Source: an uncultured Candidatus Rokubacteria bacterium
GTDB lineage: Bacteria; Methylomirabilota; Methylomirabilia; Rokubacteriales; DASRDR01
Length of the DNA stretch: 64,000 nucleotides
NCBI GenBank assembly: GCA_963826115.1
Contig: CAWGVS010000005.1
Coordinates: forward strand, 992,001 to 1,056,000
Direction: 5' to 3'
Shown here: in pieces, positions 1-64,000 of the stretch
How the letters are laid out: each line of letters opens with the position of its first letter
Numbering within the stretch: the stretch's first letter is position 1
Notes under the pieces: generated by a model
Seen by the model: the letters and a program-made list of their open reading frames with translations, nothing else
What the model was told of the DNA's origin: nothing
The model's database searches: none
Made by a program: the position numbers and the translations under genes

Positions 1-302
1 TTGAGGCCCGCCGCGGTGCCGAGCGCCGCCGACCCCGACGAGCCGAGCTGCGTGTGCATCCACGGCACCACCCACGGGGTGGTGTAGTACGTCGTGTTCG
101 CGACGTACATGCATCCGGTGGAGCCCAGCACGATGGTGCGAGGCCCCGAGGCCTTCACCATCAGCTTCATCACCAGGGCCGATTCGCAGCCCTGGCAGGT
201 CCGGTGACCCGAGGTGAAGTACTCCTCGATGGCGACCTTCTTGACGCCCTTGAAGGGCAGGAGGACCTGCGTGTCGTTGGTGAACGTCGTGGCGTCAGCC
301 AT
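1..302 (-). CDS. 2-oxoacid:ferredoxin oxidoreductase beta (TPP-binding) subunit, oxalate oxidoreductase-like; 3' end runs off the window
   Basis: Not in the ORF track. Manual translation from ATG at 302: MADATTFTNDTQVLLPFKGVKKVAIEEYFTSGHRTCQGCESALVMKLMVKASGPRTIVLGSTGCMYVANTTYYTTPWVVPWMHTQ. The GHRTCxGC and TGCMYVAN motifs match OorB/PorB; directly downstream of the alpha subunit. Confidence 0.9.
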   Translation of the reverse strand, partial: MADATTFTNDTQVLLPFKGVKKVAIEEYFTSGHRTCQGCESALVMKLMVKASGPRTIVLGSTGCMYVANTTYYTTPWVVPWMHTQLGSSGSAALGTAAGL

Positions 303-316
303 GGTCTCCCTCTCCC

Positions 317-1552
317 CTACTCGCGAACGCCCAGCCAGTAGGTCGCCCGCTCCGCGCGGCCCTTGCCGGCCGCAGCGTAGCAGATGTCCACCGCCTTGTT
401 CACGTCTTCGAGCGTGACCTCGCGCCCGCCCAGCCCGCAGATGAACCCGATCAGCGGCGGCCGGTGCTCCGCGTTGTAGAGCGCGGCGCGCACCTCGTTC
501 GCGACGACGCCCGAGCCGAAAGGCGACCCGAACGAGTAGTCGCGGTCGATCACCCCGATTGCCTTCGCGGGCCCGAGCGCCCGCGCCAGTTGCTCGTACG
601 GGAACGGCCGGAACCAGCGGAGACGGATGAGGCCGACCTTCTTCCCCTGCTTCCGCAGGCTGCGGATCGCGACCTTCACCGGCAGGGACAGCGTCCCCAT
701 CCCCATGAGGATGATGTCGGCATCCTCGGTCATGTACTCCTCGAACCAGGGATTCTCGGGGCCCCGGCCGAAGACCCGGCGGAAGTCGGCGTACGCCTCC
801 TCGATCACGCCGTAGGCGCGCTTGATCGCCTCGTCGTTCTGGCGCCGGATCTCGATGACCCAGTCCTCGTTGACCTGCGGGGCCACCGTGATCGGGTTGT
901 CCGGGTGAAGCAGGAGGTCTCCCCGGTTGTACGGCGGGAGGAACTGCTTGACGCGCTCCTGGGTCGGGACCCGGGTGATGGTCTGGGAGTGGGTCAGGAA
1001 CGCCCCGTCGGCGGAAATCGCGATCGGCAGGAACACTCGCCGATCCTCCGCCACGCGGTAGGCGATGAGCGTCGTGTCGATCGCCTCCTGCGCGGTGTCG
1101 ATCCAGACGAGAAGCCACCCCAGGTCACGCACCGACAGCGCGTCGTTGTGCTCGACGCCGAACGCGCCGGGATCGTCCAGGGCCCGGTTTCCCACCAGCG
1201 CCACCATCGGCACGCGGAGCGCGGGCGTGACCGTGATCGCCTCCATGGCGTACATCCAGCCCACGCCGGAGGACCCGCAGAACACGCGCGCGCCCACGGT
1301 CGACGCGTGCTTCACGATCTCGAACTGGCTGTGCTCGCCCTCGGCCACGATGTACTCGGCCACGAGCTTGCCGTTGGCGATCTTCTTGGCGATCGCCTGC
1401 ATCACGGTGTCGTAGGGACGGATCGGATACGCCGTGACGACGTCGATGTCGGCCAGCGTCAGGCCTTCGGCGACGGCCTCGCTGCCCGAGATGAGCATCT
1501 CGGTTTCGTCGTGGACCGCCGCACCCCCGGCGGGCTTGGTCGCGACTGCCAT
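317..1552 (-). CDS. 2-oxoacid:ferredoxin oxidoreductase alpha subunit, oxalate oxidoreductase (OorA)-like
   Basis: YPIRP, EGEH, GSSGVG, RALDDPGAFGVEH, FRPFP and GLGGRE motifs; GGAGGAGG RBS upstream; start at 1552 or 1558. Confidence 0.92.
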   Translation of the reverse strand: MAVATKPAGGAAVHDETEMLISGSEAVAEGLTLADIDVVTAYPIRPYDTVMQAIAKKIANGKLVAEYIVAEGEHSQFEIVKHASTVGARVFCGSSGVGWMYAMEAITVTPALRVPMVALVGNRALDDPGAFGVEHNDALSVRDLGWLLVWIDTAQEAIDTTLIAYRVAEDRRVFLPIAISADGAFLTHSQTITRVPTQERVKQFLPPYNRGDLLLHPDNPITVAPQVNEDWVIEIRRQNDEAIKRAYGVIEEAYADFRRVFGRGPENPWFEEYMTEDADIILMGMGTLSLPVKVAIRSLRKQGKKVGLIRLRWFRPFPYEQLARALGPAKAIGVIDRDYSFGSPFGSGVVANEVRAALYNAEHRPPLIGFICGLGGREVTLEDVNKAVDICYAAAGKGRAERATYWLGVRE

Positions 1553-1587
1553 GGACATCCTCCTCCGTCTGTTGGCGTTCGCCGGGG

Positions 1588-2865
1588 TCAGGCGCCCGGT
1601 GCTTCGGGCACGCCGGTCACGATCGACGCGGTGTCGTGCATGTGGCGCCGGGGCTCGACGCCCTTCGCCTTCGCGTTCTCACCGGGGATTCCCTCGATCA
1701 CCGGAGTGCCGCCCATCTCCAGCGGACCCTGGGACAGCTCCTCCTCGTACTGGCCGCGATACCGGAACCCGTGCGAGCGCACGGTGGTGACCTTGTCCTT
1801 GATCTTGTCGGCGGCCCAGACGCGGTACGAGTCCTTGTCCTGGCGCCACATCTCCCACTGGCTCTGGTTGTCGTCGAAGGCGGCCTCGTTCACCATCGTG
1901 ATGCAGTCCTTCACCGGGCACACCGCCTCGCACACTCCGCAGCCGCAGCACGCCTCCATGTTCGCGTCGTACAGCCCGTCCGGCGTCACGTCGAAGACGC
2001 TGTCCGGGCACTGGATCCAGCAGAGCGTGCACTTGACGCAGGTGTCGAAGTTCACGACCGGCCGCATCGTGCGCGTCGTGAACTTCTTGAAGTACGGGTT
2101 CCGCTCGGGCCGGTACCCCTTCCCGCCCTCGACCGGCTTGCCGACGGGGATCGCCGGGATCGTCAGGCCCTCCCGCATCTCCCACCACTTCGGCATCTCG
2201 AAGGAGAACGGCACCTCGTCGTTGCCCTCGGTGCTCTGGATCCGCCGGCCCTCGGCGCGCTCGTACGCTTTCCGCGCGGACTCGGCCTTCAGCTCCGAGC
2301 CCCACTCCGCCTCTCGGACGGCGGCGCAGACGGCATCGATGTCGAGGAACTCCGACGCGATCTTGGCCAGCGCCCCGAGGACCCGCGCCTCGGTGTGATC
2401 CTCCTTGAACACCCACAGCCCCGAGAACGACGCCTTCCCGGGCAGGATCCACAGGTGGTAGGGCGCGTCCTTCTTGTGGATGTCCCGCAGGAGCTCGCTC
2501 GGCGCTCGCGTCGACGTCACCATCAGGTGTCCACTCGGGAGCAGCAGGCGGTTGATCGGCTGGAGGCCGTACCACGCCCACGACTCCACGCCCTTGCAGA
2601 GCGTGTCGTCGACGCAGATGGTGACGTGGAGCTCCTTGGGCTCGTAGCGGGCCATGTGCTGCTCGAGCTCCTCCTTGGTGTCCGCCACGATCGCGAAGTC
2701 CTTGGCCGGGATGCCGTTCCGCTGCGGGCTGTCGCCGTAGCGCCCGAACGCGATGCCCCACCGCCCCGCCTTGCGGGAGGAGAGCACGATCCCGCGGGTG
2801 ATCCGCGCCGCCAGATTCTTCTGGAAGATGCCCCGGTAGACCACCTCGACGGTGAGATGCGCCAT
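1588..2865 (-). CDS. 2-oxoacid:ferredoxin oxidoreductase fused gamma-delta subunit with 2x[4Fe-4S] ferredoxin domain (OorD-like)
   Basis: N-terminal gamma-like domain (YGDSPQRNG) plus CVKCTLCWIQCP and CCGCGVCEAVCP motifs; AGGAGG RBS before ATG 2865. Confidence 0.88.
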   Translation of the reverse strand: MAHLTVEVVYRGIFQKNLAARITRGIVLSSRKAGRWGIAFGRYGDSPQRNGIPAKDFAIVADTKEELEQHMARYEPKELHVTICVDDTLCKGVESWAWYGLQPINRLLLPSGHLMVTSTRAPSELLRDIHKKDAPYHLWILPGKASFSGLWVFKEDHTEARVLGALAKIASEFLDIDAVCAAVREAEWGSELKAESARKAYERAEGRRIQSTEGNDEVPFSFEMPKWWEMREGLTIPAIPVGKPVEGGKGYRPERNPYFKKFTTRTMRPVVNFDTCVKCTLCWIQCPDSVFDVTPDGLYDANMEACCGCGVCEAVCPVKDCITMVNEAAFDDNQSQWEMWRQDKDSYRVWAADKIKDKVTTVRSHGFRYRGQYEEELSQGPLEMGGTPVIEGIPGENAKAKGVEPRRHMHDTASIVTGVPEAPGA

Positions 2866-3034
2866 GCACGGCCTCCTGCCGGCCCCGGGCAAGCCGGGGC
2901 GTGGTTGCGGTATGGTGGTCTGACCTCTCAACCGACGCTACCGGGTAAGCGCCACCCCTGTCAACAGGCTTCGCCCGCCGACGGGACCCGGGAGTCCCGT
3001 GGCGGGCGCGCGGCTCCGCCGTCGGGCCGGCGGC

Positions 3035-3436
3035 CTAGCCCATCCCGCTCGCGCGCTCGGGCTGGATCTTGTAGATGACCCGCACCTCTCCGGCCCGGCG
3101 ATAGGGATAGCGGTCCTGGCCGAGGTACTTCTTGGCGAGGCTGTCGATGTGGGCGTCGCCCCCCTGCTCGGTGATCTCGACCACGCGGCCGAGGACGCCC
3201 AGGTAGCGGTAGGCGTTGGCCGGGTCGACGATCGACAGCGAGACGGCCGCGTTCCGCCGCATGTTGCGGTCCTTCACCCGCCCCTTCGCCGAGTTCACGC
3301 GGAAGAACTTCCCGTCGTAGTCGAACCAGACCGGAGTGACCTGGGGTCCCCCGTTCGGCATCACCGTTCCCAGGTGCGCCAGCACCTTCTGGTCGGTGGT
3401 CAGCAGGTCTCCGTACTTCTTCAGCGTGTCGTTCAT
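3035..3436 (-). CDS. PPOX-class (pyridoxamine 5'-phosphate oxidase-like) putative F420/FMN-dependent oxidoreductase
   Basis: LGTVMPNGGPQVTPVWF, KDRNMRRNAAVSL and LAKKYLG motifs; GGGAGG RBS. Confidence 0.85.
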   Translation of the reverse strand: MNDTLKKYGDLLTTDQKVLAHLGTVMPNGGPQVTPVWFDYDGKFFRVNSAKGRVKDRNMRRNAAVSLSIVDPANAYRYLGVLGRVVEITEQGGDAHIDSLAKKYLGQDRYPYRRAGEVRVIYKIQPERASGMG

Positions 3437-3469
3437 CTCGCTCCTCCCGATTCGGGCAGATTCGTCGCC

Positions 3470-4687
3470 TCAGGCCCCGGCCGCCCGGAGGGCCAGGTCC
3501 AGGGACGCCTTCAGGTCCTCCACCGCTTCGATCCCCACGGACAGTCGCACGAGCCCGGGACCGATGCCAAGCTTCGCGCGCTCGTCGTCGGACAGCGGTC
3601 GATGTGACGTCCTCGCCGGGTACGTCCAAGTCGTCGCGACGTCGCCGAAGCTCGGCGCGAACGCGATGAGCGGCTCGCCCTCCGGCGACCCCGCCTCGCG
3701 GGCCAGCACGCGGAACAGCCGCTCCACGGCCGCCGTGCCCCCGGCGAGCTCGAAGGACAGCATGCCACCGAAGCCGTCCGGGAGCAGCGTCCGGGCGAGC
3801 GCGTGCTGCGGATGTTGGGGCAAGCCCGGATAGTGGACGCGCGCCACCTCGGCGCGCCCGGCGAGGAACTCGGCCAGCGCGAGCGCGTTGGCCGAGTGAC
3901 GCTCCATGCGGAGCGCGAGCGTCCGCGCGCCGCGGAGCGTGAGCCAGGCGTCGAACGGCCCGAGGTTGAGACCGACCCGCACCGCCTGCGCCCGCGCGGC
4001 CTCGACGAGGGTCCGGGAGCCGACCAGCACTCCCGCCGTGACGTCGCCGTGGCCGGACAGGTACTTGGTCGCGCTGTGGTGCACCGCCGTGGCGCCGTGC
4101 TCGAGGGGGCGCAGGAGCGCGGGGGACGCGAACGTGCTGTCCACGAGGAGCGTCAGGTTCCGGTGGCGCGCGAGCGCCGCCAGCCGGGGCAGGTCCGCCA
4201 GACGCAGGAGCGGGTTGGACACCGCCTCGACCACGATGGCCCGCGTGGCCGCCGTCAGCGCCGCCTCCACCGAGGCCGGCTCCGTGGCGTCCGCGAAGGT
4301 CACGCCGATCCCCCACCGCGCCGCCTGCTCCCGGAGGAGCGCGGTGGTCGCGCCGTAGAGGTCCTGACCGGCGACGAGGTGGTCACCCGGCCGCAGGCCG
4401 CCGAGCAGGAACGCGCTCAGCGCGCCCATGCCCGACGCCACCACGAGCCCCGCCTCGCCCCCTTCGAGGGACGCGAGCGTGTTCTCGAGCATCGTGTGGT
4501 TCGGGGTCCCGAACCGGCCGTAGACGTACCCCGCTTCCCGCCCTTCCCAGACGGCGTCGACCTGCGCCATGTCGTCGAACACGTAGACGTTGGCCAGGTG
4601 GACGCTGGGGACCAGTGGCGTCGAGGCCGAACGGGGAGACGGCGCGGCCCGCGCGACCCGTGTCGCGAACCTGAGCGGCGCGCTCAC
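3470..4687 (-). CDS. Cys/Met metabolism PLP-dependent enzyme (cystathionine gamma-synthase/methionine gamma-lyase family)
   Basis: YGRFGTP, SGMGA, VDSTFASP, HSATKYLSGH (PLP lysine) and LVRLSVGIE; GTG start chosen at 4687. Confidence 0.9.
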   Translation of the reverse strand: MSAPLRFATRVARAAPSPRSASTPLVPSVHLANVYVFDDMAQVDAVWEGREAGYVYGRFGTPNHTMLENTLASLEGGEAGLVVASGMGALSAFLLGGLRPGDHLVAGQDLYGATTALLREQAARWGIGVTFADATEPASVEAALTAATRAIVVEAVSNPLLRLADLPRLAALARHRNLTLLVDSTFASPALLRPLEHGATAVHHSATKYLSGHGDVTAGVLVGSRTLVEAARAQAVRVGLNLGPFDAWLTLRGARTLALRMERHSANALALAEFLAGRAEVARVHYPGLPQHPQHALARTLLPDGFGGMLSFELAGGTAAVERLFRVLAREAGSPEGEPLIAFAPSFGDVATTWTYPARTSHRPLSDDERAKLGIGPGLVRLSVGIEAVEDLKASLDLALRAAGA

Positions 4688-4751
4688 CGGGGCTCCCGTA
4701 CGAACGCGGTGCCTGCGCTCCGTCCTTCGAGGGCAGTTCTTTCTGAGCGAC

Positions 4752-4761
4752 GTTGCGCAAC
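4752..4761. promoter_or_regulatory. Palindrome GTTGCGCAAC in an AT-richer divergent promoter region; possible operator
   Basis: Perfect 10-bp palindrome in the roughly 310-bp gap between divergent genes. Confidence 0.3.
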
Positions 4762-5000
4762 ATTGCATTTAGATCGACACAACGGATACTTGGAACATGT
4801 CACCGGAGAGTCCTCCTCAGTGCGTGACGCTCATCGCGCGACACTGTGTGTTCTCGAGCGCTTCCAAGCGCCCGAGCGCTGAAAAACTTGGGCCCCTCCG
4901 GGCCCTGGCGTAAAGTGGGCGAGCTTTGGGGACCGGCCCTCCGCTGGGGGCCGCGGTCGCCGACGCGAGCGGTTCCTCGACGGACGGGATCAGAGGGTCG

Positions 5001-5708
5001 ATGAGCACGATCGCTGCGATTCTTTTCGACATGGACGGGGTCCTCATGGACTCCGAGCCCCTCCACCTCCGAGCCACCCAGTTCGCGCTCGGCGTCCGGG
5101 CCCAATCCTACACGGAGCGGGACAGCCAGGCCTTCTTCGGCTCGACCGACGGCGAGACGTTGCGGATCCTCCGGATCCTCTTCGACGTCGACGCGCCGAC
5201 CGACGAGCTGGTCCGCCGGAAGCGCGAGCGGCTGATCTCGCTCGTGAGGGCCGAGGGCCAGGGTCTCCCCGGCGTGCCCGAGATCCTGCTCCGCTTCCGG
5301 GCGGCCGGCGTCCGCCTGGGCCTCGTGTCCGCCTCCGCCCGGCCGGAGATCGAGGCTATCCTGGAGACCGTGGGCCTCAAGGGCGCGTTCGAGACCATCG
5401 TCTCCGGCGACGAGGTGGCGCGAGGGAAGCCGTCGCCCGACGGCTACCTGATGGCGGCCCGCCGCTTGGGGCTCGAGCCGGAGTGCTGCTTCGTGGTCGA
5501 GGACACCCGCAGCGGCGTCCTGGCCGGCAAGGCCGCCGGCATGACCGTCGCGGCGGTGCCGGGCCCAGTGAGCATCCAGGAGGACTTCTCCCCCGCCGAT
5601 CTCGTCCTGCCGAGTCTCGAGGCGCTCCCCAAGGTGCTGCCGCTGAACGGCAACGGGAACGGAAATGGGCACGATTCTGACGCATTCACACGGGAGCGAC
5701 CAGCATGA
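5001..5708 (+). CDS. HAD-superfamily hydrolase (beta-phosphoglucomutase/CbbY-like)
   Basis: FDMDGVLMDSE motif I, GKPSPD and VVEDT motifs; NGNGNGNG low-complexity tail. Confidence 0.9.
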   Translation: MSTIAAILFDMDGVLMDSEPLHLRATQFALGVRAQSYTERDSQAFFGSTDGETLRILRILFDVDAPTDELVRRKRERLISLVRAEGQGLPGVPEILLRFRAAGVRLGLVSASARPEIEAILETVGLKGAFETIVSGDEVARGKPSPDGYLMAARRLGLEPECCFVVEDTRSGVLAGKAAGMTVAAVPGPVSIQEDFSPADLVLPSLEALPKVLPLNGNGNGNGHDSDAFTRERPA

Positions 5709-5751
5709 CCCACCTGAGCATTCGCGCCGCTCGACTCGCGAGGGCCGCCCG

Positions 5752-5940
5752 GTGAGCCTGGGCGAGCCGAACGTCAAGCGCGCGCTCGACTGGATACTCG
5801 ACCAGCTCACCGACGACCCGGACGCCAAGCGCGGCCCGCTCATCGACGAGGCGTCCCGCCAGTTCGACCTCACGCCGCTCGAGGCGGACTTCCTCTACCG
5901 GCAGCTGAACGACGTGCTGAAGCAGAAGAAGCCGGGCTAG
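5752..5940 (+). CDS. Small conserved helical hypothetical protein
   Basis: GEPNVKRALDWI...LIDEASRQFDLTPLEADFL; strongly coding-like codon usage; GTG start. Confidence 0.7.
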   Translation: MSLGEPNVKRALDWILDQLTDDPDAKRGPLIDEASRQFDLTPLEADFLYRQLNDVLKQKKPG

Positions 5941-6005
5941 TCGCCCGCGTCGCGACCCCGCCGCCCGCCGAAGGCGCGGCGGGCCTTCACATCTCCGGTG
6001 GCCCG

Positions 6006-6200
6006 TTACGGGGCCCGGTAGCGCTCCTTGAGCTCGCGAGGCGCGATGGCGATACGCTTGCCGGAGACGTCGTCGAGGACGTAAACCTCGTCCGTCAGGG
6101 AGCCGCTCGCGAAGACCTCGAAGACTTCGAGGACGGTCTCGAGTGTCCCGCCCGGTCGTTCCGCCATCATCGCCTCCACGTCGGACACCGCGAGCCGCAT
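6006..6200 (-). CDS. Small hypothetical protein (64 aa)
   Basis: GAGGGGA RBS, normal amino-acid composition, last gene of the Smr operon. Confidence 0.7.
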   Translation of the reverse strand: MRLAVSDVEAMMAERPGGTLETVLEVFEVFASGSLTDEVYVLDDVSGKRIAIAPRELKERYRAP

Positions 6201-6213
6201 CGATCGTCCCCTC

Positions 6214-7641
6214 TCACTGAGCCGCGGCAGGCGCCGGACGCCGCCGGTGGATCAACACGAGCGTGAGCGCCGCCAGCCCGGCCACCACGATGACGGTACC
6301 CGCATTCGGCCGGAAGAGGTAGCCGCGCGCCCAGGCGAAGGCCGCGTTCCGCAAGACGAGGCTCCGCGGCACCAGCTCGAGATCGAGCCGCCCTCCCGGC
6401 TCGCCGGCCGGCTCCCACGCGTCCCCTTCCCCGTCGGTGACGATGGTCCCGGGCCGACCGACGAAGTAGAGCCCGTATCGCGGCACCACCACCCGCGTGA
6501 GCCGCGCGGCCGGCAAGGGCACGAAGAGCGGGATCTCGACACCGGCCCGGCCGTCGAGCGCGGCGACGACGAGGGCATCGTCCCCGTGCCCCGGCGGATC
6601 GATCCCGAGCCGCTCGAACGCGAGCTGACGGAGGGGCGCGCGCACCGGACGGGTCGTTGCGGGCTCCGACCAGGCGAGGCTCACCGTGACACCGCGCGGC
6701 GCGGGCTCGAGCTCGAGCCAGCCCCCGGGAGGGACCGGCCGCTCCGCCTCGCCGCCGGGTGCGTAGGCGATCGCGAGGGGGATGCCGGACGGCGCCGCGC
6801 TCCGGAACGCGCGCATCTCGACGCGGAGGAGGCGCACCGCCGGCACTCCGGCAACCGCGTAGCGGGTCTCCCAGCGCGTCTCCTTCCGGTCCTCGTCGTG
6901 CCGGACCGCGGCGATCGTCGTCACGGTCGGGACGCCGCCGCCCAGGACGCGGACCAGCGCCTCGACCGCCGCGCCGGCTGCCGCCAGGTCCTCGCGCACG
7001 GGACGTAGCGACACGTGGGCCATGGCCGCGGGATCGATGGCCCGGAGGATCGCAGTCGCCTCGCTGCCGTCCCGCGCGCTCTCGAGCCGGTGATCGAGGT
7101 CGCCAAGGTAGGTCGCGATCGCCGCGCGCCGCGCCTCGAGGTCCCGGAACTCGGTCGCCGACAGCGTGCGCGCGAGCCGACGCGCCGCCGCCTCGACGCC
7201 GACGGCCTCGCGCGGCGCCGACGCGCGCAGCGGGTCCATCCGCCGGCTGAGGGCTATCACGGCGCCCGCCCGCTGCTCGATCTCCGGGCCGGTGAGACGG
7301 AGCTCCTCCCGGCGGAGCCCGGCCAGTCGCTCGCGCGCGGCCGCGACCCCGGGATCACGCGTCCCGATGGGATCCGGCGCCGCCGCGCGTGGCGCGGCCC
7401 ACGCCGGGATCCAACCCGTCTCGTAGGAGATCGGCGCCGGCGGCGCGAGCCAACCCTGCTGGCCGCCCCACACGGCGAGCGTCGCCGCGGCGAGCAGGAC
7501 GAGGATCGGCGCGAGGCTGAGCCGCCGTCGAAGCAGGAGCACGCCCACGAGCGCCAGCACCCACAGGGCCCCGAGCGCGAGGTCCAGCGCGCTCGCCATC
7601 AGGACGACGGCGAGGAGCGCCGCGACCGCGAAGGTCCTCAC
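6214..7641 (-). CDS. Hypothetical membrane protein (N-terminal TM helices, large soluble domain, C-terminal TM helix)
   Basis: GTG overlaps the upstream stop (GTGA); hydrophobic N-terminus and C-terminal TVIVVAGLAALTLVLI segment. Confidence 0.7.
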   Translation of the reverse strand: MRTFAVAALLAVVLMASALDLALGALWVLALVGVLLLRRRLSLAPILVLLAAATLAVWGGQQGWLAPPAPISYETGWIPAWAAPRAAAPDPIGTRDPGVAAARERLAGLRREELRLTGPEIEQRAGAVIALSRRMDPLRASAPREAVGVEAAARRLARTLSATEFRDLEARRAAIATYLGDLDHRLESARDGSEATAILRAIDPAAMAHVSLRPVREDLAAAGAAVEALVRVLGGGVPTVTTIAAVRHDEDRKETRWETRYAVAGVPAVRLLRVEMRAFRSAAPSGIPLAIAYAPGGEAERPVPPGGWLELEPAPRGVTVSLAWSEPATTRPVRAPLRQLAFERLGIDPPGHGDDALVVAALDGRAGVEIPLFVPLPAARLTRVVVPRYGLYFVGRPGTIVTDGEGDAWEPAGEPGGRLDLELVPRSLVLRNAAFAWARGYLFRPNAGTVIVVAGLAALTLVLIHRRRPAPAAAQ

Positions 7642-8249
7642 GCCGGGGACGCGGGCTCGGGGCGGCGGAGCCGGACGACGGTCGCTCCCCAGCCCCCGCG
7701 CGTGGGCGACGCGTCGGCGAAGCGAGTCACGTCCGGTGTCTCCGCGAGCACGCGCCGGACGATCGCCCTCTGGACTCCGCGGCCCCGCCCGTGCACGATG
7801 CGCACTTCGTCCAGGCCGGCCTGCCTCGCCTCGTGGAGGTACTCGGCCAGGACCGCCGCCGTCTCCTCGGGCCGGAAGCTGTGCAGATCGAGCACGTCCG
7901 CGAGCGGGACGGCGACCGCCTCCAGGCGCACCGGATCGCCCGGCCGCACGATGCCAGGCTCGAGGATCTCCGCGGGGACAGGATCGCCGGGGCCGTCCTC
8001 GAGCAGCCCGCCAGCCTGGACGCGGGTCGCGCCAGCACCCGGGCCTTCGTGGAGCACCAGCCGCGCGATCGCCGTGGCGCCGAGGCGAAGGCGCGCGCCG
8101 TCGGGCAGGTCGCCGATCGGGCACCCGTCGATCACGACGACGAGGGTCAGCGGGCCACGCTCGAGCACCCGCGACGCGAACCCGGCCCCGCCCACGCTCG
8201 GCTCGCGAACGTCCACGACTCGGCCGTCCGGCGAGCCCGAATCGTCCAT
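7638..8249 (-). CDS. Smr-domain protein with degenerate MOSC-like N-terminal beta-barrel
   Basis: C-terminus DVLDLHSF...VRIVHGRGRG...GGWGATVV is an Smr domain; N-terminus GARLRLG...AEILEPGIVRPGDPV resembles MOSC. Confidence 0.8.
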   Translation of the reverse strand: MDDSGSPDGRVVDVREPSVGGAGFASRVLERGPLTLVVVIDGCPIGDLPDGARLRLGATAIARLVLHEGPGAGATRVQAGGLLEDGPGDPVPAEILEPGIVRPGDPVRLEAVAVPLADVLDLHSFRPEETAAVLAEYLHEARQAGLDEVRIVHGRGRGVQRAIVRRVLAETPDVTRFADASPTRGGWGATVVRLRRPEPASPA

Positions 8250-8336
8250 TGCGGTCCTACTATACCGTCCGGCCCGCGGCGCCACGGTCTTCGCGTCGAG
8301 CGCGGTTCCGCGAGAGCGATGGTCTAGAATGACGCC

Positions 8337-10190
8337 GTGCCAGGCGTCACCGTCACCATCCAACCCGATCGCCGCACGGTCACCGTCGAACCCGGCAACG
8401 TCCTTCTCCGCGCGGCTCACGCCGAGGGGGTCGACGTCACCGCCACTTGCGGCGGGCGCGGCCGCTGCACGTCGTGTCGCGTGAAGGTGCTGGAGGGCGT
8501 GGCCCCGCCGGGGACGATCAACGACCAGCTCCAGCTCGGCGACGACCTCGTGCGCGAGGGATACCGGCTGGCGTGCCAGCTCGCGCCGACGGAGCCGCTC
8601 GTCGTCCAGATCGCGCCGCCCCTCGACGAGCGGGCGTTCCAGATCCTCGGTGTCGACCGAGGCGCGGTGGCCCGGGCGCGCGTCGAGATGGACGCCGGGG
8701 TCCGGAAGACGGCGGTCCGCGTGGAGCTCCCGCAGGAGGAGCACCACCAGACCTCGGATCTCGAGCAGCTCGCCGTGGCGGCGGGCATCGCGCCGGAGGA
8801 CGTGCCGCTCGACGTGGTCCGCGTGCTCCCCGAGACCCTCCGCGAGGCGAAGAGCGAGGTCACCGTCGTCACGTTCCTCGGCCGGCCACTCGGCGTCGAG
8901 CGCGGCGACACGACCTCGATGGCCTTCGGCCTCGCGATCGACGTCGGCACGACGAGCGTGGTCACCACGCTGCTCGAGCTCGCCTCGGGCGAGGTCATGG
9001 CTTCGGTGTCGAGCCTCAACACCCAGGCGACGTTCGGCGGCGACCTCATGTCCCGGATCGCCTTCGCCCAGTGGAATCCCGCCAACCTGCGGAAGCTCCA
9101 GAGCCGGATCATCGGCCTTCTGAACGAGCAGATCGACGACCTCCTCGCGCGCACCGGCGTCCTGGCCCAGTGGATCTACAAGGTGACCGTCGTCGGCAAC
9201 ACGTGCATGCACCACATCCTGCTCGGCGTCGACCCGACCTACGTGGGCCTCTCCCCGTACTCCGCCGTGCTCCGGCATCCGATCGTCGTGCCGGCGCGGA
9301 GCCTTCGCCTCAAGGTCAACGCCGAGGCCCGGGTGTGCTTCCTGCCGATCGTCGCGGGGTTCGTCGGCGCGGACGCGGTCGGCGCCGCGCTCGCCACGCG
9401 CCTCGACGAGAGCGTCCAGGTCCGCGCCGTCGTTGACATCGGGACCAACGGCGAGGTGGTCATGGGGACGCGGGAGCGCCTCATGGCGTGCTCCGCGCCC
9501 GCCGGGCCCGCGCTCGAGGGCGCCCAGATCCGCCACGGCATGCGCGGCGCCGCGGGCGCGATCGATCGCGTGTGGGTCGGGGACGGGGACCTCCGCTTCC
9601 ACGTGCTCGGCGACGGCCCGCCGCAGGGCATCTGTGGCTCCGGGCTGATCGACGCCGTCGCGGCGGCTCTCGATCTTGGGCTGATCGACTGGACGGGGCT
9701 CATCCAGATCGAGCGGCGCGACCGCTTCGCGCCGGCTCTGGCCGCGCGACTGGCCGAGCGGGGCGAGGAGCGCCTCCTGATCCTGGCCCCCCGCGGCGAC
9801 GCGGCGAGTGGCGGCGAGATCGTCCTCACCCAGGACGACGTCCGCCAGGTGCAGCTCGCCAAGGGAGCGATCGGCGGCGGCATCCGGATGCTCCAGCACG
9901 TGCTGGGGGTTCCGGACGAGGCGCTCACCGACCTGATGCTCGCGGGCGGCTTCGGGAACTACCTGTCGATCCGCAGCGCAGTGCGGATCGGGCTCATTCC
10001 CCCCCTGCCGGCCGAGCGGATCCGCTACGTCGGCAATGCGGCCGCGCTGGGCGCACAGCTCGCGCTGGTGTCCGAGACGGAGCGGACGCGGGCGAATCGG
10101 CTCGCGCGGTCCATCGAGCACCTGTCGCTCGCGACGCACCCGGACTTCCAGGACCTGTTCGTGGAGGCGATGAACTTCCCGAAGGCCTGA
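8337..10190 (+). CDS. ASKHA/DUF4445 [2Fe-2S] reductive activator of corrinoid proteins (RACo/RamA-like)
   Basis: CGGRGRCTSC...RLAC ferredoxin; DVGTT, DIGTNGE, AGPALEG, GICGSG, LAGGFG and GNAA motifs. Confidence 0.9.
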   Translation: MPGVTVTIQPDRRTVTVEPGNVLLRAAHAEGVDVTATCGGRGRCTSCRVKVLEGVAPPGTINDQLQLGDDLVREGYRLACQLAPTEPLVVQIAPPLDERAFQILGVDRGAVARARVEMDAGVRKTAVRVELPQEEHHQTSDLEQLAVAAGIAPEDVPLDVVRVLPETLREAKSEVTVVTFLGRPLGVERGDTTSMAFGLAIDVGTTSVVTTLLELASGEVMASVSSLNTQATFGGDLMSRIAFAQWNPANLRKLQSRIIGLLNEQIDDLLARTGVLAQWIYKVTVVGNTCMHHILLGVDPTYVGLSPYSAVLRHPIVVPARSLRLKVNAEARVCFLPIVAGFVGADAVGAALATRLDESVQVRAVVDIGTNGEVVMGTRERLMACSAPAGPALEGAQIRHGMRGAAGAIDRVWVGDGDLRFHVLGDGPPQGICGSGLIDAVAAALDLGLIDWTGLIQIERRDRFAPALAARLAERGEERLLILAPRGDAASGGEIVLTQDDVRQVQLAKGAIGGGIRMLQHVLGVPDEALTDLMLAGGFGNYLSIRSAVRIGLIPPLPAERIRYVGNAAALGAQLALVSETERTRANRLARSIEHLSLATHPDFQDLFVEAMNFPKA

Positions 10191-10211
10191 GGTCGCCGCC
10201 CCGGCGGGGCG

Positions 10212-11279
10212 TCAGCGACCGACGTTGAAGCGGAAGTGGCAGACCTCGCCGTCCTGGACGGGATACTCCTTGCCCTCGAGCCGGAGGAGGGCGCGCTTTC
10301 GCGCCTCGGCCAGCGACCCCGCCTCGAGGAGCTCTGCCCACCCTACGACCTCGGCCCGGATGAATCCGCGCGCGATGTCGGAGTGGATGGCGCTCGCGGC
10401 GTCGACGGCGGGCGCGCCGGCGGTGATCGTCCACGCCCGGACCTCGTCTTCGCCCACCGTGAAAAAGCTCGCCAGGCCGAGCAGCGCGTAGGCGTCGCGG
10501 ATCACGCGGTGAAGCGCCGGCTCGGGCAGGCCGAGGGCGTCGAGGAAGCTCCGCTGTTCCTCCGGCGGAAGGGCCGCGACCTCGCCCTCCACGGCCGCCG
10601 AGACCCAGCCGACGAGCGTCTTGGCGCGCTTGGCGGCGTCATCGAGCTCGGCCAGCGCCGCGTCGCGGGAGGACACGGCGTCCTCGGCGAGGTTCAGGCA
10701 GTGGAGGATCGGCTTCAGGGAGAGGAACTGGAATCCCCGCAGGAGGCGATCCTCGTCGCCGCTGAGCGCCTGGGCGCGCAGGGCCACGCCCTCCCCGAGC
10801 GGTCCCTGCACCCGGTCGAGGAGCGCCTGCTCGCGCTGCTCCGCGTCCGTCGGCTTCCGCTTGAGCCCGGGTCCCAGCTTCTGGAGCCGCCGCTCCACGA
10901 CCTCGAGGTCGGCCAGGACCAGCTCCTCCTCGAGCGACTGGACGTCGCGCGCGGGCTGGGCAGCCCCGAGCGCCGGCGACGGGAACGCGCGAACGACGTG
11001 GAGGAGCGCGTCCGCCTGGCGCAGCTCGCCCACGTCGAGCGTCGCCCGCTCGCCGCGATCGAACCCCGCGAGGTCCACGACCTCGACGCTCGCGTAGACG
11101 GTCTTCTTGGGCTGGAACAGCGCGGAGAGCTTGGTCACCCGATCGTCGGGCACGCGCGCGACGCCCACGTTCAGGCGCCCGCGGCCCGGCGGCTGCGCGA
11201 CACTCGCGTCCGCGCCGGTGAGGAGATTGAAGAGCGTGGTCTTTCCGCTGCCCGGGAAGCCGATGATGCCGAGTCTCAC
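10212..11279 (-). CDS. ychF: YchF/Obg-family ribosome-binding ATPase (divergent)
   Basis: GFPGSGKTT, DLAG, FFTVGEDEVRAWTI, IHSDIARGFIRAEV and RLEGKEYPVQDGE motifs. Confidence 0.88.
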   Translation of the reverse strand: MRLGIIGFPGSGKTTLFNLLTGADASVAQPPGRGRLNVGVARVPDDRVTKLSALFQPKKTVYASVEVVDLAGFDRGERATLDVGELRQADALLHVVRAFPSPALGAAQPARDVQSLEEELVLADLEVVERRLQKLGPGLKRKPTDAEQREQALLDRVQGPLGEGVALRAQALSGDEDRLLRGFQFLSLKPILHCLNLAEDAVSSRDAALAELDDAAKRAKTLVGWVSAAVEGEVAALPPEEQRSFLDALGLPEPALHRVIRDAYALLGLASFFTVGEDEVRAWTITAGAPAVDAASAIHSDIARGFIRAEVVGWAELLEAGSLAEARKRALLRLEGKEYPVQDGEVCHFRFNVGR

Positions 11280-11308
11280 GTCGAACGAGTGTACACTGCT
11301 TCGGGTCC

Positions 11309-12265
11309 ATGGCGCCGTCGACCCACGCTCCCCGCGATCTCGATGCCGGCGCCATCGCACTGGTGGTCCTGCTCTCCGCGCTCTGGGGCGGGAACACCGT
11401 GGCCGTCAAGGTTGGCGTGGCCGATTGCCCGCCGCTCATGCTGGCGGCGCTCCGGTTCGCGATTGGCGGCGTGTGCGTCGTCGCGTGGGGACTCTGGACC
11501 GCCGCGCCGTTCCGGCTGCAGCGCGGCGAAGCCGTGCCGCTCGTCGGCCTCGGGCTCCTCTTCGCGACCCAGCTCGGGCTCCTGAACGTCGGGGTATGGC
11601 TGTCCACGGCCGGGCACGCGTCCGTCCTCCTGAACGCGTATCCCGTCTACATCGTCCTCCTCGCGCACTTCCTGGTGCCCGGCGATCGGCTCACGCTGGG
11701 GACCATGGGCGGCGTGGTCCTCGGATTCGGCGGCATTCTGGTGCTCTTCGCGAGCCAGCTCCGGGCGCCTCAGGAGGCGGGCTCGACCATCCTCGCCGGC
11801 GACGTGGTCCTGTCGGTGAGCGCGGTTCTCCTCGCTCTCCGCCAGGTGGTTCTCAACCGCCAGCTCCAGCGCATCCACCCCGTGAAGCCGCTGCTGGCCC
11901 AGGTCGTCATCGGGACGCCCCTGTTCCTCCTGCTCTCCTGGGTCCTGGAGCCGACGCCCACGGTTCTGACGTGGCGGCTCGGCGCCTCGCTCTTCTACCA
12001 GGGCGTCGTGATCGCGGGGTTCAACTTCATCGCGAACATGTCCCTCCTGAAGACGTACCGCCCGAGCGCGCTGGCCGCGTTCACCCTGACCACGCCGCTC
12101 TTCGGTGTCATCGCCACGGCCCTGGTGATCGGCGAGCCGATCGGCTGGCGGCTCGCCGTGTCGGCGCTCCTGGTGGCCGGCGGAATCGCCGCGGCCACCC
12201 TGCTGCGCGACCGCGGGCTCCGAGTGCGAGGCCGCGCCGCCAGCGCCGCGCCCGGCAGACCGTGA
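11309..12265 (+). CDS. EamA/DMT family transporter
   Basis: About 10 hydrophobic segments; LWGGN, ALRF, PLFGV...LVIGE motifs. Confidence 0.9.
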   Translation: MAPSTHAPRDLDAGAIALVVLLSALWGGNTVAVKVGVADCPPLMLAALRFAIGGVCVVAWGLWTAAPFRLQRGEAVPLVGLGLLFATQLGLLNVGVWLSTAGHASVLLNAYPVYIVLLAHFLVPGDRLTLGTMGGVVLGFGGILVLFASQLRAPQEAGSTILAGDVVLSVSAVLLALRQVVLNRQLQRIHPVKPLLAQVVIGTPLFLLLSWVLEPTPTVLTWRLGASLFYQGVVIAGFNFIANMSLLKTYRPSALAAFTLTTPLFGVIATALVIGEPIGWRLAVSALLVAGGIAAATLLRDRGLRVRGRAASAAPGRP

Positions 12266-13566
12266 GGCGCGCGGACCGCGCTCCCGTTCCGAGCGGCTCT
12301 CGGCGCCGCCGGGGTCGCTGGACCTGCCTGGCCGTCCTCGCGCTCGGCACCGTCGCCTCCGCCCAGGCCTTCGTCGCGCCGGAGCTCCGAGCCGAGGCCG
12401 GCCGCCTCCTGGTCGAGCTCGCAAGTCTCCGGGGTCTTCCGCCGCCCGGCCCCGCACCTCGGCTCGTCATCCAGAGTCTGGAGGAGCGGCGCCGGTTCGT
12501 GGTCGCCGAGCTCTCGAGGAAGTACTCCGCCGCCCGTCTGGAGGCCGAGAGGCGCGCCCTCATCGCATGGGGTCTCGCTCCGGCGGACTTCGATCTGGCG
12601 AACTTCTACGCCGACCTGCTCGCGGAGCAGGCCGCGGCGTACTACGACCCGTCGGCGAAACGGATGGTCCTCGCCAACTGGCTCACGCCGGAGCTCCGTC
12701 GCGACGCGGTGACCCACGAGCTGGTGCACGCGCTCCAGGACCGGCTGGTCGACCTCGAGCGGTTCCTCGGCGGCGCGCCCGGCCGCAGTGACGAGGGTCT
12801 CGCCCGCCAGGCCCTGGTCGAGGGCGAGGCCGTCGCGCTATCGCACGACCTCGCTCTTCGCCGAGAGGGTCGCGACTTCGCGACGCTCCCCGACGTCGCC
12901 GACCTCCAGCGCGCCATCCGCACGTCGGCTACTGGGCCGGTCCTGGCGCGGGCGCCCGCCTACGTCCGGAGCATGCTCACGTTCCCGTACGCCGCCGGGC
13001 TCGGCTTCGTCCACGCGTTCCGCCAGCGACACGCATGGGCCGAGCTGTCGCCGCTCTACCGGGACCCGCCGCGCTCCTCGTCGCAGATCCTTCACCCCGA
13101 GCGCTATTTCGACCGCCGACTCGATCCCGTGCCCATCCCCATGGCCGAGCTCGGCGCGTTCTTGCCGAGCGGGTCCACCTTGCTGCTCGAGGACGAGCTC
13201 GGCGAGGTGGGTTTCGCGGAGGTCCTGCGGCAGGTCCCGGGCGGGCAGGCCGATGCCGCCGGCTGGCGCGGTGACCGCTACGTCCTGTGGAATGTTCCGT
13301 CGAGCGGCGCGCTCCTGGTCGCGGTCACCGTGTGGGACACGGAAGAGCTCGCGATCGAGTTCGCGGGGGCCTACGCGCGCGCGCTGGTCGCGAAGCGGGC
13401 GCTCCCCCCTTCGCCGCCCACCGGCGCCGTCGTCGCGTGGACCGTCGGGGCCGTCGGATTCGCGATCGAGCGCCGCACCCGGACGGTGCTGCTGATCGAG
13501 GGCGCGCCGGTGGCCGCGATCGACGCCGTCCGCGCGGCGGTGTGGGCGAAGCCGGTGCTATACTGA
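12262..13566 (+). CDS. Secreted putative gluzincin-type metallopeptidase
   Basis: Signal-like hydrophobic stretch; AYYDP, HELVHALQD (HEXXH), downstream LVEGEA, FPY...G, PPxSSxQILHP and GWRGDRY. Confidence 0.7.
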   Translation: MRRADRAPVPSGSRRRRGRWTCLAVLALGTVASAQAFVAPELRAEAGRLLVELASLRGLPPPGPAPRLVIQSLEERRRFVVAELSRKYSAARLEAERRALIAWGLAPADFDLANFYADLLAEQAAAYYDPSAKRMVLANWLTPELRRDAVTHELVHALQDRLVDLERFLGGAPGRSDEGLARQALVEGEAVALSHDLALRREGRDFATLPDVADLQRAIRTSATGPVLARAPAYVRSMLTFPYAAGLGFVHAFRQRHAWAELSPLYRDPPRSSSQILHPERYFDRRLDPVPIPMAELGAFLPSGSTLLLEDELGEVGFAEVLRQVPGGQADAAGWRGDRYVLWNVPSSGALLVAVTVWDTEELAIEFAGAYARALVAKRALPPSPPTGAVVAWTVGAVGFAIERRTRTVLLIEGAPVAAIDAVRAAVWAKPVLY

Positions 13567-13577
13567 GCGCCGCTGCG

Positions 13578-14015
13578 ATGCCGAGCGCCCCATCGAAGGA
13601 CCTCCGGCGGGTTCCCAACGCCCACGCCGACCGGGACTACGAGGTCGACCACGTCGTCCCGGAGTTCACGTGCGTGTGCCCGATGACGGGGCAGCCGGAC
13701 TTCGCCACGATCCGGATCCGGTATGTTCCCGACCGCTGGCTGGTCGAGCTGAAGTCGCTGAAGCTCTACATGTGGGCCTACCGGAACGAGGGCGCCTTCC
13801 ACGAGGACGTCACGAACCGGATCCTGTCCGACCTGGTGCGCACGCTGGCGCCCCGTCGGATGGAGGTCGTCGGCGACTGGAACGTGCGGGGGGGCATCAA
13901 GACGGTCGTGACCGTGCGCTACGAGCGCCCGGCCTCCGGCCGCGACGCGGGAGTCCGCGCTGGGGCGAGCGCGCGGGCCCACCGCGCTGCCCGGTCCTCC
14001 TCGCGTCGGTCCTGA
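13578..14015 (+). CDS. queF: NADPH-dependent 7-cyano-7-deazaguanine reductase (preQ1 synthase, type I)
   Basis: PEFTCVCPMTGQPDFA, ELKSLKLY, FHE and RGGI motifs. Confidence 0.95.
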   Translation: MPSAPSKDLRRVPNAHADRDYEVDHVVPEFTCVCPMTGQPDFATIRIRYVPDRWLVELKSLKLYMWAYRNEGAFHEDVTNRILSDLVRTLAPRRMEVVGDWNVRGGIKTVVTVRYERPASGRDAGVRAGASARAHRAARSSSRRS

Positions 14016-14037
14016 CCGCCGGCCCGTCGGCCGGCGC

Positions 14038-14379
14038 CTACGCCTCGGCGACGCTCACCCGCAGGCCGATCTCCGCCAGGACGCGACCGACCCGCTCGCA
14101 CTCCGTCCGGGCGCCGACGCGCACGACCGCCTTCCCGTCGTTGTGGACGCGGTCGGCGATGGCCATGCCCTCGTCGTGGGAGCACGAGATCGCCTTCATC
14201 AGCTGGCGGGCCACCTGCTCGAACGTGTGGCAGTCGCAGTTCCAGAGGATCGTGATCCACGGCGGCTCGACAGCCGTCTCGCTCTCCACCTCCTGCTCGA
14301 CGGTGGGTCGGCTCTCCGGGATCGCCGCCAGCCGGACGGCCGGCCGCGCGCCCCGCCGCGAGCGGCGCGCGAAGGTCAT
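14038..14379 (-). CDS. clpS: ATP-dependent Clp protease adaptor ClpS (Cys-containing variant)
   Basis: PPWITILWNCDCHTFEQV...ADRVHNDGKAVV; ATG overlaps the upstream stop. Confidence 0.8.
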   Translation of the reverse strand: MTFARRSRRGARPAVRLAAIPESRPTVEQEVESETAVEPPWITILWNCDCHTFEQVARQLMKAISCSHDEGMAIADRVHNDGKAVVRVGARTECERVGRVLAEIGLRVSVAEA

Positions 14380-15404
14380 CCCGCCGAGCCGTCGGGGAAG
14401 ACGGCCACCTTGATCGAGGCCGGGTCCCGGTGCGCCGTCAGCGCCGCGTCGATCGCGGCCAGGGGGAAGCGATGCGTGAGGAGCGGCTCCACGCGGATCC
14501 GCCCCTCCGCCAGGAGCGCCACCGCTTCCTTGAACTCGGTCCGGTAGATCATCGAGCCCCGGATGTCGATCTCGCGACGGACGACCCAGAAGAACTCGAC
14601 GCGCGCGGGCTCGTGCGGGAGGCCGGTCAGCACCACGCGGCCTCCCGGCCGGACGAAGCCCACCTGACCGACGGCGAGCTCCACCGCCTCGGCGGTGCCG
14701 GCCGTCTCGATCACGAGATCCACCCCGTCGCGGCCGCTCAGACGGCGGGCCGCGTCGGCGACCCCCTGGCCCCCGCCGACGACGGTCTCGGAGGCGCCGA
14801 GCTCGCGCGCCAGGCCGAGCCGACGGTCGGTGCGCCCGACGGCGAGGACGCGACAGCCCCGCGCGCGCAGCAGCTGGACGGCCAAGAGGCCGAGCGTGCC
14901 GGCGCCCACCACGGCGGCCGACTCGCCGGGTCGCGGCGCGGCGCGCCCGACGGCGCGCGCCACCACCGCCAGCGGCTCGGCGAATAGGAGGACGTCGGAC
15001 GAAAGCGACGGAGGCGCGGGCCAGCATGCCCGCTCCGGCAGGATCGCGAGCTCCGCGAGTCCGCCGTCCCGGTCGATGCCCACCGCGGTCCGGGCGAGGC
15101 AGATGTTGCCGCTCCCCTCGCGGCAGAGGTCGCAGACCCCGCAGCCCCAGTTGGGCTCGATCGCCACCCGGTCCCCGGCCTTCACCCGGGTGACGCCCGG
15201 GCCGATCGCCGCGACGGTGCCGATGAACTCGTGCCCCAGGATCAGCGGGTAGCGCACCGGCCGCTCGCCGGACCAGATCCGGTAGTCCGTCCCGCAGATC
15301 CCGGTCGCCCCGACCCGGACCAGCACCTCGCCGGCGCCGGCGCTCGGGTCCGGCACTCGCTCCACCCGGAACGTGCGAGGGGCCGTCAGGACCGCCGCTC
15401 TCAT
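14376..15404 (-). CDS. Zn-dependent alcohol dehydrogenase (threonine/sorbitol dehydrogenase-like)
   Basis: GICGTD, LGHE, CGVCDLC...C and VGAGTLG motifs. Confidence 0.92.
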   Translation of the reverse strand: MRAAVLTAPRTFRVERVPDPSAGAGEVLVRVGATGICGTDYRIWSGERPVRYPLILGHEFIGTVAAIGPGVTRVKAGDRVAIEPNWGCGVCDLCREGSGNICLARTAVGIDRDGGLAELAILPERACWPAPPSLSSDVLLFAEPLAVVARAVGRAAPRPGESAAVVGAGTLGLLAVQLLRARGCRVLAVGRTDRRLGLARELGASETVVGGGQGVADAARRLSGRDGVDLVIETAGTAEAVELAVGQVGFVRPGGRVVLTGLPHEPARVEFFWVVRREIDIRGSMIYRTEFKEAVALLAEGRIRVEPLLTHRFPLAAIDAALTAHRDPASIKVAVFPDGSAG

Positions 15405-15411
15405 CGCGTCC

Positions 15412-16179
15412 TCACGCCGCGTTGAAGCCGCCGTCGATGAAGACGACCTCGCCGGTCACGTAGTCGGCGGCCGCCGACGCGAGGTAGACGACGAGCGCGC
15501 CCAGTTCCTCGGGCCGCCCGGTGCGCCGGGCCGGGACGTCCCGCAGGAGGCGCTCGCGGACCCGGTCGTCCGCGAACGCGCGCTCGTTCATCGACGTGAC
15601 GAACCAGCCGGGCGCGATGGCGTTCACCTGCACGTTGTGGCGCGCCCACTCGACCGCCAGCCCTCGCGTCAAGGCGAGGAGCCCGCCCTTGGACGCGCTG
15701 TACGCCGCGTACCCCGGCAGCCCGTGCGCGCCCAGGACCGAGGCCACGTTGACGACCTTGCCGCGACGCCGGGCGATCATGCCCGGGCCGGCCGCGCGGC
15801 AGCAGTTGTACGCCCCGGTGAGGTTCGTCTCGAGGATCCGGCTCCACTCGGCCGGCGTCGTCTCCACCAGCGGCTTCACCACGGCCACCCCGGAGTTGTT
15901 GACCAGGATGTCGACCGCGCCGAGCGTCTCGGCGGCGCGCCCGACTGCCGCCTGCACCTCCGCCTCGCGGGCCACGTCCGCCGGAAGGGCCAGAGCCCGC
16001 CGGCCGAGCGCCGTGACCGCGGCCGCCGTCTCCGCGAGTCCATCCGGGGAGCGCGCGACGAGGGCGACATCGGCGCCCGCCTCGGCGAGGGCCACCGCCA
16101 TGGCCCGCCCCAACCCGCGGCTCGCGCCCGTCACGAGCGCGACGCGCCCGTCCAAGCGCAGCTGATCGAGGACCGTCAC
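15412..16179 (-). CDS. Short-chain dehydrogenase/reductase (KduD/gluconate 5-dehydrogenase-like)
   Basis: TGASRGLG, NNSG, YSASK and NAIAPGWF motifs. Confidence 0.92.
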   Translation of the reverse strand: MTVLDQLRLDGRVALVTGASRGLGRAMAVALAEAGADVALVARSPDGLAETAAAVTALGRRALALPADVAREAEVQAAVGRAAETLGAVDILVNNSGVAVVKPLVETTPAEWSRILETNLTGAYNCCRAAGPGMIARRRGKVVNVASVLGAHGLPGYAAYSASKGGLLALTRGLAVEWARHNVQVNAIAPGWFVTSMNERAFADDRVRERLLRDVPARRTGRPEELGALVVYLASAAADYVTGEVVFIDGGFNAA

Positions 16180-16183
16180 GCGC

Positions 16184-17986
<1,803 letters not shown>

Positions 17987-18117
17987 GACCTTCCCCCTTG
18001 AGGCGCCGCGGATGACTCAGACGAATAAAGTACTGACTTCACAGGCAGATTCAATCGATCATTGGCCGGCTCGCGACGGTGGCCGTTCCACGCCGCATGA
18101 CACGTCGCACTATCAAC

Positions 18118-18165
18118 TTGACGCACTGCATTAGTTACTGCTATAAGCCTGTCACGATGCGTCAT
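18118..18165 (+). promoter_or_regulatory. Sigma70-type promoter of the phasin gene with adjacent candidate PhaR operator
   Basis: TTGACG (18118-23), extended -10 TGcTATAAG (18139-47), then CACGATGCGTCAT (18153-65), a motif repeated upstream of phaE. Confidence 0.6.
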
Positions 18166-18219
18166 CACCCGGAACCGTCGGGCAAGGCCCCGCGCCGGGC
18201 CACAAGGAGACGAGAAGCC

Positions 18220-18666
18220 ATGAACGTTCCCCAGTCGCAGCTGTCCCCCGAGTTCTTCGCCGAGATGCAGGGCAAGGCCCTCGAGGCCTTCTCCGTCCTC
18301 GCCGACATGAACCACCGGGTCCTCCAGGGCTTCGTGGGCCTTTCGGCGTCGACCGCGAAGGAGGGGCTCCGCACCTACGCCGAGCTGCAGACGGCGACGG
18401 TCGAGGCCGCCCGCGCGTCCCAGGCCCCGGTCGGTCCCGACACCGTCGACGCGCTCCGCCAGAACCCCTTCGCGTGGTACCAGAAGAGCCTGCTCGCGCT
18501 GGTCGAGGGCACCCAGAAGTCCTTCCGCGTCGTCGAGGCCAACGCTCAGGTGGTGACCCGGACGGCCGAGCGCGTCCAGGCGTCGGCCGAGCAGACGGGC
18601 CAGGAGATCCAGGAGACGCTGGCCACGTCCGTCAACCGGCTCAAGGAGATCTACGCCCGGGCCTGA
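18220..18666 (+). CDS. phaP: Phasin (PHA granule-associated protein)
   Basis: AAGGAGA RBS; Ala/Gln-rich amphipathic helical protein of phasin size, located next to phaR. Confidence 0.75.
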   Translation: MNVPQSQLSPEFFAEMQGKALEAFSVLADMNHRVLQGFVGLSASTAKEGLRTYAELQTATVEAARASQAPVGPDTVDALRQNPFAWYQKSLLALVEGTQKSFRVVEANAQVVTRTAERVQASAEQTGQEIQETLATSVNRLKEIYARA

Positions 18667-18711
18667 CCGGGCGAGTCGTTCCGCGTTCCGAGCCGCACAC
18701 GCACGCACAGG

Positions 18712-18737
18712 GCCGGGGGAGGGCCTCCTCCCCCGGC
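18712..18737. terminator. GC-rich hairpin between convergent phaP and phaR
   Basis: GCCGGGGGAGG-GCCT-CCTCCCCCGGC, perfect 11-bp stem; no U-tract. Confidence 0.5.
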
Positions 18738-19232
18738 TCAGCCGCCCAGGCGCGACTCGAGATCCTTCAGCTTCTGCTTCAGCGCCGCGACCTCCGCCTT
18801 GAGTCCCGCGGCGTCCGCCGGTTCCGCCTGAGAGGTCGGCCGCGCGCCCTCGTGGTCCGACGGCCACCAGCCGGCGCGCGCGCCCCAGTCTCGCAGGGCC
18901 CGCTCGGCCTCGCGCTGACTCGCCACGATTCCGGAAAGACCGGACTGCAGCGACTCCTCCACGAACGCCTGCCACGCCGTGCCGTGCTGGATCAACTGAT
19001 GGAGGAACGCGACCGGTAGCGTCGACCGGCGGCCCCGGGCGGTGTCGAGGATGATCTGGGCCAGGGTCTGGCTCGTCAGGTCCTCGCCGGAGACCGCGTC
19101 GACGACGCGGATCTCTCGCCCCTGCCGGATCAGCTCCTCCAGCTCCTCGAGCGTGACGTAGCGGCTCCGGCCCTGGTCGTAGAGCTTGCGGTTCGCGTAG
19201 CGCTTGATGAGGATGGGCTCGTCGCTTGGCAT
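18738..19232 (-). CDS. phaR: Polyhydroxyalkanoate synthesis repressor PhaR
   Basis: IKRYANRKLYD...YVTLEEL...GEDLT...LAQII signature. Confidence 0.93.
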   Translation of the reverse strand: MPSDEPILIKRYANRKLYDQGRSRYVTLEELEELIRQGREIRVVDAVSGEDLTSQTLAQIILDTARGRRSTLPVAFLHQLIQHGTAWQAFVEESLQSGLSGIVASQREAERALRDWGARAGWWPSDHEGARPTSQAEPADAAGLKAEVAALKQKLKDLESRLGG

Positions 19233-19397
19233 GCTCTGCCCTTTGGCGCACGCAGTTTAACACCCCGCGTCAACACAACAAGGCGGCCTGCCCGGCGGGC
19301 CGTCACGTGCCCCCGATTGATCGCCCGTAACCGCCGTGCTACCCCTGGAAGGGCGTCGGACCCCGGCGCCCCCCACGACCCGACGAGGAGGACCGCG

Positions 19398-20144
19398 ATG
19401 AAGCTCGAGGGACGGAAGGCGATCGTGACCGGCGCGTCGCGCGGCATCGGGCGAGCCATCGCCATCGCGCTGGCCGAGGAGGGCGCCGACGTCGCCGTGA
19501 ACTACATGTCGAGCGAGGCGGCGGCCCAGGCGGTCGTCCGCGAGATCGAGAAGCGCGGCCGGCGCGGTCTCGCCGTCCGGGCGGACGTGAGCGACTTCCC
19601 GGACACCTTCCGGATGGCCCAGGACGTCCTCGGCGCCTTCGGGCACATCGACGTCCTCGTCAACAACGCCGGCATCAACAGCGACAAGACCTTCGTCAAG
19701 ATGGACCACGCCTCCTGGCGCAAGGTCCTCGCGATCAACCTGGACGGCGTCTTCAACTGCACCAAGGTCTTCATCGACGACATGCTGAAGCGCAACTACG
19801 GGCGGATCGTGAACATCACCTCGGTCATCGGCCAGATCGGCAACTTCGGCCAGGCGAACTACGCGGCCTCGAAGGCGGGCGTGACCGCCATGACGAAGTC
19901 GCTGGCCAAGGAGCTGGCCTCGAAGGGCATCACGGTCAACGCGCTCGCGCCTGGCTTCGTCGAGACCGAGATGGTCGAGTCCATTCCCGAGAAGGTTCGC
20001 CAGCGCCTGCTCGACCAGATTCCGCTGAAGCGGTTCGGCAAGGCCGAGGAGGTCGCGCGGGCCGTGATCTACCTGGTCTCCTCGGACGGTGACTACATCA
20101 CCGGCGAGGAGCTCTCCCTGAACGGCGGCCTCTCGATGCGCTGA
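19398..20144 (+). CDS. phaB: Acetoacetyl-CoA reductase (PhaB)/3-oxoacyl reductase
   Basis: TGASRGIG, NNAGI, GNFGQANYAASK, PGFVETEM; GAGGAGG RBS; PHA cluster context. Confidence 0.8.
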   Translation: MKLEGRKAIVTGASRGIGRAIAIALAEEGADVAVNYMSSEAAAQAVVREIEKRGRRGLAVRADVSDFPDTFRMAQDVLGAFGHIDVLVNNAGINSDKTFVKMDHASWRKVLAINLDGVFNCTKVFIDDMLKRNYGRIVNITSVIGQIGNFGQANYAASKAGVTAMTKSLAKELASKGITVNALAPGFVETEMVESIPEKVRQRLLDQIPLKRFGKAEEVARAVIYLVSSDGDYITGEELSLNGGLSMR

Positions 20145-20166
20145 GCCGCCGCGCCCCGTTCGCCCG

Positions 20167-20790
20167 TCAGGGTCGGACGGGGTCGGGCTCGCTGGCCGCG
20201 GGCGTCCTCGCCCCGCCGGCCGCCACCGGGGTGGGCAGGAGCCGGAGTCCCTGGCTCGCCAGCGTCAGGCCGCTCGTCATCCAGATCGACATCATCTCCA
20301 CCGCGAGCGCGGCCGGCAGGAGAAAGGCCGGCGTGCTCTGGCGCGCGGGGCGCGGCATCCCGTACTCGATCCGCGTCGCCGACGGGAGCACCCACGCCTC
20401 GCCCTCGAGGAGCATCTCCCCCGCCTGGTTGGCGCACGTCGTGCGGAGCCGCAGACGGTTCCGCTCCGCGAGCCGCTCGACCACTTCCACGCGCGCGATG
20501 ACCCGGTCGCCGATGTAGACGGGGCGGAGGAAGCGGAAGCTCTGTGAGAGGTAGATGGTCCCCGGGCCCGGGAGGCGCGTCCCGATCACGCTCGAGACGA
20601 AGCTCCCCGTCAGCATGCCGGGGGCGATGACGCGACCGAAGCGCGTGCCCGCGGCGAACTCGGGATCCGAGTGGATCGGGTTGTCGTCGCCGCTCGCCGT
20701 CACGAACTCGCGGATGGTCTCCGCGGTGACGGTGTAGGTGACTTCGGCGACGTCGCCGACGGCCACGTCCTCGATCGTCAGTCCGGTCAT
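20167..20790 (-). CDS. phaJ: MaoC-family (R)-specific enoyl-CoA hydratase with C-terminal extension
   Basis: SGDDNPIH hydratase motif, LPGPGTIYLSQ and PVYIGD; ATGA overlap with phaE. Confidence 0.85.
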   Translation of the reverse strand: MTGLTIEDVAVGDVAEVTYTVTAETIREFVTASGDDNPIHSDPEFAAGTRFGRVIAPGMLTGSFVSSVIGTRLPGPGTIYLSQSFRFLRPVYIGDRVIARVEVVERLAERNRLRLRTTCANQAGEMLLEGEAWVLPSATRIEYGMPRPARQSTPAFLLPAALAVEMMSIWMTSGLTLASQGLRLLPTPVAAGGARTPAASEPDPVRP

Positions 20791-21413
20791 CGTGCCTCCG
20801 GGGAACTGGGAGGGGAACGGCGCGCCGGTCGCGCGGGGCGTCTCTGCGCCGCGCGCCGGCTCTCGGTGGCGCTGCCCGAGCGGTCGGCCGGACCCGCCGT
20901 CGGGCCCAGCAGCCGCCGGATCTCGTCCAGGCGGTCCTCCAGGCCCTCGATCCGCTCCTCGAGGGCCACGAGCTGCGACGCGACCGCGACCACCTGGCCG
21001 CGTGACGGGAGCCCGAGCGTCCGGACTGCCTGGTCCGTGTACTGCTCCATGCCCTTCTTGAGCGGCCCCTGGGCGGCGAGCGTCTGGTCGAGGTAACGGC
21101 CGAGCGCCTGGGCGAAGCCCTCGGTGCTCATCGCCTGCCCCAGGACCTTGGACCAGGCCTCGATCCACTGGTCCATGAACGACTTCCACTGCTGGGCGAA
21201 CTCGGGGCTCACGCCCCCCTGGGCCGCGGCCTTCTGCCAGATCTCCATGCCTTGCCCGAGGATCGGGCGCCAGAACTGGCTGAAGTCGGGAGCGCCGGGC
21301 GGCGCCGTGGGCGAGGGCGTCTGGCCGAGGGTCCGCACCCAGGCCTGGGTGCCGTCCTCCAGAGCCTTCTTCCAGAGCTCGAACGCGTCCTGGACCGGAT
21401 TCTGGGCCGTCAT
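20787..21413 (-). CDS. phaE: PhaE-like class III PHA synthase subunit
   Basis: Trp-rich helices, LGLPSR motif and C-terminal coiled coil; adjacent to class III phaC. Confidence 0.7.
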   Translation of the reverse strand: MTAQNPVQDAFELWKKALEDGTQAWVRTLGQTPSPTAPPGAPDFSQFWRPILGQGMEIWQKAAAQGGVSPEFAQQWKSFMDQWIEAWSKVLGQAMSTEGFAQALGRYLDQTLAAQGPLKKGMEQYTDQAVRTLGLPSRGQVVAVASQLVALEERIEGLEDRLDEIRRLLGPTAGPADRSGSATESRRAAQRRPARPARRSPPSSPEAR

Positions 21414-21425
21414 GTCGACCGGCAC

Positions 21426-21465
21426 AGTATGCCACGTTGCGTCATGACGCGGAAGCGTTGCGTCG
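21426..21465 (-). promoter_or_regulatory. Candidate internal promoter and PhaR operator upstream of phaE
   Basis: CACGTTGCGTCAT (21433-45), palindrome GCGTCATGACGC (21439-50), a second CGTTGCGTC (21456-64); minus-strand TGgCATACT extended -10. Confidence 0.5.
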
Positions 21466-21471
21466 TCGGCC

Positions 21472-22545
21472 CTATCCCAGCCGAGCGGCCAGCCAGTCCG
21501 ACACCTTGGGCCAGCAGTGAACCGACGCCGAGCGGCCGGCGATCAGCGAGATGTGCCCGCCGGGGAGCTCGAGGTAGCTCTTGTCCGTGCTGCCGACCCG
21601 GTCGACCAGCGCGCGAACGCACGCGGGCGGCGCGATGTAGTCCTCCTTCGCGCCGACCACGAGGATGGGGCAGCGGACCTGCCCGAGATCCACGGGGTGG
21701 CCGCCGAGCCGGAGGCTGCCCCCGACGAGACGGTTGTCCTGGTAGAAGTCCTTGACCCACTGCCGGAAGAACTCGGCCGGGAACGGGACGTACTCGTTCG
21801 CCCACCGCGAGAGCGCGCGGTAGCCGTCGACGTACCGGGGGTTGTCGAGGTTCCACCAGAGGTTGAGCGCCGTCGTCACGTCCATGGTGGGCCGGAGGAG
21901 CTTGAAGCCGACCTTGACCCAGTCCGCGGGGATCGCCCCGACCGTGTCGACGACGCGGTCGACGTCGTAGAACCGCTTGTCGAGCCACTGCGCGAACAGT
22001 CCCGCGTGGGCGAAGTCGATGGGACCCGCCATGTTCACGTACGCCCGGACCGGCACCTCGGGGTGCTGCGCGACGAAGGACACCGAGAGCGGCGCGCCCA
22101 TGCAGTACCCGATGACCGCGAGCCCGTCGGCGCCCGAGGTCTCCAGCACCTTCCGCACCACGCGCGGCAGGAGGCGGGTCACGCACTCGTCCACCGTCAG
22201 GCCGTTGTCCTCCTCGCCGTAGACACCCCAGTCGAGGAGGTAGAAGTCGAACCCCTGCCGGCACATGTGCTCGACGAACGAGGCCCCGGGCTGGAGGTCG
22301 AAGATCGACGGCCGGCTGATGCCGAGGTTCGGGACGAAGAGGACCGGCACCGGCCGCGTGCGCGGGGATTCGTAGCGGTAGAGGCGCGCCTTGTTCCGTC
22401 GGTAGACCAGCTGCTTCGGCGAGAGCCCGATCGAGGGCTCGGGGGCCGAGGCGAGCTCGAGGGCCCGCGTCGCCCGGGTCAGGGTCCGTGTCCACTCGGC
22501 GGCCAGGCTCTGCGCCGCATCCTCCACCTTCGTCGCTCCCGCCAT
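21472..22545 (-). CDS. phaC: Class III poly(3-hydroxyalkanoate) synthase PhaC
   Basis: 357 aa; DLQPGASFVE, LLDWG, lipase box GYCMG, catalytic Asp (EDYI) and His (GGHIS). Confidence 0.9.
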   Translation of the reverse strand: MAGATKVEDAAQSLAAEWTRTLTRATRALELASAPEPSIGLSPKQLVYRRNKARLYRYESPRTRPVPVLFVPNLGISRPSIFDLQPGASFVEHMCRQGFDFYLLDWGVYGEEDNGLTVDECVTRLLPRVVRKVLETSGADGLAVIGYCMGAPLSVSFVAQHPEVPVRAYVNMAGPIDFAHAGLFAQWLDKRFYDVDRVVDTVGAIPADWVKVGFKLLRPTMDVTTALNLWWNLDNPRYVDGYRALSRWANEYVPFPAEFFRQWVKDFYQDNRLVGGSLRLGGHPVDLGQVRCPILVVGAKEDYIAPPACVRALVDRVGSTDKSYLELPGGHISLIAGRSASVHCWPKVSDWLAARLG

Positions 22546-22563
22546 GGGTGTCGTTCCTCCACG

Positions 22564-23880
22564 CTAGATGATACCGCGAGCCGCGAGCTCGGCCAGCTTC
22601 GAGGGCCCGAGACCGAGGTGCCGGGCGTAGACGTGGGCCGTGTGGTACCCCTGGGGCCGCCCGGGAACCTTGAGTCGCGGCGGCGTCCGGGTCATCCGCC
22701 AGGCGGGGGCGGCGAGCGTCAGCGGCCCGTAGACGGGGTCGTCGACGCGGGCGAAACAGCCGCGCTCCCACCAGTGCGCCTCGGCGAGGGTCTGGGTCGG
22801 CCGGTTGACGGGGCCGAAGACGACCGTGCCCGGACCCGGGTCCGCGAGGACCTTCGCGAGGATCTCGCTCGCCGTGTGGTTGACCGACCACCGGGCGATC
22901 TCGTCCCGGAGCGCCTCGCGCTTGTCCGGGTGGGTCCGGTCGAGCGTCGTCCGGAACCGCGGGTCCTGCGCGAGCTCGGGCCGCCCCATGATCCGGCAGA
23001 TCGCGCCGAAGTTCGGGTCGGTGTACCCCGCGATGAACGCCCAGCCGTCCTTCACCGGGACGAACGTGTAGACGGACACCGCGACGTCCATCCCGCCGAG
23101 CCGCTCCCGCACCTCGCCGCTTCCGTGATAGAGCAGGAGCGTGTACTCGAGATAGCGCATGAGGGCCTCGGCGCCGGAGACGTCGATCATTTGCCCCCGC
23201 CCCGACGTGTCCCGCCAGTGGAGCGCCGACAATGTCGCGACGCCGGCCCACACCGCCTGGGCGTAGGCGCTGACCCAGCTGCCGACCCGGGTCGGCCCGT
23301 TCTCCGGTCTCCCTTCCCCGGGCTCGCCCGTGATGTAGGCGAGGCCCGAGAGCGCCTGGTCGATCAGGTCGTACTCCGGGCCGCTCCCCTCGCTCCGGGG
23401 CCCGAACTGCCCGTGGGTCGAGAGGGCGACGTACACCAGGCGGGCGTTGAGCGGCGCGAGCTGCCGGTAGCCGATGCCCCACGCGTCCATCTGCCCCGGC
23501 GGGAAGCCCTCGATGACCACGTCCGCCCGCGCCGCGAGCTGGCGGAAGAGCGCCCGGCCGTCCTCCTCGGCGAGATTCAGCGTCGCGTAGTAGCGGTTCC
23601 GGCCCTCGGCCAGGTACGCGAGTCCCTCACCCCCGACCCACACGTCCGCGGGGCCCCAGGCGCGCGCGGGATCCCCGCCCGGGGGCTCGAGCTTGACGAC
23701 CTCCGCCCCGAGCTCGCCGAGGAGCCCGCCGAACACGTGGCCGCCGTAGTGCGAGACCGAGCAGTCCAGCACGAGCAGATCGTCGAGAGCCTCGGGCTTG
23801 CCGGTCGCGGTGCGCGGGTCCTCGGCCGCGCGGGCCCAGTCGGCCCATCGCTCGGCCGGTCCGCGCGATGGTGTGGTCAC
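22564..23880 (-). CDS. Family III (CaiB/BaiF) CoA-transferase; probable non-catalytic subunit
   Basis: KPEALDDL, LGAEVVKLEPPGGD, DVVIEGF and GRGQMID motifs; expected catalytic Asp region reads GSWVSAY; GTGA overlap with its partner. Confidence 0.88.
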   Translation of the reverse strand: MTTPSRGPAERWADWARAAEDPRTATGKPEALDDLLVLDCSVSHYGGHVFGGLLGELGAEVVKLEPPGGDPARAWGPADVWVGGEGLAYLAEGRNRYYATLNLAEEDGRALFRQLAARADVVIEGFPPGQMDAWGIGYRQLAPLNARLVYVALSTHGQFGPRSEGSGPEYDLIDQALSGLAYITGEPGEGRPENGPTRVGSWVSAYAQAVWAGVATLSALHWRDTSGRGQMIDVSGAEALMRYLEYTLLLYHGSGEVRERLGGMDVAVSVYTFVPVKDGWAFIAGYTDPNFGAICRIMGRPELAQDPRFRTTLDRTHPDKREALRDEIARWSVNHTASEILAKVLADPGPGTVVFGPVNRPTQTLAEAHWWERGCFARVDDPVYGPLTLAAPAWRMTRTPPRLKVPGRPQGYHTAHVYARHLGLGPSKLAELAARGII

Positions 23881-25232
23881 AGTGCCTCCGCCTCGCCGGA
23901 CCAGTCGTCGGGCGGTTTGGCGCCACGCCGGTCGCCCCAGCGGCCCACCACGCCGAGCCGCTCCAGGCTGGCGATCTCGTCGTCGGGGAGGCCGAGGATC
24001 CCCTGCAGCACGTGGCGGTTGTGCCACCCCACGGGCCGCCCCGCCCACTTGTGGCGGGCCGGGGTCGCCGAGAGCTGCGGCGCCGGGCCGTAGTCCACCA
24101 CGCGCCCGTACACGCGGTCGTCCAGCTCCTCGACGCTGCCGCGGGCGCGGAAGTGGGCATCCTCGTACTGGTCGCGCGCGCTCTTCACCGGCGCGGCGGC
24201 GAAGCCGTGGCTCCGCGCCGCGGCCTCGACCTCGTCGCGCGAGCGGTCCCTGCACCACTCGCGGATCGAGTCGTCCAGGAGGTCGGCATGACCCGGCCCG
24301 CGCCGGGCCGCGGCGCTCGCGAACCGCGGGTCGGCGGCGAGATCCGGCCGTCCGAGCGCCTGCGCAAGGCCGCGGAACTCGTCGTCGGTCCCCGCGACGA
24401 TGGCGACGTGGCCGTCCCGGCACGGGTAGATCCCGGAGGGGGCGAACGCCGGGTCGCGATTGCCGGTCTTCGGGCGATCGCGTCCCGTCAGACCTGCGTG
24501 GAGCCAGGTCCAGTCGAGCGCGCGCAGGATCCCTTCGCACTGGGCCATCTCGACGAACTGCCCCTCGCCCGTGCGGTCGCGCCAGCGGAGCGCCGCCAGC
24601 ACGCCCATCGCCGAGAGACACGCGCCGAACCAGTCGCCGAGGTAGTTGCCGGACTTGATCGGGAGCGCGTCCTCGAAGCCCGAGATCCCGACGAGCCCCG
24701 CCACCGCCTGCGCGAGACCGTCGTAGGAGGCGCGCCCCTCGGCGAAGGGCCCCCACTGGCCGAAGCCCGTGTTCGCGACGTAGATGAGCCGCGGGTTGAC
24801 CTCGCGGAGCTGCCGGTAGCCGAGCCCCCACTTCGCCTCGGTGGTGCCGGGCTTGAAGTTCTCGACGACGATGTCCGAGCGCGCGGCGAGCTTCCGGATC
24901 AGCGCCTGGCCCTCGGCGTGGTGCATGTCGACGCCGATGTGGTACTTCCCGTGGTTCTGCGGGAAGAACGCGACCGACACGTTCTTCCAGAAGCAGCCGG
25001 CGTGCCCGAGGATCCGGGTCACGTCGCCCTGACCCGGCATCTCGACCTTGATGACCTCGGCCCCGAGCTCGCCCAGGAAGTCGGCGGTGGCCGGGCCGAA
25101 GATGATGACCGACAGGTCGAGAACCCGGATCCCCCGGAGGGCCTCGGGCTTCGCGTGGCGATTTGCGGGATCGAAGAGGCGCGCCGCCCACTCGGCGTAG
25201 GCCTCGCGGTCAGGCTCCGGGCGGGCGGTCAC
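23877..25232 (-). CDS. Family III CoA-transferase; probable catalytic subunit
   Basis: KPEALRGIRVLDL, LGAEVIKVE, DIVVENFKPG, GNYLGD (Asp retained) and TGEGQFVE. Confidence 0.9.
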   Translation of the reverse strand: MTARPEPDREAYAEWAARLFDPANRHAKPEALRGIRVLDLSVIIFGPATADFLGELGAEVIKVEMPGQGDVTRILGHAGCFWKNVSVAFFPQNHGKYHIGVDMHHAEGQALIRKLAARSDIVVENFKPGTTEAKWGLGYRQLREVNPRLIYVANTGFGQWGPFAEGRASYDGLAQAVAGLVGISGFEDALPIKSGNYLGDWFGACLSAMGVLAALRWRDRTGEGQFVEMAQCEGILRALDWTWLHAGLTGRDRPKTGNRDPAFAPSGIYPCRDGHVAIVAGTDDEFRGLAQALGRPDLAADPRFASAAARRGPGHADLLDDSIREWCRDRSRDEVEAAARSHGFAAAPVKSARDQYEDAHFRARGSVEELDDRVYGRVVDYGPAPQLSATPARHKWAGRPVGWHNRHVLQGILGLPDDEIASLERLGVVGRWGDRRGAKPPDDWSGEAEAL

Positions 25233-25278
25233 CTCATCCTCGGGTCGCGGTCGGGAACGCCCGCGCGGAGGCCGATGG

Positions 25279-25599
25279 TCAGATCCCGAAGAGACTGGGC
25301 AGCCGCATCAGCAGGCTCATGTCCCCCTTGTGGCGGAGCTTGCCGGACATGAAGGCCACCTGGCCCGACAGCTTCCCGCCCAGCATGTCCAGCCAGTCCT
25401 GCGCCGCCATGGTGAGCGTGAGCGCGGGCGGCGTGGCCGACGCGCCTTCGCGGATCGCGCACTGCCCGTCGGCGATGTTGACGTGGTACGTGCAGCCCTC
25501 GGGGCCGGTGATGTCGTACTGGATCACCGTCTGGAGCCCCTGGGCGCGCTCCGGCCGGAAGCGAGTCGCCATGGCCTCGAACGTTTCCTTGACCGTCAT
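25279..25599 (-). CDS. SCP2 sterol/lipid-binding domain protein
   Basis: IQYDITG...AFMSGKLRHKGD; GGAGGAG RBS. Confidence 0.9.
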   Translation of the reverse strand: MTVKETFEAMATRFRPERAQGLQTVIQYDITGPEGCTYHVNIADGQCAIREGASATPPALTLTMAAQDWLDMLGGKLSGQVAFMSGKLRHKGDMSLLMRLPSLFGI

Positions 25600-25647
25600 C
25601 CCGATCTCCTCCGTCCCCGGGCGGGGCGGCGCCCCGCTCCGGTCCCG

Positions 25648-26427
25648 TCATCTTCCCTTGAAGTCCGGCGGCCGCTTCTGAAAGAAGGCCTGGATGCCCT
25701 CGCCGGCGTCCTCGGTGCGAAGCGTCTCCAGGAACCCCCGCACCTCGGCGTCCAGCCCCGCGTCGAGCGGCCCGTCGAGACCCTGATCCACACACTCGAT
25801 GATGAGGCGCGTGGCGGCCGGGGCTCGCTTGGCGATCGTGCTCGCGAGGGCTCGCGCGTCGGCCAGCGTCTCGCCCTCCTTCGCCAGGCGGTTGACGAGC
25901 CCGAGCGCGAGGGCCTCCGCCGCCGGGATCTGCGTCCCGAGGATGAGCAGCTCCAGGGCCTTCGTCCGTCCGATCAGCCGCGGGAGGCGCTGCGTGCCGC
26001 CGAATCCCGGAATGATCCCGAGATTCGACTCCGTCTGCCCGATCCGTGCCGTCTCCTTCATGATCCGAAGGTGGCAGGCCATCGCGATCTCACAGCCGCC
26101 CCCGGTCGCGTGGCCCTGGATCGCCGCGATCACCGGTTTCGGGAAGCGCTCGATCCGCCGGAGGAGCCCCTGCCCGCGCCGGATGAACCCGTCGAGGTCG
26201 TCGGGGCCGCCGCCGAAGGCTCCCGACAGGTCCGCGCCGCCGCAAAAGATGCGCTCGCCCGCGCCCGTCAGGACGACCGCGCGCACGCCCTCGTCCCCCC
26301 GGAGTGCCTCCACCACGGCCTCGAGGTCGGCGACCATCTGCCCCGAGATCGTGTTCGCCGGCGGCCGGTTCAGGATCACGACGGCGTGGCCGTCGCCTCG
26401 CTCGACGGTGAGGGTCTCGTACGTCAT
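25648..26427 (-). CDS. Enoyl-CoA hydratase/crotonase
   Basis: FCGGADL, GGGCE, ESNLGIIPGFGGTQRLPRLIG; both catalytic Glu present. Confidence 0.92.
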   Translation of the reverse strand: MTYETLTVERGDGHAVVILNRPPANTISGQMVADLEAVVEALRGDEGVRAVVLTGAGERIFCGGADLSGAFGGGPDDLDGFIRRGQGLLRRIERFPKPVIAAIQGHATGGGCEIAMACHLRIMKETARIGQTESNLGIIPGFGGTQRLPRLIGRTKALELLILGTQIPAAEALALGLVNRLAKEGETLADARALASTIAKRAPAATRLIIECVDQGLDGPLDAGLDAEVRGFLETLRTEDAGEGIQAFFQKRPPDFKGR

Positions 26428-26443
26428 GGCGCGTCTCCCCGTT

Positions 26444-27655
26444 TCAGGCCGCGACCGTCGAGCCTAGCGCGCCCGAGGCGCGGAGCTCGGCAATGGCCGC
26501 CGGCGCGAGGCCGAGAACGTCGCGGAGGACCGCGTCGGTGTGCTCGCCCAGATTGGGCGGCGGGCCCTGGACGGCCGCCGGAGTCCCGGCGAACTTCACG
26601 GGAATCCCCGGAAGGCGCACGCGCCCCGCGGTGGGATGGTCGACCTCGACCGCCATGTCCCGATACCGCACCTGCGGATCCTCGAACACCTCGCGGATGT
26701 CGTTGATCGGGCCCGCCGGGAGTCCCGCCTCCGCGAAGCGGGCGACCCACTCGTCGCGGTCTTGGGCCTGGAGCCGCGCCTCGATCTCGCGGACGAGCTC
26801 GGCCCGGCACGCGACGCGGCGGGCGTTCGAGCCGTAGCGCGGGTCGTCGGCCCACTCCGGCGCCCCCAGGACCTCGCAGAACGCCTTCCACAGCCGCTCG
26901 TTCCCGGCGCCGACCATCATGTAGCCGTCGCGAGCCCGGAAGGCCTGGTAGGGCACCAGGGACGGATGCGCGCTTCCCCAGCGTCCCTGCACCTCGCCGC
27001 CCACGAGATACGCGGTCGCCGCGTTGATCAGGGCGGCGATCCCGCACTCCATCAGCGAGAGCTCGAGGAACTGCCCCTCGCCCGTGCGGTCCCGGTGCCG
27101 CAGCGCCGCGAGGATCGCCCCGTGGGCGTAGAGCGCGGTGATCGCGTCGATCAGTGCCACGCCCACCTTGACCGGCGCGCCGCCGCTCTCGCCGGTGATC
27201 GACATGAGGCCCGTGAATCCCTGCAGGATGGCGTCGTAGCCGGCCCGCTCGCGGTACGGCCCGGTCGCCCCGAACCCCGAGATCGCGCAGTAGACCAGCC
27301 GGGGGTTGACCGCCCGCAGCGTCGCCCAGCCGAGCCCGAGGTCGTCCATGGTCCCCGGCTTGAAGTTCTCGATCAGGACGTCTGCGCGCCGCACGAGGTC
27401 CAGGACCAGGGCCTTCCCTCGGGGGTGCTTCAGGTCGACCGTGATGCTCCGCTTGCCGCGGTTCACCGCGAAGAAGTACGACGCCTGCCCGTCGGCGGCG
27501 CGCGGCGGCGACCACTGCCGGCTGTCGTCGCCGCCCTGCGGGTGCTCGACCTTGATCACCTCGGCGCCATAGTCACCGAGGATCTGGGTCGCGAACGGGC
27601 CCGCGACGATGCGCGAGAGGTCGATGATCCGGAGGTCTTCGAGCGGGCCGGGCAT
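26444..27655 (-). CDS. Family III CoA-transferase
   Basis: DLSRIVAGP, NRGKRS, ENFKPG, GVALID motifs. Confidence 0.92.
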   Translation of the reverse strand: MPGPLEDLRIIDLSRIVAGPFATQILGDYGAEVIKVEHPQGGDDSRQWSPPRAADGQASYFFAVNRGKRSITVDLKHPRGKALVLDLVRRADVLIENFKPGTMDDLGLGWATLRAVNPRLVYCAISGFGATGPYRERAGYDAILQGFTGLMSITGESGGAPVKVGVALIDAITALYAHGAILAALRHRDRTGEGQFLELSLMECGIAALINAATAYLVGGEVQGRWGSAHPSLVPYQAFRARDGYMMVGAGNERLWKAFCEVLGAPEWADDPRYGSNARRVACRAELVREIEARLQAQDRDEWVARFAEAGLPAGPINDIREVFEDPQVRYRDMAVEVDHPTAGRVRLPGIPVKFAGTPAAVQGPPPNLGEHTDAVLRDVLGLAPAAIAELRASGALGSTVAA

Positions 27656-27766
27656 GCGTCCTCCTCGAGGTTGGCGCTGTCACTATACCCGCCGCACGCA
27701 CCGCCTTCAACGCGCCGGAGCGGGTCCGCGCGCCCCGGCCGGCATCGCGCCACGCGGCCTCCGCGC

Positions 27767-27795
27767 TTGCCGCGTCTCGGGATTGCGACTATTCT
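27767..27795 (+). promoter_or_regulatory. Sigma70-like promoter of the ATP-grasp operon
   Basis: TTGCCG-N17-TATTCT, ending 15 nt before ATG 27811. Confidence 0.5.
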
Positions 27796-27810
27796 TCGGC
27801 CTGCGCCGTC

Positions 27811-29247
27811 ATGAGCTGGGTCACCACCAACCAGGGCTTCAGCGAGGTCTTCACGCCCGACGGCACCCCGCGCCCCCACTACGCTCCGCTCGTCGGCAGC
27901 CTCGACGCCTTCACGCGCGCCGAGATCGATCGGCGCGAGCGCCTCCAGACCCTCGCGCTGATGAGCCAGGGCGTCACCTTCACCGTGTACGGCGAGAAGG
28001 AGGGGCTCGAGCGGATCTTCCCGTTCGACTTCGTGCCCCGCATCATCCCCGCCCACGAGTGGAAGACCATCCAGGACGGGCTGGTCCAGCGCATCACGGC
28101 GCTGAACCTCTTCCTGCTCGACATCTACCAGGAGCAGCACTGCCTGCGCGACGGCGTGCTCCCCGCGGAGCTGGTCCTCTCCCGCAAGGAGTTCAAGCGG
28201 CCGCTCCTCGGGATCGTCCCGCCGCGCAAGATCTTCACCCACGTGGTCGGCACCGACATCATCCGCGACGACCGGGGCCAGTACCTCGTCCTCGAGGACA
28301 ACTGCCGCGTCCCGAGCGGCGTCTCGTACGTGCTCGAGAACCGGCACCTCCTGAGCCGCGTCTTCCCCGAGCTCTTCGCCTCCTACCCCGTCCGCCCGGT
28401 CCACGACTACCCGACGCTGCTCCTCGAGACGCTGGGCTTCGTGGCGACCCGGCAGGGTCAGAGGCCGACGGTCGTGACGCTGACGCCGGGGGTGCACAAC
28501 TCCGCGTACTTCGAGCACTCGTTTCTCGCTCGCGAGATGGGCGTGCTGCTGGTGGAGGGGACGGACCTCATCGTCGAGGACAACCACGTGTTCATGCGCA
28601 CGACGCAGGGGCGCCAGCGCGTGGACGTCATCTACCGCCGCGTGGACGACGATTTCCTCGACCCGCTGACGTTCCGGCGGGGCAGTCTCCTCGGCGTCCC
28701 CGGGCTGATCAACGCCTACCGGGCGGGCAACGTGGCCCTGGCGAACGCCCCGGGCTCGGGCGTGGCGGACGACAAGGCGGTGTACGCGTTCGTCCCGAAG
28801 CTCATCCGGTACTACCTCGACGAGGATCCCCTCCTGCCGCAGGTTCCGACGTACGTGGGCTTCGTCGAGGACGATCTCCGGTACATGACGGAGCACCTCC
28901 ACGAGCTCGTGGTCAAGGCCACCGGCGAGTCGGGCGGCTACAACATGCTGATGGGGCCGTTCGCGTCCCGCGAGGAGATCGACCGGTACCGGGCGCAGCT
29001 GCTCGCGGACCCCGGAAACTACATCGCCCAGCCGCTCGTGCACCTGTCGTCACATCCGACCTACGTCGGCGGGAACTACGAGCCACGGCGGATCGATCTC
29101 CGGCCGTTCATCCTCTATGGGGACCGGATCCGCGTCCTGCCCGGCGGTCTGAGCCGGGTCGCCCTCCGCGCCGGCTCCTACGTCGTGAATTCCTCCCAGG
29201 GTGGCGGCAGCAAGGACACCTGGGTCCTCGCGCCCCGCGAGGCCTGA
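27811..29247 (+). CDS. Circularly permuted type 2 ATP-grasp protein
   Basis: ERIFPFD, LEDNCRVPSGVSY, NSAYFEH, VDVIYRR, DDKAVY and VVNSSQGGGSKDTW motifs. Confidence 0.93.
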   Translation: MSWVTTNQGFSEVFTPDGTPRPHYAPLVGSLDAFTRAEIDRRERLQTLALMSQGVTFTVYGEKEGLERIFPFDFVPRIIPAHEWKTIQDGLVQRITALNLFLLDIYQEQHCLRDGVLPAELVLSRKEFKRPLLGIVPPRKIFTHVVGTDIIRDDRGQYLVLEDNCRVPSGVSYVLENRHLLSRVFPELFASYPVRPVHDYPTLLLETLGFVATRQGQRPTVVTLTPGVHNSAYFEHSFLAREMGVLLVEGTDLIVEDNHVFMRTTQGRQRVDVIYRRVDDDFLDPLTFRRGSLLGVPGLINAYRAGNVALANAPGSGVADDKAVYAFVPKLIRYYLDEDPLLPQVPTYVGFVEDDLRYMTEHLHELVVKATGESGGYNMLMGPFASREEIDRYRAQLLADPGNYIAQPLVHLSSHPTYVGGNYEPRRIDLRPFILYGDRIRVLPGGLSRVALRAGSYVVNSSQGGGSKDTWVLAPREA

Positions 29248-30198
29248 ATGCTGTCGCGGGTGGCGGACGGACTCTACTGGATGGGGCGATACCTCGAGCG
29301 CTCGGAGAACCTGACCCGCCTCCTCCTCGTCACCGAGGAGCTCTCCACCGAGGTGCTCGGGCTCGACGAGGACCTCGCCTGGGCCGAGTGGCGCGATCTC
29401 CAGCGCGTGTTTCCCGGACCCGAGATCCAGGAGGACGGGGCGGTGCCGTTCTTCGGGGCGGCGCATCTCGCCGCCTACTCGTTCGACGGCCGGAACCCGA
29501 ACTCCCTCGTGTTCTCGCTCCGGAAGGCGCGCGAGAACGCCCGGGCGGTCCGGGAGGCCTTGACCGTCGAGGTGTTCGTCACGCTCAACGACACCTGGCG
29601 GGAGCTGGAGGCCTACACCGGGCGGGCCGCGCTGGACGCGCCCAGCTTCCGCGAGGCGCTCTCCCGCGTCCAGCGTGGGATCCTGGCGACCGTCGGCGCG
29701 ATCGATCACACCCTGACCCGCGACCAGGGATGGCTCTTCCTGAAGCTCGGCGAGTCGCTGGAGCGCGTGGTGCGCACCGCCACCGTGCTCCGGACCAAGC
29801 TCCCCGGCCTCCTGGCGCCGGAGCCCAAGCTCGGCCTGCCCCTCGTCTACACGCGATGGCGGGCGCTCCTCCGCGAGCTTTCCTCCCTCGAGAACTACCG
29901 CCAGGCGTACGGCGCCCGGATCGAGCCCGCGCACGTTCTCGGCTTCCTCCTGTTCTCGCCCGGCTCGCCCCGGTCCCTCCGCGCCGGCACCGCGGCGGTG
30001 AAGGCTCAGCTGGACCGCCTGGCCGAGGGCGTCGCGATGACCCCTGGCGGCCGCATCGTCGGCCGGCTCGACGCGGAGCTCGCCTACCGGGACGAGACCC
30101 TGCCCGGGCGGGCCGACCCGCTGCCTCTCCTCGACCACGTGCTCGCCGAGCTGACGCGCACCCACGAGGCGCTCTCCGCGCAGTTCTTCGAGGCCTGA
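29248..30198 (+). CDS. Alpha-E domain protein
   Basis: MLSRVADGLYWMGRYLER, ARENAR and LGESLER (two ER motifs). Confidence 0.92.
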   Translation: MLSRVADGLYWMGRYLERSENLTRLLLVTEELSTEVLGLDEDLAWAEWRDLQRVFPGPEIQEDGAVPFFGAAHLAAYSFDGRNPNSLVFSLRKARENARAVREALTVEVFVTLNDTWRELEAYTGRAALDAPSFREALSRVQRGILATVGAIDHTLTRDQGWLFLKLGESLERVVRTATVLRTKLPGLLAPEPKLGLPLVYTRWRALLRELSSLENYRQAYGARIEPAHVLGFLLFSPGSPRSLRAGTAAVKAQLDRLAEGVAMTPGGRIVGRLDAELAYRDETLPGRADPLPLLDHVLAELTRTHEALSAQFFEA

Positions 30199-30201
30199 GC
30201 C

Positions 30202-31179
30202 GTGCACCTCGAGATCGAGCACCAGCTGAGCCTCGAGTACGACGCCTGGATCCGGGAATCCTTCCTCGAGCTCCGCATGCAGCCGAAGTCGAGCCCCCAC
30301 CAGACGCTCCACTCCTTCGTGCTCGCGGTGGGGCCGCCCAGCAAGGTCTCGCGCTATCGGGACTGGAGCGAGAACGTCGTGCACCACTTCACCATCGCGA
30401 ACTTCCACGAGCGGATCGAGGTGGCGGCTCGCTCGCAAGTCACCACGCACCCCTCGGCGCCGGCCCTCGACATCGTCGTGGATCCCATGCCGCTCGGGAC
30501 CCTCCCCTGGACCGTCCTGGACTACCTCCGCCTCGGGGGACCCGTGGTGGAAAGCGGCGACCTCGGGGAGTTCAGCCGCTCCGTCGAGGTGGCGGCGTCG
30601 GCCCCGCTCGGCGAGCAGGTGCGGGCGGTCGGCCACGCGATCCGGCGCGGGTTCACGTACCGGAAAGAGGTCACCCGGTACGACTCGACCACGGACGAGT
30701 TCCTGCGGCTCCGCGCCGGCGTCTGCCAGGACTTCACCCATCTGATGCTGGGCGCGCTCCGTCTCCGGCGGATCCCCTGCCGCTACGTGAGCGGGTACCT
30801 CCACGTCGAGCACGCCGGCGCCGAGGCGTCCCAGAGCCACGCCTGGATCGAGTTCTTCTCGCCGGCCGCCGGCTGGGTCCCGTTCGACCCGACCCACTAC
30901 CGGACGGTCGACGAGCGATACGTCGTCGTCGCCCACGGGCGCCACTACGACGACGTACCGCCCAACAAGGGAATCTTCCGCGGCAACGCCCGCGAGGCGC
31001 TGCGGGCCGAGGTCATCACCCGTTTGTCCGCCCCCAAGGCCATCGCCACGCTTCATGAGGAGGTCGAGCACATCGACCTGCCCGTCTACCAGGAGATCCC
31101 CGGGCGCACCCACGAGTGGTCGAGCGCGGTGGCGGACGACGCGGTGGCGCAGCAGCAACAACAGCAGCAGTCGGGCTGA
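30202..31179 (+). CDS. Transglutaminase-like protein with C-terminal poly-Gln
   Basis: GVCQDFTH, RYVSGYL, SHAW, FDPT and GRHYDDVPP motifs; ends AQQQQQQQSG. Confidence 0.92.
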   Translation: MHLEIEHQLSLEYDAWIRESFLELRMQPKSSPHQTLHSFVLAVGPPSKVSRYRDWSENVVHHFTIANFHERIEVAARSQVTTHPSAPALDIVVDPMPLGTLPWTVLDYLRLGGPVVESGDLGEFSRSVEVAASAPLGEQVRAVGHAIRRGFTYRKEVTRYDSTTDEFLRLRAGVCQDFTHLMLGALRLRRIPCRYVSGYLHVEHAGAEASQSHAWIEFFSPAAGWVPFDPTHYRTVDERYVVVAHGRHYDDVPPNKGIFRGNAREALRAEVITRLSAPKAIATLHEEVEHIDLPVYQEIPGRTHEWSSAVADDAVAQQQQQQQSG

Positions 31180-31207
31180 CCCGGCGTATACTACGAAGCC
31201 GTCGACC

Positions 31208-32158
31208 ATGCGTCACGGCCTCGTCCGGCTCGCCGTCTCGCTTCTGTGCCTCGCGGGTTGCAGTGTCGTCTCGATCGACCTCACGCCGCGCGTCCGGCCG
31301 CTCGAGGAGTCCACGCTCGAGGGGACCGGCTCCGGGAAGGTTCTCCTGATCGACGTGTCCGGCGTGCTCGCCGAGGAGCCGATCTTCACCCTGGAAAGCC
31401 GGCCGCAGGTCCCGCTCCTCGCCCGCATCCGGGAGGAGCTCAAGAAGGCCGAGGACGACGACCAGGTCCGGGCCGTGGTGCTTCGCATCAACAGCCCCGG
31501 CGGCACGGTCACCGCGTCGGACATCCTCTACCACGAGGTCATGAGCTTCAAGGCGCGCCGGAAGGTGCCGGTCGTGGCGTCCATCCTGGACGTCGGCGCC
31601 TCGGGCGGCTACTACGTGGCGCTGGCCGCGGACCGGATCGTGGCGCACCCGACGACGGTCACCGGCTCGATCGGCGTCCTGATGCTCACGGTCAACGCCA
31701 GCGGGCTCCTGGAGAAGATCGGGGTCAGCGCGAGTTACGTGAAGTCCGGCGACTTCAAGGACATGGGAAGTCCCTTCCGGAGTCTCCGGCCGGAGGAGCG
31801 GGCTCTCTTCCAGGACCTGATCGACCGCTTCTACGGGCGCTTCGTCGAGCTGGTCGCGCGGTCGCGGAAGATGGACGAGGCCCGGGTGCGGTCCTTCGCC
31901 GACGGCCGCATCTACACCGCCGGAGAGGCGCTGTCCCTCGGGCTCATCGACCAGATCGGCTACCTGGAGGAGGCGATCGCCGCCGCCAGGACCGCCGCCG
32001 GCCTCACCGAGGCGAGGGTCGTGACCTACCATCGTCCGCGCCAGTACCGGGCGACGATCTACTCCGCCGCGGAGCCGCCGGGTCCCACCGCCAGCCTCCC
32101 GGACCTCGCGCGGATGGTCGTCTCGGGGCCCAAGTTTCTCTACCTCTGGTGGCCGTGA
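31208..32158 (+). CDS. sppA: Signal peptide peptidase SppA (S49, short type), predicted lipoprotein
   Basis: LAGC lipobox; INSPGG, ASGGYYVA, GSIGV and KSGDFKD motifs. Confidence 0.9.
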   Translation: MRHGLVRLAVSLLCLAGCSVVSIDLTPRVRPLEESTLEGTGSGKVLLIDVSGVLAEEPIFTLESRPQVPLLARIREELKKAEDDDQVRAVVLRINSPGGTVTASDILYHEVMSFKARRKVPVVASILDVGASGGYYVALAADRIVAHPTTVTGSIGVLMLTVNASGLLEKIGVSASYVKSGDFKDMGSPFRSLRPEERALFQDLIDRFYGRFVELVARSRKMDEARVRSFADGRIYTAGEALSLGLIDQIGYLEEAIAAARTAAGLTEARVVTYHRPRQYRATIYSAAEPPGPTASLPDLARMVVSGPKFLYLWWP

Positions 32159-32198
32159 GCCGGACGCCGGCCGGCCCGCCCGCGGATCGACCCGGGTC

Positions 32199-33152
32199 GT
32201 GAGCGCGGGGTCCTCCCCGGACCTCGCCGCCCCGCCCCGCGTCTCGATCCTCACCGCCACCTACAACCGCAGCAACGTCCTCCGGCTCGTCATCGAGACG
32301 GTCCGCCGCCAGTCCGTCGAGGACTGGGAGTGGATCATCGTCGGTGACGCGTGCACCGACGACACCGCCGACGTGGTGGCCTCGTTCCGCGACCCCCGGA
32401 TCCGCTTCCTGAATCTGGCGCGCGGCTACGGCGAGCAGTCGGGGCCCCACAACGAGGCCTTCCCTCTCGCCCGGGCCCGCTACGTCGCCTATCTGAACCA
32501 CGACGACCTCTGGCTCCCGGACCACCTCGAGGTCACGCTCGCCGCGCTCGAGGTCACGGGGGCGGACTTCGTCTTCCCGCTCGTCGAGACGATCCTGCCC
32601 GGAGGACGCGGTCGGCTCCTGGGGGCGAGCCCGTCGGAGCGCTACGAGCCCCACGTCTACCTGCCGCCGTCGGCGTGGGTCCTCCGTCGCGAGCTCATCG
32701 AGGAGCTCGGCCCCTGGCGCTCGGCGCGGGACTGCTACGAGGGTCCGTCCGAGGATCTCCTGTTCCGGGCCTGGCGCGCCGGCAAGGACATGCGGCTGGT
32801 GCCGCGGCTCACCGTGGTGGCCATCCCGGCGACCATCCGGGACCGGGTGTACCCGCGGCGCGAGTTGGCGGAGCACGAGGCCCTCGTCGCCCGCATGCAG
32901 GACGAGCCCGACTTCCGGGAGCGCGAGCTCTCGGCCCTCGCCTTTCGCGCGGTGGCCGAGCAGTTCGCCTTCCGCCCGACCGTCACGCTGGCGGTCCGCA
33001 ACGCGATCCGGCGAAGGCTCGTGGGTCTCGGTCTCCGGCCCATGGCCGTCCGCCACTTCCTCAAGTACGGACGCCGCGGCGCCATGTTCAACGACCTGCG
33101 CCGGCGGCGCGGCCTTCCACCGATCGACTGGACCACGGAGAGACGCCCATGA
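32199..33152 (+). CDS. Glycosyltransferase family 2
   Basis: VSILTATYNR, VGDACTD, YLNHDD and SEDLL motifs. Confidence 0.9.
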   Translation: MSAGSSPDLAAPPRVSILTATYNRSNVLRLVIETVRRQSVEDWEWIIVGDACTDDTADVVASFRDPRIRFLNLARGYGEQSGPHNEAFPLARARYVAYLNHDDLWLPDHLEVTLAALEVTGADFVFPLVETILPGGRGRLLGASPSERYEPHVYLPPSAWVLRRELIEELGPWRSARDCYEGPSEDLLFRAWRAGKDMRLVPRLTVVAIPATIRDRVYPRRELAEHEALVARMQDEPDFRERELSALAFRAVAEQFAFRPTVTLAVRNAIRRRLVGLGLRPMAVRHFLKYGRRGAMFNDLRRRRGLPPIDWTTERRP

Positions 33153-33685
33153 TCGACGGTGCCGCGAAGGATCGACAGAGCATCACCTCCGACTGGGCCC
33201 CGCTGGCGAAGCTGATCGACGGGGTGAAGGTCCGGGAGGTGAAGAACGTCCCGAAGGGTAACGGCGTGCTGACGGAGATCTTCCGGCGCGACTGGGACCT
33301 CGACGCGGGAGTCATCGACCAGGTGTTCCAGACGACGGTGGTGCCGGGCGGTCTCTCGGCCTGGCACGTCCACCAGTTCACGACCGACCGGCTGTTCGTC
33401 AGCCAGGGGCTGGTCAAGATCGTGCTCTACGACGCCCGGGAGTCGGCGCCCTCGCACGGGTGCGTCAACGAGTTCCGGTTCGGCGCGCAGCGGCCGGCGC
33501 TCGTCGTCGTGCCGCCGGGCGTCTGGCACGGGGTCCAGAACATCGGCGGCGAGCCGGCGCTCCTCCTGAACCTGGTGGACCGCGCGTACCGCTACGAGGA
33601 CCCCGACCACTGGCGGCTGCCACCCGACACGTCCCGGATCCCGTACAGCTTCGCGCCGGGCTCGCTGGCCGACGGACTTCGATGA
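33149..33685 (+). CDS. dTDP-4-dehydrorhamnose 3,5-epimerase-like cupin (RmlC family)
   Basis: IDGVK, SAWHVH, LYDAR and VPPGVWHG motifs; ATGA overlaps on both sides. Confidence 0.85.
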   Translation: MIDGAAKDRQSITSDWAPLAKLIDGVKVREVKNVPKGNGVLTEIFRRDWDLDAGVIDQVFQTTVVPGGLSAWHVHQFTTDRLFVSQGLVKIVLYDARESAPSHGCVNEFRFGAQRPALVVVPPGVWHGVQNIGGEPALLLNLVDRAYRYEDPDHWRLPPDTSRIPYSFAPGSLADGLR

Positions 33686-34635
33686 CGGACGTTCCGGCGC
33701 CACGGGTCTCGATCCTCACCGCGACCTACAACCGCAGCAACGTCCTGCGCATCGTCGCCGGGGCGGTGCGCCGCCAGACCGTCGCGGACTGGGAGTGGGT
33801 CATCGTCGGCGACGCGTGCACCGACGACACGGCGGAGGTGGTGGCGTCCTTCGGGGACCCCCGGATCCGCTTCGTCAACCTCCCGGAGAGCCACGGAGAG
33901 CAGTCGGGCCCGAACAACGTCGCCCTCTCGCTCGCCCGGAGCCGGCGTCTCGCATACCTGAACCACGACGACCTGTGGCTGCCCGAGCACCTGGAGGTCA
34001 CCCTCCAGGCGCTCGAGGAGACCGGCGCACACCTCGTGTTCCCCCTGATGGACGAGGTCCTCGGCGACGGCCGGCGGTGCCTCCTCGGGGCGACGCCGAC
34101 GGGGCGCTACGTCCCGTACCTCTACGTCCCCGCATCCTCCTGGGTCCTCCGCCGCGAGTTCCACGAGGCGGTGGGGCCGTGGCGCTCCGCCGGCGAATGT
34201 TACGAGAACCCCTCCGAGGATCTCCTGTTCCGCGCCTGGCGCGACGGGCTCGACCTGCGCCTCGTTCCTCGTCTCACCCTGGTGACGATCCCGTCGGCGT
34301 GGCGTGACCGTGTCTACGCGCGGCGTGACGCCTCGGAGCACGAGGCGTTCGGGCATCGCATGGAGACCGAGCCGGACTTCCGGGAGCGTGAGCTCACGGC
34401 CCTCGCCTACACCCTGGCGGCTGGACAGTACGCGCTCCTGCCGACCCTGGGTCTCACCACCCGCAACGCGATCCGACAGGCCATCGCGGGTCTCGGCTTC
34501 CGGCCCATGGCGGTCCGGCGGTTCCTCCAGTACGGACGCCGAGGCGCGATGCTGAACGACAACCGACGCCGGCGCGGCCTGCCGCCGATCGACTGGCGCG
34601 CGAGGCGCCGCGCCGAGCGTCAGCGAGCCGGCTAG
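33682..34635 (+). CDS. Glycosyltransferase family 2 (paralog of 32199-33152)
   Basis: Same motifs as the first GT2 and alignable end to end. Confidence 0.9.
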   Translation: MTDVPAPRVSILTATYNRSNVLRIVAGAVRRQTVADWEWVIVGDACTDDTAEVVASFGDPRIRFVNLPESHGEQSGPNNVALSLARSRRLAYLNHDDLWLPEHLEVTLQALEETGAHLVFPLMDEVLGDGRRCLLGATPTGRYVPYLYVPASSWVLRREFHEAVGPWRSAGECYENPSEDLLFRAWRDGLDLRLVPRLTLVTIPSAWRDRVYARRDASEHEAFGHRMETEPDFRERELTALAYTLAAGQYALLPTLGLTTRNAIRQAIAGLGFRPMAVRRFLQYGRRGAMLNDNRRRRGLPPIDWRARRRAERQRAG

Positions 34636-35414
34636 CGCCCCTGCCAGCGGGCCGGCCGCTTCTCCAGGAACGCCGCGATGCCTTCCTGGGCGTCCTCCGA
34701 CCGCGCCACGATCGTCAGGAGGTCGCGCAGCTGCTCGAGCGCCGGGCCGTAGGCGAGGTCGAGCGCCCGGTAGAAGGCCTCCTTGCCGAGCGCCAGCGTC
34801 GCCGGCGACAGCCCCGCCAGCGTCCGCGCCATCCCGTCGACCGCCTCGTCCAGGCCGGCGCGCGGCACCACGCGGCTGGCGAGGCCGATCTCGAGCGCCT
34901 CCCGCGCCGGCAGCTCCCGGCCGGTCAGGACGAGCTCGAGGATGCGCCTCGGCGCGGCGGTGCGGAGGATCGGCGCGAGGACCATCAGGGGCAGGAGCCC
35001 CAGCTTGATCTCCGGGAGCCCGAACACGGCGTCATCCGCCGCGATCACGACGTCGCACGCGGCGGCGAGGCCGCAGCCCCCGGCGAGGGCGTGTCCGTGG
35101 ACACGGGCGATCACCGGGAGCCGGAGGCCCGGGATCGCCGTCAGGACCTCGGCCAGCCTCGCGTACTGCTCTCGCGCCTCGAGGATCGATCCCGCGCGGA
35201 ACATCCCCTTGAGGTCCGCGCCCGCGCAGAAGGCCCGATCGCCCGCGCCCCGCAGGACCACGACCCGCGCGGCGTCGTCCGCGTCGAGCCGGCGGAGCGC
35301 GGCGGCCAGCTCCCGGATCATCGTCGCGTTCAGCGCGTTGCGCGCCTCGGGGCGGTTGAGCGTCACCGTCGCGATCCCGTCGCTCACGGACACGAGGACC
35401 GTCTCGGCGCTCAC
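34632..35414 (-). CDS. Enoyl-CoA hydratase/isomerase (methylglutaconyl-CoA hydratase-like)
   Basis: LNRPEARNAL, FCAGADL, GGCGL (first Glu absent) and LPEIKLGL. Confidence 0.88.
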   Translation of the reverse strand: MSAETVLVSVSDGIATVTLNRPEARNALNATMIRELAAALRRLDADDAARVVVLRGAGDRAFCAGADLKGMFRAGSILEAREQYARLAEVLTAIPGLRLPVIARVHGHALAGGCGLAAACDVVIAADDAVFGLPEIKLGLLPLMVLAPILRTAAPRRILELVLTGRELPAREALEIGLASRVVPRAGLDEAVDGMARTLAGLSPATLALGKEAFYRALDLAYGPALEQLRDLLTIVARSEDAQEGIAAFLEKRPARWQGR

Positions 35415-36034
35415 GCCGTCGTCCCGATCCCGATCGCCTCGGGGAAGAGCGCGTCCAGGAGCTCGCGGAGAATCCGCCCCGTGGTGCCCCACACGACGTC
35501 CTCGCCATAGTCCACGAAGAGGACGGGCCGCGTCACGCCTTCCCGCGCCCACTGCTCCACGCGAAACGCCCCGGGCCGGAGGAGATGCGGCAGCGGGATC
35601 TCGATCACACGCTCGATCTCGCGCCCGTCCGGGCGGAATACCGGCGCCCCGCGGGCGAGTCCCAGGACTGGCGTGATGACGAAGCTCGTGCCGGTGGTGA
35701 GCACGTCGTCGAAGAGCCCCAGGACCTCCACCGCCGACGCGGGGAGGCCGATCTCCTCCTCCGCCTCCCGGAGCGCGGCGTCCACCATGGATGCGTCCCC
35801 CGAACGGACGACGCCGCCCGGGAAGGAGAACTGACCCTTGTGGTGCGGGACGCCCTCCGTCTTCTTGCCGAAGACCAGCGCCGGGACGCCGTCCCGGTAG
35901 ACGAAAAGGACGAGCACCGCGGCCCGCACCCGGTTCTCGGGCGTGAGGCTTCGCCGCCCGCGGCCGACCGTCGACAGGACCCGCGCCCGGAGCGAGTCGG
36001 GCGACGGCACGGCGTCGAGCTGCGGCCTCGCCAC
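35411..36034 (-). CDS. Nudix CoA pyrophosphatase (NudL/YeaB-like)
   Basis: HKGQFSFPGG...ALREAEEEIGL Nudix box; AAVL and VWGTT motifs. Confidence 0.88.
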   Translation of the reverse strand: MARPQLDAVPSPDSLRARVLSTVGRGRRSLTPENRVRAAVLVLFVYRDGVPALVFGKKTEGVPHHKGQFSFPGGVVRSGDASMVDAALREAEEEIGLPASAVEVLGLFDDVLTTGTSFVITPVLGLARGAPVFRPDGREIERVIEIPLPHLLRPGAFRVEQWAREGVTRPVLFVDYGEDVVWGTTGRILRELLDALFPEAIGIGTTA

Positions 36035-36035
36035 C

Positions 36036-36818
36036 CTACCGGGCCTTGAAGACGGGCTTCCGCTTCTCGGCGAACGCCTTCGGGCCCTCCGCGGCGTCCT
36101 CAGTCCCCCGGAGGGTCCCCGACAGGAACGCCTCCAGGCGCAGGCCGTCCGCCAGCGGCAGCGTGAGACCCCGGAGGATCGCCTCCTTCGCCGCGCGCAC
36201 CGCAAGGGGTCCCCGCTCGCAGATGGTCGCGGCCCACCGCCGCGCCGTCGGCAGGACCTCCGCGGCCGGCACGACGGCGTTGACGAGCCCGATCCGGTAC
36301 GCCTCATGGGCGGAGCAGGTCTCGCCCATCAGGATCATCTCCATCGCCTTGGCCAGCGGGACGGCCCGCGGGAGACGCTGGGTCCCGCCCGCGCCCGGCA
36401 TGATGGCCCAGCGAACCTCGGTGAGCCCGAACACCGCGTGCTCGGCCGCCACGCGGATGTCGCAGCAGAGCATGAGCTCGAGGCCGCCCGCGAGGGCGTA
36501 CCCGTTCACCGCGGCGATGACCGGCTTCCAGATCTCGAGGCCGCGCGTGATGCCCCCCAGGCCGGGGTCGTTGTGGCCGCGCCCCGCCCCGGGCTTCCCG
36601 AACGCCTGCGGGATGAGCTTCTTCAGGTCCGCACCGGCGGAGAACGCCTTCTCCCCGGCGCCGGTCAGGATCGCGACCCAAGTCTCGGGATCGTCGCGAA
36701 ACCGGGTCCATGCGTCGATCAGGTCCCGGTGCATCTCCGGGTCGATGGCGTTCATCGCCTCGGGTCGGTCGAGCGTGATGGTCACCACGCGGTCCTGCTG
36801 CTCGTAGCGGAGCCCCAT
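36036..36818 (-). CDS. Enoyl-CoA hydratase/isomerase (CaiD-like)
   Basis: FSAGADL, KPVIAAVNG, GGLE and TEVRWAIMPGAGGTQRL. Confidence 0.92.
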   Translation of the reverse strand: MGLRYEQQDRVVTITLDRPEAMNAIDPEMHRDLIDAWTRFRDDPETWVAILTGAGEKAFSAGADLKKLIPQAFGKPGAGRGHNDPGLGGITRGLEIWKPVIAAVNGYALAGGLELMLCCDIRVAAEHAVFGLTEVRWAIMPGAGGTQRLPRAVPLAKAMEMILMGETCSAHEAYRIGLVNAVVPAAEVLPTARRWAATICERGPLAVRAAKEAILRGLTLPLADGLRLEAFLSGTLRGTEDAAEGPKAFAEKRKPVFKAR

Positions 36819-36905
36819 GGATTCTCCTCGCGCGGCCTCGGCCGCGGCAGCGCCAGCGTAGCACACGGCCCGCCCGCGCCCGCCGCCGCGGGCCCCGGCG
36901 CCCCG

Positions 36906-37436
36906 TTACCTCGCGCCCAGTCGCCAGAGCGCCTTGTCGAGGGTGCGGAGGGACACGCCGTGGCGACCCGCGAGGCCCCGGAGGACCGCGGCGTACGCCG
37001 CCCATCCGTCCGCGGTCGGCGGGAACCGCCGCCGGATACCGATCCGCGGGAGGGCCGCCCGGACCCGGACGTCGTAGATGGGGTAGCGGCGCGGCTCCGC
37101 GAAGTGGAGGATCACCGAGGCCACGGCGACGCCTACTCCGCGAAGCCCCAGGAGCACGGCGAGCCGGGTCGCGTCACCTCTCGCAAGGAATGCGGCGGCG
37201 GTCACGCCCCGGACGCCCGCCTCCGTGTTGCGCGCGATCTGGGGGCGGATCCTGGGGCTCTTCCACTCGCCGATCCACCGCAGCTCGGCCCGCGTCAGGT
37301 AGAGCGCCTCCCGGCGCCGCCTCCGGGCGAGGCGCGCCTTGAGCTCGCGCTCCATCCGGGGCCACGGGCTCGTCCGCTCCTCCCGGTCGAAGCGCCGTGA
37401 GTGCGTGAGGATGCCTCGGCGGCTCAGCGCGATCAC
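36906..37436 (-). CDS. Hypothetical protein with HhH-GPD-like (DNA glycosylase-type) motif
   Basis: LRGVGVAVASVILHF...YPIYDVRV and LDKALW; start uncertain. Confidence 0.6.
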   Translation of the reverse strand: MIALSRRGILTHSRRFDREERTSPWPRMERELKARLARRRRREALYLTRAELRWIGEWKSPRIRPQIARNTEAGVRGVTAAAFLARGDATRLAVLLGLRGVGVAVASVILHFAEPRRYPIYDVRVRAALPRIGIRRRFPPTADGWAAYAAVLRGLAGRHGVSLRTLDKALWRLGAR

Positions 37437-37471
37437 GAGGCGCTTGACTCCGCCCGAGGGCGGATCGGACG

Positions 37472-37963
37472 ATGGAGCCCATGTCTCCGCCCCCCGTCGT
37501 CATCGAGGCGGCGCGACCCGCCGACGCGCCGGACATCATCGTGCTCATCGGCCGGGTCTTCGCCGAGTACGACTTCATCTGGAACCCGGCGACCGAGGTG
37601 CCCGACCTCTTCGACCTCGATCGCCATTACGGCGGGGACGCCGGCGCGTTCTGGGTGGCCCGCCTCGACGGCCGGCTGGTCGGGTCGGTCGGCGTCGCGC
37701 GCTTGCCCGACGGCCGCGCGGAGCTTCACCGGCTCTACCTCGACGCGTCGCTGCGCGGCCGGGGCATCGGCCGTGCGCTGGTGGAGGTCGTCCTCGAGTG
37801 GTGCCGGGGAGCCGATGTGCGACAGCTCGTCCTCTGGTCGGACACCCGGTTCGACCGCGCCCATCGGCTCTACGAGGGGATGGGCTTCAGGAAGACCGGC
37901 GAGCGCGAGATCGCGGACGACCCGAACGACACCCGCGAATTCGGGTACGCGCGCTCGGTCTAG
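37472..37963 (+). CDS. GNAT family N-acetyltransferase
   Basis: ELHRLYL, RGRGIG and AHRLYEGMGF motifs. Confidence 0.9.
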   Translation: MEPMSPPPVVIEAARPADAPDIIVLIGRVFAEYDFIWNPATEVPDLFDLDRHYGGDAGAFWVARLDGRLVGSVGVARLPDGRAELHRLYLDASLRGRGIGRALVEVVLEWCRGADVRQLVLWSDTRFDRAHRLYEGMGFRKTGEREIADDPNDTREFGYARSV

Positions 37964-37993
37964 GCAACCGGCGTGGACCGCGCGCCGCGCGGC

Positions 37994-38485
37994 TCAGACC
38001 CGGGGCAGCACGGGCTGAGCGGGCGCCGCGCCCTTGGCCGGCGCCGGCTGCTTGGTCAGCGGGATCGGCTTCCCGACGGTCGCCTGATGCGTGGCCGGGG
38101 TCTGATGCTTGACGGCCGCCACGTGCTTCGGCTTGGCCGCGCCCCCCTTCGCCACGTGCTTCGCCGGCGTCGCCTTCTTCACCGTCTTCTTCGCGGCGGG
38201 CTTGTGCACGACCTTCGCGGGCTTCGCGCCGTGCGTCGTCGTGGCGCCGACGTGTCCCGCCGTTCCCTTGCGAGGAGTCTGGACGGTCGTCGTCGAGCCC
38301 TGAACGACCGCGGGGATCAACTCCGGCTTCGCCGGTTCCGGGGCGCTCGCCGCGGGCGACGGCCCCGTCACCGGAACGATGCCCCGCCCCGATTCCACGG
38401 ACGGCGCCGTCGTCTGAGCCATGGCCACGCCCGCGCCCAGCAGGACACCGACCACCACCGCACCCATCGTCGTAGTCCGAGTCAC
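37994..38485 (-). CDS. Secreted Lys/Ala/Pro-rich low-complexity protein
   Basis: GAGGAG 7 nt before GTG 38485; signal peptide ending AMA-Q; KPAAKK/PAKH repeats. Confidence 0.65.
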   Translation of the reverse strand: MTRTTTMGAVVVGVLLGAGVAMAQTTAPSVESGRGIVPVTGPSPAASAPEPAKPELIPAVVQGSTTTVQTPRKGTAGHVGATTTHGAKPAKVVHKPAAKKTVKKATPAKHVAKGGAAKPKHVAAVKHQTPATHQATVGKPIPLTKQPAPAKGAAPAQPVLPRV

Positions 38486-38537
38486 TCGGCATCTCCTCGC
38501 CCGCCGGGTGCCTTCCCGGCGGGCCCCGAAGTCCGCG

Positions 38538-39311
38538 TCAGCGAACCGCCCGGGCCCCCACTCGTTCGACCAGTCCGGCCAAGATGGCTCCGGCCGGCCC
38601 GGGCAGGACGACGTCGGCGACGTGGTCGAGCCGGGTCGGTGTGAGATTGACCACCACAAGGCGCGCCCCGCTCTCGCGGGCGTAGCTCGGCATGTACGCC
38701 GCCGGGTAGACGCCGAGGGACGAGCCGACCACCAAGAAGGTCCCCGCTGCCCGGGAGCGCGCCTCGGCCCGCTCGACGGCGGGCACGGGCATCGGCTCCC
38801 CGAACAGGACGGTCAGGGGCTTGAGAATGCCCCCGCACGCCTCGCAGGCCGGGACCGTCTCACCGGCGACGAGTCGCTCCTGGATCGCGTCGCGCGCGAA
38901 CCGGCGGTCGCACGCGAGGCACCGGACGCGGGTGGCGTTGCCGTGGAGCTCGATCACCAGCTCGGGGTCCGTTCCCGCGCGCTGGTGGAGGTCGTCCACG
39001 TTCTGGGTGATCACGCAGTCGAGATGCCCGAGGCGCTCGAGCGTGACGAGGGCGCGGTGGGCCGGGTTCGGCTGCGCCGCGCGGATCGTCGCGTAGAGCT
39101 CCCGCCCCACCGCCCAGTACCGGCGGCGGGAATCCTCCGAGCGCATGAAGTTCGGGAAGGAGAAGTCCTCGGGGTCGTAGCGCGCCCAGAGGCCCGTGGG
39201 GCTCCGGAAGTCCGGGATGCCGGATTCCGTCGAGACGCCGGCGCCGGTAAAGGCCACGACGCGACCGGTCGTGGCGAGCAACTCCGCGGCCCTGTCGAGC
39301 CGGGCGTTCAT
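38538..39311 (-). CDS. cobB: Sir2-family NAD-dependent protein deacylase
   Basis: TGAGVSTESGIPDFRS, TQNVDDLH, ELHG, two CxxC pairs and VGSSL. Confidence 0.92.
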   Translation of the reverse strand: MNARLDRAAELLATTGRVVAFTGAGVSTESGIPDFRSPTGLWARYDPEDFSFPNFMRSEDSRRRYWAVGRELYATIRAAQPNPAHRALVTLERLGHLDCVITQNVDDLHQRAGTDPELVIELHGNATRVRCLACDRRFARDAIQERLVAGETVPACEACGGILKPLTVLFGEPMPVPAVERAEARSRAAGTFLVVGSSLGVYPAAYMPSYARESGARLVVVNLTPTRLDHVADVVLPGPAGAILAGLVERVGARAVR

Positions 39312-39428
39312 CTCGAGCGTTCCCTGCATCCCGACAGGAGCGTAGCAGAGGGCCGCGCGACGCCGTGAAAGGATTCGGCCGCCGGCGTGCCGGGATTCGC
39401 CCGGACGCGACGGCTCAGCGGGCTCGGA

Positions 39429-40613
39429 TCAGGGCTGGCCGAGCACCGCGACGCACGACACGGCGCCCGGGCCGCCGAGCGTGTGCGCCAGGCCTGTCCG
39501 CGCACCGGCGACCTGCATCCGTCCGGCGCGGCCGAGGAGCTGGTCGACGACGTTGTTCACCATCCGGACCCCGGACGCGCCGACGGGGTGGCCGCAGGAC
39601 TTCAAGCCGCCCGAGGTGTTGACGGGGAGGTCGCCGCCGAGCCGCGTGACGCCGGCGGTCGCCAGCTTGTGACCCTCGCCCGGCGCCGCCAGCCCGAGAT
39701 CCTCGTAGTTGATGATCTCGGTGATGGTGAAGCAGTCGTGGACCTCCGCCACGTCGATCTCGCGAGACGGGTCGGTCACTCCCGCCATCCGGTACGCGGC
39801 CCGGGCGGCCTCGCGCGTCGCCCGGAACGACGTGAAATCCCAGGAAGGGTCGAACTGGGTATTCCAGTACCCCGCGGCCACGCTGAACGCGATCCCCCGA
39901 AGCAGGGCGTGCGGCCGGCCGCGGCGCGCCGCGAGCTCCGCGGGCATCAGCACGCAGGCCGCCGCGCCGTCGGTCGTGGGGCAGCAGTCGTAGAGCCCCA
40001 GCGGCTCGGCGACCTTCGCAGCCCGGGCGTGCTGCTCGGGGGTGATGGCCTTCTGGAAGTGGGCATTCGGGTTCAGGCTTCCGTGCCAGTGGTTCTTCAC
40101 GGCGACCGCGCCCAGCGCCGACTCGTCGATCCCGTACTCCTTGAAGTAGCGCGTCGCGAGGAGCGCGAACATCCCCGGCGCCGTCCGGCCCTTGCAGAGC
40201 ACCGGATGGCCGCGCTCCATGGCCTGGGCGACCAGGCTCCCGCGGGACGGTACCTCGCGCATCTTCTCGGCGCCCACGACGAGGACGACGTCGTACTCCC
40301 CGGAGGCCACCGCGAGCGCGCCGTTCCGCACGGCTTCCATCCCCGAGGCGCAGTAGGCGGCCACGCGCGTGATGGGGATCGGCGGGAGCCCGAGCGTGTC
40401 GCCGACGAAGGTGCCGGCGTTGCCCTCGTAGCCGTAGAGAAGCGGCTCGTAGGTGCCGAGCCACCCGGCCTGGAGCTCGCCGGGCTCGACCCCGGCGTCG
40501 GCCATGGCGAGGGTCGCGGCCTCGTACACCATGTCGGAGTACGACTGGTGGAAGTTCTCCCCGAAGCGGATCGTGCCCGTGCCGACGATCGCGACCTGGT
40601 TGGCGAGTCCCAT
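39429..40613 (-). CDS. SCP-x-type thiolase/acetyl-CoA acetyltransferase
   Basis: CASG, GAEKM, DGAAA, AEVHDCF and NTSGGLKSCGHPVGASG motifs. Confidence 0.9.
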   Translation of the reverse strand: MGLANQVAIVGTGTIRFGENFHQSYSDMVYEAATLAMADAGVEPGELQAGWLGTYEPLLYGYEGNAGTFVGDTLGLPPIPITRVAAYCASGMEAVRNGALAVASGEYDVVLVVGAEKMREVPSRGSLVAQAMERGHPVLCKGRTAPGMFALLATRYFKEYGIDESALGAVAVKNHWHGSLNPNAHFQKAITPEQHARAAKVAEPLGLYDCCPTTDGAAACVLMPAELAARRGRPHALLRGIAFSVAAGYWNTQFDPSWDFTSFRATREAARAAYRMAGVTDPSREIDVAEVHDCFTITEIINYEDLGLAAPGEGHKLATAGVTRLGGDLPVNTSGGLKSCGHPVGASGVRMVNNVVDQLLGRAGRMQVAGARTGLAHTLGGPGAVSCVAVLGQP

Positions 40614-40720
40614 GCGCTGCCTCCGGCCCATAGTGCGCCGACTCGGCGGACCCTGTCCAGCATCCGGTCCCCGGGGAACCAAGCGGGATCGCCGGCTAAG
40701 ATGACTCCGGAGGTGCCCCG

Positions 40721-41353
40721 GTGACGCCCGACTTCGTCCTCGCGGACGCGGAGGTCCGCTCGCTCGGCGAGCGCGGATGGTTTCTTCGGGACGGGGTCCT
40801 CGGTCCCGCCGTCGCCGGGAAGGTCCACGCGGCCGTGGAGGCGCTCGCCGCGGCCGGGCGCCTCCGGCCCGCGGGTGTGAGCCGCGGCGCGACCTATCGC
40901 CTGGACGGGGCGGTCCGCGGGGACGCGATCGCCTGGCTCGACCCGGACCAGATCCCGCCGGCCCTCCGTCCGCTCTGCACCCTGTTCCGGGCGCTGCGCG
41001 ACGCGCTGAACGCGTCGGCCTATCTCGGGCTCGACCGGATGGAGATGCAGGTCGCCCGCTATCCGGGAGACGGCGCTGCCTACGCGCGCCACCGCGATGC
41101 GTTCTCGTCCCCGACGCCCGGGCCGCCGAACCGCCGCGTCACGGCGATCTACTACGCCAATCCCGGCTGGCGTCCCGAGGACGGAGGCGTGCTACGGCTC
41201 CACGGGGATGACGGACTGCAGGACGTCGAGCCGATTCTCGACCGCCTGCTGGTCTTCATGAGCGAGCGCGTCGAGCACGAGGTACTCCCCGCCCGGGCGC
41301 CCCGCCGTGCGGTCACCGTGTGGTTCCGGGCGCGGGATCCCCTCGCGGGCTGA
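40721..41353 (+). CDS. 2OG-Fe(II) oxygenase, EGLN/PHD prolyl-hydroxylase-like
   Basis: VRGDAIAW, YARHRD, YYAN, GGVLRL, HEVLP and RRAVTVWF. Confidence 0.88.
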   Translation: MTPDFVLADAEVRSLGERGWFLRDGVLGPAVAGKVHAAVEALAAAGRLRPAGVSRGATYRLDGAVRGDAIAWLDPDQIPPALRPLCTLFRALRDALNASAYLGLDRMEMQVARYPGDGAAYARHRDAFSSPTPGPPNRRVTAIYYANPGWRPEDGGVLRLHGDDGLQDVEPILDRLLVFMSERVEHEVLPARAPRRAVTVWFRARDPLAG

Positions 41354-41367
41354 CCGCGCGCGGGCGC

Positions 41368-42564
41368 TCAGACGACGTGGTCCCGCCTGAACGCCGCGAT
41401 CTCGTCGGCGGAATAGCCGAGCTGGCCCAGGACCTCGGTCGTGTGGGCGCCGAGTTTCGGCGCCACGCTCCGCACCGCGACGGAGCTCCGGGACAGGCGT
41501 ACCGGCACACGCACGTGGGGGACCTGGCCGAGCACCGGATCCTCCGCGTGCACGACCATGCCCAGGTGGCGGACCTGCGGGTCCGAGAAAAGCTGGCCGT
41601 AGGTGTTGACCGGGCCGGACGGCACCCCGGCGGCGTCGAGCGCGGCGACCCAGTGGGCCGTCGGGCGCGTCGCCAGGACGCGCTCGAGCTCACGCTCGAG
41701 GGCCTCCCGGTGCTGGAGACGGTCGGCGTTCCGCCGGAAGCGCGCGTCGTCGATCCAGTCCGGCCGTCCGAGCGCCCGGGCGCAGCGCTCCCACAGCTCC
41801 TGCGTGGCGGCGCCGATCATCAGGTAGCCGTCCTGGGTGGCGAAGCGCTGGTACGGCGCGTTCTGGCGGTGGCGGGCCCCTTGGCGCGTCGGCTCGCGCC
41901 CGTCCACGAGCCACGCGGCGCCGGTCCACCCCGAGAAGCCGAGGGCCGTCTCGAGGAGCGAGCAGTCGACCTTCTGGCCCCGGCCCGTGCGCTCGCGCTC
42001 GTAGAGGGCGGCCAGGATCCCCTGGACGCCCCACATGCCGGTCCCGAGGTCGCAGATCGGCTGGCCGACCGACGTCGGCGGGCCGTCGGGCTCGCCGGTG
42101 ACGTGCATCAGTCCGCCCATTCCCTGGGCGATCAGGTCGAGGCCACCCTTGTCCCGGTAGGGGCCGTCCGGCCCGAACCCGCTCAGCTGCGCGTAGATCA
42201 GGCGCGGATTCTCGGCCGCGAGCGCCTCGTACCCGAGCCGGGCGCGCTCCATCACCGTCGCCCGGTAGTTCTCCACGAGGACGTCGACGCTCCGCACGAG
42301 ACGGAGAAACACCTCCCGCCCCGCCGCCCCCTTGTAGTCGAGGGTCACGCTCTTCTTGTTCCGGTTGATGTACCGGAAGAAGGGATTGCGCTCGGCGCCG
42401 TCGCCCATCGCGCGGGAGGAGTCACCCTTGCCGGGCCGCTCGAGCTTCAGCACCTCGGCCCCCATGTCCGCCAGGATCATCGTGCAGAACGGGCCGGCCA
42501 TGTGCTCGGTGAGGTCGAGGACCCGGAGACCCTGGAGCGGGCCCGAGGCAGTCGATGCGCTCAC
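41368..42564 (-). CDS. Family III CoA-transferase
   Basis: DLTEHMAGP, NRNKKS, ENYR and GQPICD motifs. Confidence 0.92.
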   Translation of the reverse strand: MSASTASGPLQGLRVLDLTEHMAGPFCTMILADMGAEVLKLERPGKGDSSRAMGDGAERNPFFRYINRNKKSVTLDYKGAAGREVFLRLVRSVDVLVENYRATVMERARLGYEALAAENPRLIYAQLSGFGPDGPYRDKGGLDLIAQGMGGLMHVTGEPDGPPTSVGQPICDLGTGMWGVQGILAALYERERTGRGQKVDCSLLETALGFSGWTGAAWLVDGREPTRQGARHRQNAPYQRFATQDGYLMIGAATQELWERCARALGRPDWIDDARFRRNADRLQHREALERELERVLATRPTAHWVAALDAAGVPSGPVNTYGQLFSDPQVRHLGMVVHAEDPVLGQVPHVRVPVRLSRSSVAVRSVAPKLGAHTTEVLGQLGYSADEIAAFRRDHVV

Positions 42565-42577
42565 GTCGCGGCTCCTC

Positions 42578-43357
42578 TCAGCGCCCGACGAACCGCGGCG
42601 TCGTCTTCGCGAGGAACGCCCGGTAGCCGATCTGGAAGTCCTCGGTGTCGAAGCACTCGTAGGCCACGTCGCGGTCGGCCTCGGTCAGGGGTCGACGCGC
42701 GACCAGGTCGTAGACAAACCGCTTGTGCCACCGGGCGGCGAGGGGGGCGCCCTCGGCGATCTTCCGGGCCACGGCGTACGCCTCCTCCTCGACCCGGTCG
42801 TCGGGCACCACCCGGTTGACGAACCCGATCCGGAGCGCCGTCTGGGCGTCGAGCAGGTCCCCCGTGAGCAGGATCTCGAGCACCGACGGTGCGCCGATCA
42901 TCCGCACGACGGCCTCGAGCTCCTCGTGGCTCTCGACCAGCCCGAGGCGCTTGACGGGGACGCCGAACCGGCTCGACTCCCCGCTGATCCGGAGGTCGCA
43001 CATCCCGGCGAGCCCGAACCCGCCACCCACGCAGAGGCCCTGAATCAGCGCGACCACGGGATGCCGGCACGCGCGGACCGCGTGGAAGGCCGGGTTCCCG
43101 AGGCGCGCGTACTCCCGCGCCTTCGCCGCCGAGCTCCGCGTGGCCTCGAACTCGGCGATGTCCGCGCCGACGGAGAAGGCGCGGCCGCCGGCGCCGCGGA
43201 CGACGACGCACCGGAGGTCCGTGTCCCGGTCGCACGCCTCGATGATCTCGCCGAGCCGCCGGTTCATGGCGACCGACATGGCGTTCAGCTTCTCGGGCCG
43301 GTTCAGGACCACCGTCGCGATGGGCCCGTCCGTCGTCACGTAGATCGGCTCGCTCAT
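42578..43357 (-). CDS. Enoyl-CoA hydratase/isomerase family
   Basis: LNRPEKLNAM, FSVGADI, CVGGG; the canonical Glu pair is not evident. Confidence 0.88.
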   Translation of the reverse strand: MSEPIYVTTDGPIATVVLNRPEKLNAMSVAMNRRLGEIIEACDRDTDLRCVVVRGAGGRAFSVGADIAEFEATRSSAAKAREYARLGNPAFHAVRACRHPVVALIQGLCVGGGFGLAGMCDLRISGESSRFGVPVKRLGLVESHEELEAVVRMIGAPSVLEILLTGDLLDAQTALRIGFVNRVVPDDRVEEEAYAVARKIAEGAPLAARWHKRFVYDLVARRPLTEADRDVAYECFDTEDFQIGYRAFLAKTTPRFVGR

Positions 43358-44253
43358 GCGTCGCTCCCTCGCTGGATCAGGATCCGCCGTCCGCGCTCGC
43401 GGAGGGCGTCAGGAAAGGGCGTCGGCCTCCGGGCGTCCACGTCGAGGTGCACGCCGAACTGGTCGAGACTCGCCACCAGCGCCCCGGAGCGCGCGTTGAA
43501 CATCCGGTGCAGCACCCGGATCGACGAGTTGCCGAGGTGGAGCAGCCCGGTCCGCACGCGCACGGGGTCGCCCGCGTGAAGCTCGTCCCGGAACTCGAGC
43601 TGGAACTCGAAGGTCGACATGCCCCGCCGCTGGTCCCGCATGTAGGCCGGCGTCATCCCGAACGCGGCGAACGTCTGGATTCCGCCCGCCGAGAAGCGGT
43701 GGATGTAGAAGGGAAAGGCGCTCTGTCCGAAGACGTCGATCTCCCAGGGCTTCACGGTGTCCCGCGCCGACTCGACGAACCCCTCCGAGCCCTCGGGCTG
43801 CCAGCGCGTCTCCCGGGCGGGGCCGTCCCAGGCGGCCTGGCGGGCCTCGGCGGCCTGGCGCGCGCCGGCCGGCAGCGCGGCGGGCTCCCGCCCCCCGAGC
43901 CCGACGTGGAGCGTCCGCTGCTCCATCGTCGCGCAGAGCACGCCGGTGTCCGAGTTGAAGACGCGGTGACCCAGACGGAGCCCGGTCTCGTCCACCCCGA
44001 TCACCGCGCTCGAGATGTGGAGGACGTCGCCGACGCGGAGCTCGTGCGCGTAGCGCACGTAGCAGTCGACGGTCACGCACCCGCGGCGCTCCGTCCGCAT
44101 GTACCCGGCGCCGAGCCCCAGGCCGTCGAGGAGCGTCAGCGTGGCGTCGGCGAACCGCTCGAAGTAGTAGGCCACCGTCAGGTGCTCGACGATGTCCGTC
44201 TCCCAGGGGAACACCGTGCCGCGGTACGTGTCGACCCAGGGCGCCTCGTCCAT
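43354..44253 (-). CDS. Double hot-dog acyl-CoA thioesterase-like protein
   Basis: Two tandem repeats (VFPWETDIVEHL...ELRVGD and VKPWEIDVFGQ...ELHAGD). Confidence 0.8.
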   Translation of the reverse strand: MDEAPWVDTYRGTVFPWETDIVEHLTVAYYFERFADATLTLLDGLGLGAGYMRTERRGCVTVDCYVRYAHELRVGDVLHISSAVIGVDETGLRLGHRVFNSDTGVLCATMEQRTLHVGLGGREPAALPAGARQAAEARQAAWDGPARETRWQPEGSEGFVESARDTVKPWEIDVFGQSAFPFYIHRFSAGGIQTFAAFGMTPAYMRDQRRGMSTFEFQLEFRDELHAGDPVRVRTGLLHLGNSSIRVLHRMFNARSGALVASLDQFGVHLDVDARRPTPFPDALRERGRRILIQRGSDA

Positions 44254-44326
44254 GGGCACGGACTGTAGACGCGCGCCGGAACAGCGTCAACACGCGCGCC
44301 GAGGGGCGAGGGCGGCCCTGTCCGGG

Positions 44327-44722
44327 CTACGAGCGCTCCTCGACGTTGGAGCCGTCCACCCGGAGCCCGCAGCTCAGACAGCGCCGCGAAAAGATGTTCG
44401 TGTTGAAACGGACACCCGGCTCGTTCCGGGTCTGGAGCCGCGTGCGCCCGCGGTGGTGGAAGGGGCCATGACACCGAGGACAGCGCCGCGCGAGCGTCAG
44501 GAGGCACAGCGCGCATCCCAGCGCGAAGACGTTGAACATCCAGTTCCAGAAGCGGTGGGTCCAGGGCGCTCCGCTCACGAGGAAGTGGGTGCTCCCGGGG
44601 AACACCTTGTTCACGAGGACCAGGATGGCCGTGAGGACCACCGGGAGCCCGGCGCAGAGCCAGGCCGTCCGGCGAAACCATCGCAGCGTCCGGAGGCCCC
44701 GGCGGATCTCGGGGGAGTCCAT
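44327..44722 (-). CDS. Small membrane protein with C-terminal Zn-ribbon-like CxxC pairs
   Basis: Two TM segments followed by RCPRCH and RCLSCG. Confidence 0.6.
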   Translation of the reverse strand: MDSPEIRRGLRTLRWFRRTAWLCAGLPVVLTAILVLVNKVFPGSTHFLVSGAPWTHRFWNWMFNVFALGCALCLLTLARRCPRCHGPFHHRGRTRLQTRNEPGVRFNTNIFSRRCLSCGLRVDGSNVEERS

Positions 44723-44807
44723 GGCGGCGCCCAGTCTACCTCAGCGACCCGAGACGCCCGGCGCTCGACCTTCGTGATCGGGCGGCGATCGGCGCTAGAA
44801 TCCCAGC

Positions 44808-46055
44808 GTGCGCTGGCTCCTCGCGCTGAACCTCTGGGCGGTCGTCTTCACCGCGGCGCCGACCGCCGCGGACACGCTCGGCGAGGTACTGCGCGCCAGC
44901 GGCGTGACCCCCCCGCCGGCCCTGGTCGACCTCGATCGTCCGCTCGCGAGCCACGCGATTGCCGCGGACGGCAGCGCGACCCTCGTCCTCTACGATCGGG
45001 GACCGGCGGCAGGTCAGCCCGAGCTGGTGCTCCTGCGCCTGGGACCGGGGAGCGTCCCGCCGCGACGCGTCCCGGCCGTCTGGTCACGCTCGGCGCCCGA
45101 TGGGCTCGACGTGCGGACCTGCGCCCGGGTCGACTCGCTCGACCGCCGGGCGGGAGTCCTGGTGGCGACGGCCCACGTGAACCCATCCGCCGCCTGCACG
45201 CTGGTGTTCGGCCCGGACCTCCGTCTCCGCGCGGTCCTGCCGGGCTGGCTGGTCGCGACCCTGCCCGATGGGCGGCTCGTCTATCACCGGAACCAGGTCC
45301 ACTTCGCCTCGTTCCACCCGCTCGCCCTCCGCCTGTTCGATCCGGGTCGAGTCACGGACGCGCCCCTCCATCCGAGGAAGCCGTACCAGGCGGTACGGCT
45401 CGACCACATCGCTCGGATGCGGCGCGTCTACACGCCGGCCTGGTGCGCCGCACACAACCATCCGTGCGACCCCCAGGTCTTCGACGAGCGCCTGACCGGC
45501 GACGTCCGGATCGATCCGAGCGGCGACGCGATCGCCTTCGTCGTGTCACTCGACAACACCGCGGGCTGGAGCGACGCCGAGCGGTGGGGCCGGCTCGAGC
45601 CGTTCCGGGAGATCCGCGCCGCAGCCCGGTCATGGGACCGCCGGGGCCCGCCGCCGCCGGACCTGGCCGAGGGCCTCGCCGCGGGGCTGTCGAGAGCGCG
45701 GAACCTGGGCGCGGAGGCGCACGTGCGCGCCGCGCTGGCGAGCGACGCCGATGTTCGAGACCTCGTGGTCGCCGTGCTGGCGTCCTTGCCTGCCCCGCCC
45801 GGCGACCGGACCCGGTGGCTCGCCGCTCTCGATCCGCGCTGGAGCGAGCCCGAGGCCTGGGTGCGACTCCTGCGCCTCGTGGACGGTCCCGACGAGCTCA
45901 CCGACGTCGTCTACGTCTACACGGGTCTGACGTCGCCCGGTTCCCTGCGGTACCGCGAGCTCGCCAAGCCCGACTTCGACGCGCGCTTCGGGTCGCTGGA
46001 GGTCGCGCTCGAGCCCGCGGCGCTCCGCGCGCTCCTCGGCACCGCCGGCAGGTAG
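44808..46055 (+). CDS. Secreted hypothetical protein
   Basis: Signal peptide; TAGAAT 6 nt before GTG; four Cys residues. Confidence 0.7.
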   Translation: MRWLLALNLWAVVFTAAPTAADTLGEVLRASGVTPPPALVDLDRPLASHAIAADGSATLVLYDRGPAAGQPELVLLRLGPGSVPPRRVPAVWSRSAPDGLDVRTCARVDSLDRRAGVLVATAHVNPSAACTLVFGPDLRLRAVLPGWLVATLPDGRLVYHRNQVHFASFHPLALRLFDPGRVTDAPLHPRKPYQAVRLDHIARMRRVYTPAWCAAHNHPCDPQVFDERLTGDVRIDPSGDAIAFVVSLDNTAGWSDAERWGRLEPFREIRAAARSWDRRGPPPPDLAEGLAAGLSRARNLGAEAHVRAALASDADVRDLVVAVLASLPAPPGDRTRWLAALDPRWSEPEAWVRLLRLVDGPDELTDVVYVYTGLTSPGSLRYRELAKPDFDARFGSLEVALEPAALRALLGTAGR

Positions 46056-46165
46056 CACCCGCGGGCCCTCCGCTCCGGGGGCCTGTCGCGTGGGCCGTGT
46101 GCTATCCTGACCGTGACGTCCTGGAGCGCGCGCCCCGGTCGTTCACGGCGCTGGAGGGCAGAGAG

Positions 46166-48439
46166 TTGCCGTATCCCGCGCGCGCACGTCAGGCGAGCGT
46201 CGTGGGCTTCGTCCTGTCGTGCGCCGTCATCGCCGGACTCGCCTGGCTGTCCCTGGATCGCATGCACCGGTTCCAGGAGGAGACGCGGCGGGTCCGCCAC
46301 ACGCAGGCCGTTCGCGAGCAGACGGAGTCCTTCCTGTCCCTCCTGAAGGATGCCGAGACCGGGCAGCGCGGGTACATCATCACCGGCGACCCCGGTTACC
46401 TCGCCCCCTACGCGCGCGCGGTCGTGGAGATCGGAGACCACCTCGCCGCCCTCCGCCGGCTCACCCGGGACAACTCGGCGCAGGGCGCGCGCGCCGGACA
46501 GCTCGAGACTCTCGTCGCCCAGAAGCTCGCCGAGCTCGAACGGACGGTCCGGACACGGACCGAGCAGGGGTTCGACGCTGCGGCGCTCATCATCGCCACC
46601 GACCAGGGAAAGCGCCTCATGGACGAGATCCGGAGCCTCACCGCGGCGATGCTGGCCGAGGAGAACCGGCTCTACGCCGTCCGGACGGAACGAGAGGAGA
46701 GCGAGAGTCGCGCCGCCATCGGCGCGAACCTGGGCGGCCTGGCCATCGCCCTCCTCTCCGTCGGTGTGGCGATGCTCCTCCTCCACTGGGCGACGCGCGA
46801 GCGGGAGCGGGAGCAGTCTGCGCGGGTTGTCGCGGAAGCCGTCGCCGCGGCGACCGTGAGCTCCGAGGCATGGCTCCGGACCACGCTTGCCAGCATCGGC
46901 GACGCCGTCATCGCCACCGACGAGCAGGGTCGCGTGAAGACGATGAACGCCGTGGCCCAGCAGCTCACGGGCTGGACGGGCTCCGACGCCGAGGGACGGC
47001 CGCTGGAGACCGTGTTCCGCATCGCCGACGAGGACACTGGCCGTCCCGTGGAGAACCCGGTGGGTCGGGTGCTGCGCGAGGGACAGGTCGTCGGCCTCGC
47101 CAACCACACCGTCCTCCACGCGCGGGACGGCCGCGTCATCCCCATCGACGACAGCGCCGCGCCCATCCGCACCCCGGAGGGGGACATCATCGGCGCGGTC
47201 CTCGTCTTCCGCGACATCACGGCCCGGCGCCGGAGCGAGCGCGAGCAGGCGCAGGCGCTCGAGCGCGAGAAGGCGGCGCGACGCGAGTCGGAGGCGGCGG
47301 CCCGCGGCAAGGAGGAGTTCGTGGCCACGCTCTCCCACGAGCTTCGGACCCCGCTGAACGCCATCTTCGGGTGGATCCAGCTTCTCCGCTCCGGCGCCCT
47401 CGACGACGCGCACCGGGCGCATGCGCTCGAGGTGATCGAGCGCAACACGCGGACCCAGGCCCGGATGGTCGACGACCTGCTGGACGTCTCGCGCATCATG
47501 ACGGGGCACTTCCGGATCGAGCCTCGGCCGGTGGACCTCCGGGCCGTGATCGGCGCCGCGGTGGACGCGGTTCGACCGGCGGTCGACGCGAAGGGCGTTC
47601 ATCTCGTGACGGACCTCGACCCCGCCGCGGGCACCGTGACCGGAGACGCGGATCGGCTCCAGCAGGTGGTGTGGAACCTCCTCACCAACGCCGTCAAGTT
47701 CACGCCGCGCGACGGCCGCGTGGAGATCCGTCTCCAGCGCCGGGATTCCCAGGTGGAGATCCGGGTGGCCGACACCGGCCGGGGCATCGCGGCGGACTTC
47801 CTGCCCCACGTGTTCGAGCGGTTCAGCCAGGCCGATACGTCGAGCTCCCGCGCCCAGCCGGGCCTCGGCATCGGCCTCGCGCTCGTCCGTCACCTCGTCG
47901 AGCTTCACGGCGGCACCGTGGCGGTGGCGAGCGAAGGCGAGGGCCGGGGCGCGACGTTCACGGTGCGGCTACCCGTCCCGGCGACCCTGCCCCGCGGCCG
48001 GACCGATGCGCCAGTGGACGGCGGGGGCGCGACGGACGGCGACCGGCCCCGTCCGCTTGCCGGCGTCCATGTCCTGGCCGTGGACGACGACGCCGACGCC
48101 CGCGAGCTCCTGCGCGTCGCCTTCCAGCAGGCGGGGGCGCGAGTCACGGTGGCCGAGTCGGCGCGGGCGGCGCTTGCCGCGATCGAAGCCGCCGCTCCCG
48201 ACGTCCTCGTCTCGGACATCGGCATGCCGGGCGGCGACGGCTACGAGCTTCTCGAGAGCGTCCGGGCCGTCGAGCGAGGCAGCCGGCTCCCGGCGGTGGC
48301 GCTCACGGCCTACGCTCGCGTCGAGGACCGTGACCGCGCGCTCCGGGCTGGCTTCCAGCTCCACGTCGCCAAGCCGATCGACCCGGCGGCCCTGGTGCGC
48401 GCCGTCGCCCTCGTCTGCGCCCGGGCCAAGCGCGTCTGA
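46166..48439 (+). CDS. Hybrid sensor histidine kinase (CHASE3-PAS-HisKA-HATPase-REC)
   Basis: DAETGQRGY (CHASE3), SIGDAVI...VFRDIT (PAS), SHELRTPL, NAVKFT, GLGIGL, DIGMP/AKP. Start uncertain (about 46097-46166); the ORF-track start at 44192 is spurious. Confidence 0.92.
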   Translation: MPYPARARQASVVGFVLSCAVIAGLAWLSLDRMHRFQEETRRVRHTQAVREQTESFLSLLKDAETGQRGYIITGDPGYLAPYARAVVEIGDHLAALRRLTRDNSAQGARAGQLETLVAQKLAELERTVRTRTEQGFDAAALIIATDQGKRLMDEIRSLTAAMLAEENRLYAVRTEREESESRAAIGANLGGLAIALLSVGVAMLLLHWATREREREQSARVVAEAVAAATVSSEAWLRTTLASIGDAVIATDEQGRVKTMNAVAQQLTGWTGSDAEGRPLETVFRIADEDTGRPVENPVGRVLREGQVVGLANHTVLHARDGRVIPIDDSAAPIRTPEGDIIGAVLVFRDITARRRSEREQAQALEREKAARRESEAAARGKEEFVATLSHELRTPLNAIFGWIQLLRSGALDDAHRAHALEVIERNTRTQARMVDDLLDVSRIMTGHFRIEPRPVDLRAVIGAAVDAVRPAVDAKGVHLVTDLDPAAGTVTGDADRLQQVVWNLLTNAVKFTPRDGRVEIRLQRRDSQVEIRVADTGRGIAADFLPHVFERFSQADTSSSRAQPGLGIGLALVRHLVELHGGTVAVASEGEGRGATFTVRLPVPATLPRGRTDAPVDGGGATDGDRPRPLAGVHVLAVDDDADARELLRVAFQQAGARVTVAESARAALAAIEAAAPDVLVSDIGMPGGDGYELLESVRAVERGSRLPAVALTAYARVEDRDRALRAGFQLHVAKPIDPAALVRAVALVCARAKRV

Positions 48440-48616
48440 CGGGTCGCCGAAACGATCGACGGGCCGATCCCCCTCGAGTCGAGTCCCGCAGTCCGGCCGC
48501 GCCGAGCTGGCCCCCAGCGCGCCCCTCCGGCCCTTGACGCGGACTGCCTTTCGGTCGATTCTCGGGCGCGTCGCGCCCGCGGCGCGGCGAGGCAACCCCG
48601 GACACGCGAGGAGCTC

Positions 48617-49870
48617 ATGACGCACGTTCGACATCCCCGCGCGAGCGCGGTCTCGTCCCCCAACATCCGGTTCGTCGGCCACTCCGACCAGGGCGGGAAG
48701 AGCGACGGCGTCCAGGTCATGGTCCATCGCGGCCACGCGTTCATCGGTCACACGTTCAGCAACGGCATCACGATCGTGGACGTGCGGGACCCCGCGCGGC
48801 CGCGGACGGTCGAGTTCATCGCCTGCCCGCCCAACACGCGGGCCGTCCACATCCAGACCCACGAGGACCTGCTTCTCGCCGTCAATGGTCCGAGCGTCTG
48901 GCACATGCAGGAGTTCCAGAACCTCCAGGACTACTTCGAAGGCTCCCCGGCCGACAAGCTGAAGAATCGCGCGGGGAGCTTCGCCTCGGGCATCCGTGTC
49001 TTCGACATCTCCCGCCCGGAGAAGCCGGCGGAGATCGGCTTCATGCCGGTCGACGGCATCGGCCCGCACCGCATCTGGTACACCGGGGGCCGCTACGCCT
49101 ACGCCTCGGTCCACTTCGCCGACTTCAGCGACCACATCCTCGCCGTGATCGACATGTCGAACCCGCGGCGGCCCGAGGTCGTCGGCCGCTGGTGGCTCCC
49201 GGGGATGTGGCGCGGCGGCGCCGAGACTCCGAGTTGGAAGAAAGGCCGGCGGTACGCGCTCCACCACGCCCTGGTCTCAGGGAACCTCGCCTACGGCGCG
49301 TGGCGCGACGGCGGCCTCACGGTGCTCGACGTGGCGGATCCGACCCGGCCCAAGCTCCTGGCCCACCGAAACTGGGACCCGCCCTTCGGCGGCGGCACGC
49401 ACTCGCCCCTCCCGCTCCCCGACCGGAATCTGCTCGTGGTCGCCGACGAGCCCACGACCATGAACTGCAGCCAGGGGCTCCGGTACGTCTGGATGTTCGA
49501 CGTGCGGGAGCCGTCGAACCCGATCAGCATCGCGACGTTCCCCAGCCCGTCGGAGGCCGACTACTGCCAGAAGGGCGGGAACTTCGGGCCGCACAACCTG
49601 CACGAGAACCGGCCGGGCGCCTTCCAGAGCTCGCGCCTCGTCTTCGCGACCTACTACAACGCCGGCGTGCGCGTCTACGACATCGAGAACGCGTTCCAGC
49701 CGCGCGAGGTCGGGTTCTACGTGCCGCCCGACCCCGAGCGGCTGATCGACCCCCGGCCCAACCGTCCGCTCGTGACCCAGTCGAACGACTGTTACGTCGA
49801 CCCGAACGGGCTCATGTACGTGACCGACAGCAACGGCGGTCTGAACATCCTCGAGTTCACGGGAGCGTGA
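48617..49870 (+). CDS. LVIVD-repeat beta-propeller, His-rich, predicted cytoplasmic
   Basis: Repeats ITIVDVRDP, IRVFDISRP, LAVIDMSNP, LTVLDVADP, WMFDVREP and VRVYDIEN; GAGGAG RBS; no signal peptide. Confidence 0.85.
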   Translation: MTHVRHPRASAVSSPNIRFVGHSDQGGKSDGVQVMVHRGHAFIGHTFSNGITIVDVRDPARPRTVEFIACPPNTRAVHIQTHEDLLLAVNGPSVWHMQEFQNLQDYFEGSPADKLKNRAGSFASGIRVFDISRPEKPAEIGFMPVDGIGPHRIWYTGGRYAYASVHFADFSDHILAVIDMSNPRRPEVVGRWWLPGMWRGGAETPSWKKGRRYALHHALVSGNLAYGAWRDGGLTVLDVADPTRPKLLAHRNWDPPFGGGTHSPLPLPDRNLLVVADEPTTMNCSQGLRYVWMFDVREPSNPISIATFPSPSEADYCQKGGNFGPHNLHENRPGAFQSSRLVFATYYNAGVRVYDIENAFQPREVGFYVPPDPERLIDPRPNRPLVTQSNDCYVDPNGLMYVTDSNGGLNILEFTGA

Positions 49871-49920
49871 GCCTCCCGTCGGCGACCTACGCGGGCCCGC
49901 GAGGCCCGCAGGAGGACACC

Positions 49921-51093
49921 ATGCGACGGCAACGACTCGTCTTCGTGCTCGGCGCCGCCCTGCTGGCCGCGCTCGGCTGGGCGCTGTCCGCCTCCGCCCA
50001 GGGTCCGGTCAAGCTCGCCATCGTGGCCGAGATCACCGGCGGCGGCGCGCCGTCCGGGACGATGTTCCGGGACGGCGTCATCCTCGGGGCGGAGGAGATC
50101 AACAAGAAGGGCGGCATCCTCGGGCGCCAGCTCGAGACGTTCGTGATGGACACGCAGTCGGATCCCCCCACGTCGGTGGCCGTGATCCGGCGGGCCATCA
50201 ACGAGCAGCCGTTCGCCATCATGGGCACGGTGTACAGCGGCTCGACCGTGGCGAACATGGAGTTCGCCCGCCAGGCGGGCATCCCTCAGATCAGCGGCTC
50301 CGAGTCGATCCTGGTCGTCAGCAAGGGCAACCCGAACATCTTCCTGACGTCCTTCAGCCAGCAGATCGGCTTCGCGAAGCTGGTGAAGTGGGTAGCCGAC
50401 GACCTGAAGGCCGAGAAGATCGCCCTCATCTACGTCAACGACGCGTTCGGCAAGGGCGGCCGGGACATGTTCGTCAAGTTCCTCAAGGACCGTGGCAAGA
50501 CCCTGGTGGCCGACATCTCCACCGAGGTCCAGCAGGCCGACTTCACGGCCGAGCTCACTCAGGTCCGGTCGAGCGGCGCCACGCACCTCATGATCTACAG
50601 CCACGAGGAAGAGAACGCGCGCGTCATGATCCAGATGCGCAAGCTCGGCCTCAAGGTCGAGCCGGTCGGGGACAACCTGTGCGCCCAGACGACCATCGAC
50701 GCCGGCGGCGAGGCCATGAACGGCGCGCGCTGCCACGTCCCCATGACGGCGCTCTCGCCCGTGCCCAGCATGCTGGAGATGGGGAAGCGCTTCCAGGAGC
50801 GCTTCGGCCGCGTGCCCGACCACAACGGCTTCAAGGGCTACATCGGCGCGCACCTGATCAAGGCGGCCGCCGAGCGCGTGGGCGCCCTCGACCAGGGCAA
50901 GATCCGCGACTGCCTCCACAACAACGTGTTCCTCGCGGCGGACGAGGCGGGCCTCCTGATGGACACCTACGTCTTCGATTCGGGAGACGCCGACCGTCCG
51001 AGCTTCATCGTCGAGGTCAAGAACCAGAAGTCGCAGGTGGCGAAGGTGCTCCCGCTGCTCGGAGGACCCTATACCAAGCGAGCCTGCCGCTAG
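49921..51093 (+). CDS. ABC transporter substrate-binding protein (LivJ/K-like family)
   Basis: Signal peptide; EEINKKGGILGR, DTQSDP, NDAFG and DFTAEL motifs. Confidence 0.92.
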   Translation: MRRQRLVFVLGAALLAALGWALSASAQGPVKLAIVAEITGGGAPSGTMFRDGVILGAEEINKKGGILGRQLETFVMDTQSDPPTSVAVIRRAINEQPFAIMGTVYSGSTVANMEFARQAGIPQISGSESILVVSKGNPNIFLTSFSQQIGFAKLVKWVADDLKAEKIALIYVNDAFGKGGRDMFVKFLKDRGKTLVADISTEVQQADFTAELTQVRSSGATHLMIYSHEEENARVMIQMRKLGLKVEPVGDNLCAQTTIDAGGEAMNGARCHVPMTALSPVPSMLEMGKRFQERFGRVPDHNGFKGYIGAHLIKAAAERVGALDQGKIRDCLHNNVFLAADEAGLLMDTYVFDSGDADRPSFIVEVKNQKSQVAKVLPLLGGPYTKRACR

Positions 51094-51256
51094 GCGGGCT
51101 TGACCTCCTGCCCGGCACCGGCGCGCGGGCGCGGATGGGAGGCGCGGGCGGCGGCCGGCGGCCCTCTCGGGTCGCGGCCCCGCGCGCGGCCGCTCGCTTC
51201 CCGATTGGAACTCGCGGGCGTCCGCTCGCGACCGCCGCCGGGCCTGAACGCCTGAC

Positions 51257-52135
51257 GTGACGGACTTCCTCCAGCTCCTGGCGGCCGGGATCTCGATCGG
51301 CGCCATCTACGCGATGTGTGCCATCGGGTTCGTCCTGCTCTGGCAAACGTCCAACACGATCAACTTCGCTCAGGGCGAGTTCGTGGTCCTGCCGGCGTTC
51401 GCCATGGTCCTCTTCTGGACGACGCTGCGGCTGCCGTTCGCGGTGGCCCTGGTCCTGACAGTGGTCGTGTCGGCCCTCCTCCTGGGCTTCGGCGTCCGGA
51501 CGCTCCTGGTCTCCCGCCTCCTCCAGGCCGGGGTCCTGCCGCTGGTCATCGCGACCATCGGCCTGAGCCTCCTCATCCGCTACTCCCTCCAGCAGTTCTG
51601 GACCCCGCTCGCCCTGCCCTTCCCTCCCCTGTTCTCGCGGGCCCCGATGCGGCTCGGCGGCGTGATCCTCGCGTGGGAGGAGATGATGAACGTGGCCTTC
51701 GCCGCGGCCATCATCGGCGCCCTGCAGCTTTTCATCGCCCGCACGAAGCTTGGCTGGGCGATGCAGGCCGTGGCCCAGAACCGGAACCTCGCCACGGTGC
51801 TCGGCATCGACGTCGGACGGCTCGTCACGATCACGTTCGTCCTCAATGCGACCCTGACGGCGCTGGCCGCGATCCTGATCGCCCCCGTGTACCTGGTGAA
51901 GTACGACATCGGGATCGGTCTCGGGCTCAAGGCGTTCTACGCGGCGATCATCGGGGGCTTCAACCAGATGCGAGGCGCGCTGCTCGGTGGCCTGCTCGTC
52001 GGCGTGGTGGAGACCCTCTCGGCCGCCTACATCTCCGGGCCGTTCCGCGACGCGGCGGTGCTGGTGATCCTGATCGGCGTGCTTCTCCTGAAACCCGAGG
52101 GCATCTGGGGCGTCAAGGAGGAATGGGCCTCGTGA
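51257..52135 (+). CDS. ABC transporter permease (LivH-like)
   Basis: INFAQGEF, TKLGWAMQAVAQN and AAIIGG motifs. Confidence 0.92.
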   Translation: MTDFLQLLAAGISIGAIYAMCAIGFVLLWQTSNTINFAQGEFVVLPAFAMVLFWTTLRLPFAVALVLTVVVSALLLGFGVRTLLVSRLLQAGVLPLVIATIGLSLLIRYSLQQFWTPLALPFPPLFSRAPMRLGGVILAWEEMMNVAFAAAIIGALQLFIARTKLGWAMQAVAQNRNLATVLGIDVGRLVTITFVLNATLTALAAILIAPVYLVKYDIGIGLGLKAFYAAIIGGFNQMRGALLGGLLVGVVETLSAAYISGPFRDAAVLVILIGVLLLKPEGIWGVKEEWAS

Positions 52136-52153
52136 TCGGCCCGGGGGCGACGC

Positions 52154-53131
52154 GTGCGGCGCCTCCTGCCGATCGCCATCCTGGCGATCCTCGCCCTCCT
52201 CCCGCTCGGGCTCGAGCAGTACAAGCTCTACGTGGCAAGCCTCACCCTCGTGTACCTCGTCATGGCCATCGGGCTGAATCTGACGCTCGGGTACGCCGGC
52301 CAGATCTCGCTGGCCCACGGCGCGTTCATGGCGCTCGGGGCTTACGCCGTCGCCATCCTCGGCCAGCGCGGTGTCCCGTTCGAGGTCGGGCTCCTGGTCG
52401 GCGTGGCGCTCGCCTTCGCCTCGGGGCTCGTCGTCGGCTTCCCCGCGCTCCAGGTCAAGCATCACTTCCTGGCGATGGTCACGCTCGGCTTCAACATCAT
52501 GGTGTTCCTGGTGCTCCGGAACTGGGAGTCGCTGACCGGGGGGTCCTTCGGGATCTCGGGCATCGCCCGCCCGGCCTGGGGCGCGCTGACCTTCCGCTCC
52601 GACCGCGCGTACTACCTCTACATGCTCGCCTGGGCGGCACTCGTGGTGGTCTCGGCGCACTGGATCCTCGGCTCCCGGTGGGGACGGGCGTTCCGCGCCA
52701 TCCGCGAGAACGAGATGCGGGCCGAGGCGCTCGGCGTCAGCCTGCGCAACTACAAGCTGATGGCCTTCGCCATCGGCGCCGCGTACGCCGGAATCGGCGG
52801 CGCGCTCTTCGCGCCGCTCCTCGGATACATCGACGCCGGCGCCTTCACCCTCGACCGCTCGATCCAGTTCCTGATGATGGTCGTCATGGGCGGGCTCGGC
52901 CGGTTCGAGGGCCCGTTCATCGGGGCCATTCTCGTGACGGTCCTGCCCGAGGTCCTCCGCGCCTCCGAGGGGCTCTACCTCGTGTTCTACGCGGTGGCGG
53001 TGATCCTGATGATGCTCTTCATGCCGAAGGGGCTCGTCGGGGTGTGGGACTGGATCGCCCGCCGGCGGGCGCCCGGCGACGCCACGACCCCCGCCGTTCC
53101 CCTACCGCCCGATCCCGCCCGGCCGACCTGA
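52154..53131 (+). CDS. ABC transporter permease (LivM-like)
   Basis: GYAGQISLAH, WGRAFRAIRENE and GGLG...GP motifs. Confidence 0.92.
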   Translation: MRRLLPIAILAILALLPLGLEQYKLYVASLTLVYLVMAIGLNLTLGYAGQISLAHGAFMALGAYAVAILGQRGVPFEVGLLVGVALAFASGLVVGFPALQVKHHFLAMVTLGFNIMVFLVLRNWESLTGGSFGISGIARPAWGALTFRSDRAYYLYMLAWAALVVVSAHWILGSRWGRAFRAIRENEMRAEALGVSLRNYKLMAFAIGAAYAGIGGALFAPLLGYIDAGAFTLDRSIQFLMMVVMGGLGRFEGPFIGAILVTVLPEVLRASEGLYLVFYAVAVILMMLFMPKGLVGVWDWIARRRAPGDATTPAVPLPPDPARPT

Positions 53132-53139
53132 GCCGCGCG

Positions 53140-53877
53140 ATGCCGCTTCTCGAGATCGACGGGCTGTCCAAGCAGTTCTTCCGGCTCCCCGCCCTGAACC
53201 GGGTGAGCCTGACCGTGGAATCGGGCGAGCTCCTGGGGATCATCGGGCCCAATGGATCCGGCAAGACCACGCTGTTCAACTGCGTCACCGGGGTCCTCCG
53301 GCCATCCGGCGGCCACGTCCGCTTCAGGGGCGAGGACATCACCGGGTTGAGCGCCGACCGGGTGCATCGGCGCGGCATTGCCCGTACCTTCCAGCTGATC
53401 CAGCTGTTCCCGGAGATGACCGTGCACGAGAACATGCTCCTGGCCGCCCAGGAGCGCCACGGCAGCCTCCTCGGGCGGCTCGTCCGGCGCGAGGGCCCGG
53501 AGCCCGCCGGCCACGCGCTCCAGCTCCTCGAGTACCTGGGGATCGTCGACCTTCGGGACCGCCTGGCGTCGAACCTCTCGTACGGCCAGCAGAAGCTCCT
53601 CGACTTCGGCATGGCCCTCATGTCGCGGCCCGAGGTGATCCTCCTCGACGAGCCCCTGGCCGGCGTGAACCCGACCATGATCAACAAGCTGGTCGGTCAC
53701 ATCCAGGCCCTCAACGCGCAGGGACACACCTTCGTGGTGATCGAGCACAACATGGAGGTGGTCATGTCGCTCTGCCGACGGATCGTCGTGCTGAGCCAGG
53801 GCGAGCGCATCGCCGAGGGGACCCCTGGCGAGGTGGCGGACAACCCGCTGGTGCTCGACGCCTACTTCGGGAGGTGA
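53140..53877 (+). CDS. ABC transporter ATP-binding protein (LivG-like)
   Basis: GPNGSGKTT, LSYGQQK, LLDEP and IEHNM motifs. Confidence 0.93.
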   Translation: MPLLEIDGLSKQFFRLPALNRVSLTVESGELLGIIGPNGSGKTTLFNCVTGVLRPSGGHVRFRGEDITGLSADRVHRRGIARTFQLIQLFPEMTVHENMLLAAQERHGSLLGRLVRREGPEPAGHALQLLEYLGIVDLRDRLASNLSYGQQKLLDFGMALMSRPEVILLDEPLAGVNPTMINKLVGHIQALNAQGHTFVVIEHNMEVVMSLCRRIVVLSQGERIAEGTPGEVADNPLVLDAYFGR

Positions 53878-53880
53878 CGC

Positions 53881-54591
53881 GTGGCGCTCCTCGAGGTCGA
53901 CGACATCCACGCGGGGTACGGGAAGCTCGAGATCCTCCGGGGTGTGTCCCTGCGCGTGGAAACCGGCCAGGTGGTCTCGATCATCGGGCCGAACGGCGCC
54001 GGCAAGTCGACGGTCTTCAAGACGCTCTTCGGGCTCCTCCCCGTTCGTCAGGGATGCGTGCGCCTCGACGGCGAGGACGTCACGAACCGGCCGCCCGCGG
54101 AGCTGCTCCGTCGGGGCATGACCTACGTCCCCCAGGGGCGGAACGTGTTCCCCCTCATGACGGTCGACGAGAACCTGCGACTTGGCGCGTACATCCGGCC
54201 ACGGTCGGCCGAGCTGGATCGCGACGTCGAGCGCGTGTACGACACGTTCCCCATGCTCCGCGAGGCCCAACGGAAGCGCGCGGCCGAGCTGTCCGGCGGC
54301 CAGCAACAGATGCTGGAGATGGGGCGCGCCCTCCTCCTGCGGCCCCGGCTGATGCTTCTCGACGAGCCGACGCTCGGCCTGGCGCCCCTCGTGTTCCGCG
54401 AGATCTTCCGGATCATCGAGGACCTCCGCCGCGCCGGCCAGACGATCCTGATGGTGGAGCAGAACGCCGCCAAGGCCCTCGAGATCTCGGACTACGCCTA
54501 CGTGCTCGAGCTCGGGCAGAACCGCTTCGACGGGTCGGGCGAGGCCATCCGCAGCGACGAGCGGATCCGCCGCCTCTACCTGGGGCGCTGA
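53881..54591 (+). CDS. ABC transporter ATP-binding protein (LivF-like)
   Basis: GPNGAGKST, LSGGQQQM, LDEPTLGLAP and VEQN motifs. Confidence 0.93.
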   Translation: MALLEVDDIHAGYGKLEILRGVSLRVETGQVVSIIGPNGAGKSTVFKTLFGLLPVRQGCVRLDGEDVTNRPPAELLRRGMTYVPQGRNVFPLMTVDENLRLGAYIRPRSAELDRDVERVYDTFPMLREAQRKRAAELSGGQQQMLEMGRALLLRPRLMLLDEPTLGLAPLVFREIFRIIEDLRRAGQTILMVEQNAAKALEISDYAYVLELGQNRFDGSGEAIRSDERIRRLYLGR

Positions 54592-54761
54592 GTCCGGCGC
54601 GCACCCACGCGGGACCGGCGGTCCCCCGCGCGACGCGTAGCCTCGGCCCCGTCCGGGTCGCCCGCCGCGGTGGACGACCTACTCGCGTCGACCGCACTTT
54701 CCGTCGGCGTCGCTTTCCCGAGCGAGGCGACGTTCGCCAGTCCGCGCCTTCCGGTGTCTCT

Positions 54762-55814
54762 TCAGCTCTCCGCGATCTCCACCAGGATCTCGGCCGCCTG
54801 CTCGCACTCCCGCCGCGACACGTCCAGGTGGGTGACGGTCCGGATCACGCGACTCCCGATCCCGAAGAGGAGCACGCCCCGCTCCCGGGCGCGCGCCGTG
54901 AAAGCGGGCGCGTCCGGGGCGCCGTCCGCCAGGCGGAAGACGATGATGTTCGTGTGCACGGCCCGAGGGTCGAGGACGACGCGCGGGCTCCGGGCCAGAC
55001 GCTCCGCGATCCGCCGGGCGTTCTCGTGATCCTCGGCGAGACGGTCCACGTTGTGATCGAGCGCGTACAGGCACGCCGCCGCGAGGATGCCGATCTGCCG
55101 CATCACGCCGCCCATCATCCGCCGATGGCGCATGGCACGCTGCACCTCGGCCCGCGTCCCCGCCAGGATGGATCCCGCCGGCGCTCCGAGGCCCTTGGAG
55201 AAGGCCACCGCGACCATGTCGAACGGGCGGGTGAGCTCGGTGACCGATCGGCCAGTGGCCGCCGCGGTGTTCCACAGCCGCGCGCCGTCCAGATACGTCG
55301 CGACGCCGTGCTCGCGCGCCGCGGCGCAGATCTCCTCGGCGTCCGCCTGCGGGAAGATCACGCCGCCCGCGCGGTTGTGGGTGTTCTCGATCTCGACGAG
55401 CGTCGTCGGCGGATACATGGGATGCCCCATCGGCCGCCGCGCGGCGAGGAAGTCGTCCCGCGTGAAGACCCCGCCCGCGCCCACCTCGGTGAGCTGGACG
55501 GAGGCGTTGGCGGCCGACCCGCCGGCCTCGTGCCAGCCGGCGTGGGCTTCGCGGCCGACGATGACGTCGTCGCCGGGACGCGTCAGCGTCCGAAGGGCCA
55601 CCTGGTTCGCCATCGTTCCGGTCGGCATCCAGATCGCCGCCTCCTTCCCGAGGAGCGCGGCGACCCGCTCCTGGAGGCGGTTCATCGTGGGGTCCTCGCC
55701 GTACTCGTCGTTGCCCACGGGCGCCGCGGCCATCGCGGCACGCATCGGGGACGAGGGAAGCGTGACGGTGTCGGAACGGAGGTCGATGGCGGCCTGGGCG
55801 GTCACGGCCGACAC
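54762..55814 (-). CDS. ltaE: Low-specificity L-threonine aldolase
   Basis: DLRSDTVT, GTMANQ, ENTHN, LDGAR, SKGLGAP and GGVMRQ motifs. Confidence 0.92.
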   Translation of the reverse strand: MSAVTAQAAIDLRSDTVTLPSSPMRAAMAAAPVGNDEYGEDPTMNRLQERVAALLGKEAAIWMPTGTMANQVALRTLTRPGDDVIVGREAHAGWHEAGGSAANASVQLTEVGAGGVFTRDDFLAARRPMGHPMYPPTTLVEIENTHNRAGGVIFPQADAEEICAAAREHGVATYLDGARLWNTAAATGRSVTELTRPFDMVAVAFSKGLGAPAGSILAGTRAEVQRAMRHRRMMGGVMRQIGILAAACLYALDHNVDRLAEDHENARRIAERLARSPRVVLDPRAVHTNIIVFRLADGAPDAPAFTARARERGVLLFGIGSRVIRTVTHLDVSRRECEQAAEILVEIAES

Positions 55815-55986
55815 GCCCGGCGAGGGTTCCGCGTGGTCTGGCTCAACTTCCCGGGAGCATAGCTCAGGCGCCGGCTGCCGCGCCAGGCATGCGGCCCTCT
55901 GGGATGCGTGCCCTTGTCAGCCCCGGACCTCTGCGCGAGAGTATGACCATCAGGAGAACGCACGCGACGTGGCAAGTACCGCCGTC

Positions 55987-56003
55987 CGGGCACTGATCCT
56001 GCA
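55987..56003 (+). promoter_or_regulatory. Sigma54-like -24/-12 promoter upstream of dedA-ligD
   Basis: CGGGCACTGATCCTGCA: GG(55989-90)-N10-GC(56001-02). Confidence 0.45.
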
Positions 56004-56027
56004 AGGTTTCCCCCGCGGGGACCTACG

Positions 56028-56639
56028 TTGCTTGGATCGCTCGACGTGTGGCTCCGCGACCACCTCTGGGCCGTGGTGTTTCTTGGGGCACTGGTCGACG
56101 CCGTCGGCATTCCGTTCCCGGGCCGCATCATGCTCATCACCGTCGGGTCCCTATCCGGCCGGGCGCTGGACGGCGCGGGCGCCTTCCTCGTCGTCGCGCT
56201 CGCGGTCGCCGGCACGGTGGCCGGGGACCATGTGTGGTACCTCCTCGGCAGGCTTCGAGGCCGGCGCCTGTTCGAGGCCTACTGCCGCGTCATGAGGCTG
56301 TCGAGAGCCCGAGGCGCGACGGCGGACCACCTCATCCGCCGCTACGGCGCGCTCGCCCTGATGGCCGCCCGCATCGCGGCCACGCTCCGCGTCGTGCTCA
56401 TCCCGCTGGCCGTCTCACGCGGCATGTCCTACGGGCGCTTCCTGGTCCTCGACACGGTCGGCGCCGCGCTGTGGGCGGCCGGCCTCGTCGCCCTTGGTCG
56501 GGTCGCGGCCGCGCTCGGCGCCGAGGGCGGGGTCGCCGGCACTCTTGCCGTCGTTGGCGCCCTCGCCGGGGCGAGCGTCGTGATGAGTCTCCTCGCCCAC
56601 CGCTGGCTCTCGGGCCGCGCCACCGCGTCGCGGGCATGA
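56028..56639 (+). CDS. DedA/VTT family membrane protein
   Basis: GIPFPG, GDHVWYLLGR and RFLVLD...ALW motifs. Confidence 0.88.
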   Translation: MLGSLDVWLRDHLWAVVFLGALVDAVGIPFPGRIMLITVGSLSGRALDGAGAFLVVALAVAGTVAGDHVWYLLGRLRGRRLFEAYCRVMRLSRARGATADHLIRRYGALALMAARIAATLRVVLIPLAVSRGMSYGRFLVLDTVGAALWAAGLVALGRVAAALGAEGGVAGTLAVVGALAGASVVMSLLAHRWLSGRATASRA

Positions 56640-56658
56640 CCGCCTGGCGTCGCCGATC

Positions 56659-57354
56659 GTGACGCGCCAGGCCACCTCTCCGCGGCGCCGGTCCGGCGGC
56701 CCGCTTGCCACGTACCACGCGAAACGGGACTTCCGCCGGACACCCGAGCCGCGGGGGGCGCGACCGCCCCGGAGGGCCGGGGCGAGCTTCGTCGTTCAGA
56801 AGCACGACGCCACGCGCCTGCACTACGACTTCCGTCTGGAGGTCGGTGGCGTCCTCAAGAGCTGGGCCGTGCCCAAAGGCCCGAGCCTGGACCCAGCGGA
56901 CAAGCGTCTCGCCATGCAGACCGAGGATCATCCCCTGGAGTACGGAGGCTTCGAGGGCGTGATCCCGGCGGGCGAATACGGCGGCGGGCCCGTGCTGCTC
57001 TGGGACCGCGGCACGTGGACGCCCGATGGGGACCCGGAGGCCGCCCTCCGGAAGGGCGTGCTGAAGTTCACGCTGTCCGGCAAGAAGCTCCACGGAGGCT
57101 GGGCCCTCGTCCGGCTGCGCGGTCGAGACCGGCGCGACGCTGCCGGGCGGACGTGGCTCCTCGTCAAGGAGCGGGACTCGGACGCGCGACCGGGCCGGTC
57201 GGCCAGCATCACCGACCGGCGCCCCGAGAGCGTCGCGAGCGGCCGCCGCATCGAGGACGTCGGCGCGGGACGCGATCGGGCCCGCCGCCCGAAACGCGCG
57301 GCGCCGGCCGCCTCTCGGAAGCGCGCCGCACGCCCGGGACCGCGCCCGACATGA
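56659..57354 (+). CDS. LigD 3'-phosphoesterase domain, stand-alone
   Basis: YxxKRDFxxTPEP, FVVQKHDATRLHYDFRLE, SWAVPKGPS, EDHPLEY and WDRG motifs. Confidence 0.92.
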   Translation: MTRQATSPRRRSGGPLATYHAKRDFRRTPEPRGARPPRRAGASFVVQKHDATRLHYDFRLEVGGVLKSWAVPKGPSLDPADKRLAMQTEDHPLEYGGFEGVIPAGEYGGGPVLLWDRGTWTPDGDPEAALRKGVLKFTLSGKKLHGGWALVRLRGRDRRDAAGRTWLLVKERDSDARPGRSASITDRRPESVASGRRIEDVGAGRDRARRPKRAAPAASRKRAARPGPRPT

Positions 57355-58349
57355 CCTCCGGCGGCAAGACCGCGCCCCTCCCCAGGTTCATCGCGCCCCA
57401 GCTGGCGACCCTCGTCGCCGCGCCTCCCTCGGGGGAGGAGTGGTTCCACGAGACGAAGTTCGACGGCTACCGGATCCTGTGCCGGATCGACCGAGGGCGC
57501 GCCACGCTCTGGAGCCGGAACGCGAAGGACTGGACCACCCGTTTCCCCGAGGTGGCCGAGGCGGCGGCCGGTCTGCCCGTGCGCCAGGCGTACCTCGACG
57601 GCGAGATCGCCATGCTCCTGCCGAACGGGACGACCAGCTTCCAGTCGCTCCAGAACTCCACGTCCGCCGGCGCCGCGGGCCAGGTCGTGTACTTCGTCTT
57701 CGATCTTCTCCACCTCGACGGGCAGGACCTGGCCGGCGCCTCGCTCGCGGCGCGGAAGGCCGCGCTGAAGCGGCTCGTCGGCCGCCGACGCAACGGCGCC
57801 CTCCGCTACAGCGATCACGTCACAGGCCAGGGCGACGCGTTCTTCCGGCAGGCGTGCCGGCGGTCCCTCGAGGGGATCGTGTCGAAGCGCCGCGACGCGC
57901 CCTACGAGTCTGGACGGGGACGCAGTTGGCTCAAGGTCAAGTGCGTTCAGGAGCAGGAGTTCGTCATCGCTGGCTTCACCGAGCCCCAGGGCTCGCGCGC
58001 CGGTCTCGGCGCGCTCCTGGTCGGCGTCCACGACGGGAGCGGCAGTCTCGCGTACGCGGGCCGGGTCGGAACCGGCTTCACGGAGGCTTCGGCGCGCAGC
58101 CTCCGCGAGCGGCTCGACCGCCTGCGCGTTCCGCGCTCGCCGTTCCGCGACCGAGTACCGGGGGCCGCGGCCGCCCTCTGGGTCAAGCCGGTCCTCGTCG
58201 GCGAGGTCGCGTTCACCGAGTGGACCGCGGACGGGCGGCTCCGTCATCCCGCGTTCAAGGGGCTCCGGGAGGACAAGCCCGCCGCCGACGTCGTGCGCGA
58301 GCGGCCGGCCTCGACGGGGCGAGCGCTCCGCGAGCGGCGGTCTCGTTGA
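57351..58349 (+). CDS. ligD: LigD ATP-dependent DNA ligase domain, stand-alone
   Basis: ETKFDGYR, LDGEI, FDLL, EGIVSK, WLKVK and LRHPAFKGLREDK motifs. Confidence 0.92.
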   Translation: MTSGGKTAPLPRFIAPQLATLVAAPPSGEEWFHETKFDGYRILCRIDRGRATLWSRNAKDWTTRFPEVAEAAAGLPVRQAYLDGEIAMLLPNGTTSFQSLQNSTSAGAAGQVVYFVFDLLHLDGQDLAGASLAARKAALKRLVGRRRNGALRYSDHVTGQGDAFFRQACRRSLEGIVSKRRDAPYESGRGRSWLKVKCVQEQEFVIAGFTEPQGSRAGLGALLVGVHDGSGSLAYAGRVGTGFTEASARSLRERLDRLRVPRSPFRDRVPGAAAALWVKPVLVGEVAFTEWTADGRLRHPAFKGLREDKPAADVVRERPASTGRALRERRSR

Positions 58350-59323
58350 GTCCCGGACGGAGACGGGCTGCCTCGGGAAAGACCCGGGAGCCGGCTGATA
58401 CCCAGGCGGTCGCCGGCGTCCCGATCACGCACCCGGACCGCGTCGTCTATCCGGAGGACGGGATCACGAAAATTCGCCTTGCGCGCTACTACGAGGCGGT
58501 GGCCCAGCGCCTCCTGCCCCATCTCGGGCCGCGTCCGGCCGTGCTGGTGCGCTGCCCGGACGGCATCGCCCATCCGTGCTTCTACCAGAAGCACGCGGGT
58601 CCCTGGACCCCGCGGTCGCTTCGCAGGGTCAGGATCCGAGAGAAGACGAAGACCGGCCAGTATCTAGTCGTCGAGGACGTGATCGGCCTGGTCGGGCTGG
58701 TCCAGATGGGCGCCATCGAGTTCCACACCTGGAACGCCGCCGCCGACCGGCTCGAGGCGCCCGATCGCCTCGTGTTCGACCTCGACCCGGGCCCCGACGT
58801 GCCCTGGTCGGCGGTGGTGGCCGCGGCGCGGCTCGTGCGAGCCGCCCTCGAGGCCCGCGGCCTCGCGAGCTTCGTGAAGACCACCGGCGGCAAGGGGCTC
58901 CACGTCGTCGCCCCGATCGAGCCCGCCCCCGGCTGGGACGCGTGCGTCGCCTTCGCGAGCGACGTCGCGGAGGCGCTGGTGGCCGAGGCGCCGCACGCCT
59001 TCACGACCACGATGGCCAAGGCCGCCCGACCCGGAAAGATCTTCATCGACTACTTCCGGAATCAGCGGGGTGCCACCTCGGTAGCGGCCTACTCGACCCG
59101 CGCGCGGCCCGGTGCGCCGGTCTCGACGCCCGTCAGCTGGGAGGAGCTCGCCAAGGTCCGCTCCGGAAGCCACTTCGCCATCGATACCGTCGAGCGCCGA
59201 CTCGCCAAGCTCCCCCGCGATTCGTGGGCGGGTTACGGACGTCTCGCGCAGAAGCTCCCGGCGGCCCGCTTGCGAGCCCGTCGAGCTTTACCGTCGTCAC
59301 CGCGCGACCGAACGTCGCGCTGA
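58346..59323 (+). CDS. LigD primase-polymerase domain, stand-alone
   Basis: ITHPDRV, RCPDG, FYQKH, VFDLDP, KTTGGKGLH and FIDYFRN; TTG overlaps the upstream TGA. Confidence 0.88.
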   Translation: MSPGRRRAASGKTREPADTQAVAGVPITHPDRVVYPEDGITKIRLARYYEAVAQRLLPHLGPRPAVLVRCPDGIAHPCFYQKHAGPWTPRSLRRVRIREKTKTGQYLVVEDVIGLVGLVQMGAIEFHTWNAAADRLEAPDRLVFDLDPGPDVPWSAVVAAARLVRAALEARGLASFVKTTGGKGLHVVAPIEPAPGWDACVAFASDVAEALVAEAPHAFTTTMAKAARPGKIFIDYFRNQRGATSVAAYSTRARPGAPVSTPVSWEELAKVRSGSHFAIDTVERRLAKLPRDSWAGYGRLAQKLPAARLRARRALPSSPRDRTSR

Positions 59324-59398
59324 CGACACCCTGACGCGTCCAACCGTCTCGATTCGGCCCGTCGTCAGCTTCTCACCGCGCGCTCTGTCAAGTCGCCA

Positions 59399-59415
59399 CA
59401 GGCAACGCGCTTGCA
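59399..59415 (+). promoter_or_regulatory. Sigma54-like promoter upstream of DUF6496-cls
   Basis: CAGGCAACGCGCTTGCA: GG(59401-02)-N10-GC(59413-14), with TTGCA. Confidence 0.55.
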
Positions 59416-59490
59416 CGGAAATCGAGAGGGGAGCGCCACGCCGACGAGATCGACCGGTGCTCGGCTCTCTCGTCACCGAACGGAGGATCG

Positions 59491-59667
59491 ATGGCCAGGT
59501 ACAGCCGGGGCGCGGGCGAGGCCGTGAAGTCCGCCATGCGCCGTCGCAAGAAGCGCACGCTGCGAAGCGGCAGCGGGAAACGGGTCACGAGCCGAAAGCA
59601 GGCCATCGCGATCGGCCTGTCCGAGGCGCGCGAGAAGGGCGCCCGCGTCCCGAGACGGTCGAAGTGA
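59491..59667 (+). CDS. DUF6496-type small basic protein (58 aa)
   Basis: Not in the ORF track. GGAGG RBS; MARYSRGAGEAVKSAMRRRKKRTLRSGSGKRVTSRKQAIAIGLSEAREKGARVPRRSK. Confidence 0.85.
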   Translation: MARYSRGAGEAVKSAMRRRKKRTLRSGSGKRVTSRKQAIAIGLSEAREKGARVPRRSK

Positions 59668-60950
59668 ACGTCCGTCTCCGCAGCACCGACCCCGGGCGCG
59701 CGCGCCGCCCCAGGGCCGCGGCGCTGGTGCTGCTCCTGGCCCTCGGAGCGGGCTCCTGCTCGAACGTGCCGGTTCACCGCACGCTCCCCGCGATGAACCT
59801 CGGAGAGCCCGCGTTCTTCCCCACCCTGGAGGCGCACGCGCAGGCGCCCATCGTCGGGGGCAACCGCCTGACGCTCCTGCTGAACGGCGACCAGATCTAC
59901 CCGGCGATTCTGGAGGCCATCCGAGGCGCCAAGTCGAGCATCACCTATGCCCAGTACAGCTACGAGGACGGCCCGATCTCGCGGGACCTCGCCGAGGCCA
60001 TCGCCGCGCGCTGCCAGAGCGGCGTCAGGGCCCACGTCCTCCTCGACAGCGTGGGGACGCTCCCCATGCCGCGCGAGTACGGCGAGCTGATGTCCAAGGC
60101 TGGCTGCGAGGTGGTCGCATTCCGGCCGATCGGGCCCTTCGGCCTCCGGCGCGCGAACAACCGCAACCACCGGAGGATCCTCGTGGTCGACGGGCGGATC
60201 GGCTTCACCGGCGGCTCCGGCGTCAGCGAGAAGTGGATGGGGAATGGCCGCCAGCCCGATCACTGGCGGGACACGGACGTCCAGATCGAGGGACCGGTGG
60301 TGGAGTACCTCCAGGGCGCGTTCGCGGAGAACTGGGTCGAGGCCACCGGGACGGTCCTTGGCGGGGCTGACTACTTCCCCGCCCCCACGGGCGCCAAGGG
60401 CCGGACGTACGCGCAGATCATCCGGAGCGGACCGACGGGCGGAAGCTACGCGATGTACACGACGTTCCTGCTGGCCATCTCGTCGGCTCGCCGCTCCATC
60501 AAGGTCACGAACCCGTACGTGCTGCTCGACGATCAGATGATCGAGACCCTGGTCCAGGCCGCGCGGCGCGGCGTCCGCATCAGCTTCCTGGTGCCTGGCG
60601 TGACGGACCATCCGCTCGTGCGCCACGCGGGGCGGAGGCAGTTCGGCCGGCTCCTCGAGGCGGGCATCGAGATCCACGAGTACACGGCCGCCATGCTCCA
60701 CGCCAAGACGATCATCATCGACGGCATCTGGGCGACGATCGGCAGCACGAACCTCGACTACCGCTCATTCCGGCTGAACGACGAGCTGAACGTCGTCGCC
60801 TACGACACCACGTTCGCCGCCCAGCTCGACCGGGTGTTCGAGGAGGATCTCCGCTACGCTCAGCGCATCGACCTCGAGGCCTGGCGCGACCGCAGCGTCC
60901 GGGGTCGCATGTTCGAGCTGCTGGCGATCCCGCTCGAGAGCAACCTCTGA
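59664..60950 (+). CDS. Cardiolipin synthase-like phospholipase D (ClsB-type)
   Basis: LLLNGD, NHRRILVVDG (variant HKD1), WRDT, LHAKTIIID and GSTNLDYRS; GTGA overlap. Confidence 0.9.
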   Translation: MNVRLRSTDPGRARRPRAAALVLLLALGAGSCSNVPVHRTLPAMNLGEPAFFPTLEAHAQAPIVGGNRLTLLLNGDQIYPAILEAIRGAKSSITYAQYSYEDGPISRDLAEAIAARCQSGVRAHVLLDSVGTLPMPREYGELMSKAGCEVVAFRPIGPFGLRRANNRNHRRILVVDGRIGFTGGSGVSEKWMGNGRQPDHWRDTDVQIEGPVVEYLQGAFAENWVEATGTVLGGADYFPAPTGAKGRTYAQIIRSGPTGGSYAMYTTFLLAISSARRSIKVTNPYVLLDDQMIETLVQAARRGVRISFLVPGVTDHPLVRHAGRRQFGRLLEAGIEIHEYTAAMLHAKTIIIDGIWATIGSTNLDYRSFRLNDELNVVAYDTTFAAQLDRVFEEDLRYAQRIDLEAWRDRSVRGRMFELLAIPLESNL

Positions 60951-60961
60951 GCGGGACCCGG

Positions 60962-62008
60962 CTACCAGGGAATCGTCTGGCCGGGGCTGAGGATCGCGAC
61001 CTGTTCCTCGATGCCGCGCCGGAGGGCCTCCCGGAGGAGACGATCGGGCGGCTCGCGGAAGGGCTCGCGGTTCATGTCGAAGGTCCCCCAGTGCATCGGC
61101 ACCAGGAGCCGCCCCTGCACGTCCTCGAAGAGCTGCACCGCCTCCTCGGGGTTCACGTGGTTGGGGTGCCCCGTGCGGAAGGTGTCGTACCCGCCGATGG
61201 GGATCGCCGCGACGTCGAACGGTCCGAGCCTCTCCCCGACCTGGCGGAAGCGGGCGTCGTACCCCGTGTCGCCCGCGAAAAAGAACCGCTTCGACGGTCC
61301 GAGCACCGCCCACGATGACCAGAGCCGGAGGTACTGGTCGGCGAGCGTGCGGCCCGAGGAGTGCTGCGCGGGCGTGCACACGAAGGTCAGGCCCCGGTAC
61401 TCGCTCCGCTCCCACCAGTCCAGCTCCACGACGTCCACGATTCCCCGCTCACGAAGCCACGCGCGAAGCCCGAGGGGGACGAAGAAGCGGGGGCGATGCT
61501 CCCGCGCCAGCCGCTCCACGGTCTGCGCGTCCAGGTGGTCGTAGTGGTCGTGCGAGATCACCACAGCGTGGATCGGTGGGAGATCGCCGAATCCGAGGCC
61601 GGGCGGCACGAGCCGGCGCGGGCCCGCGAACGCCACGGGGCTCGCGCGGTCGCCCCAGATCGGGTCGGTGAGGATGTTCACTCCGTCGATCTGGACGAGG
61701 AAGGTGGAGTGTCCGACCCAGGTGATCGTCGGATGCGTTCCGTTGGCTCGGAGCTCCTCCCCGTCGTTGCCCAGCACCGCCAGCGCAGCTCCCCGGGGGC
61801 GATGGGGCGACAGAGCGCGCATGACGAAGTGTCGAACGCGAACACCGACGCCGTACTGATAGCCGTCGTCGAGGTTTCGGAAGCCTTGACGGAGATGGTG
61901 GACGGTCGTCCGGTCTACACCGGCGGACTCGACGTTCAGGACGGCCGTGGGAGCCAGGGCCAGCGCGAGCAGCGAGACGAGCGAGATCGCGCGAGTGACG
62001 CGGGACAT
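60962..62008 (-). CDS. MBL-fold metallo-hydrolase (NAPE-PLD/RomA-like), exported
   Basis: WVGHST, LTDP, SHDHYDH, PAQH, AGDTGY, PIGGY and PMHWGTF; signal peptide. Confidence 0.9.
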   Translation of the reverse strand: MSRVTRAISLVSLLALALAPTAVLNVESAGVDRTTVHHLRQGFRNLDDGYQYGVGVRVRHFVMRALSPHRPRGAALAVLGNDGEELRANGTHPTITWVGHSTFLVQIDGVNILTDPIWGDRASPVAFAGPRRLVPPGLGFGDLPPIHAVVISHDHYDHLDAQTVERLAREHRPRFFVPLGLRAWLRERGIVDVVELDWWERSEYRGLTFVCTPAQHSSGRTLADQYLRLWSSWAVLGPSKRFFFAGDTGYDARFRQVGERLGPFDVAAIPIGGYDTFRTGHPNHVNPEEAVQLFEDVQGRLLVPMHWGTFDMNREPFREPPDRLLREALRRGIEEQVAILSPGQTIPW

Positions 62009-62124
62009 CGAAAGGGCGCCTCCAGCCGGGGAGCTCCGACCCTCTTGGCGAGGGTCGCTGACCAAGTCAGCGTAGCACGCGCGTCATCTGATTTCTCCGG
62101 CACCCCAGGGTGCCGGGACGCGGC

Positions 62125-62141
62125 CTGGCATTCCAGTTGCG
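62125..62141 (+). promoter_or_regulatory. Sigma54-like promoter upstream of the small membrane protein
   Basis: CTGGCATTCCAGTTGCG: TGGCA...TTGC, GG(62127-28)-N10-GC(62139-40). Confidence 0.6.
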
Positions 62142-62152
62142 TGAGCTAGGGC

Positions 62153-62410
62153 ATGGTCACTCGGTCCCGAGCTTGCCGCGTGCGCATGGTGGCCCCCAGA
62201 CCGGTGATGGCACGAGTCCGCGCGATCGTGGGCGTGCTCCTGCTCGTCGTCGGCCTGGTCGGGCTCGTACTCCCGATCATCCCGGGGATTCCGCTACTGC
62301 TGGCGGGAGTCGCCCTCACAGGCAAGGACCATCCCCTCGTCCGCCCCGTTCTCGTCCGGCTGAGGCGCCTCCATGCTCGCTGGCAGTCCCGTCGGGTGCC
62401 AGCCAAGTGA
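62153..62410 (+). CDS. Small PGPGW-like membrane protein
   Basis: GLVGLVLPIIPGIPLLLAG hairpin; start may be at 62153, 62186 or 62207. Confidence 0.7.
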   Translation: MVTRSRACRVRMVAPRPVMARVRAIVGVLLLVVGLVGLVLPIIPGIPLLLAGVALTGKDHPLVRPVLVRLRRLHARWQSRRVPAK

Positions 62411-62438
62411 CGGAAGGGGGCCGCACCGCCCCGCGTCG

Positions 62439-63164
62439 TCAGGCCTTCGTGGAGCCCCGAGACTGTCGGCGGCCGGCCGGACGCCGCCCCGTTTCGGCGG
62501 GAACGTCGGACGAGCGTAGCCATGGCGCGGCCTTGGCCAGGATGCCCGGCTGCGGAGTGAGCCGCGCCGGTCTCGGCCCGTGGCGGGGCGCCTTCAGCAC
62601 CGAGACGTAGTCGAGCTCGCGGCCCTCGCTCACGCAGCGAAGCAGGAGGCCGCCCCGGCTCATGTCGCCACGTCCGACGAACTCCGACGGGAAGACGAGC
62701 CGATCCCCAAAGACCTCTCCCAGGACCTCCACGTACTTCCCGCTTGCCACGCTCCCGAGGAGCACCATCTCCCACGCCGGCTGGTCCTTCAGGGACGCGG
62801 CGATCGCCCGCGCGTCCCGGAGCAGGGGCCGACGGTACCGGCCGTCCGACGGATCCACGTCGATGCTGCCGTAGCGTCGCAGGAGGGGCCGCCCGACGCG
62901 ATCGTCGGGCGAGCGGAGGCCCTGGCATGGCGTGATCACCATGACTCCGGGCAACCCGGCCGGCGGGCGCGCGAAGAACCGCGAGTACGCGAGCTTGCCC
63001 CGGAAGTAGAGCCCGCTCATGAAGCTGAATACCTCGCCGAGCGGGGCCCCGTCCCGGGTGCGCAACCGCCGGGCGAGATCGAAGCGGGCTTGCTCCCTGA
63101 GCACCAGGCGAGCCCGCTCGCCCCCGCAGTGGGCCGGAGAGAGCAGGAAGACGCGCACGCTCAT
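62439..63164 (-). CDS. Conserved hypothetical protein (possibly YaaA/DUF328-like fold)
   Basis: FLLSPA, SGLYFRGK, VLLGSVASGKY and GRGDMSRGGLLLR; ATGA overlap. Confidence 0.7.
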   Translation of the reverse strand: MSVRVFLLSPAHCGGERARLVLREQARFDLARRLRTRDGAPLGEVFSFMSGLYFRGKLAYSRFFARPPAGLPGVMVITPCQGLRSPDDRVGRPLLRRYGSIDVDPSDGRYRRPLLRDARAIAASLKDQPAWEMVLLGSVASGKYVEVLGEVFGDRLVFPSEFVGRGDMSRGGLLLRCVSEGRELDYVSVLKAPRHGPRPARLTPQPGILAKAAPWLRSSDVPAETGRRPAGRRQSRGSTKA

Positions 63165-64000
63165 CGACGCGGTGGGCGCTTGCCTGTCCGCGCTCCGCCT
63201 CGGACGCTCCTGGACCGCCGCGATGTCGCCGGAGATCGCCGCCGCACGCGGCCGGCGGGCTGCCAGCCTTCGTAGAAGGGATGGCCTGCGCGCAGCGGCA
63301 AGCTCACGGGAGCGCCCGTCCGGGCGGATTCGTAGATCGCCGTGATGAGCTCGAGCGACGCTCGCGCGTCAGCGAGGGTGACCGGCAGCTCGCTCCCCGA
63401 GGCGAGAGCCCGATGGTAGCGCGCGAACTGGCCGGCGTACCCCTCGGGGCCGGGCTCGAAGCCTCCGAGCGCCTCCGCGATCCGCGCGTCGACCTCGGGT
63501 GTGTCCCCCGTGAACGTCCACGGATCGTGAGAGCTCCGGTAGGGCGCCGTGTTGCTCTCGGCGCTCAGGTTGGCGAAGCAGAACCGCTGCCGGCTCATCT
63601 CGTGCGCCGAGCCGGTCGTCACCGAGAGCGTGGCGAGCGACCCGTCGGCCATCTCGAGCCAGATCGCCGCGCAGTCCTCGGTCTCGATCGGGTTCACGAG
63701 GGTCGTGAGCCGGGCCGAGACGGTCCGCACGGGCCCGAGGACGTAGGTCACGAGGTCGTGGCCGTGGATCGCCAGGTTCACGATGGGACCGCCGAGCTCG
63801 GTCGCCCACCGGGAGCGCCAGGGCACGGCGTAGTAGGCGGGCCGCCGCCGCCAGGCCGTCTCGGCCGTCGCCAGGTACGCCCGGCCCGCGATCCCGCGCT
63901 CCACGAGGCGCCGGAGCTTCTGGATGCCGTGGCCGAACCGGTACTGAAAGATCGGCATCACCCGGCGGCCCGACCGCTTCTCGGCGCGGATCACCCGGTC
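63161..64000 (-). CDS. Gfo/Idh/MocA family oxidoreductase (5' end outside the window)
   Basis: FQYRF, ELGGPIVNLAIHGHD and IETED motifs. Confidence 0.88.
   Translation of the reverse strand, partial: DRVIRAEKRSGRRVMPIFQYRFGHGIQKLRRLVERGIAGRAYLATAETAWRRRPAYYAVPWRSRWATELGGPIVNLAIHGHDLVTYVLGPVRTVSARLTTLVNPIETEDCAAIWLEMADGSLATLSVTTGSAHEMSRQRFCFANLSAESNTAPYRSSHDPWTFTGDTPEVDARIAEALGGFEPGPEGYAGQFARYHRALASGSELPVTLADARASLELITAIYESARTGAPVSLPLRAGHPFYEGWQPAGRVRRRSPATSRRSRSVRGGARTGKRPPRR

Follow-up and report, generated by a model that had tools for sequence, protein, structure and literature searches.

The window analysed here is a stretch of 64,000 nucleotides of DNA from an uncultured Candidatus Rokubacteria bacterium. 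Its positions 1-2865 hold, on the minus strand, the gamma-delta gene, the alpha gene and part of the beta gene of a three-subunit 2-oxoacid:ferredoxin oxidoreductase. The ORFs, all on the minus strand, bear out the fused gamma-delta, alpha, beta layout given in a preliminary description of this DNA. The gamma-delta gene (1588..2865; 425 aa by ORF translation) encodes domain III followed by the two-cluster ferredoxin domain V, and the alpha gene (317..1558; 413 aa) encodes domains I-II, as indicated by Pfam POR_N and PFOR_II and by phmmer alignment to 5c4i_A. The beta gene encodes the TPP-binding domain VI with one [4Fe-4S] cluster. It contains both motifs that had been reported for it, GHRTCQGC and TGCMYVAN, but is not complete in the window: it starts at 302 and runs past the window start, so that codons 1-100 (1..302) lie inside and the remainder lies at G000:C5:991277-992000, for a full length of 341 aa in the genome. 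The operon thus has the three-subunit architecture of oxalate oxidoreductase (OOR), with domains III and V fused in gamma-delta, I-II in alpha and VI in beta. The reference used for this enzyme is EC 1.2.7.10, with PDB entries 5c4i, 5exd and 5exe and NCBIfam models NF045790-NF045792.

The cofactor-binding residues of an OOR are also present. By translation and alignment, beta carries the TPP motif (GDG at 121-123, Asn156) and the GHRTCQGC cysteines, and gamma-delta carries two CxxCxxCxxxCP motifs for two [4Fe-4S] clusters (residues 276-287 and 306-317; 1915..2040, minus strand; Pfam Fer4_21), so that the two subunits together provide the TPP motif and the cysteine ligands for three clusters. 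Both gamma-delta motifs are invariant in alignment A3. Gamma-delta aligns weakly but over its full length to 5c4i_B (residues 8-331), and a Foldseek search with its AF2 model places OOR delta chains at the top (E 2e-18) and PorC gamma subunits next. The model has a mean pLDDT of 62, with the ferredoxin domain and the tail below 50, and confirms the fold of domain III only. After the second cluster motif, A-type gamma-delta subunits (those of operons with Ala at the position discussed below) bear a tail of about 50 aa that the Moorella thermoacetica OOR delta subunit lacks. This conserved C-terminal extension (residues about 326-375; 1741..1890, minus strand) is invariant in 14/14 A3 sequences at F330, N333, S335-Q336-W337, R363, H365-G366-F367-R368 and G371-Q372-Y373, and is followed by unconserved residues 376-425 (1591-1740).

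Upstream of the operon, a candidate -35 box, TTGACA (2959..2964), and a candidate -10 box, TAGCGT (2935-2940), both on the minus strand, are proposed from positional conservation, and a consensus promoter scan called no promoter in this upstream region. The palindrome GGTCAGACC (minus-strand reading; 2917..2925), which lies 52-60 nt before the start codon of gamma-delta, is a candidate operator of the GntR/FadR type. GGTCNGACC follows a TTGACA box at a distance of 30-45 nt, both in the window and in 17/20 loci (L003-L023 with an extractable upstream region). In the window it is no rarer than chance (1 match vs 4.5 expected), and it is its conserved position that makes it an operator candidate. 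Transcription would probably start from the TTGACA-type promoter, with a GntR/FCD regulator acting through the GGTCAGACC palindrome.

The alpha active site and candidate replacement acids

The alpha subunit aligns with Moorella OOR alpha by phmmer at E 1.9e-101, gap-free from query position 23 to about 210, and the motifs named in the preliminary description can be placed exactly. Alpha residues 44-48 (1415..1429, minus strand) read YPIRP instead of the PFOR-type YPITP, and Arg47 corresponds to OOR Arg31. This motif is found in 121/121 close homologs. In the loop R125-H137, RALDDPGAFGVEH (1148..1186, minus strand), the alignment is ungapped and equates Arg125 with OOR Arg109, Asp129 with Pro113, and Ala132 (1163-1165) with Asp116. 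Both Arg are therefore kept and the Asp116 equivalent is indeed Ala. A DD residue standing at position 116 would have changed this picture, but the DD pair aligns, at sequence level, to OOR Asp112 and Pro113, neither of them position 116. The roles of Arg31, Arg109 and Asp116 in Moorella OOR are treated in PMC5020499. The Rokubacteria alpha thus has YPIRP and the Arg109 equivalent but not the Asp of the mobile 'bait and switch' loop.

The Asp116-to-Ala replacement is neither a chance nor a private substitution. YPIRP and NRALDDPGAFGVEH occur together in 121/121 database homologs at 81-100% identity, and Ala occupies the 116 position in 74/74 A-type alphas called among 80 related loci. The difference also extends beyond this residue: 35/123 alpha columns, counted among those with a conservation of 95% or more in each of the two clades, differ between the A-type and the Asp-type, and many of these fixed differences fall in loops at residues 122-138 and 223-241.

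The charge of the missing Asp116 may be supplied by an acid fixed in the clade, and sequence comparison offers alpha-Asp129, beta-Asp158 and alpha-Asp50 as candidates. Beta Asp158, in NTDIQ, lies outside the window at G000:C5:991829-991831. It corresponds to OOR Gly145-beta and stands two residues past the substrate-contacting Asn, which in OOR (Asn143-beta) we take to be equivalent to Asn996 of Desulfovibrio africanus PFOR. The Asp is present in 62/63 A-type betas, and the position is Gly in 3/3 Asp-type betas and in 8/8 fused PFOR-like sequences showing the motif (12 checked). Strict compensation by the beta Asp for the lost alpha Asp is ruled out by three loci without Asp116 that have Gly in beta, two with Ala (L077 and L089) and one with Asn (L087) at position 116. 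As for alpha-Asp129, its link with the loss of Asp116 possibly reflects one single event, because the non-Asp lineages all lie on one side of the tree.

Placement within the oxalate oxidoreductase lineage

For each of the three Rokubacteria subunits, the closest solved relative is Moorella OOR (5c4i_C for beta, E 9.6e-89). Next among solved structures for alpha and beta comes the Methanosarcina acetivorans PFOR (PDB 9bt4), which shares superfamily and domain set but is well behind, at E 3.7e-61 for alpha and 3.3e-59 for beta. In a tree of 66 rows, built with a quick method and SH-aLRT support and in which the Moorella sequence itself is absent, the YPIRP sequences group together as a single clade (support 100). 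Within it, the 18/18 A-type rows and the 13/13 Asp-type rows each form one clade, again at 100. Assignment to the YPIRP lineage rather than to ordinary PFOR or VOR, as initially suggested, therefore holds, and so does the view of a sister clade, since the A-type group stands beside and not inside the Asp-type OOR clade (support 100). Clustering with ordinary PFORs is not seen, the unfused full-length YPITP sequences, with one exception, splitting off at support 100.

Model scores agree with this placement. The Rokubacteria subunits fall below all three OOR equivalog cut-offs: alpha scores 376.7 bits against NCBIfam OxalOxredalpha (cut-off 500), beta 348.4 against OxalOxredbeta (cut-off 590) and gamma-delta 75.9 against the OOR delta model (cut-off 230). 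In contrast, Asp-type alphas pass the OOR alpha cut-off in 5/5 tested, with 533-583 bits. Against 5c4i_A, the Asp-type representative P0138 reaches 511.7 bits vs 343.4 for the Rokubacteria alpha, which thus lies outside the clade expected to hold the Moorella enzyme. From sequence, A-type operons are a separate sister clade within the oxalate-oxidoreductase lineage.

A-type and Moorella OOR share the gamma-delta/alpha/beta order, the fused III-V subunit, the TPP motif, three [4Fe-4S] motifs, YPIRP and Arg109, and we also count as a likeness the OxlT-type transporter and GntR regulator of homologous A-type loci. They differ in that Asp116-alpha, Pro113-alpha and Gly145-beta of Moorella OOR are Ala, Asp and Asp in the A-type, and in their hosts, an acetogen for the former and uncultured soil bacteria, here with a TctCBA transporter, for the latter. 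Asp-type operons of the Acidobacteria loci L053 and L059 belong to the YPIRP lineage and adjoin an A-type operon, but differ in keeping DRTLDPPGDFGSEH and beta NTGIQ. They also encode gamma as a subunit of its own and have the ferredoxin motifs on a GltD-like subunit of 610 aa. To our knowledge, the Moorella enzyme is the only known oxalate oxidoreductase. Outside subscription journals, the matches listed for oxalate oxidoreductase include none, in their titles and abstract openings, on a soil, Rokubacteria or Acidobacteria enzyme; those listed for enzyme and phylum names combined include none with 'oxalate oxidoreductase'; and a literature search of the same scope found no assay of any A-type member.

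Gene neighbourhood and distribution

Alpha is found in all 80 related loci, gamma-delta in 77 and beta in 73, and 69 of the loci have a GntR/FCD regulator. More variable is the gene directly after beta. Where beta is followed by 1500 nt or more of sequence (63 loci), this gene encodes an MFS transporter in 29, belongs to a Tct system in 21 and is neither in 13. Such MFS proteins pass TIGR04259, the oxalate/formate antiporter model, in 33/33 cases, with 378-536 bits against a cut-off of 335. The representative scanned at a loose threshold, from L072, also narrowly passes the L-lactate transporter model SfMCT (329.9 vs 320). A transporter that passes TIGR04259 (419 bits) is likewise encoded in the locus of the Asn-116 lineage, and in L078 the Asp-type operon adjoins an OxlT-type transporter. 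In about six loci, genes for a class-V aminotransferase, an AMP-forming ligase and a PanE-family reductase lie upstream and resemble an oxalyl-CoA-type assimilation triad; in PMC8411744, Methylobacterium PanE2 is given as a putative oxalyl-CoA reductase. A formamidase-family gene adjoins the transporter in 3 loci, and 2 further loci have one in another place.

In the present genome, TctCBA transporter genes lie directly downstream of beta, followed by the GntR/FCD regulator gene, and a profile search found no oxc, frc or OxlT above family cut-offs. No NCBIfam model matches the TctC binding protein, and its solved relatives are all distant (best 4x9t_A, E 1.3e-29).

The A-type enzyme is common in uncultured soil bacteria. 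An A-type alpha at a minimum of 69% identity is present in 99/151 sampled genomes of the phylum (8 cut by contig ends); among the 99, G029, G058 and G047 are unpublished genomes, and leaving them out gives 96/148. Many Acidobacteriota and Myxococcota MAGs also carry the operon, and in both sets it goes under the label 'pyruvate ferredoxin oxidoreductase'. In L053 and L059 an A-type operon stands next to an Asp-type one, and L073 and L078 show this arrangement in part. Two genomes, G048 and G053, hold a 70-71% match plus a 41-42% match, the latter called Asp-type by identity alone. Such co-occurrence argues against simple redundancy. The Asp-type comparison covers operons adjoining A-type ones, the contig scan of genomes having returned A-type loci only; the Rokubacteria genome itself has a single OOR-like alpha gene.

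Contigs of four soil RNA libraries from four studies cover the operon at a minimum of 88% identity in 24-29/30 bins. Deriving partly from relatives of the host, they are a hint of expression and not proof of transcription. The bin 2913-3016 upstream of the operon lacks depth in 3/4 RNA runs, which, being contig-based, is no finding.

Proposed function and its alternatives

What does the A-type enzyme do? On present sequence evidence, it probably oxidises oxalate without CoA, as an oxalate oxidoreductase whose mechanism is altered. The preliminary description had left the choice between a new substrate and an altered mechanism. Altered-mechanism oxidation of oxalate now appears the better supported of the two and a different substrate the less supported, on the basis of the TIGR04259-passing transporters (29/63) and the assimilation triad in about six loci. 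The pointer to oxalate as the A-type substrate is the gene neighbourhood alone. In the proposed scheme, oxalate would be taken up by the TctCBA system encoded directly downstream in this genome and held by Arg47-alpha and Arg125-alpha while the TPP ylide attacks. Two successive decarboxylations would then release two CO2 without coenzyme A, and two electrons would reach ferredoxin by way of the cluster in beta and the two in gamma-delta. A more specific version, in which OOR chemistry is kept with a fixed acid (alpha-Asp129 and/or beta-Asp158) replacing the mobile switch Asp and the gamma-delta tail helps in facultatively aerobic soil bacteria, is tentative, and we regard it as somewhat doubtful in its full detail.

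The enzyme could instead be an oxidoreductase, with or without a requirement for CoA, for another small anion such as glyoxylate, oxamate, mesoxalate or another short dicarboxylate, which we consider unlikely though worth serious attention. Import in Rokubacteria would then also proceed by TctCBA, and it is equally unlikely that the A-type diverged from OOR in substrate besides mechanism. Several observations fit such a change of substrate: Asp116 is missing and the 35 fixed differences cluster in active-site-proximal loops, the subunits score below every OOR equivalog cut-off, and the Rokubacteria lineage has a TTT-system transporter rather than one of the OxlT type. The formamidase-family gene near the transporter (3 loci) or elsewhere (2 loci) fits it too, as does the adjacency of A-type and Asp-type operons in L053/L059 and the presence of both in G048/G053, which suggests non-redundancy. 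However, the Asp-type operons found next to A-type ones include a gene for a GltD-like NAD(P) subunit, so the two types may differ in electron acceptor and not in substrate. In 29/63 loci, the gene following beta encodes a transporter above the oxalate/formate antiporter cut-off, and the upstream triad in about six loci is of the oxalyl-CoA type; both weigh against another substrate.

Public database labels would make the protein an ordinary CoA-dependent pyruvate or 2-ketoisovalerate:ferredoxin oxidoreductase, and close homologs are named 'pyruvate ferredoxin oxidoreductase alpha subunit'. The archaeal PorA model does match alpha at 333.9 bits, but this is under its cut-off of 550 and under the OOR model score; PRK08367 (282.7/625) and VorA PRK08366 (246.8/646) likewise stay below threshold, and beta scores below the NCBIfam PorB cut-off. 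In pyruvate and 2-ketoisovalerate enzymes, the Thr of YPITP contacts the methyl side of the substrate, and here it is replaced by Arg. Four-subunit archaeal-type PFOR has YPITP, separate gamma and delta chains and a dependence on CoA, whereas the A-type has YPIRP and a fused gamma-delta. In the tree, all but one of 30 unfused full-length YPITP sequences lie beyond the support-100 branch, and the neighbouring genes are oxalate-type transporters, not genes of pyruvate metabolism. We therefore hold the labelled function to be very improbable.

Oxalate is a major soil carbon flux from plants and fungi and feeds the oxalate-carbonate pathway, and surveys of oxalate use rely on frc and oxc as marker genes. 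If oxalate is what the A-type enzyme oxidises, a common route has gone unnoticed, and the 'bait and switch' Asp proposed for the Moorella enzyme would not be a requirement throughout the family. As a natural Asp116-to-Ala variant, the clade lends itself to testing the Moorella mechanism. If the enzyme acts on another acid, it would add a new substrate class to its superfamily. Were the fixed-acid version of oxalate oxidation true, a widespread oxalate sink independent of frc and oxc would have been missed by marker-gene surveys, and the Rokubacteria TctC would be the first receptor specific for oxalate in the tripartite tricarboxylate transporter family.

Operon architecture and subunits

The window (G000:C5:992001-1056000, in the Rokubacteria genome G000) belongs to a source genome of 6.24 Mb, has a G+C content of 68-77%, and its nearest homologs are named Candidatus Rokubacteria or Methylomirabilota. 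On its minus strand, three closely packed genes form a 2-oxoacid:ferredoxin oxidoreductase-type operon. The gamma-delta gene (1588-2865; 425 aa) has AGGAGG 6 nt ahead of its ATG, the alpha gene (317-1558; 413 aa) starts 29 nt past the gamma-delta stop, and the beta gene starts at 302, 14 nt past the alpha stop, and exits the window start; its complete sequence (341 aa) was taken from the genome beyond that edge. Pfam places POR_N and PFOR_II in alpha and only a dicluster ferredoxin domain in gamma-delta. Nevertheless, gamma-delta aligns weakly over its full length with the delta subunit of Moorella thermoacetica oxalate oxidoreductase (OOR), and a Foldseek search with its AF2 model puts OOR delta chains at the top (E 2e-18), followed by PorC gamma subunits, the N-terminal domain alone being usable at a mean pLDDT of 62. 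The open reading frames, this alignment and the model search bear out the fused gamma-delta, alpha, beta layout proposed in the preliminary description.

A conserved tail of about 50 aa extends gamma-delta past its second cluster motif (residues 326-375; window 1741-1890), with F330, N333, SQW, R363, HGFR and GQY. The tail has no Pfam match, and AF2 models it poorly. Moorella OOR delta lacks this tail, as does the short gamma-delta of a related metagenome contig, L089.

The active-site loop and the clades of the YPIRP lineage

Alpha aligns with the OOR alpha chain 5c4i_A in phmmer at E 1.9e-101, gap-free between query residues 23 and about 210. YPIRP (residues 44-48) falls on OOR YPIRP, Arg125 on OOR Arg109, and the loop RALDDPGAFGVEH on RTLDPPGDFGEEH, so that Ala132 occupies the position of Asp116, the mobile "switch" residue of OOR. 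The preliminary description had read these residues the same way, with Asp116 replaced by Ala, and had left room for one of the loop's two adjacent Asp residues to stand at position 116; at the level of sequence alignment, this pair instead falls on OOR Asp112 and Pro113. Both YPIRP and NRALDDPGAFGVEH occur in all 121 database proteins with 81-100% identity to alpha.

Three YPIRP lineages were found among representatives at 50% identity: the window's own A-type lineage, with the loop NRALDDPGAFG[VCT]EH; an Asp-type lineage that keeps Asp116 (DRTLDPPGDFG[SE]EH; 35-41% identity to the window's alpha in alignments); and an Asn form, represented by P0136 (NRALDDPGNFAMEW; 47% identity). The remaining hits have YPITP-like motifs and at most 40% identity. 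When 118 relatives of the Asp-type representative P0138 were checked for motifs, the loop matched in 111, and 110 of these 111 have Asp at position 116. In a tree of 66 alphas, built by a quick method with SH-aLRT as its only support and with some long outgroup branches, the YPIRP sequences form a single clade (support 100), within which the 18 A-type and the 13 Asp-type rows each form one clade (support 100 for both) and the Asn form is the sister of the A-type clade (support 90). The window's alpha thus represents a distinct clade within the YPIRP lineage, as had been proposed, and not a one-off.

Family models separate the same lineages. All five Asp-type alphas tested pass the 500-bit cut-off of the NCBIfam OOR alpha model (533-583 bits), whereas three sequences stay below it, with 376.7 bits for the window's alpha, 399.1 for a second A-type alpha and 385.4 for the Asn form. 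The window's beta (348.4 bits against 590) and gamma-delta (75.9 against 230) also fall short of their OOR cut-offs, which explains the public label "pyruvate ferredoxin oxidoreductase". P0138 is far nearer to Moorella OOR alpha than is the window's alpha (511.7 versus 343.4 bits).

Candidate replacements for Asp116 were sought among columns at least 95% conserved within each clade, using 103 A-type and 92 Asp-type alphas. Among 123 such columns, 88 are identical between the clades and 35 differ, including D50>T, N124>D, A126>T, D129>P, A132>D and N138>T (A-type residue first), with a second group of differences at residues 223-241. In beta, the window has DNESYANTDIQ where OOR has DNESYANTGIQ, and Asp158-beta therefore stands in place of OOR Gly145-beta, two residues past the position of OOR Asn143-beta. 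The latter presumably corresponds to Asn996, which contacts the substrate in Desulfovibrio africanus PFOR. All but one of 63 A-type betas have the beta Asp; Gly takes its place in 3/3 Asp-type betas and in all eight fused PFOR-like proteins that show the motif (12 checked). Strict coupling of the beta Asp to the loss of Asp116 is ruled out by loci that have Gly without Asp116, namely L077 (Ala), L089 (Ala) and L087 (the Asn form). Asp at position 113 is common to every lineage without Asp116; since these lineages all lie on one side of the tree, it may reflect a single evolutionary event. Two metagenome contigs hold further YPIRP lineages that lack Asp116: L089 (4061-6826), an intermediate lineage, has YPIRPYTG, Ala at 116, NTGIQ in beta and a short gamma-delta of 309 aa, and L087 (3885-7168) combines Asn at 116 with split gamma and delta and beta NTGIQ.

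Distribution, regulation and neighbouring genes

Scanning a single genome for each species gave 519 relatives, and the best 80 of these loci (67-94% identical to the window's alpha) were analysed. Their MAGs are labelled Acidobacteriota (42), Methylomirabilota/Rokuibacteriota (17), Myxococcota (5), Armatimonadota (3) and others. Four loci (L016, L077, L012 and L015; 68-81% identical to the window's alpha) come from MAGs labelled Nitrososphaerota, Patescibacteria or Thermodesulfobacteriota; loci with these labels are about 80% identical to Rokubacteria ones, and the labels may be binning errors. Within the window's phylum, 99 of 151 sampled genomes have an alpha at 69% identity or more, eight of them interrupted by contig ends (96 of 148 without the unpublished genomes G029, G058 and G047). 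A literature search of sources outside subscription journals found no paper on the A-type clade.

By tblastn, all of the 80 loci have alpha, 77 have gamma-delta, 73 have beta and 69 have a GntR regulator. Upstream of gamma-delta, the window has TTGACA (2959-2964) and the palindrome GGTCAGACC (2917-2925), whose half-sites presumably resemble the operator of FadR-subfamily GntR proteins. Like the window, 17 of the 20 Rokubacteria-type loci with an extractable upstream region (within L003-L023) carry GGTCNGACC 30-45 nt past TTGACA. A generic promoter scan upstream of the operon called no promoter, and the palindrome by itself is not rarer than chance in the window; it is their conserved position that suggests a candidate promoter and regulator operator. 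RNA libraries of soil or rhizosphere, four in number and each from a different study, contain contigs at 88% identity or more to window 1-3100 (984, 505, 94 and 161 contigs, covering 29, 29, 24 and 29 of 30 bins). Most are 90-99% alike and hence derive mainly from relatives, and DNA can also be present in RNA libraries, so that they give a weak hint of transcription of the A-type clade in soils.

In the window, genes for a PNPOx-family protein (3035-3436) and a Cys/Met-metabolism PLP enzyme (3470-4768), both on the minus strand, lie upstream of the operon, and MocR, PdxS and PdxT occur upstream in most other Rokubacteria loci (L006-L023). Vitamin B6 genes therefore recur beside the operon, with no evident link to it.

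Readings of function

The window's enzyme matches Moorella OOR in its layout, in both arginines and in its cofactor motifs, and differs from it in Asp116, NCBIfam scores and clade placement. On these comparisons it would work most like OOR, yet lies outside the curated OOR equivalog family. That it is an ordinary PFOR or VOR, as the public label implies, seems very improbable given its YPIRP motif and its place in the tree.

Oxalate oxidation by an altered mechanism is the reading we consider probable, and transporter genes bear on it. Of the loci, 63 extend 1500 nt or more past beta; in these the next gene encodes an MFS protein in 29, a Tct protein in 21 and neither in 13. Against TIGR04259, the equivalog model for the oxalate/formate antiporter (OxlT type; cut-off 335), all 33 proteins of the MFS cluster reach 378-536 bits, and the transporter of the Asn-form locus L087 also passes (419 bits); in 13 control genomes there were matches to the model, none above the cut-off. 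The MFS protein of L072, the sole member scanned at a loose threshold, is narrowly above the cut-off of the L-lactate transporter SfMCT too (329.9 versus 320). A different small acid as substrate is a less likely alternative, to which the loss of Asp116 and the Tct genes of the window's own genome are relevant. In this genome, genes for TctC, TctB, TctA, a cytidylate-kinase-like protein with a BON domain and a GntR/FCD regulator come after beta in that order, on the strand that beta occupies (G000:C5:985749-991145, minus strand, just before the window start; 11748-17145 of locus L002). Searches of the genome for OxlT (best 94.9 bits), oxc (300.5 against 739.4) and frc (224.4 against 504.2) found nothing above cut-off. 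This genome has only one OOR-like alpha gene. The frc model has 18 matches in it; three family-III CoA-transferase paralogs inside the window (about 24525-25142, 27047-27646 and 41941-42540) cover model positions 3-204 at 144-176 bits, far under the cut-off.

In about six Acidobacteria-type loci, genes for a class-V aminotransferase, an AMP-forming acyl-CoA ligase and a PanE-family reductase lie upstream of the GntR gene (complete in L032, L037, L038, L042 and L074, partial in L039). The aminotransferase best matches aspartate-glyoxylate aminotransferase, under its cut-off, and PanE2 of Methylobacterium extorquens is described in PMC8411744 as a putative oxalyl-CoA reductase. The triad possibly converts oxalate to glycine by way of oxalyl-CoA and glyoxylate. 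Five loci have a formamidase/acetamidase-family gene. In L028 (12009-13412), L029 and L066 it comes right after the OxlT-type transporter, whereas in L046 it lies upstream of the regulator; L047 lacks such a transporter and has the gene after beta. It scores 61 bits, far under the FmdA equivalog cut-off of 500.

A-type and Asp-type operons adjoin in two Acidobacteria MAG loci (Asp-type at 717-5687 in L053 and 6364-11264 in L059) and partly in L073 and L078. In L053 and L059, the Asp-type operons differ in having a separate gamma and a 610-aa GltD-like NAD(P)-binding subunit that holds two ferredoxin motifs. Furthermore, genomes G048 and G053 have matches at both 70-71% and 41-42% identity, the lower ones called Asp-type by identity alone. 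The side-by-side operons and the genomes with both types point against simple equivalence to OOR, and either the electron acceptor or the substrate may distinguish A-type from Asp-type enzymes.
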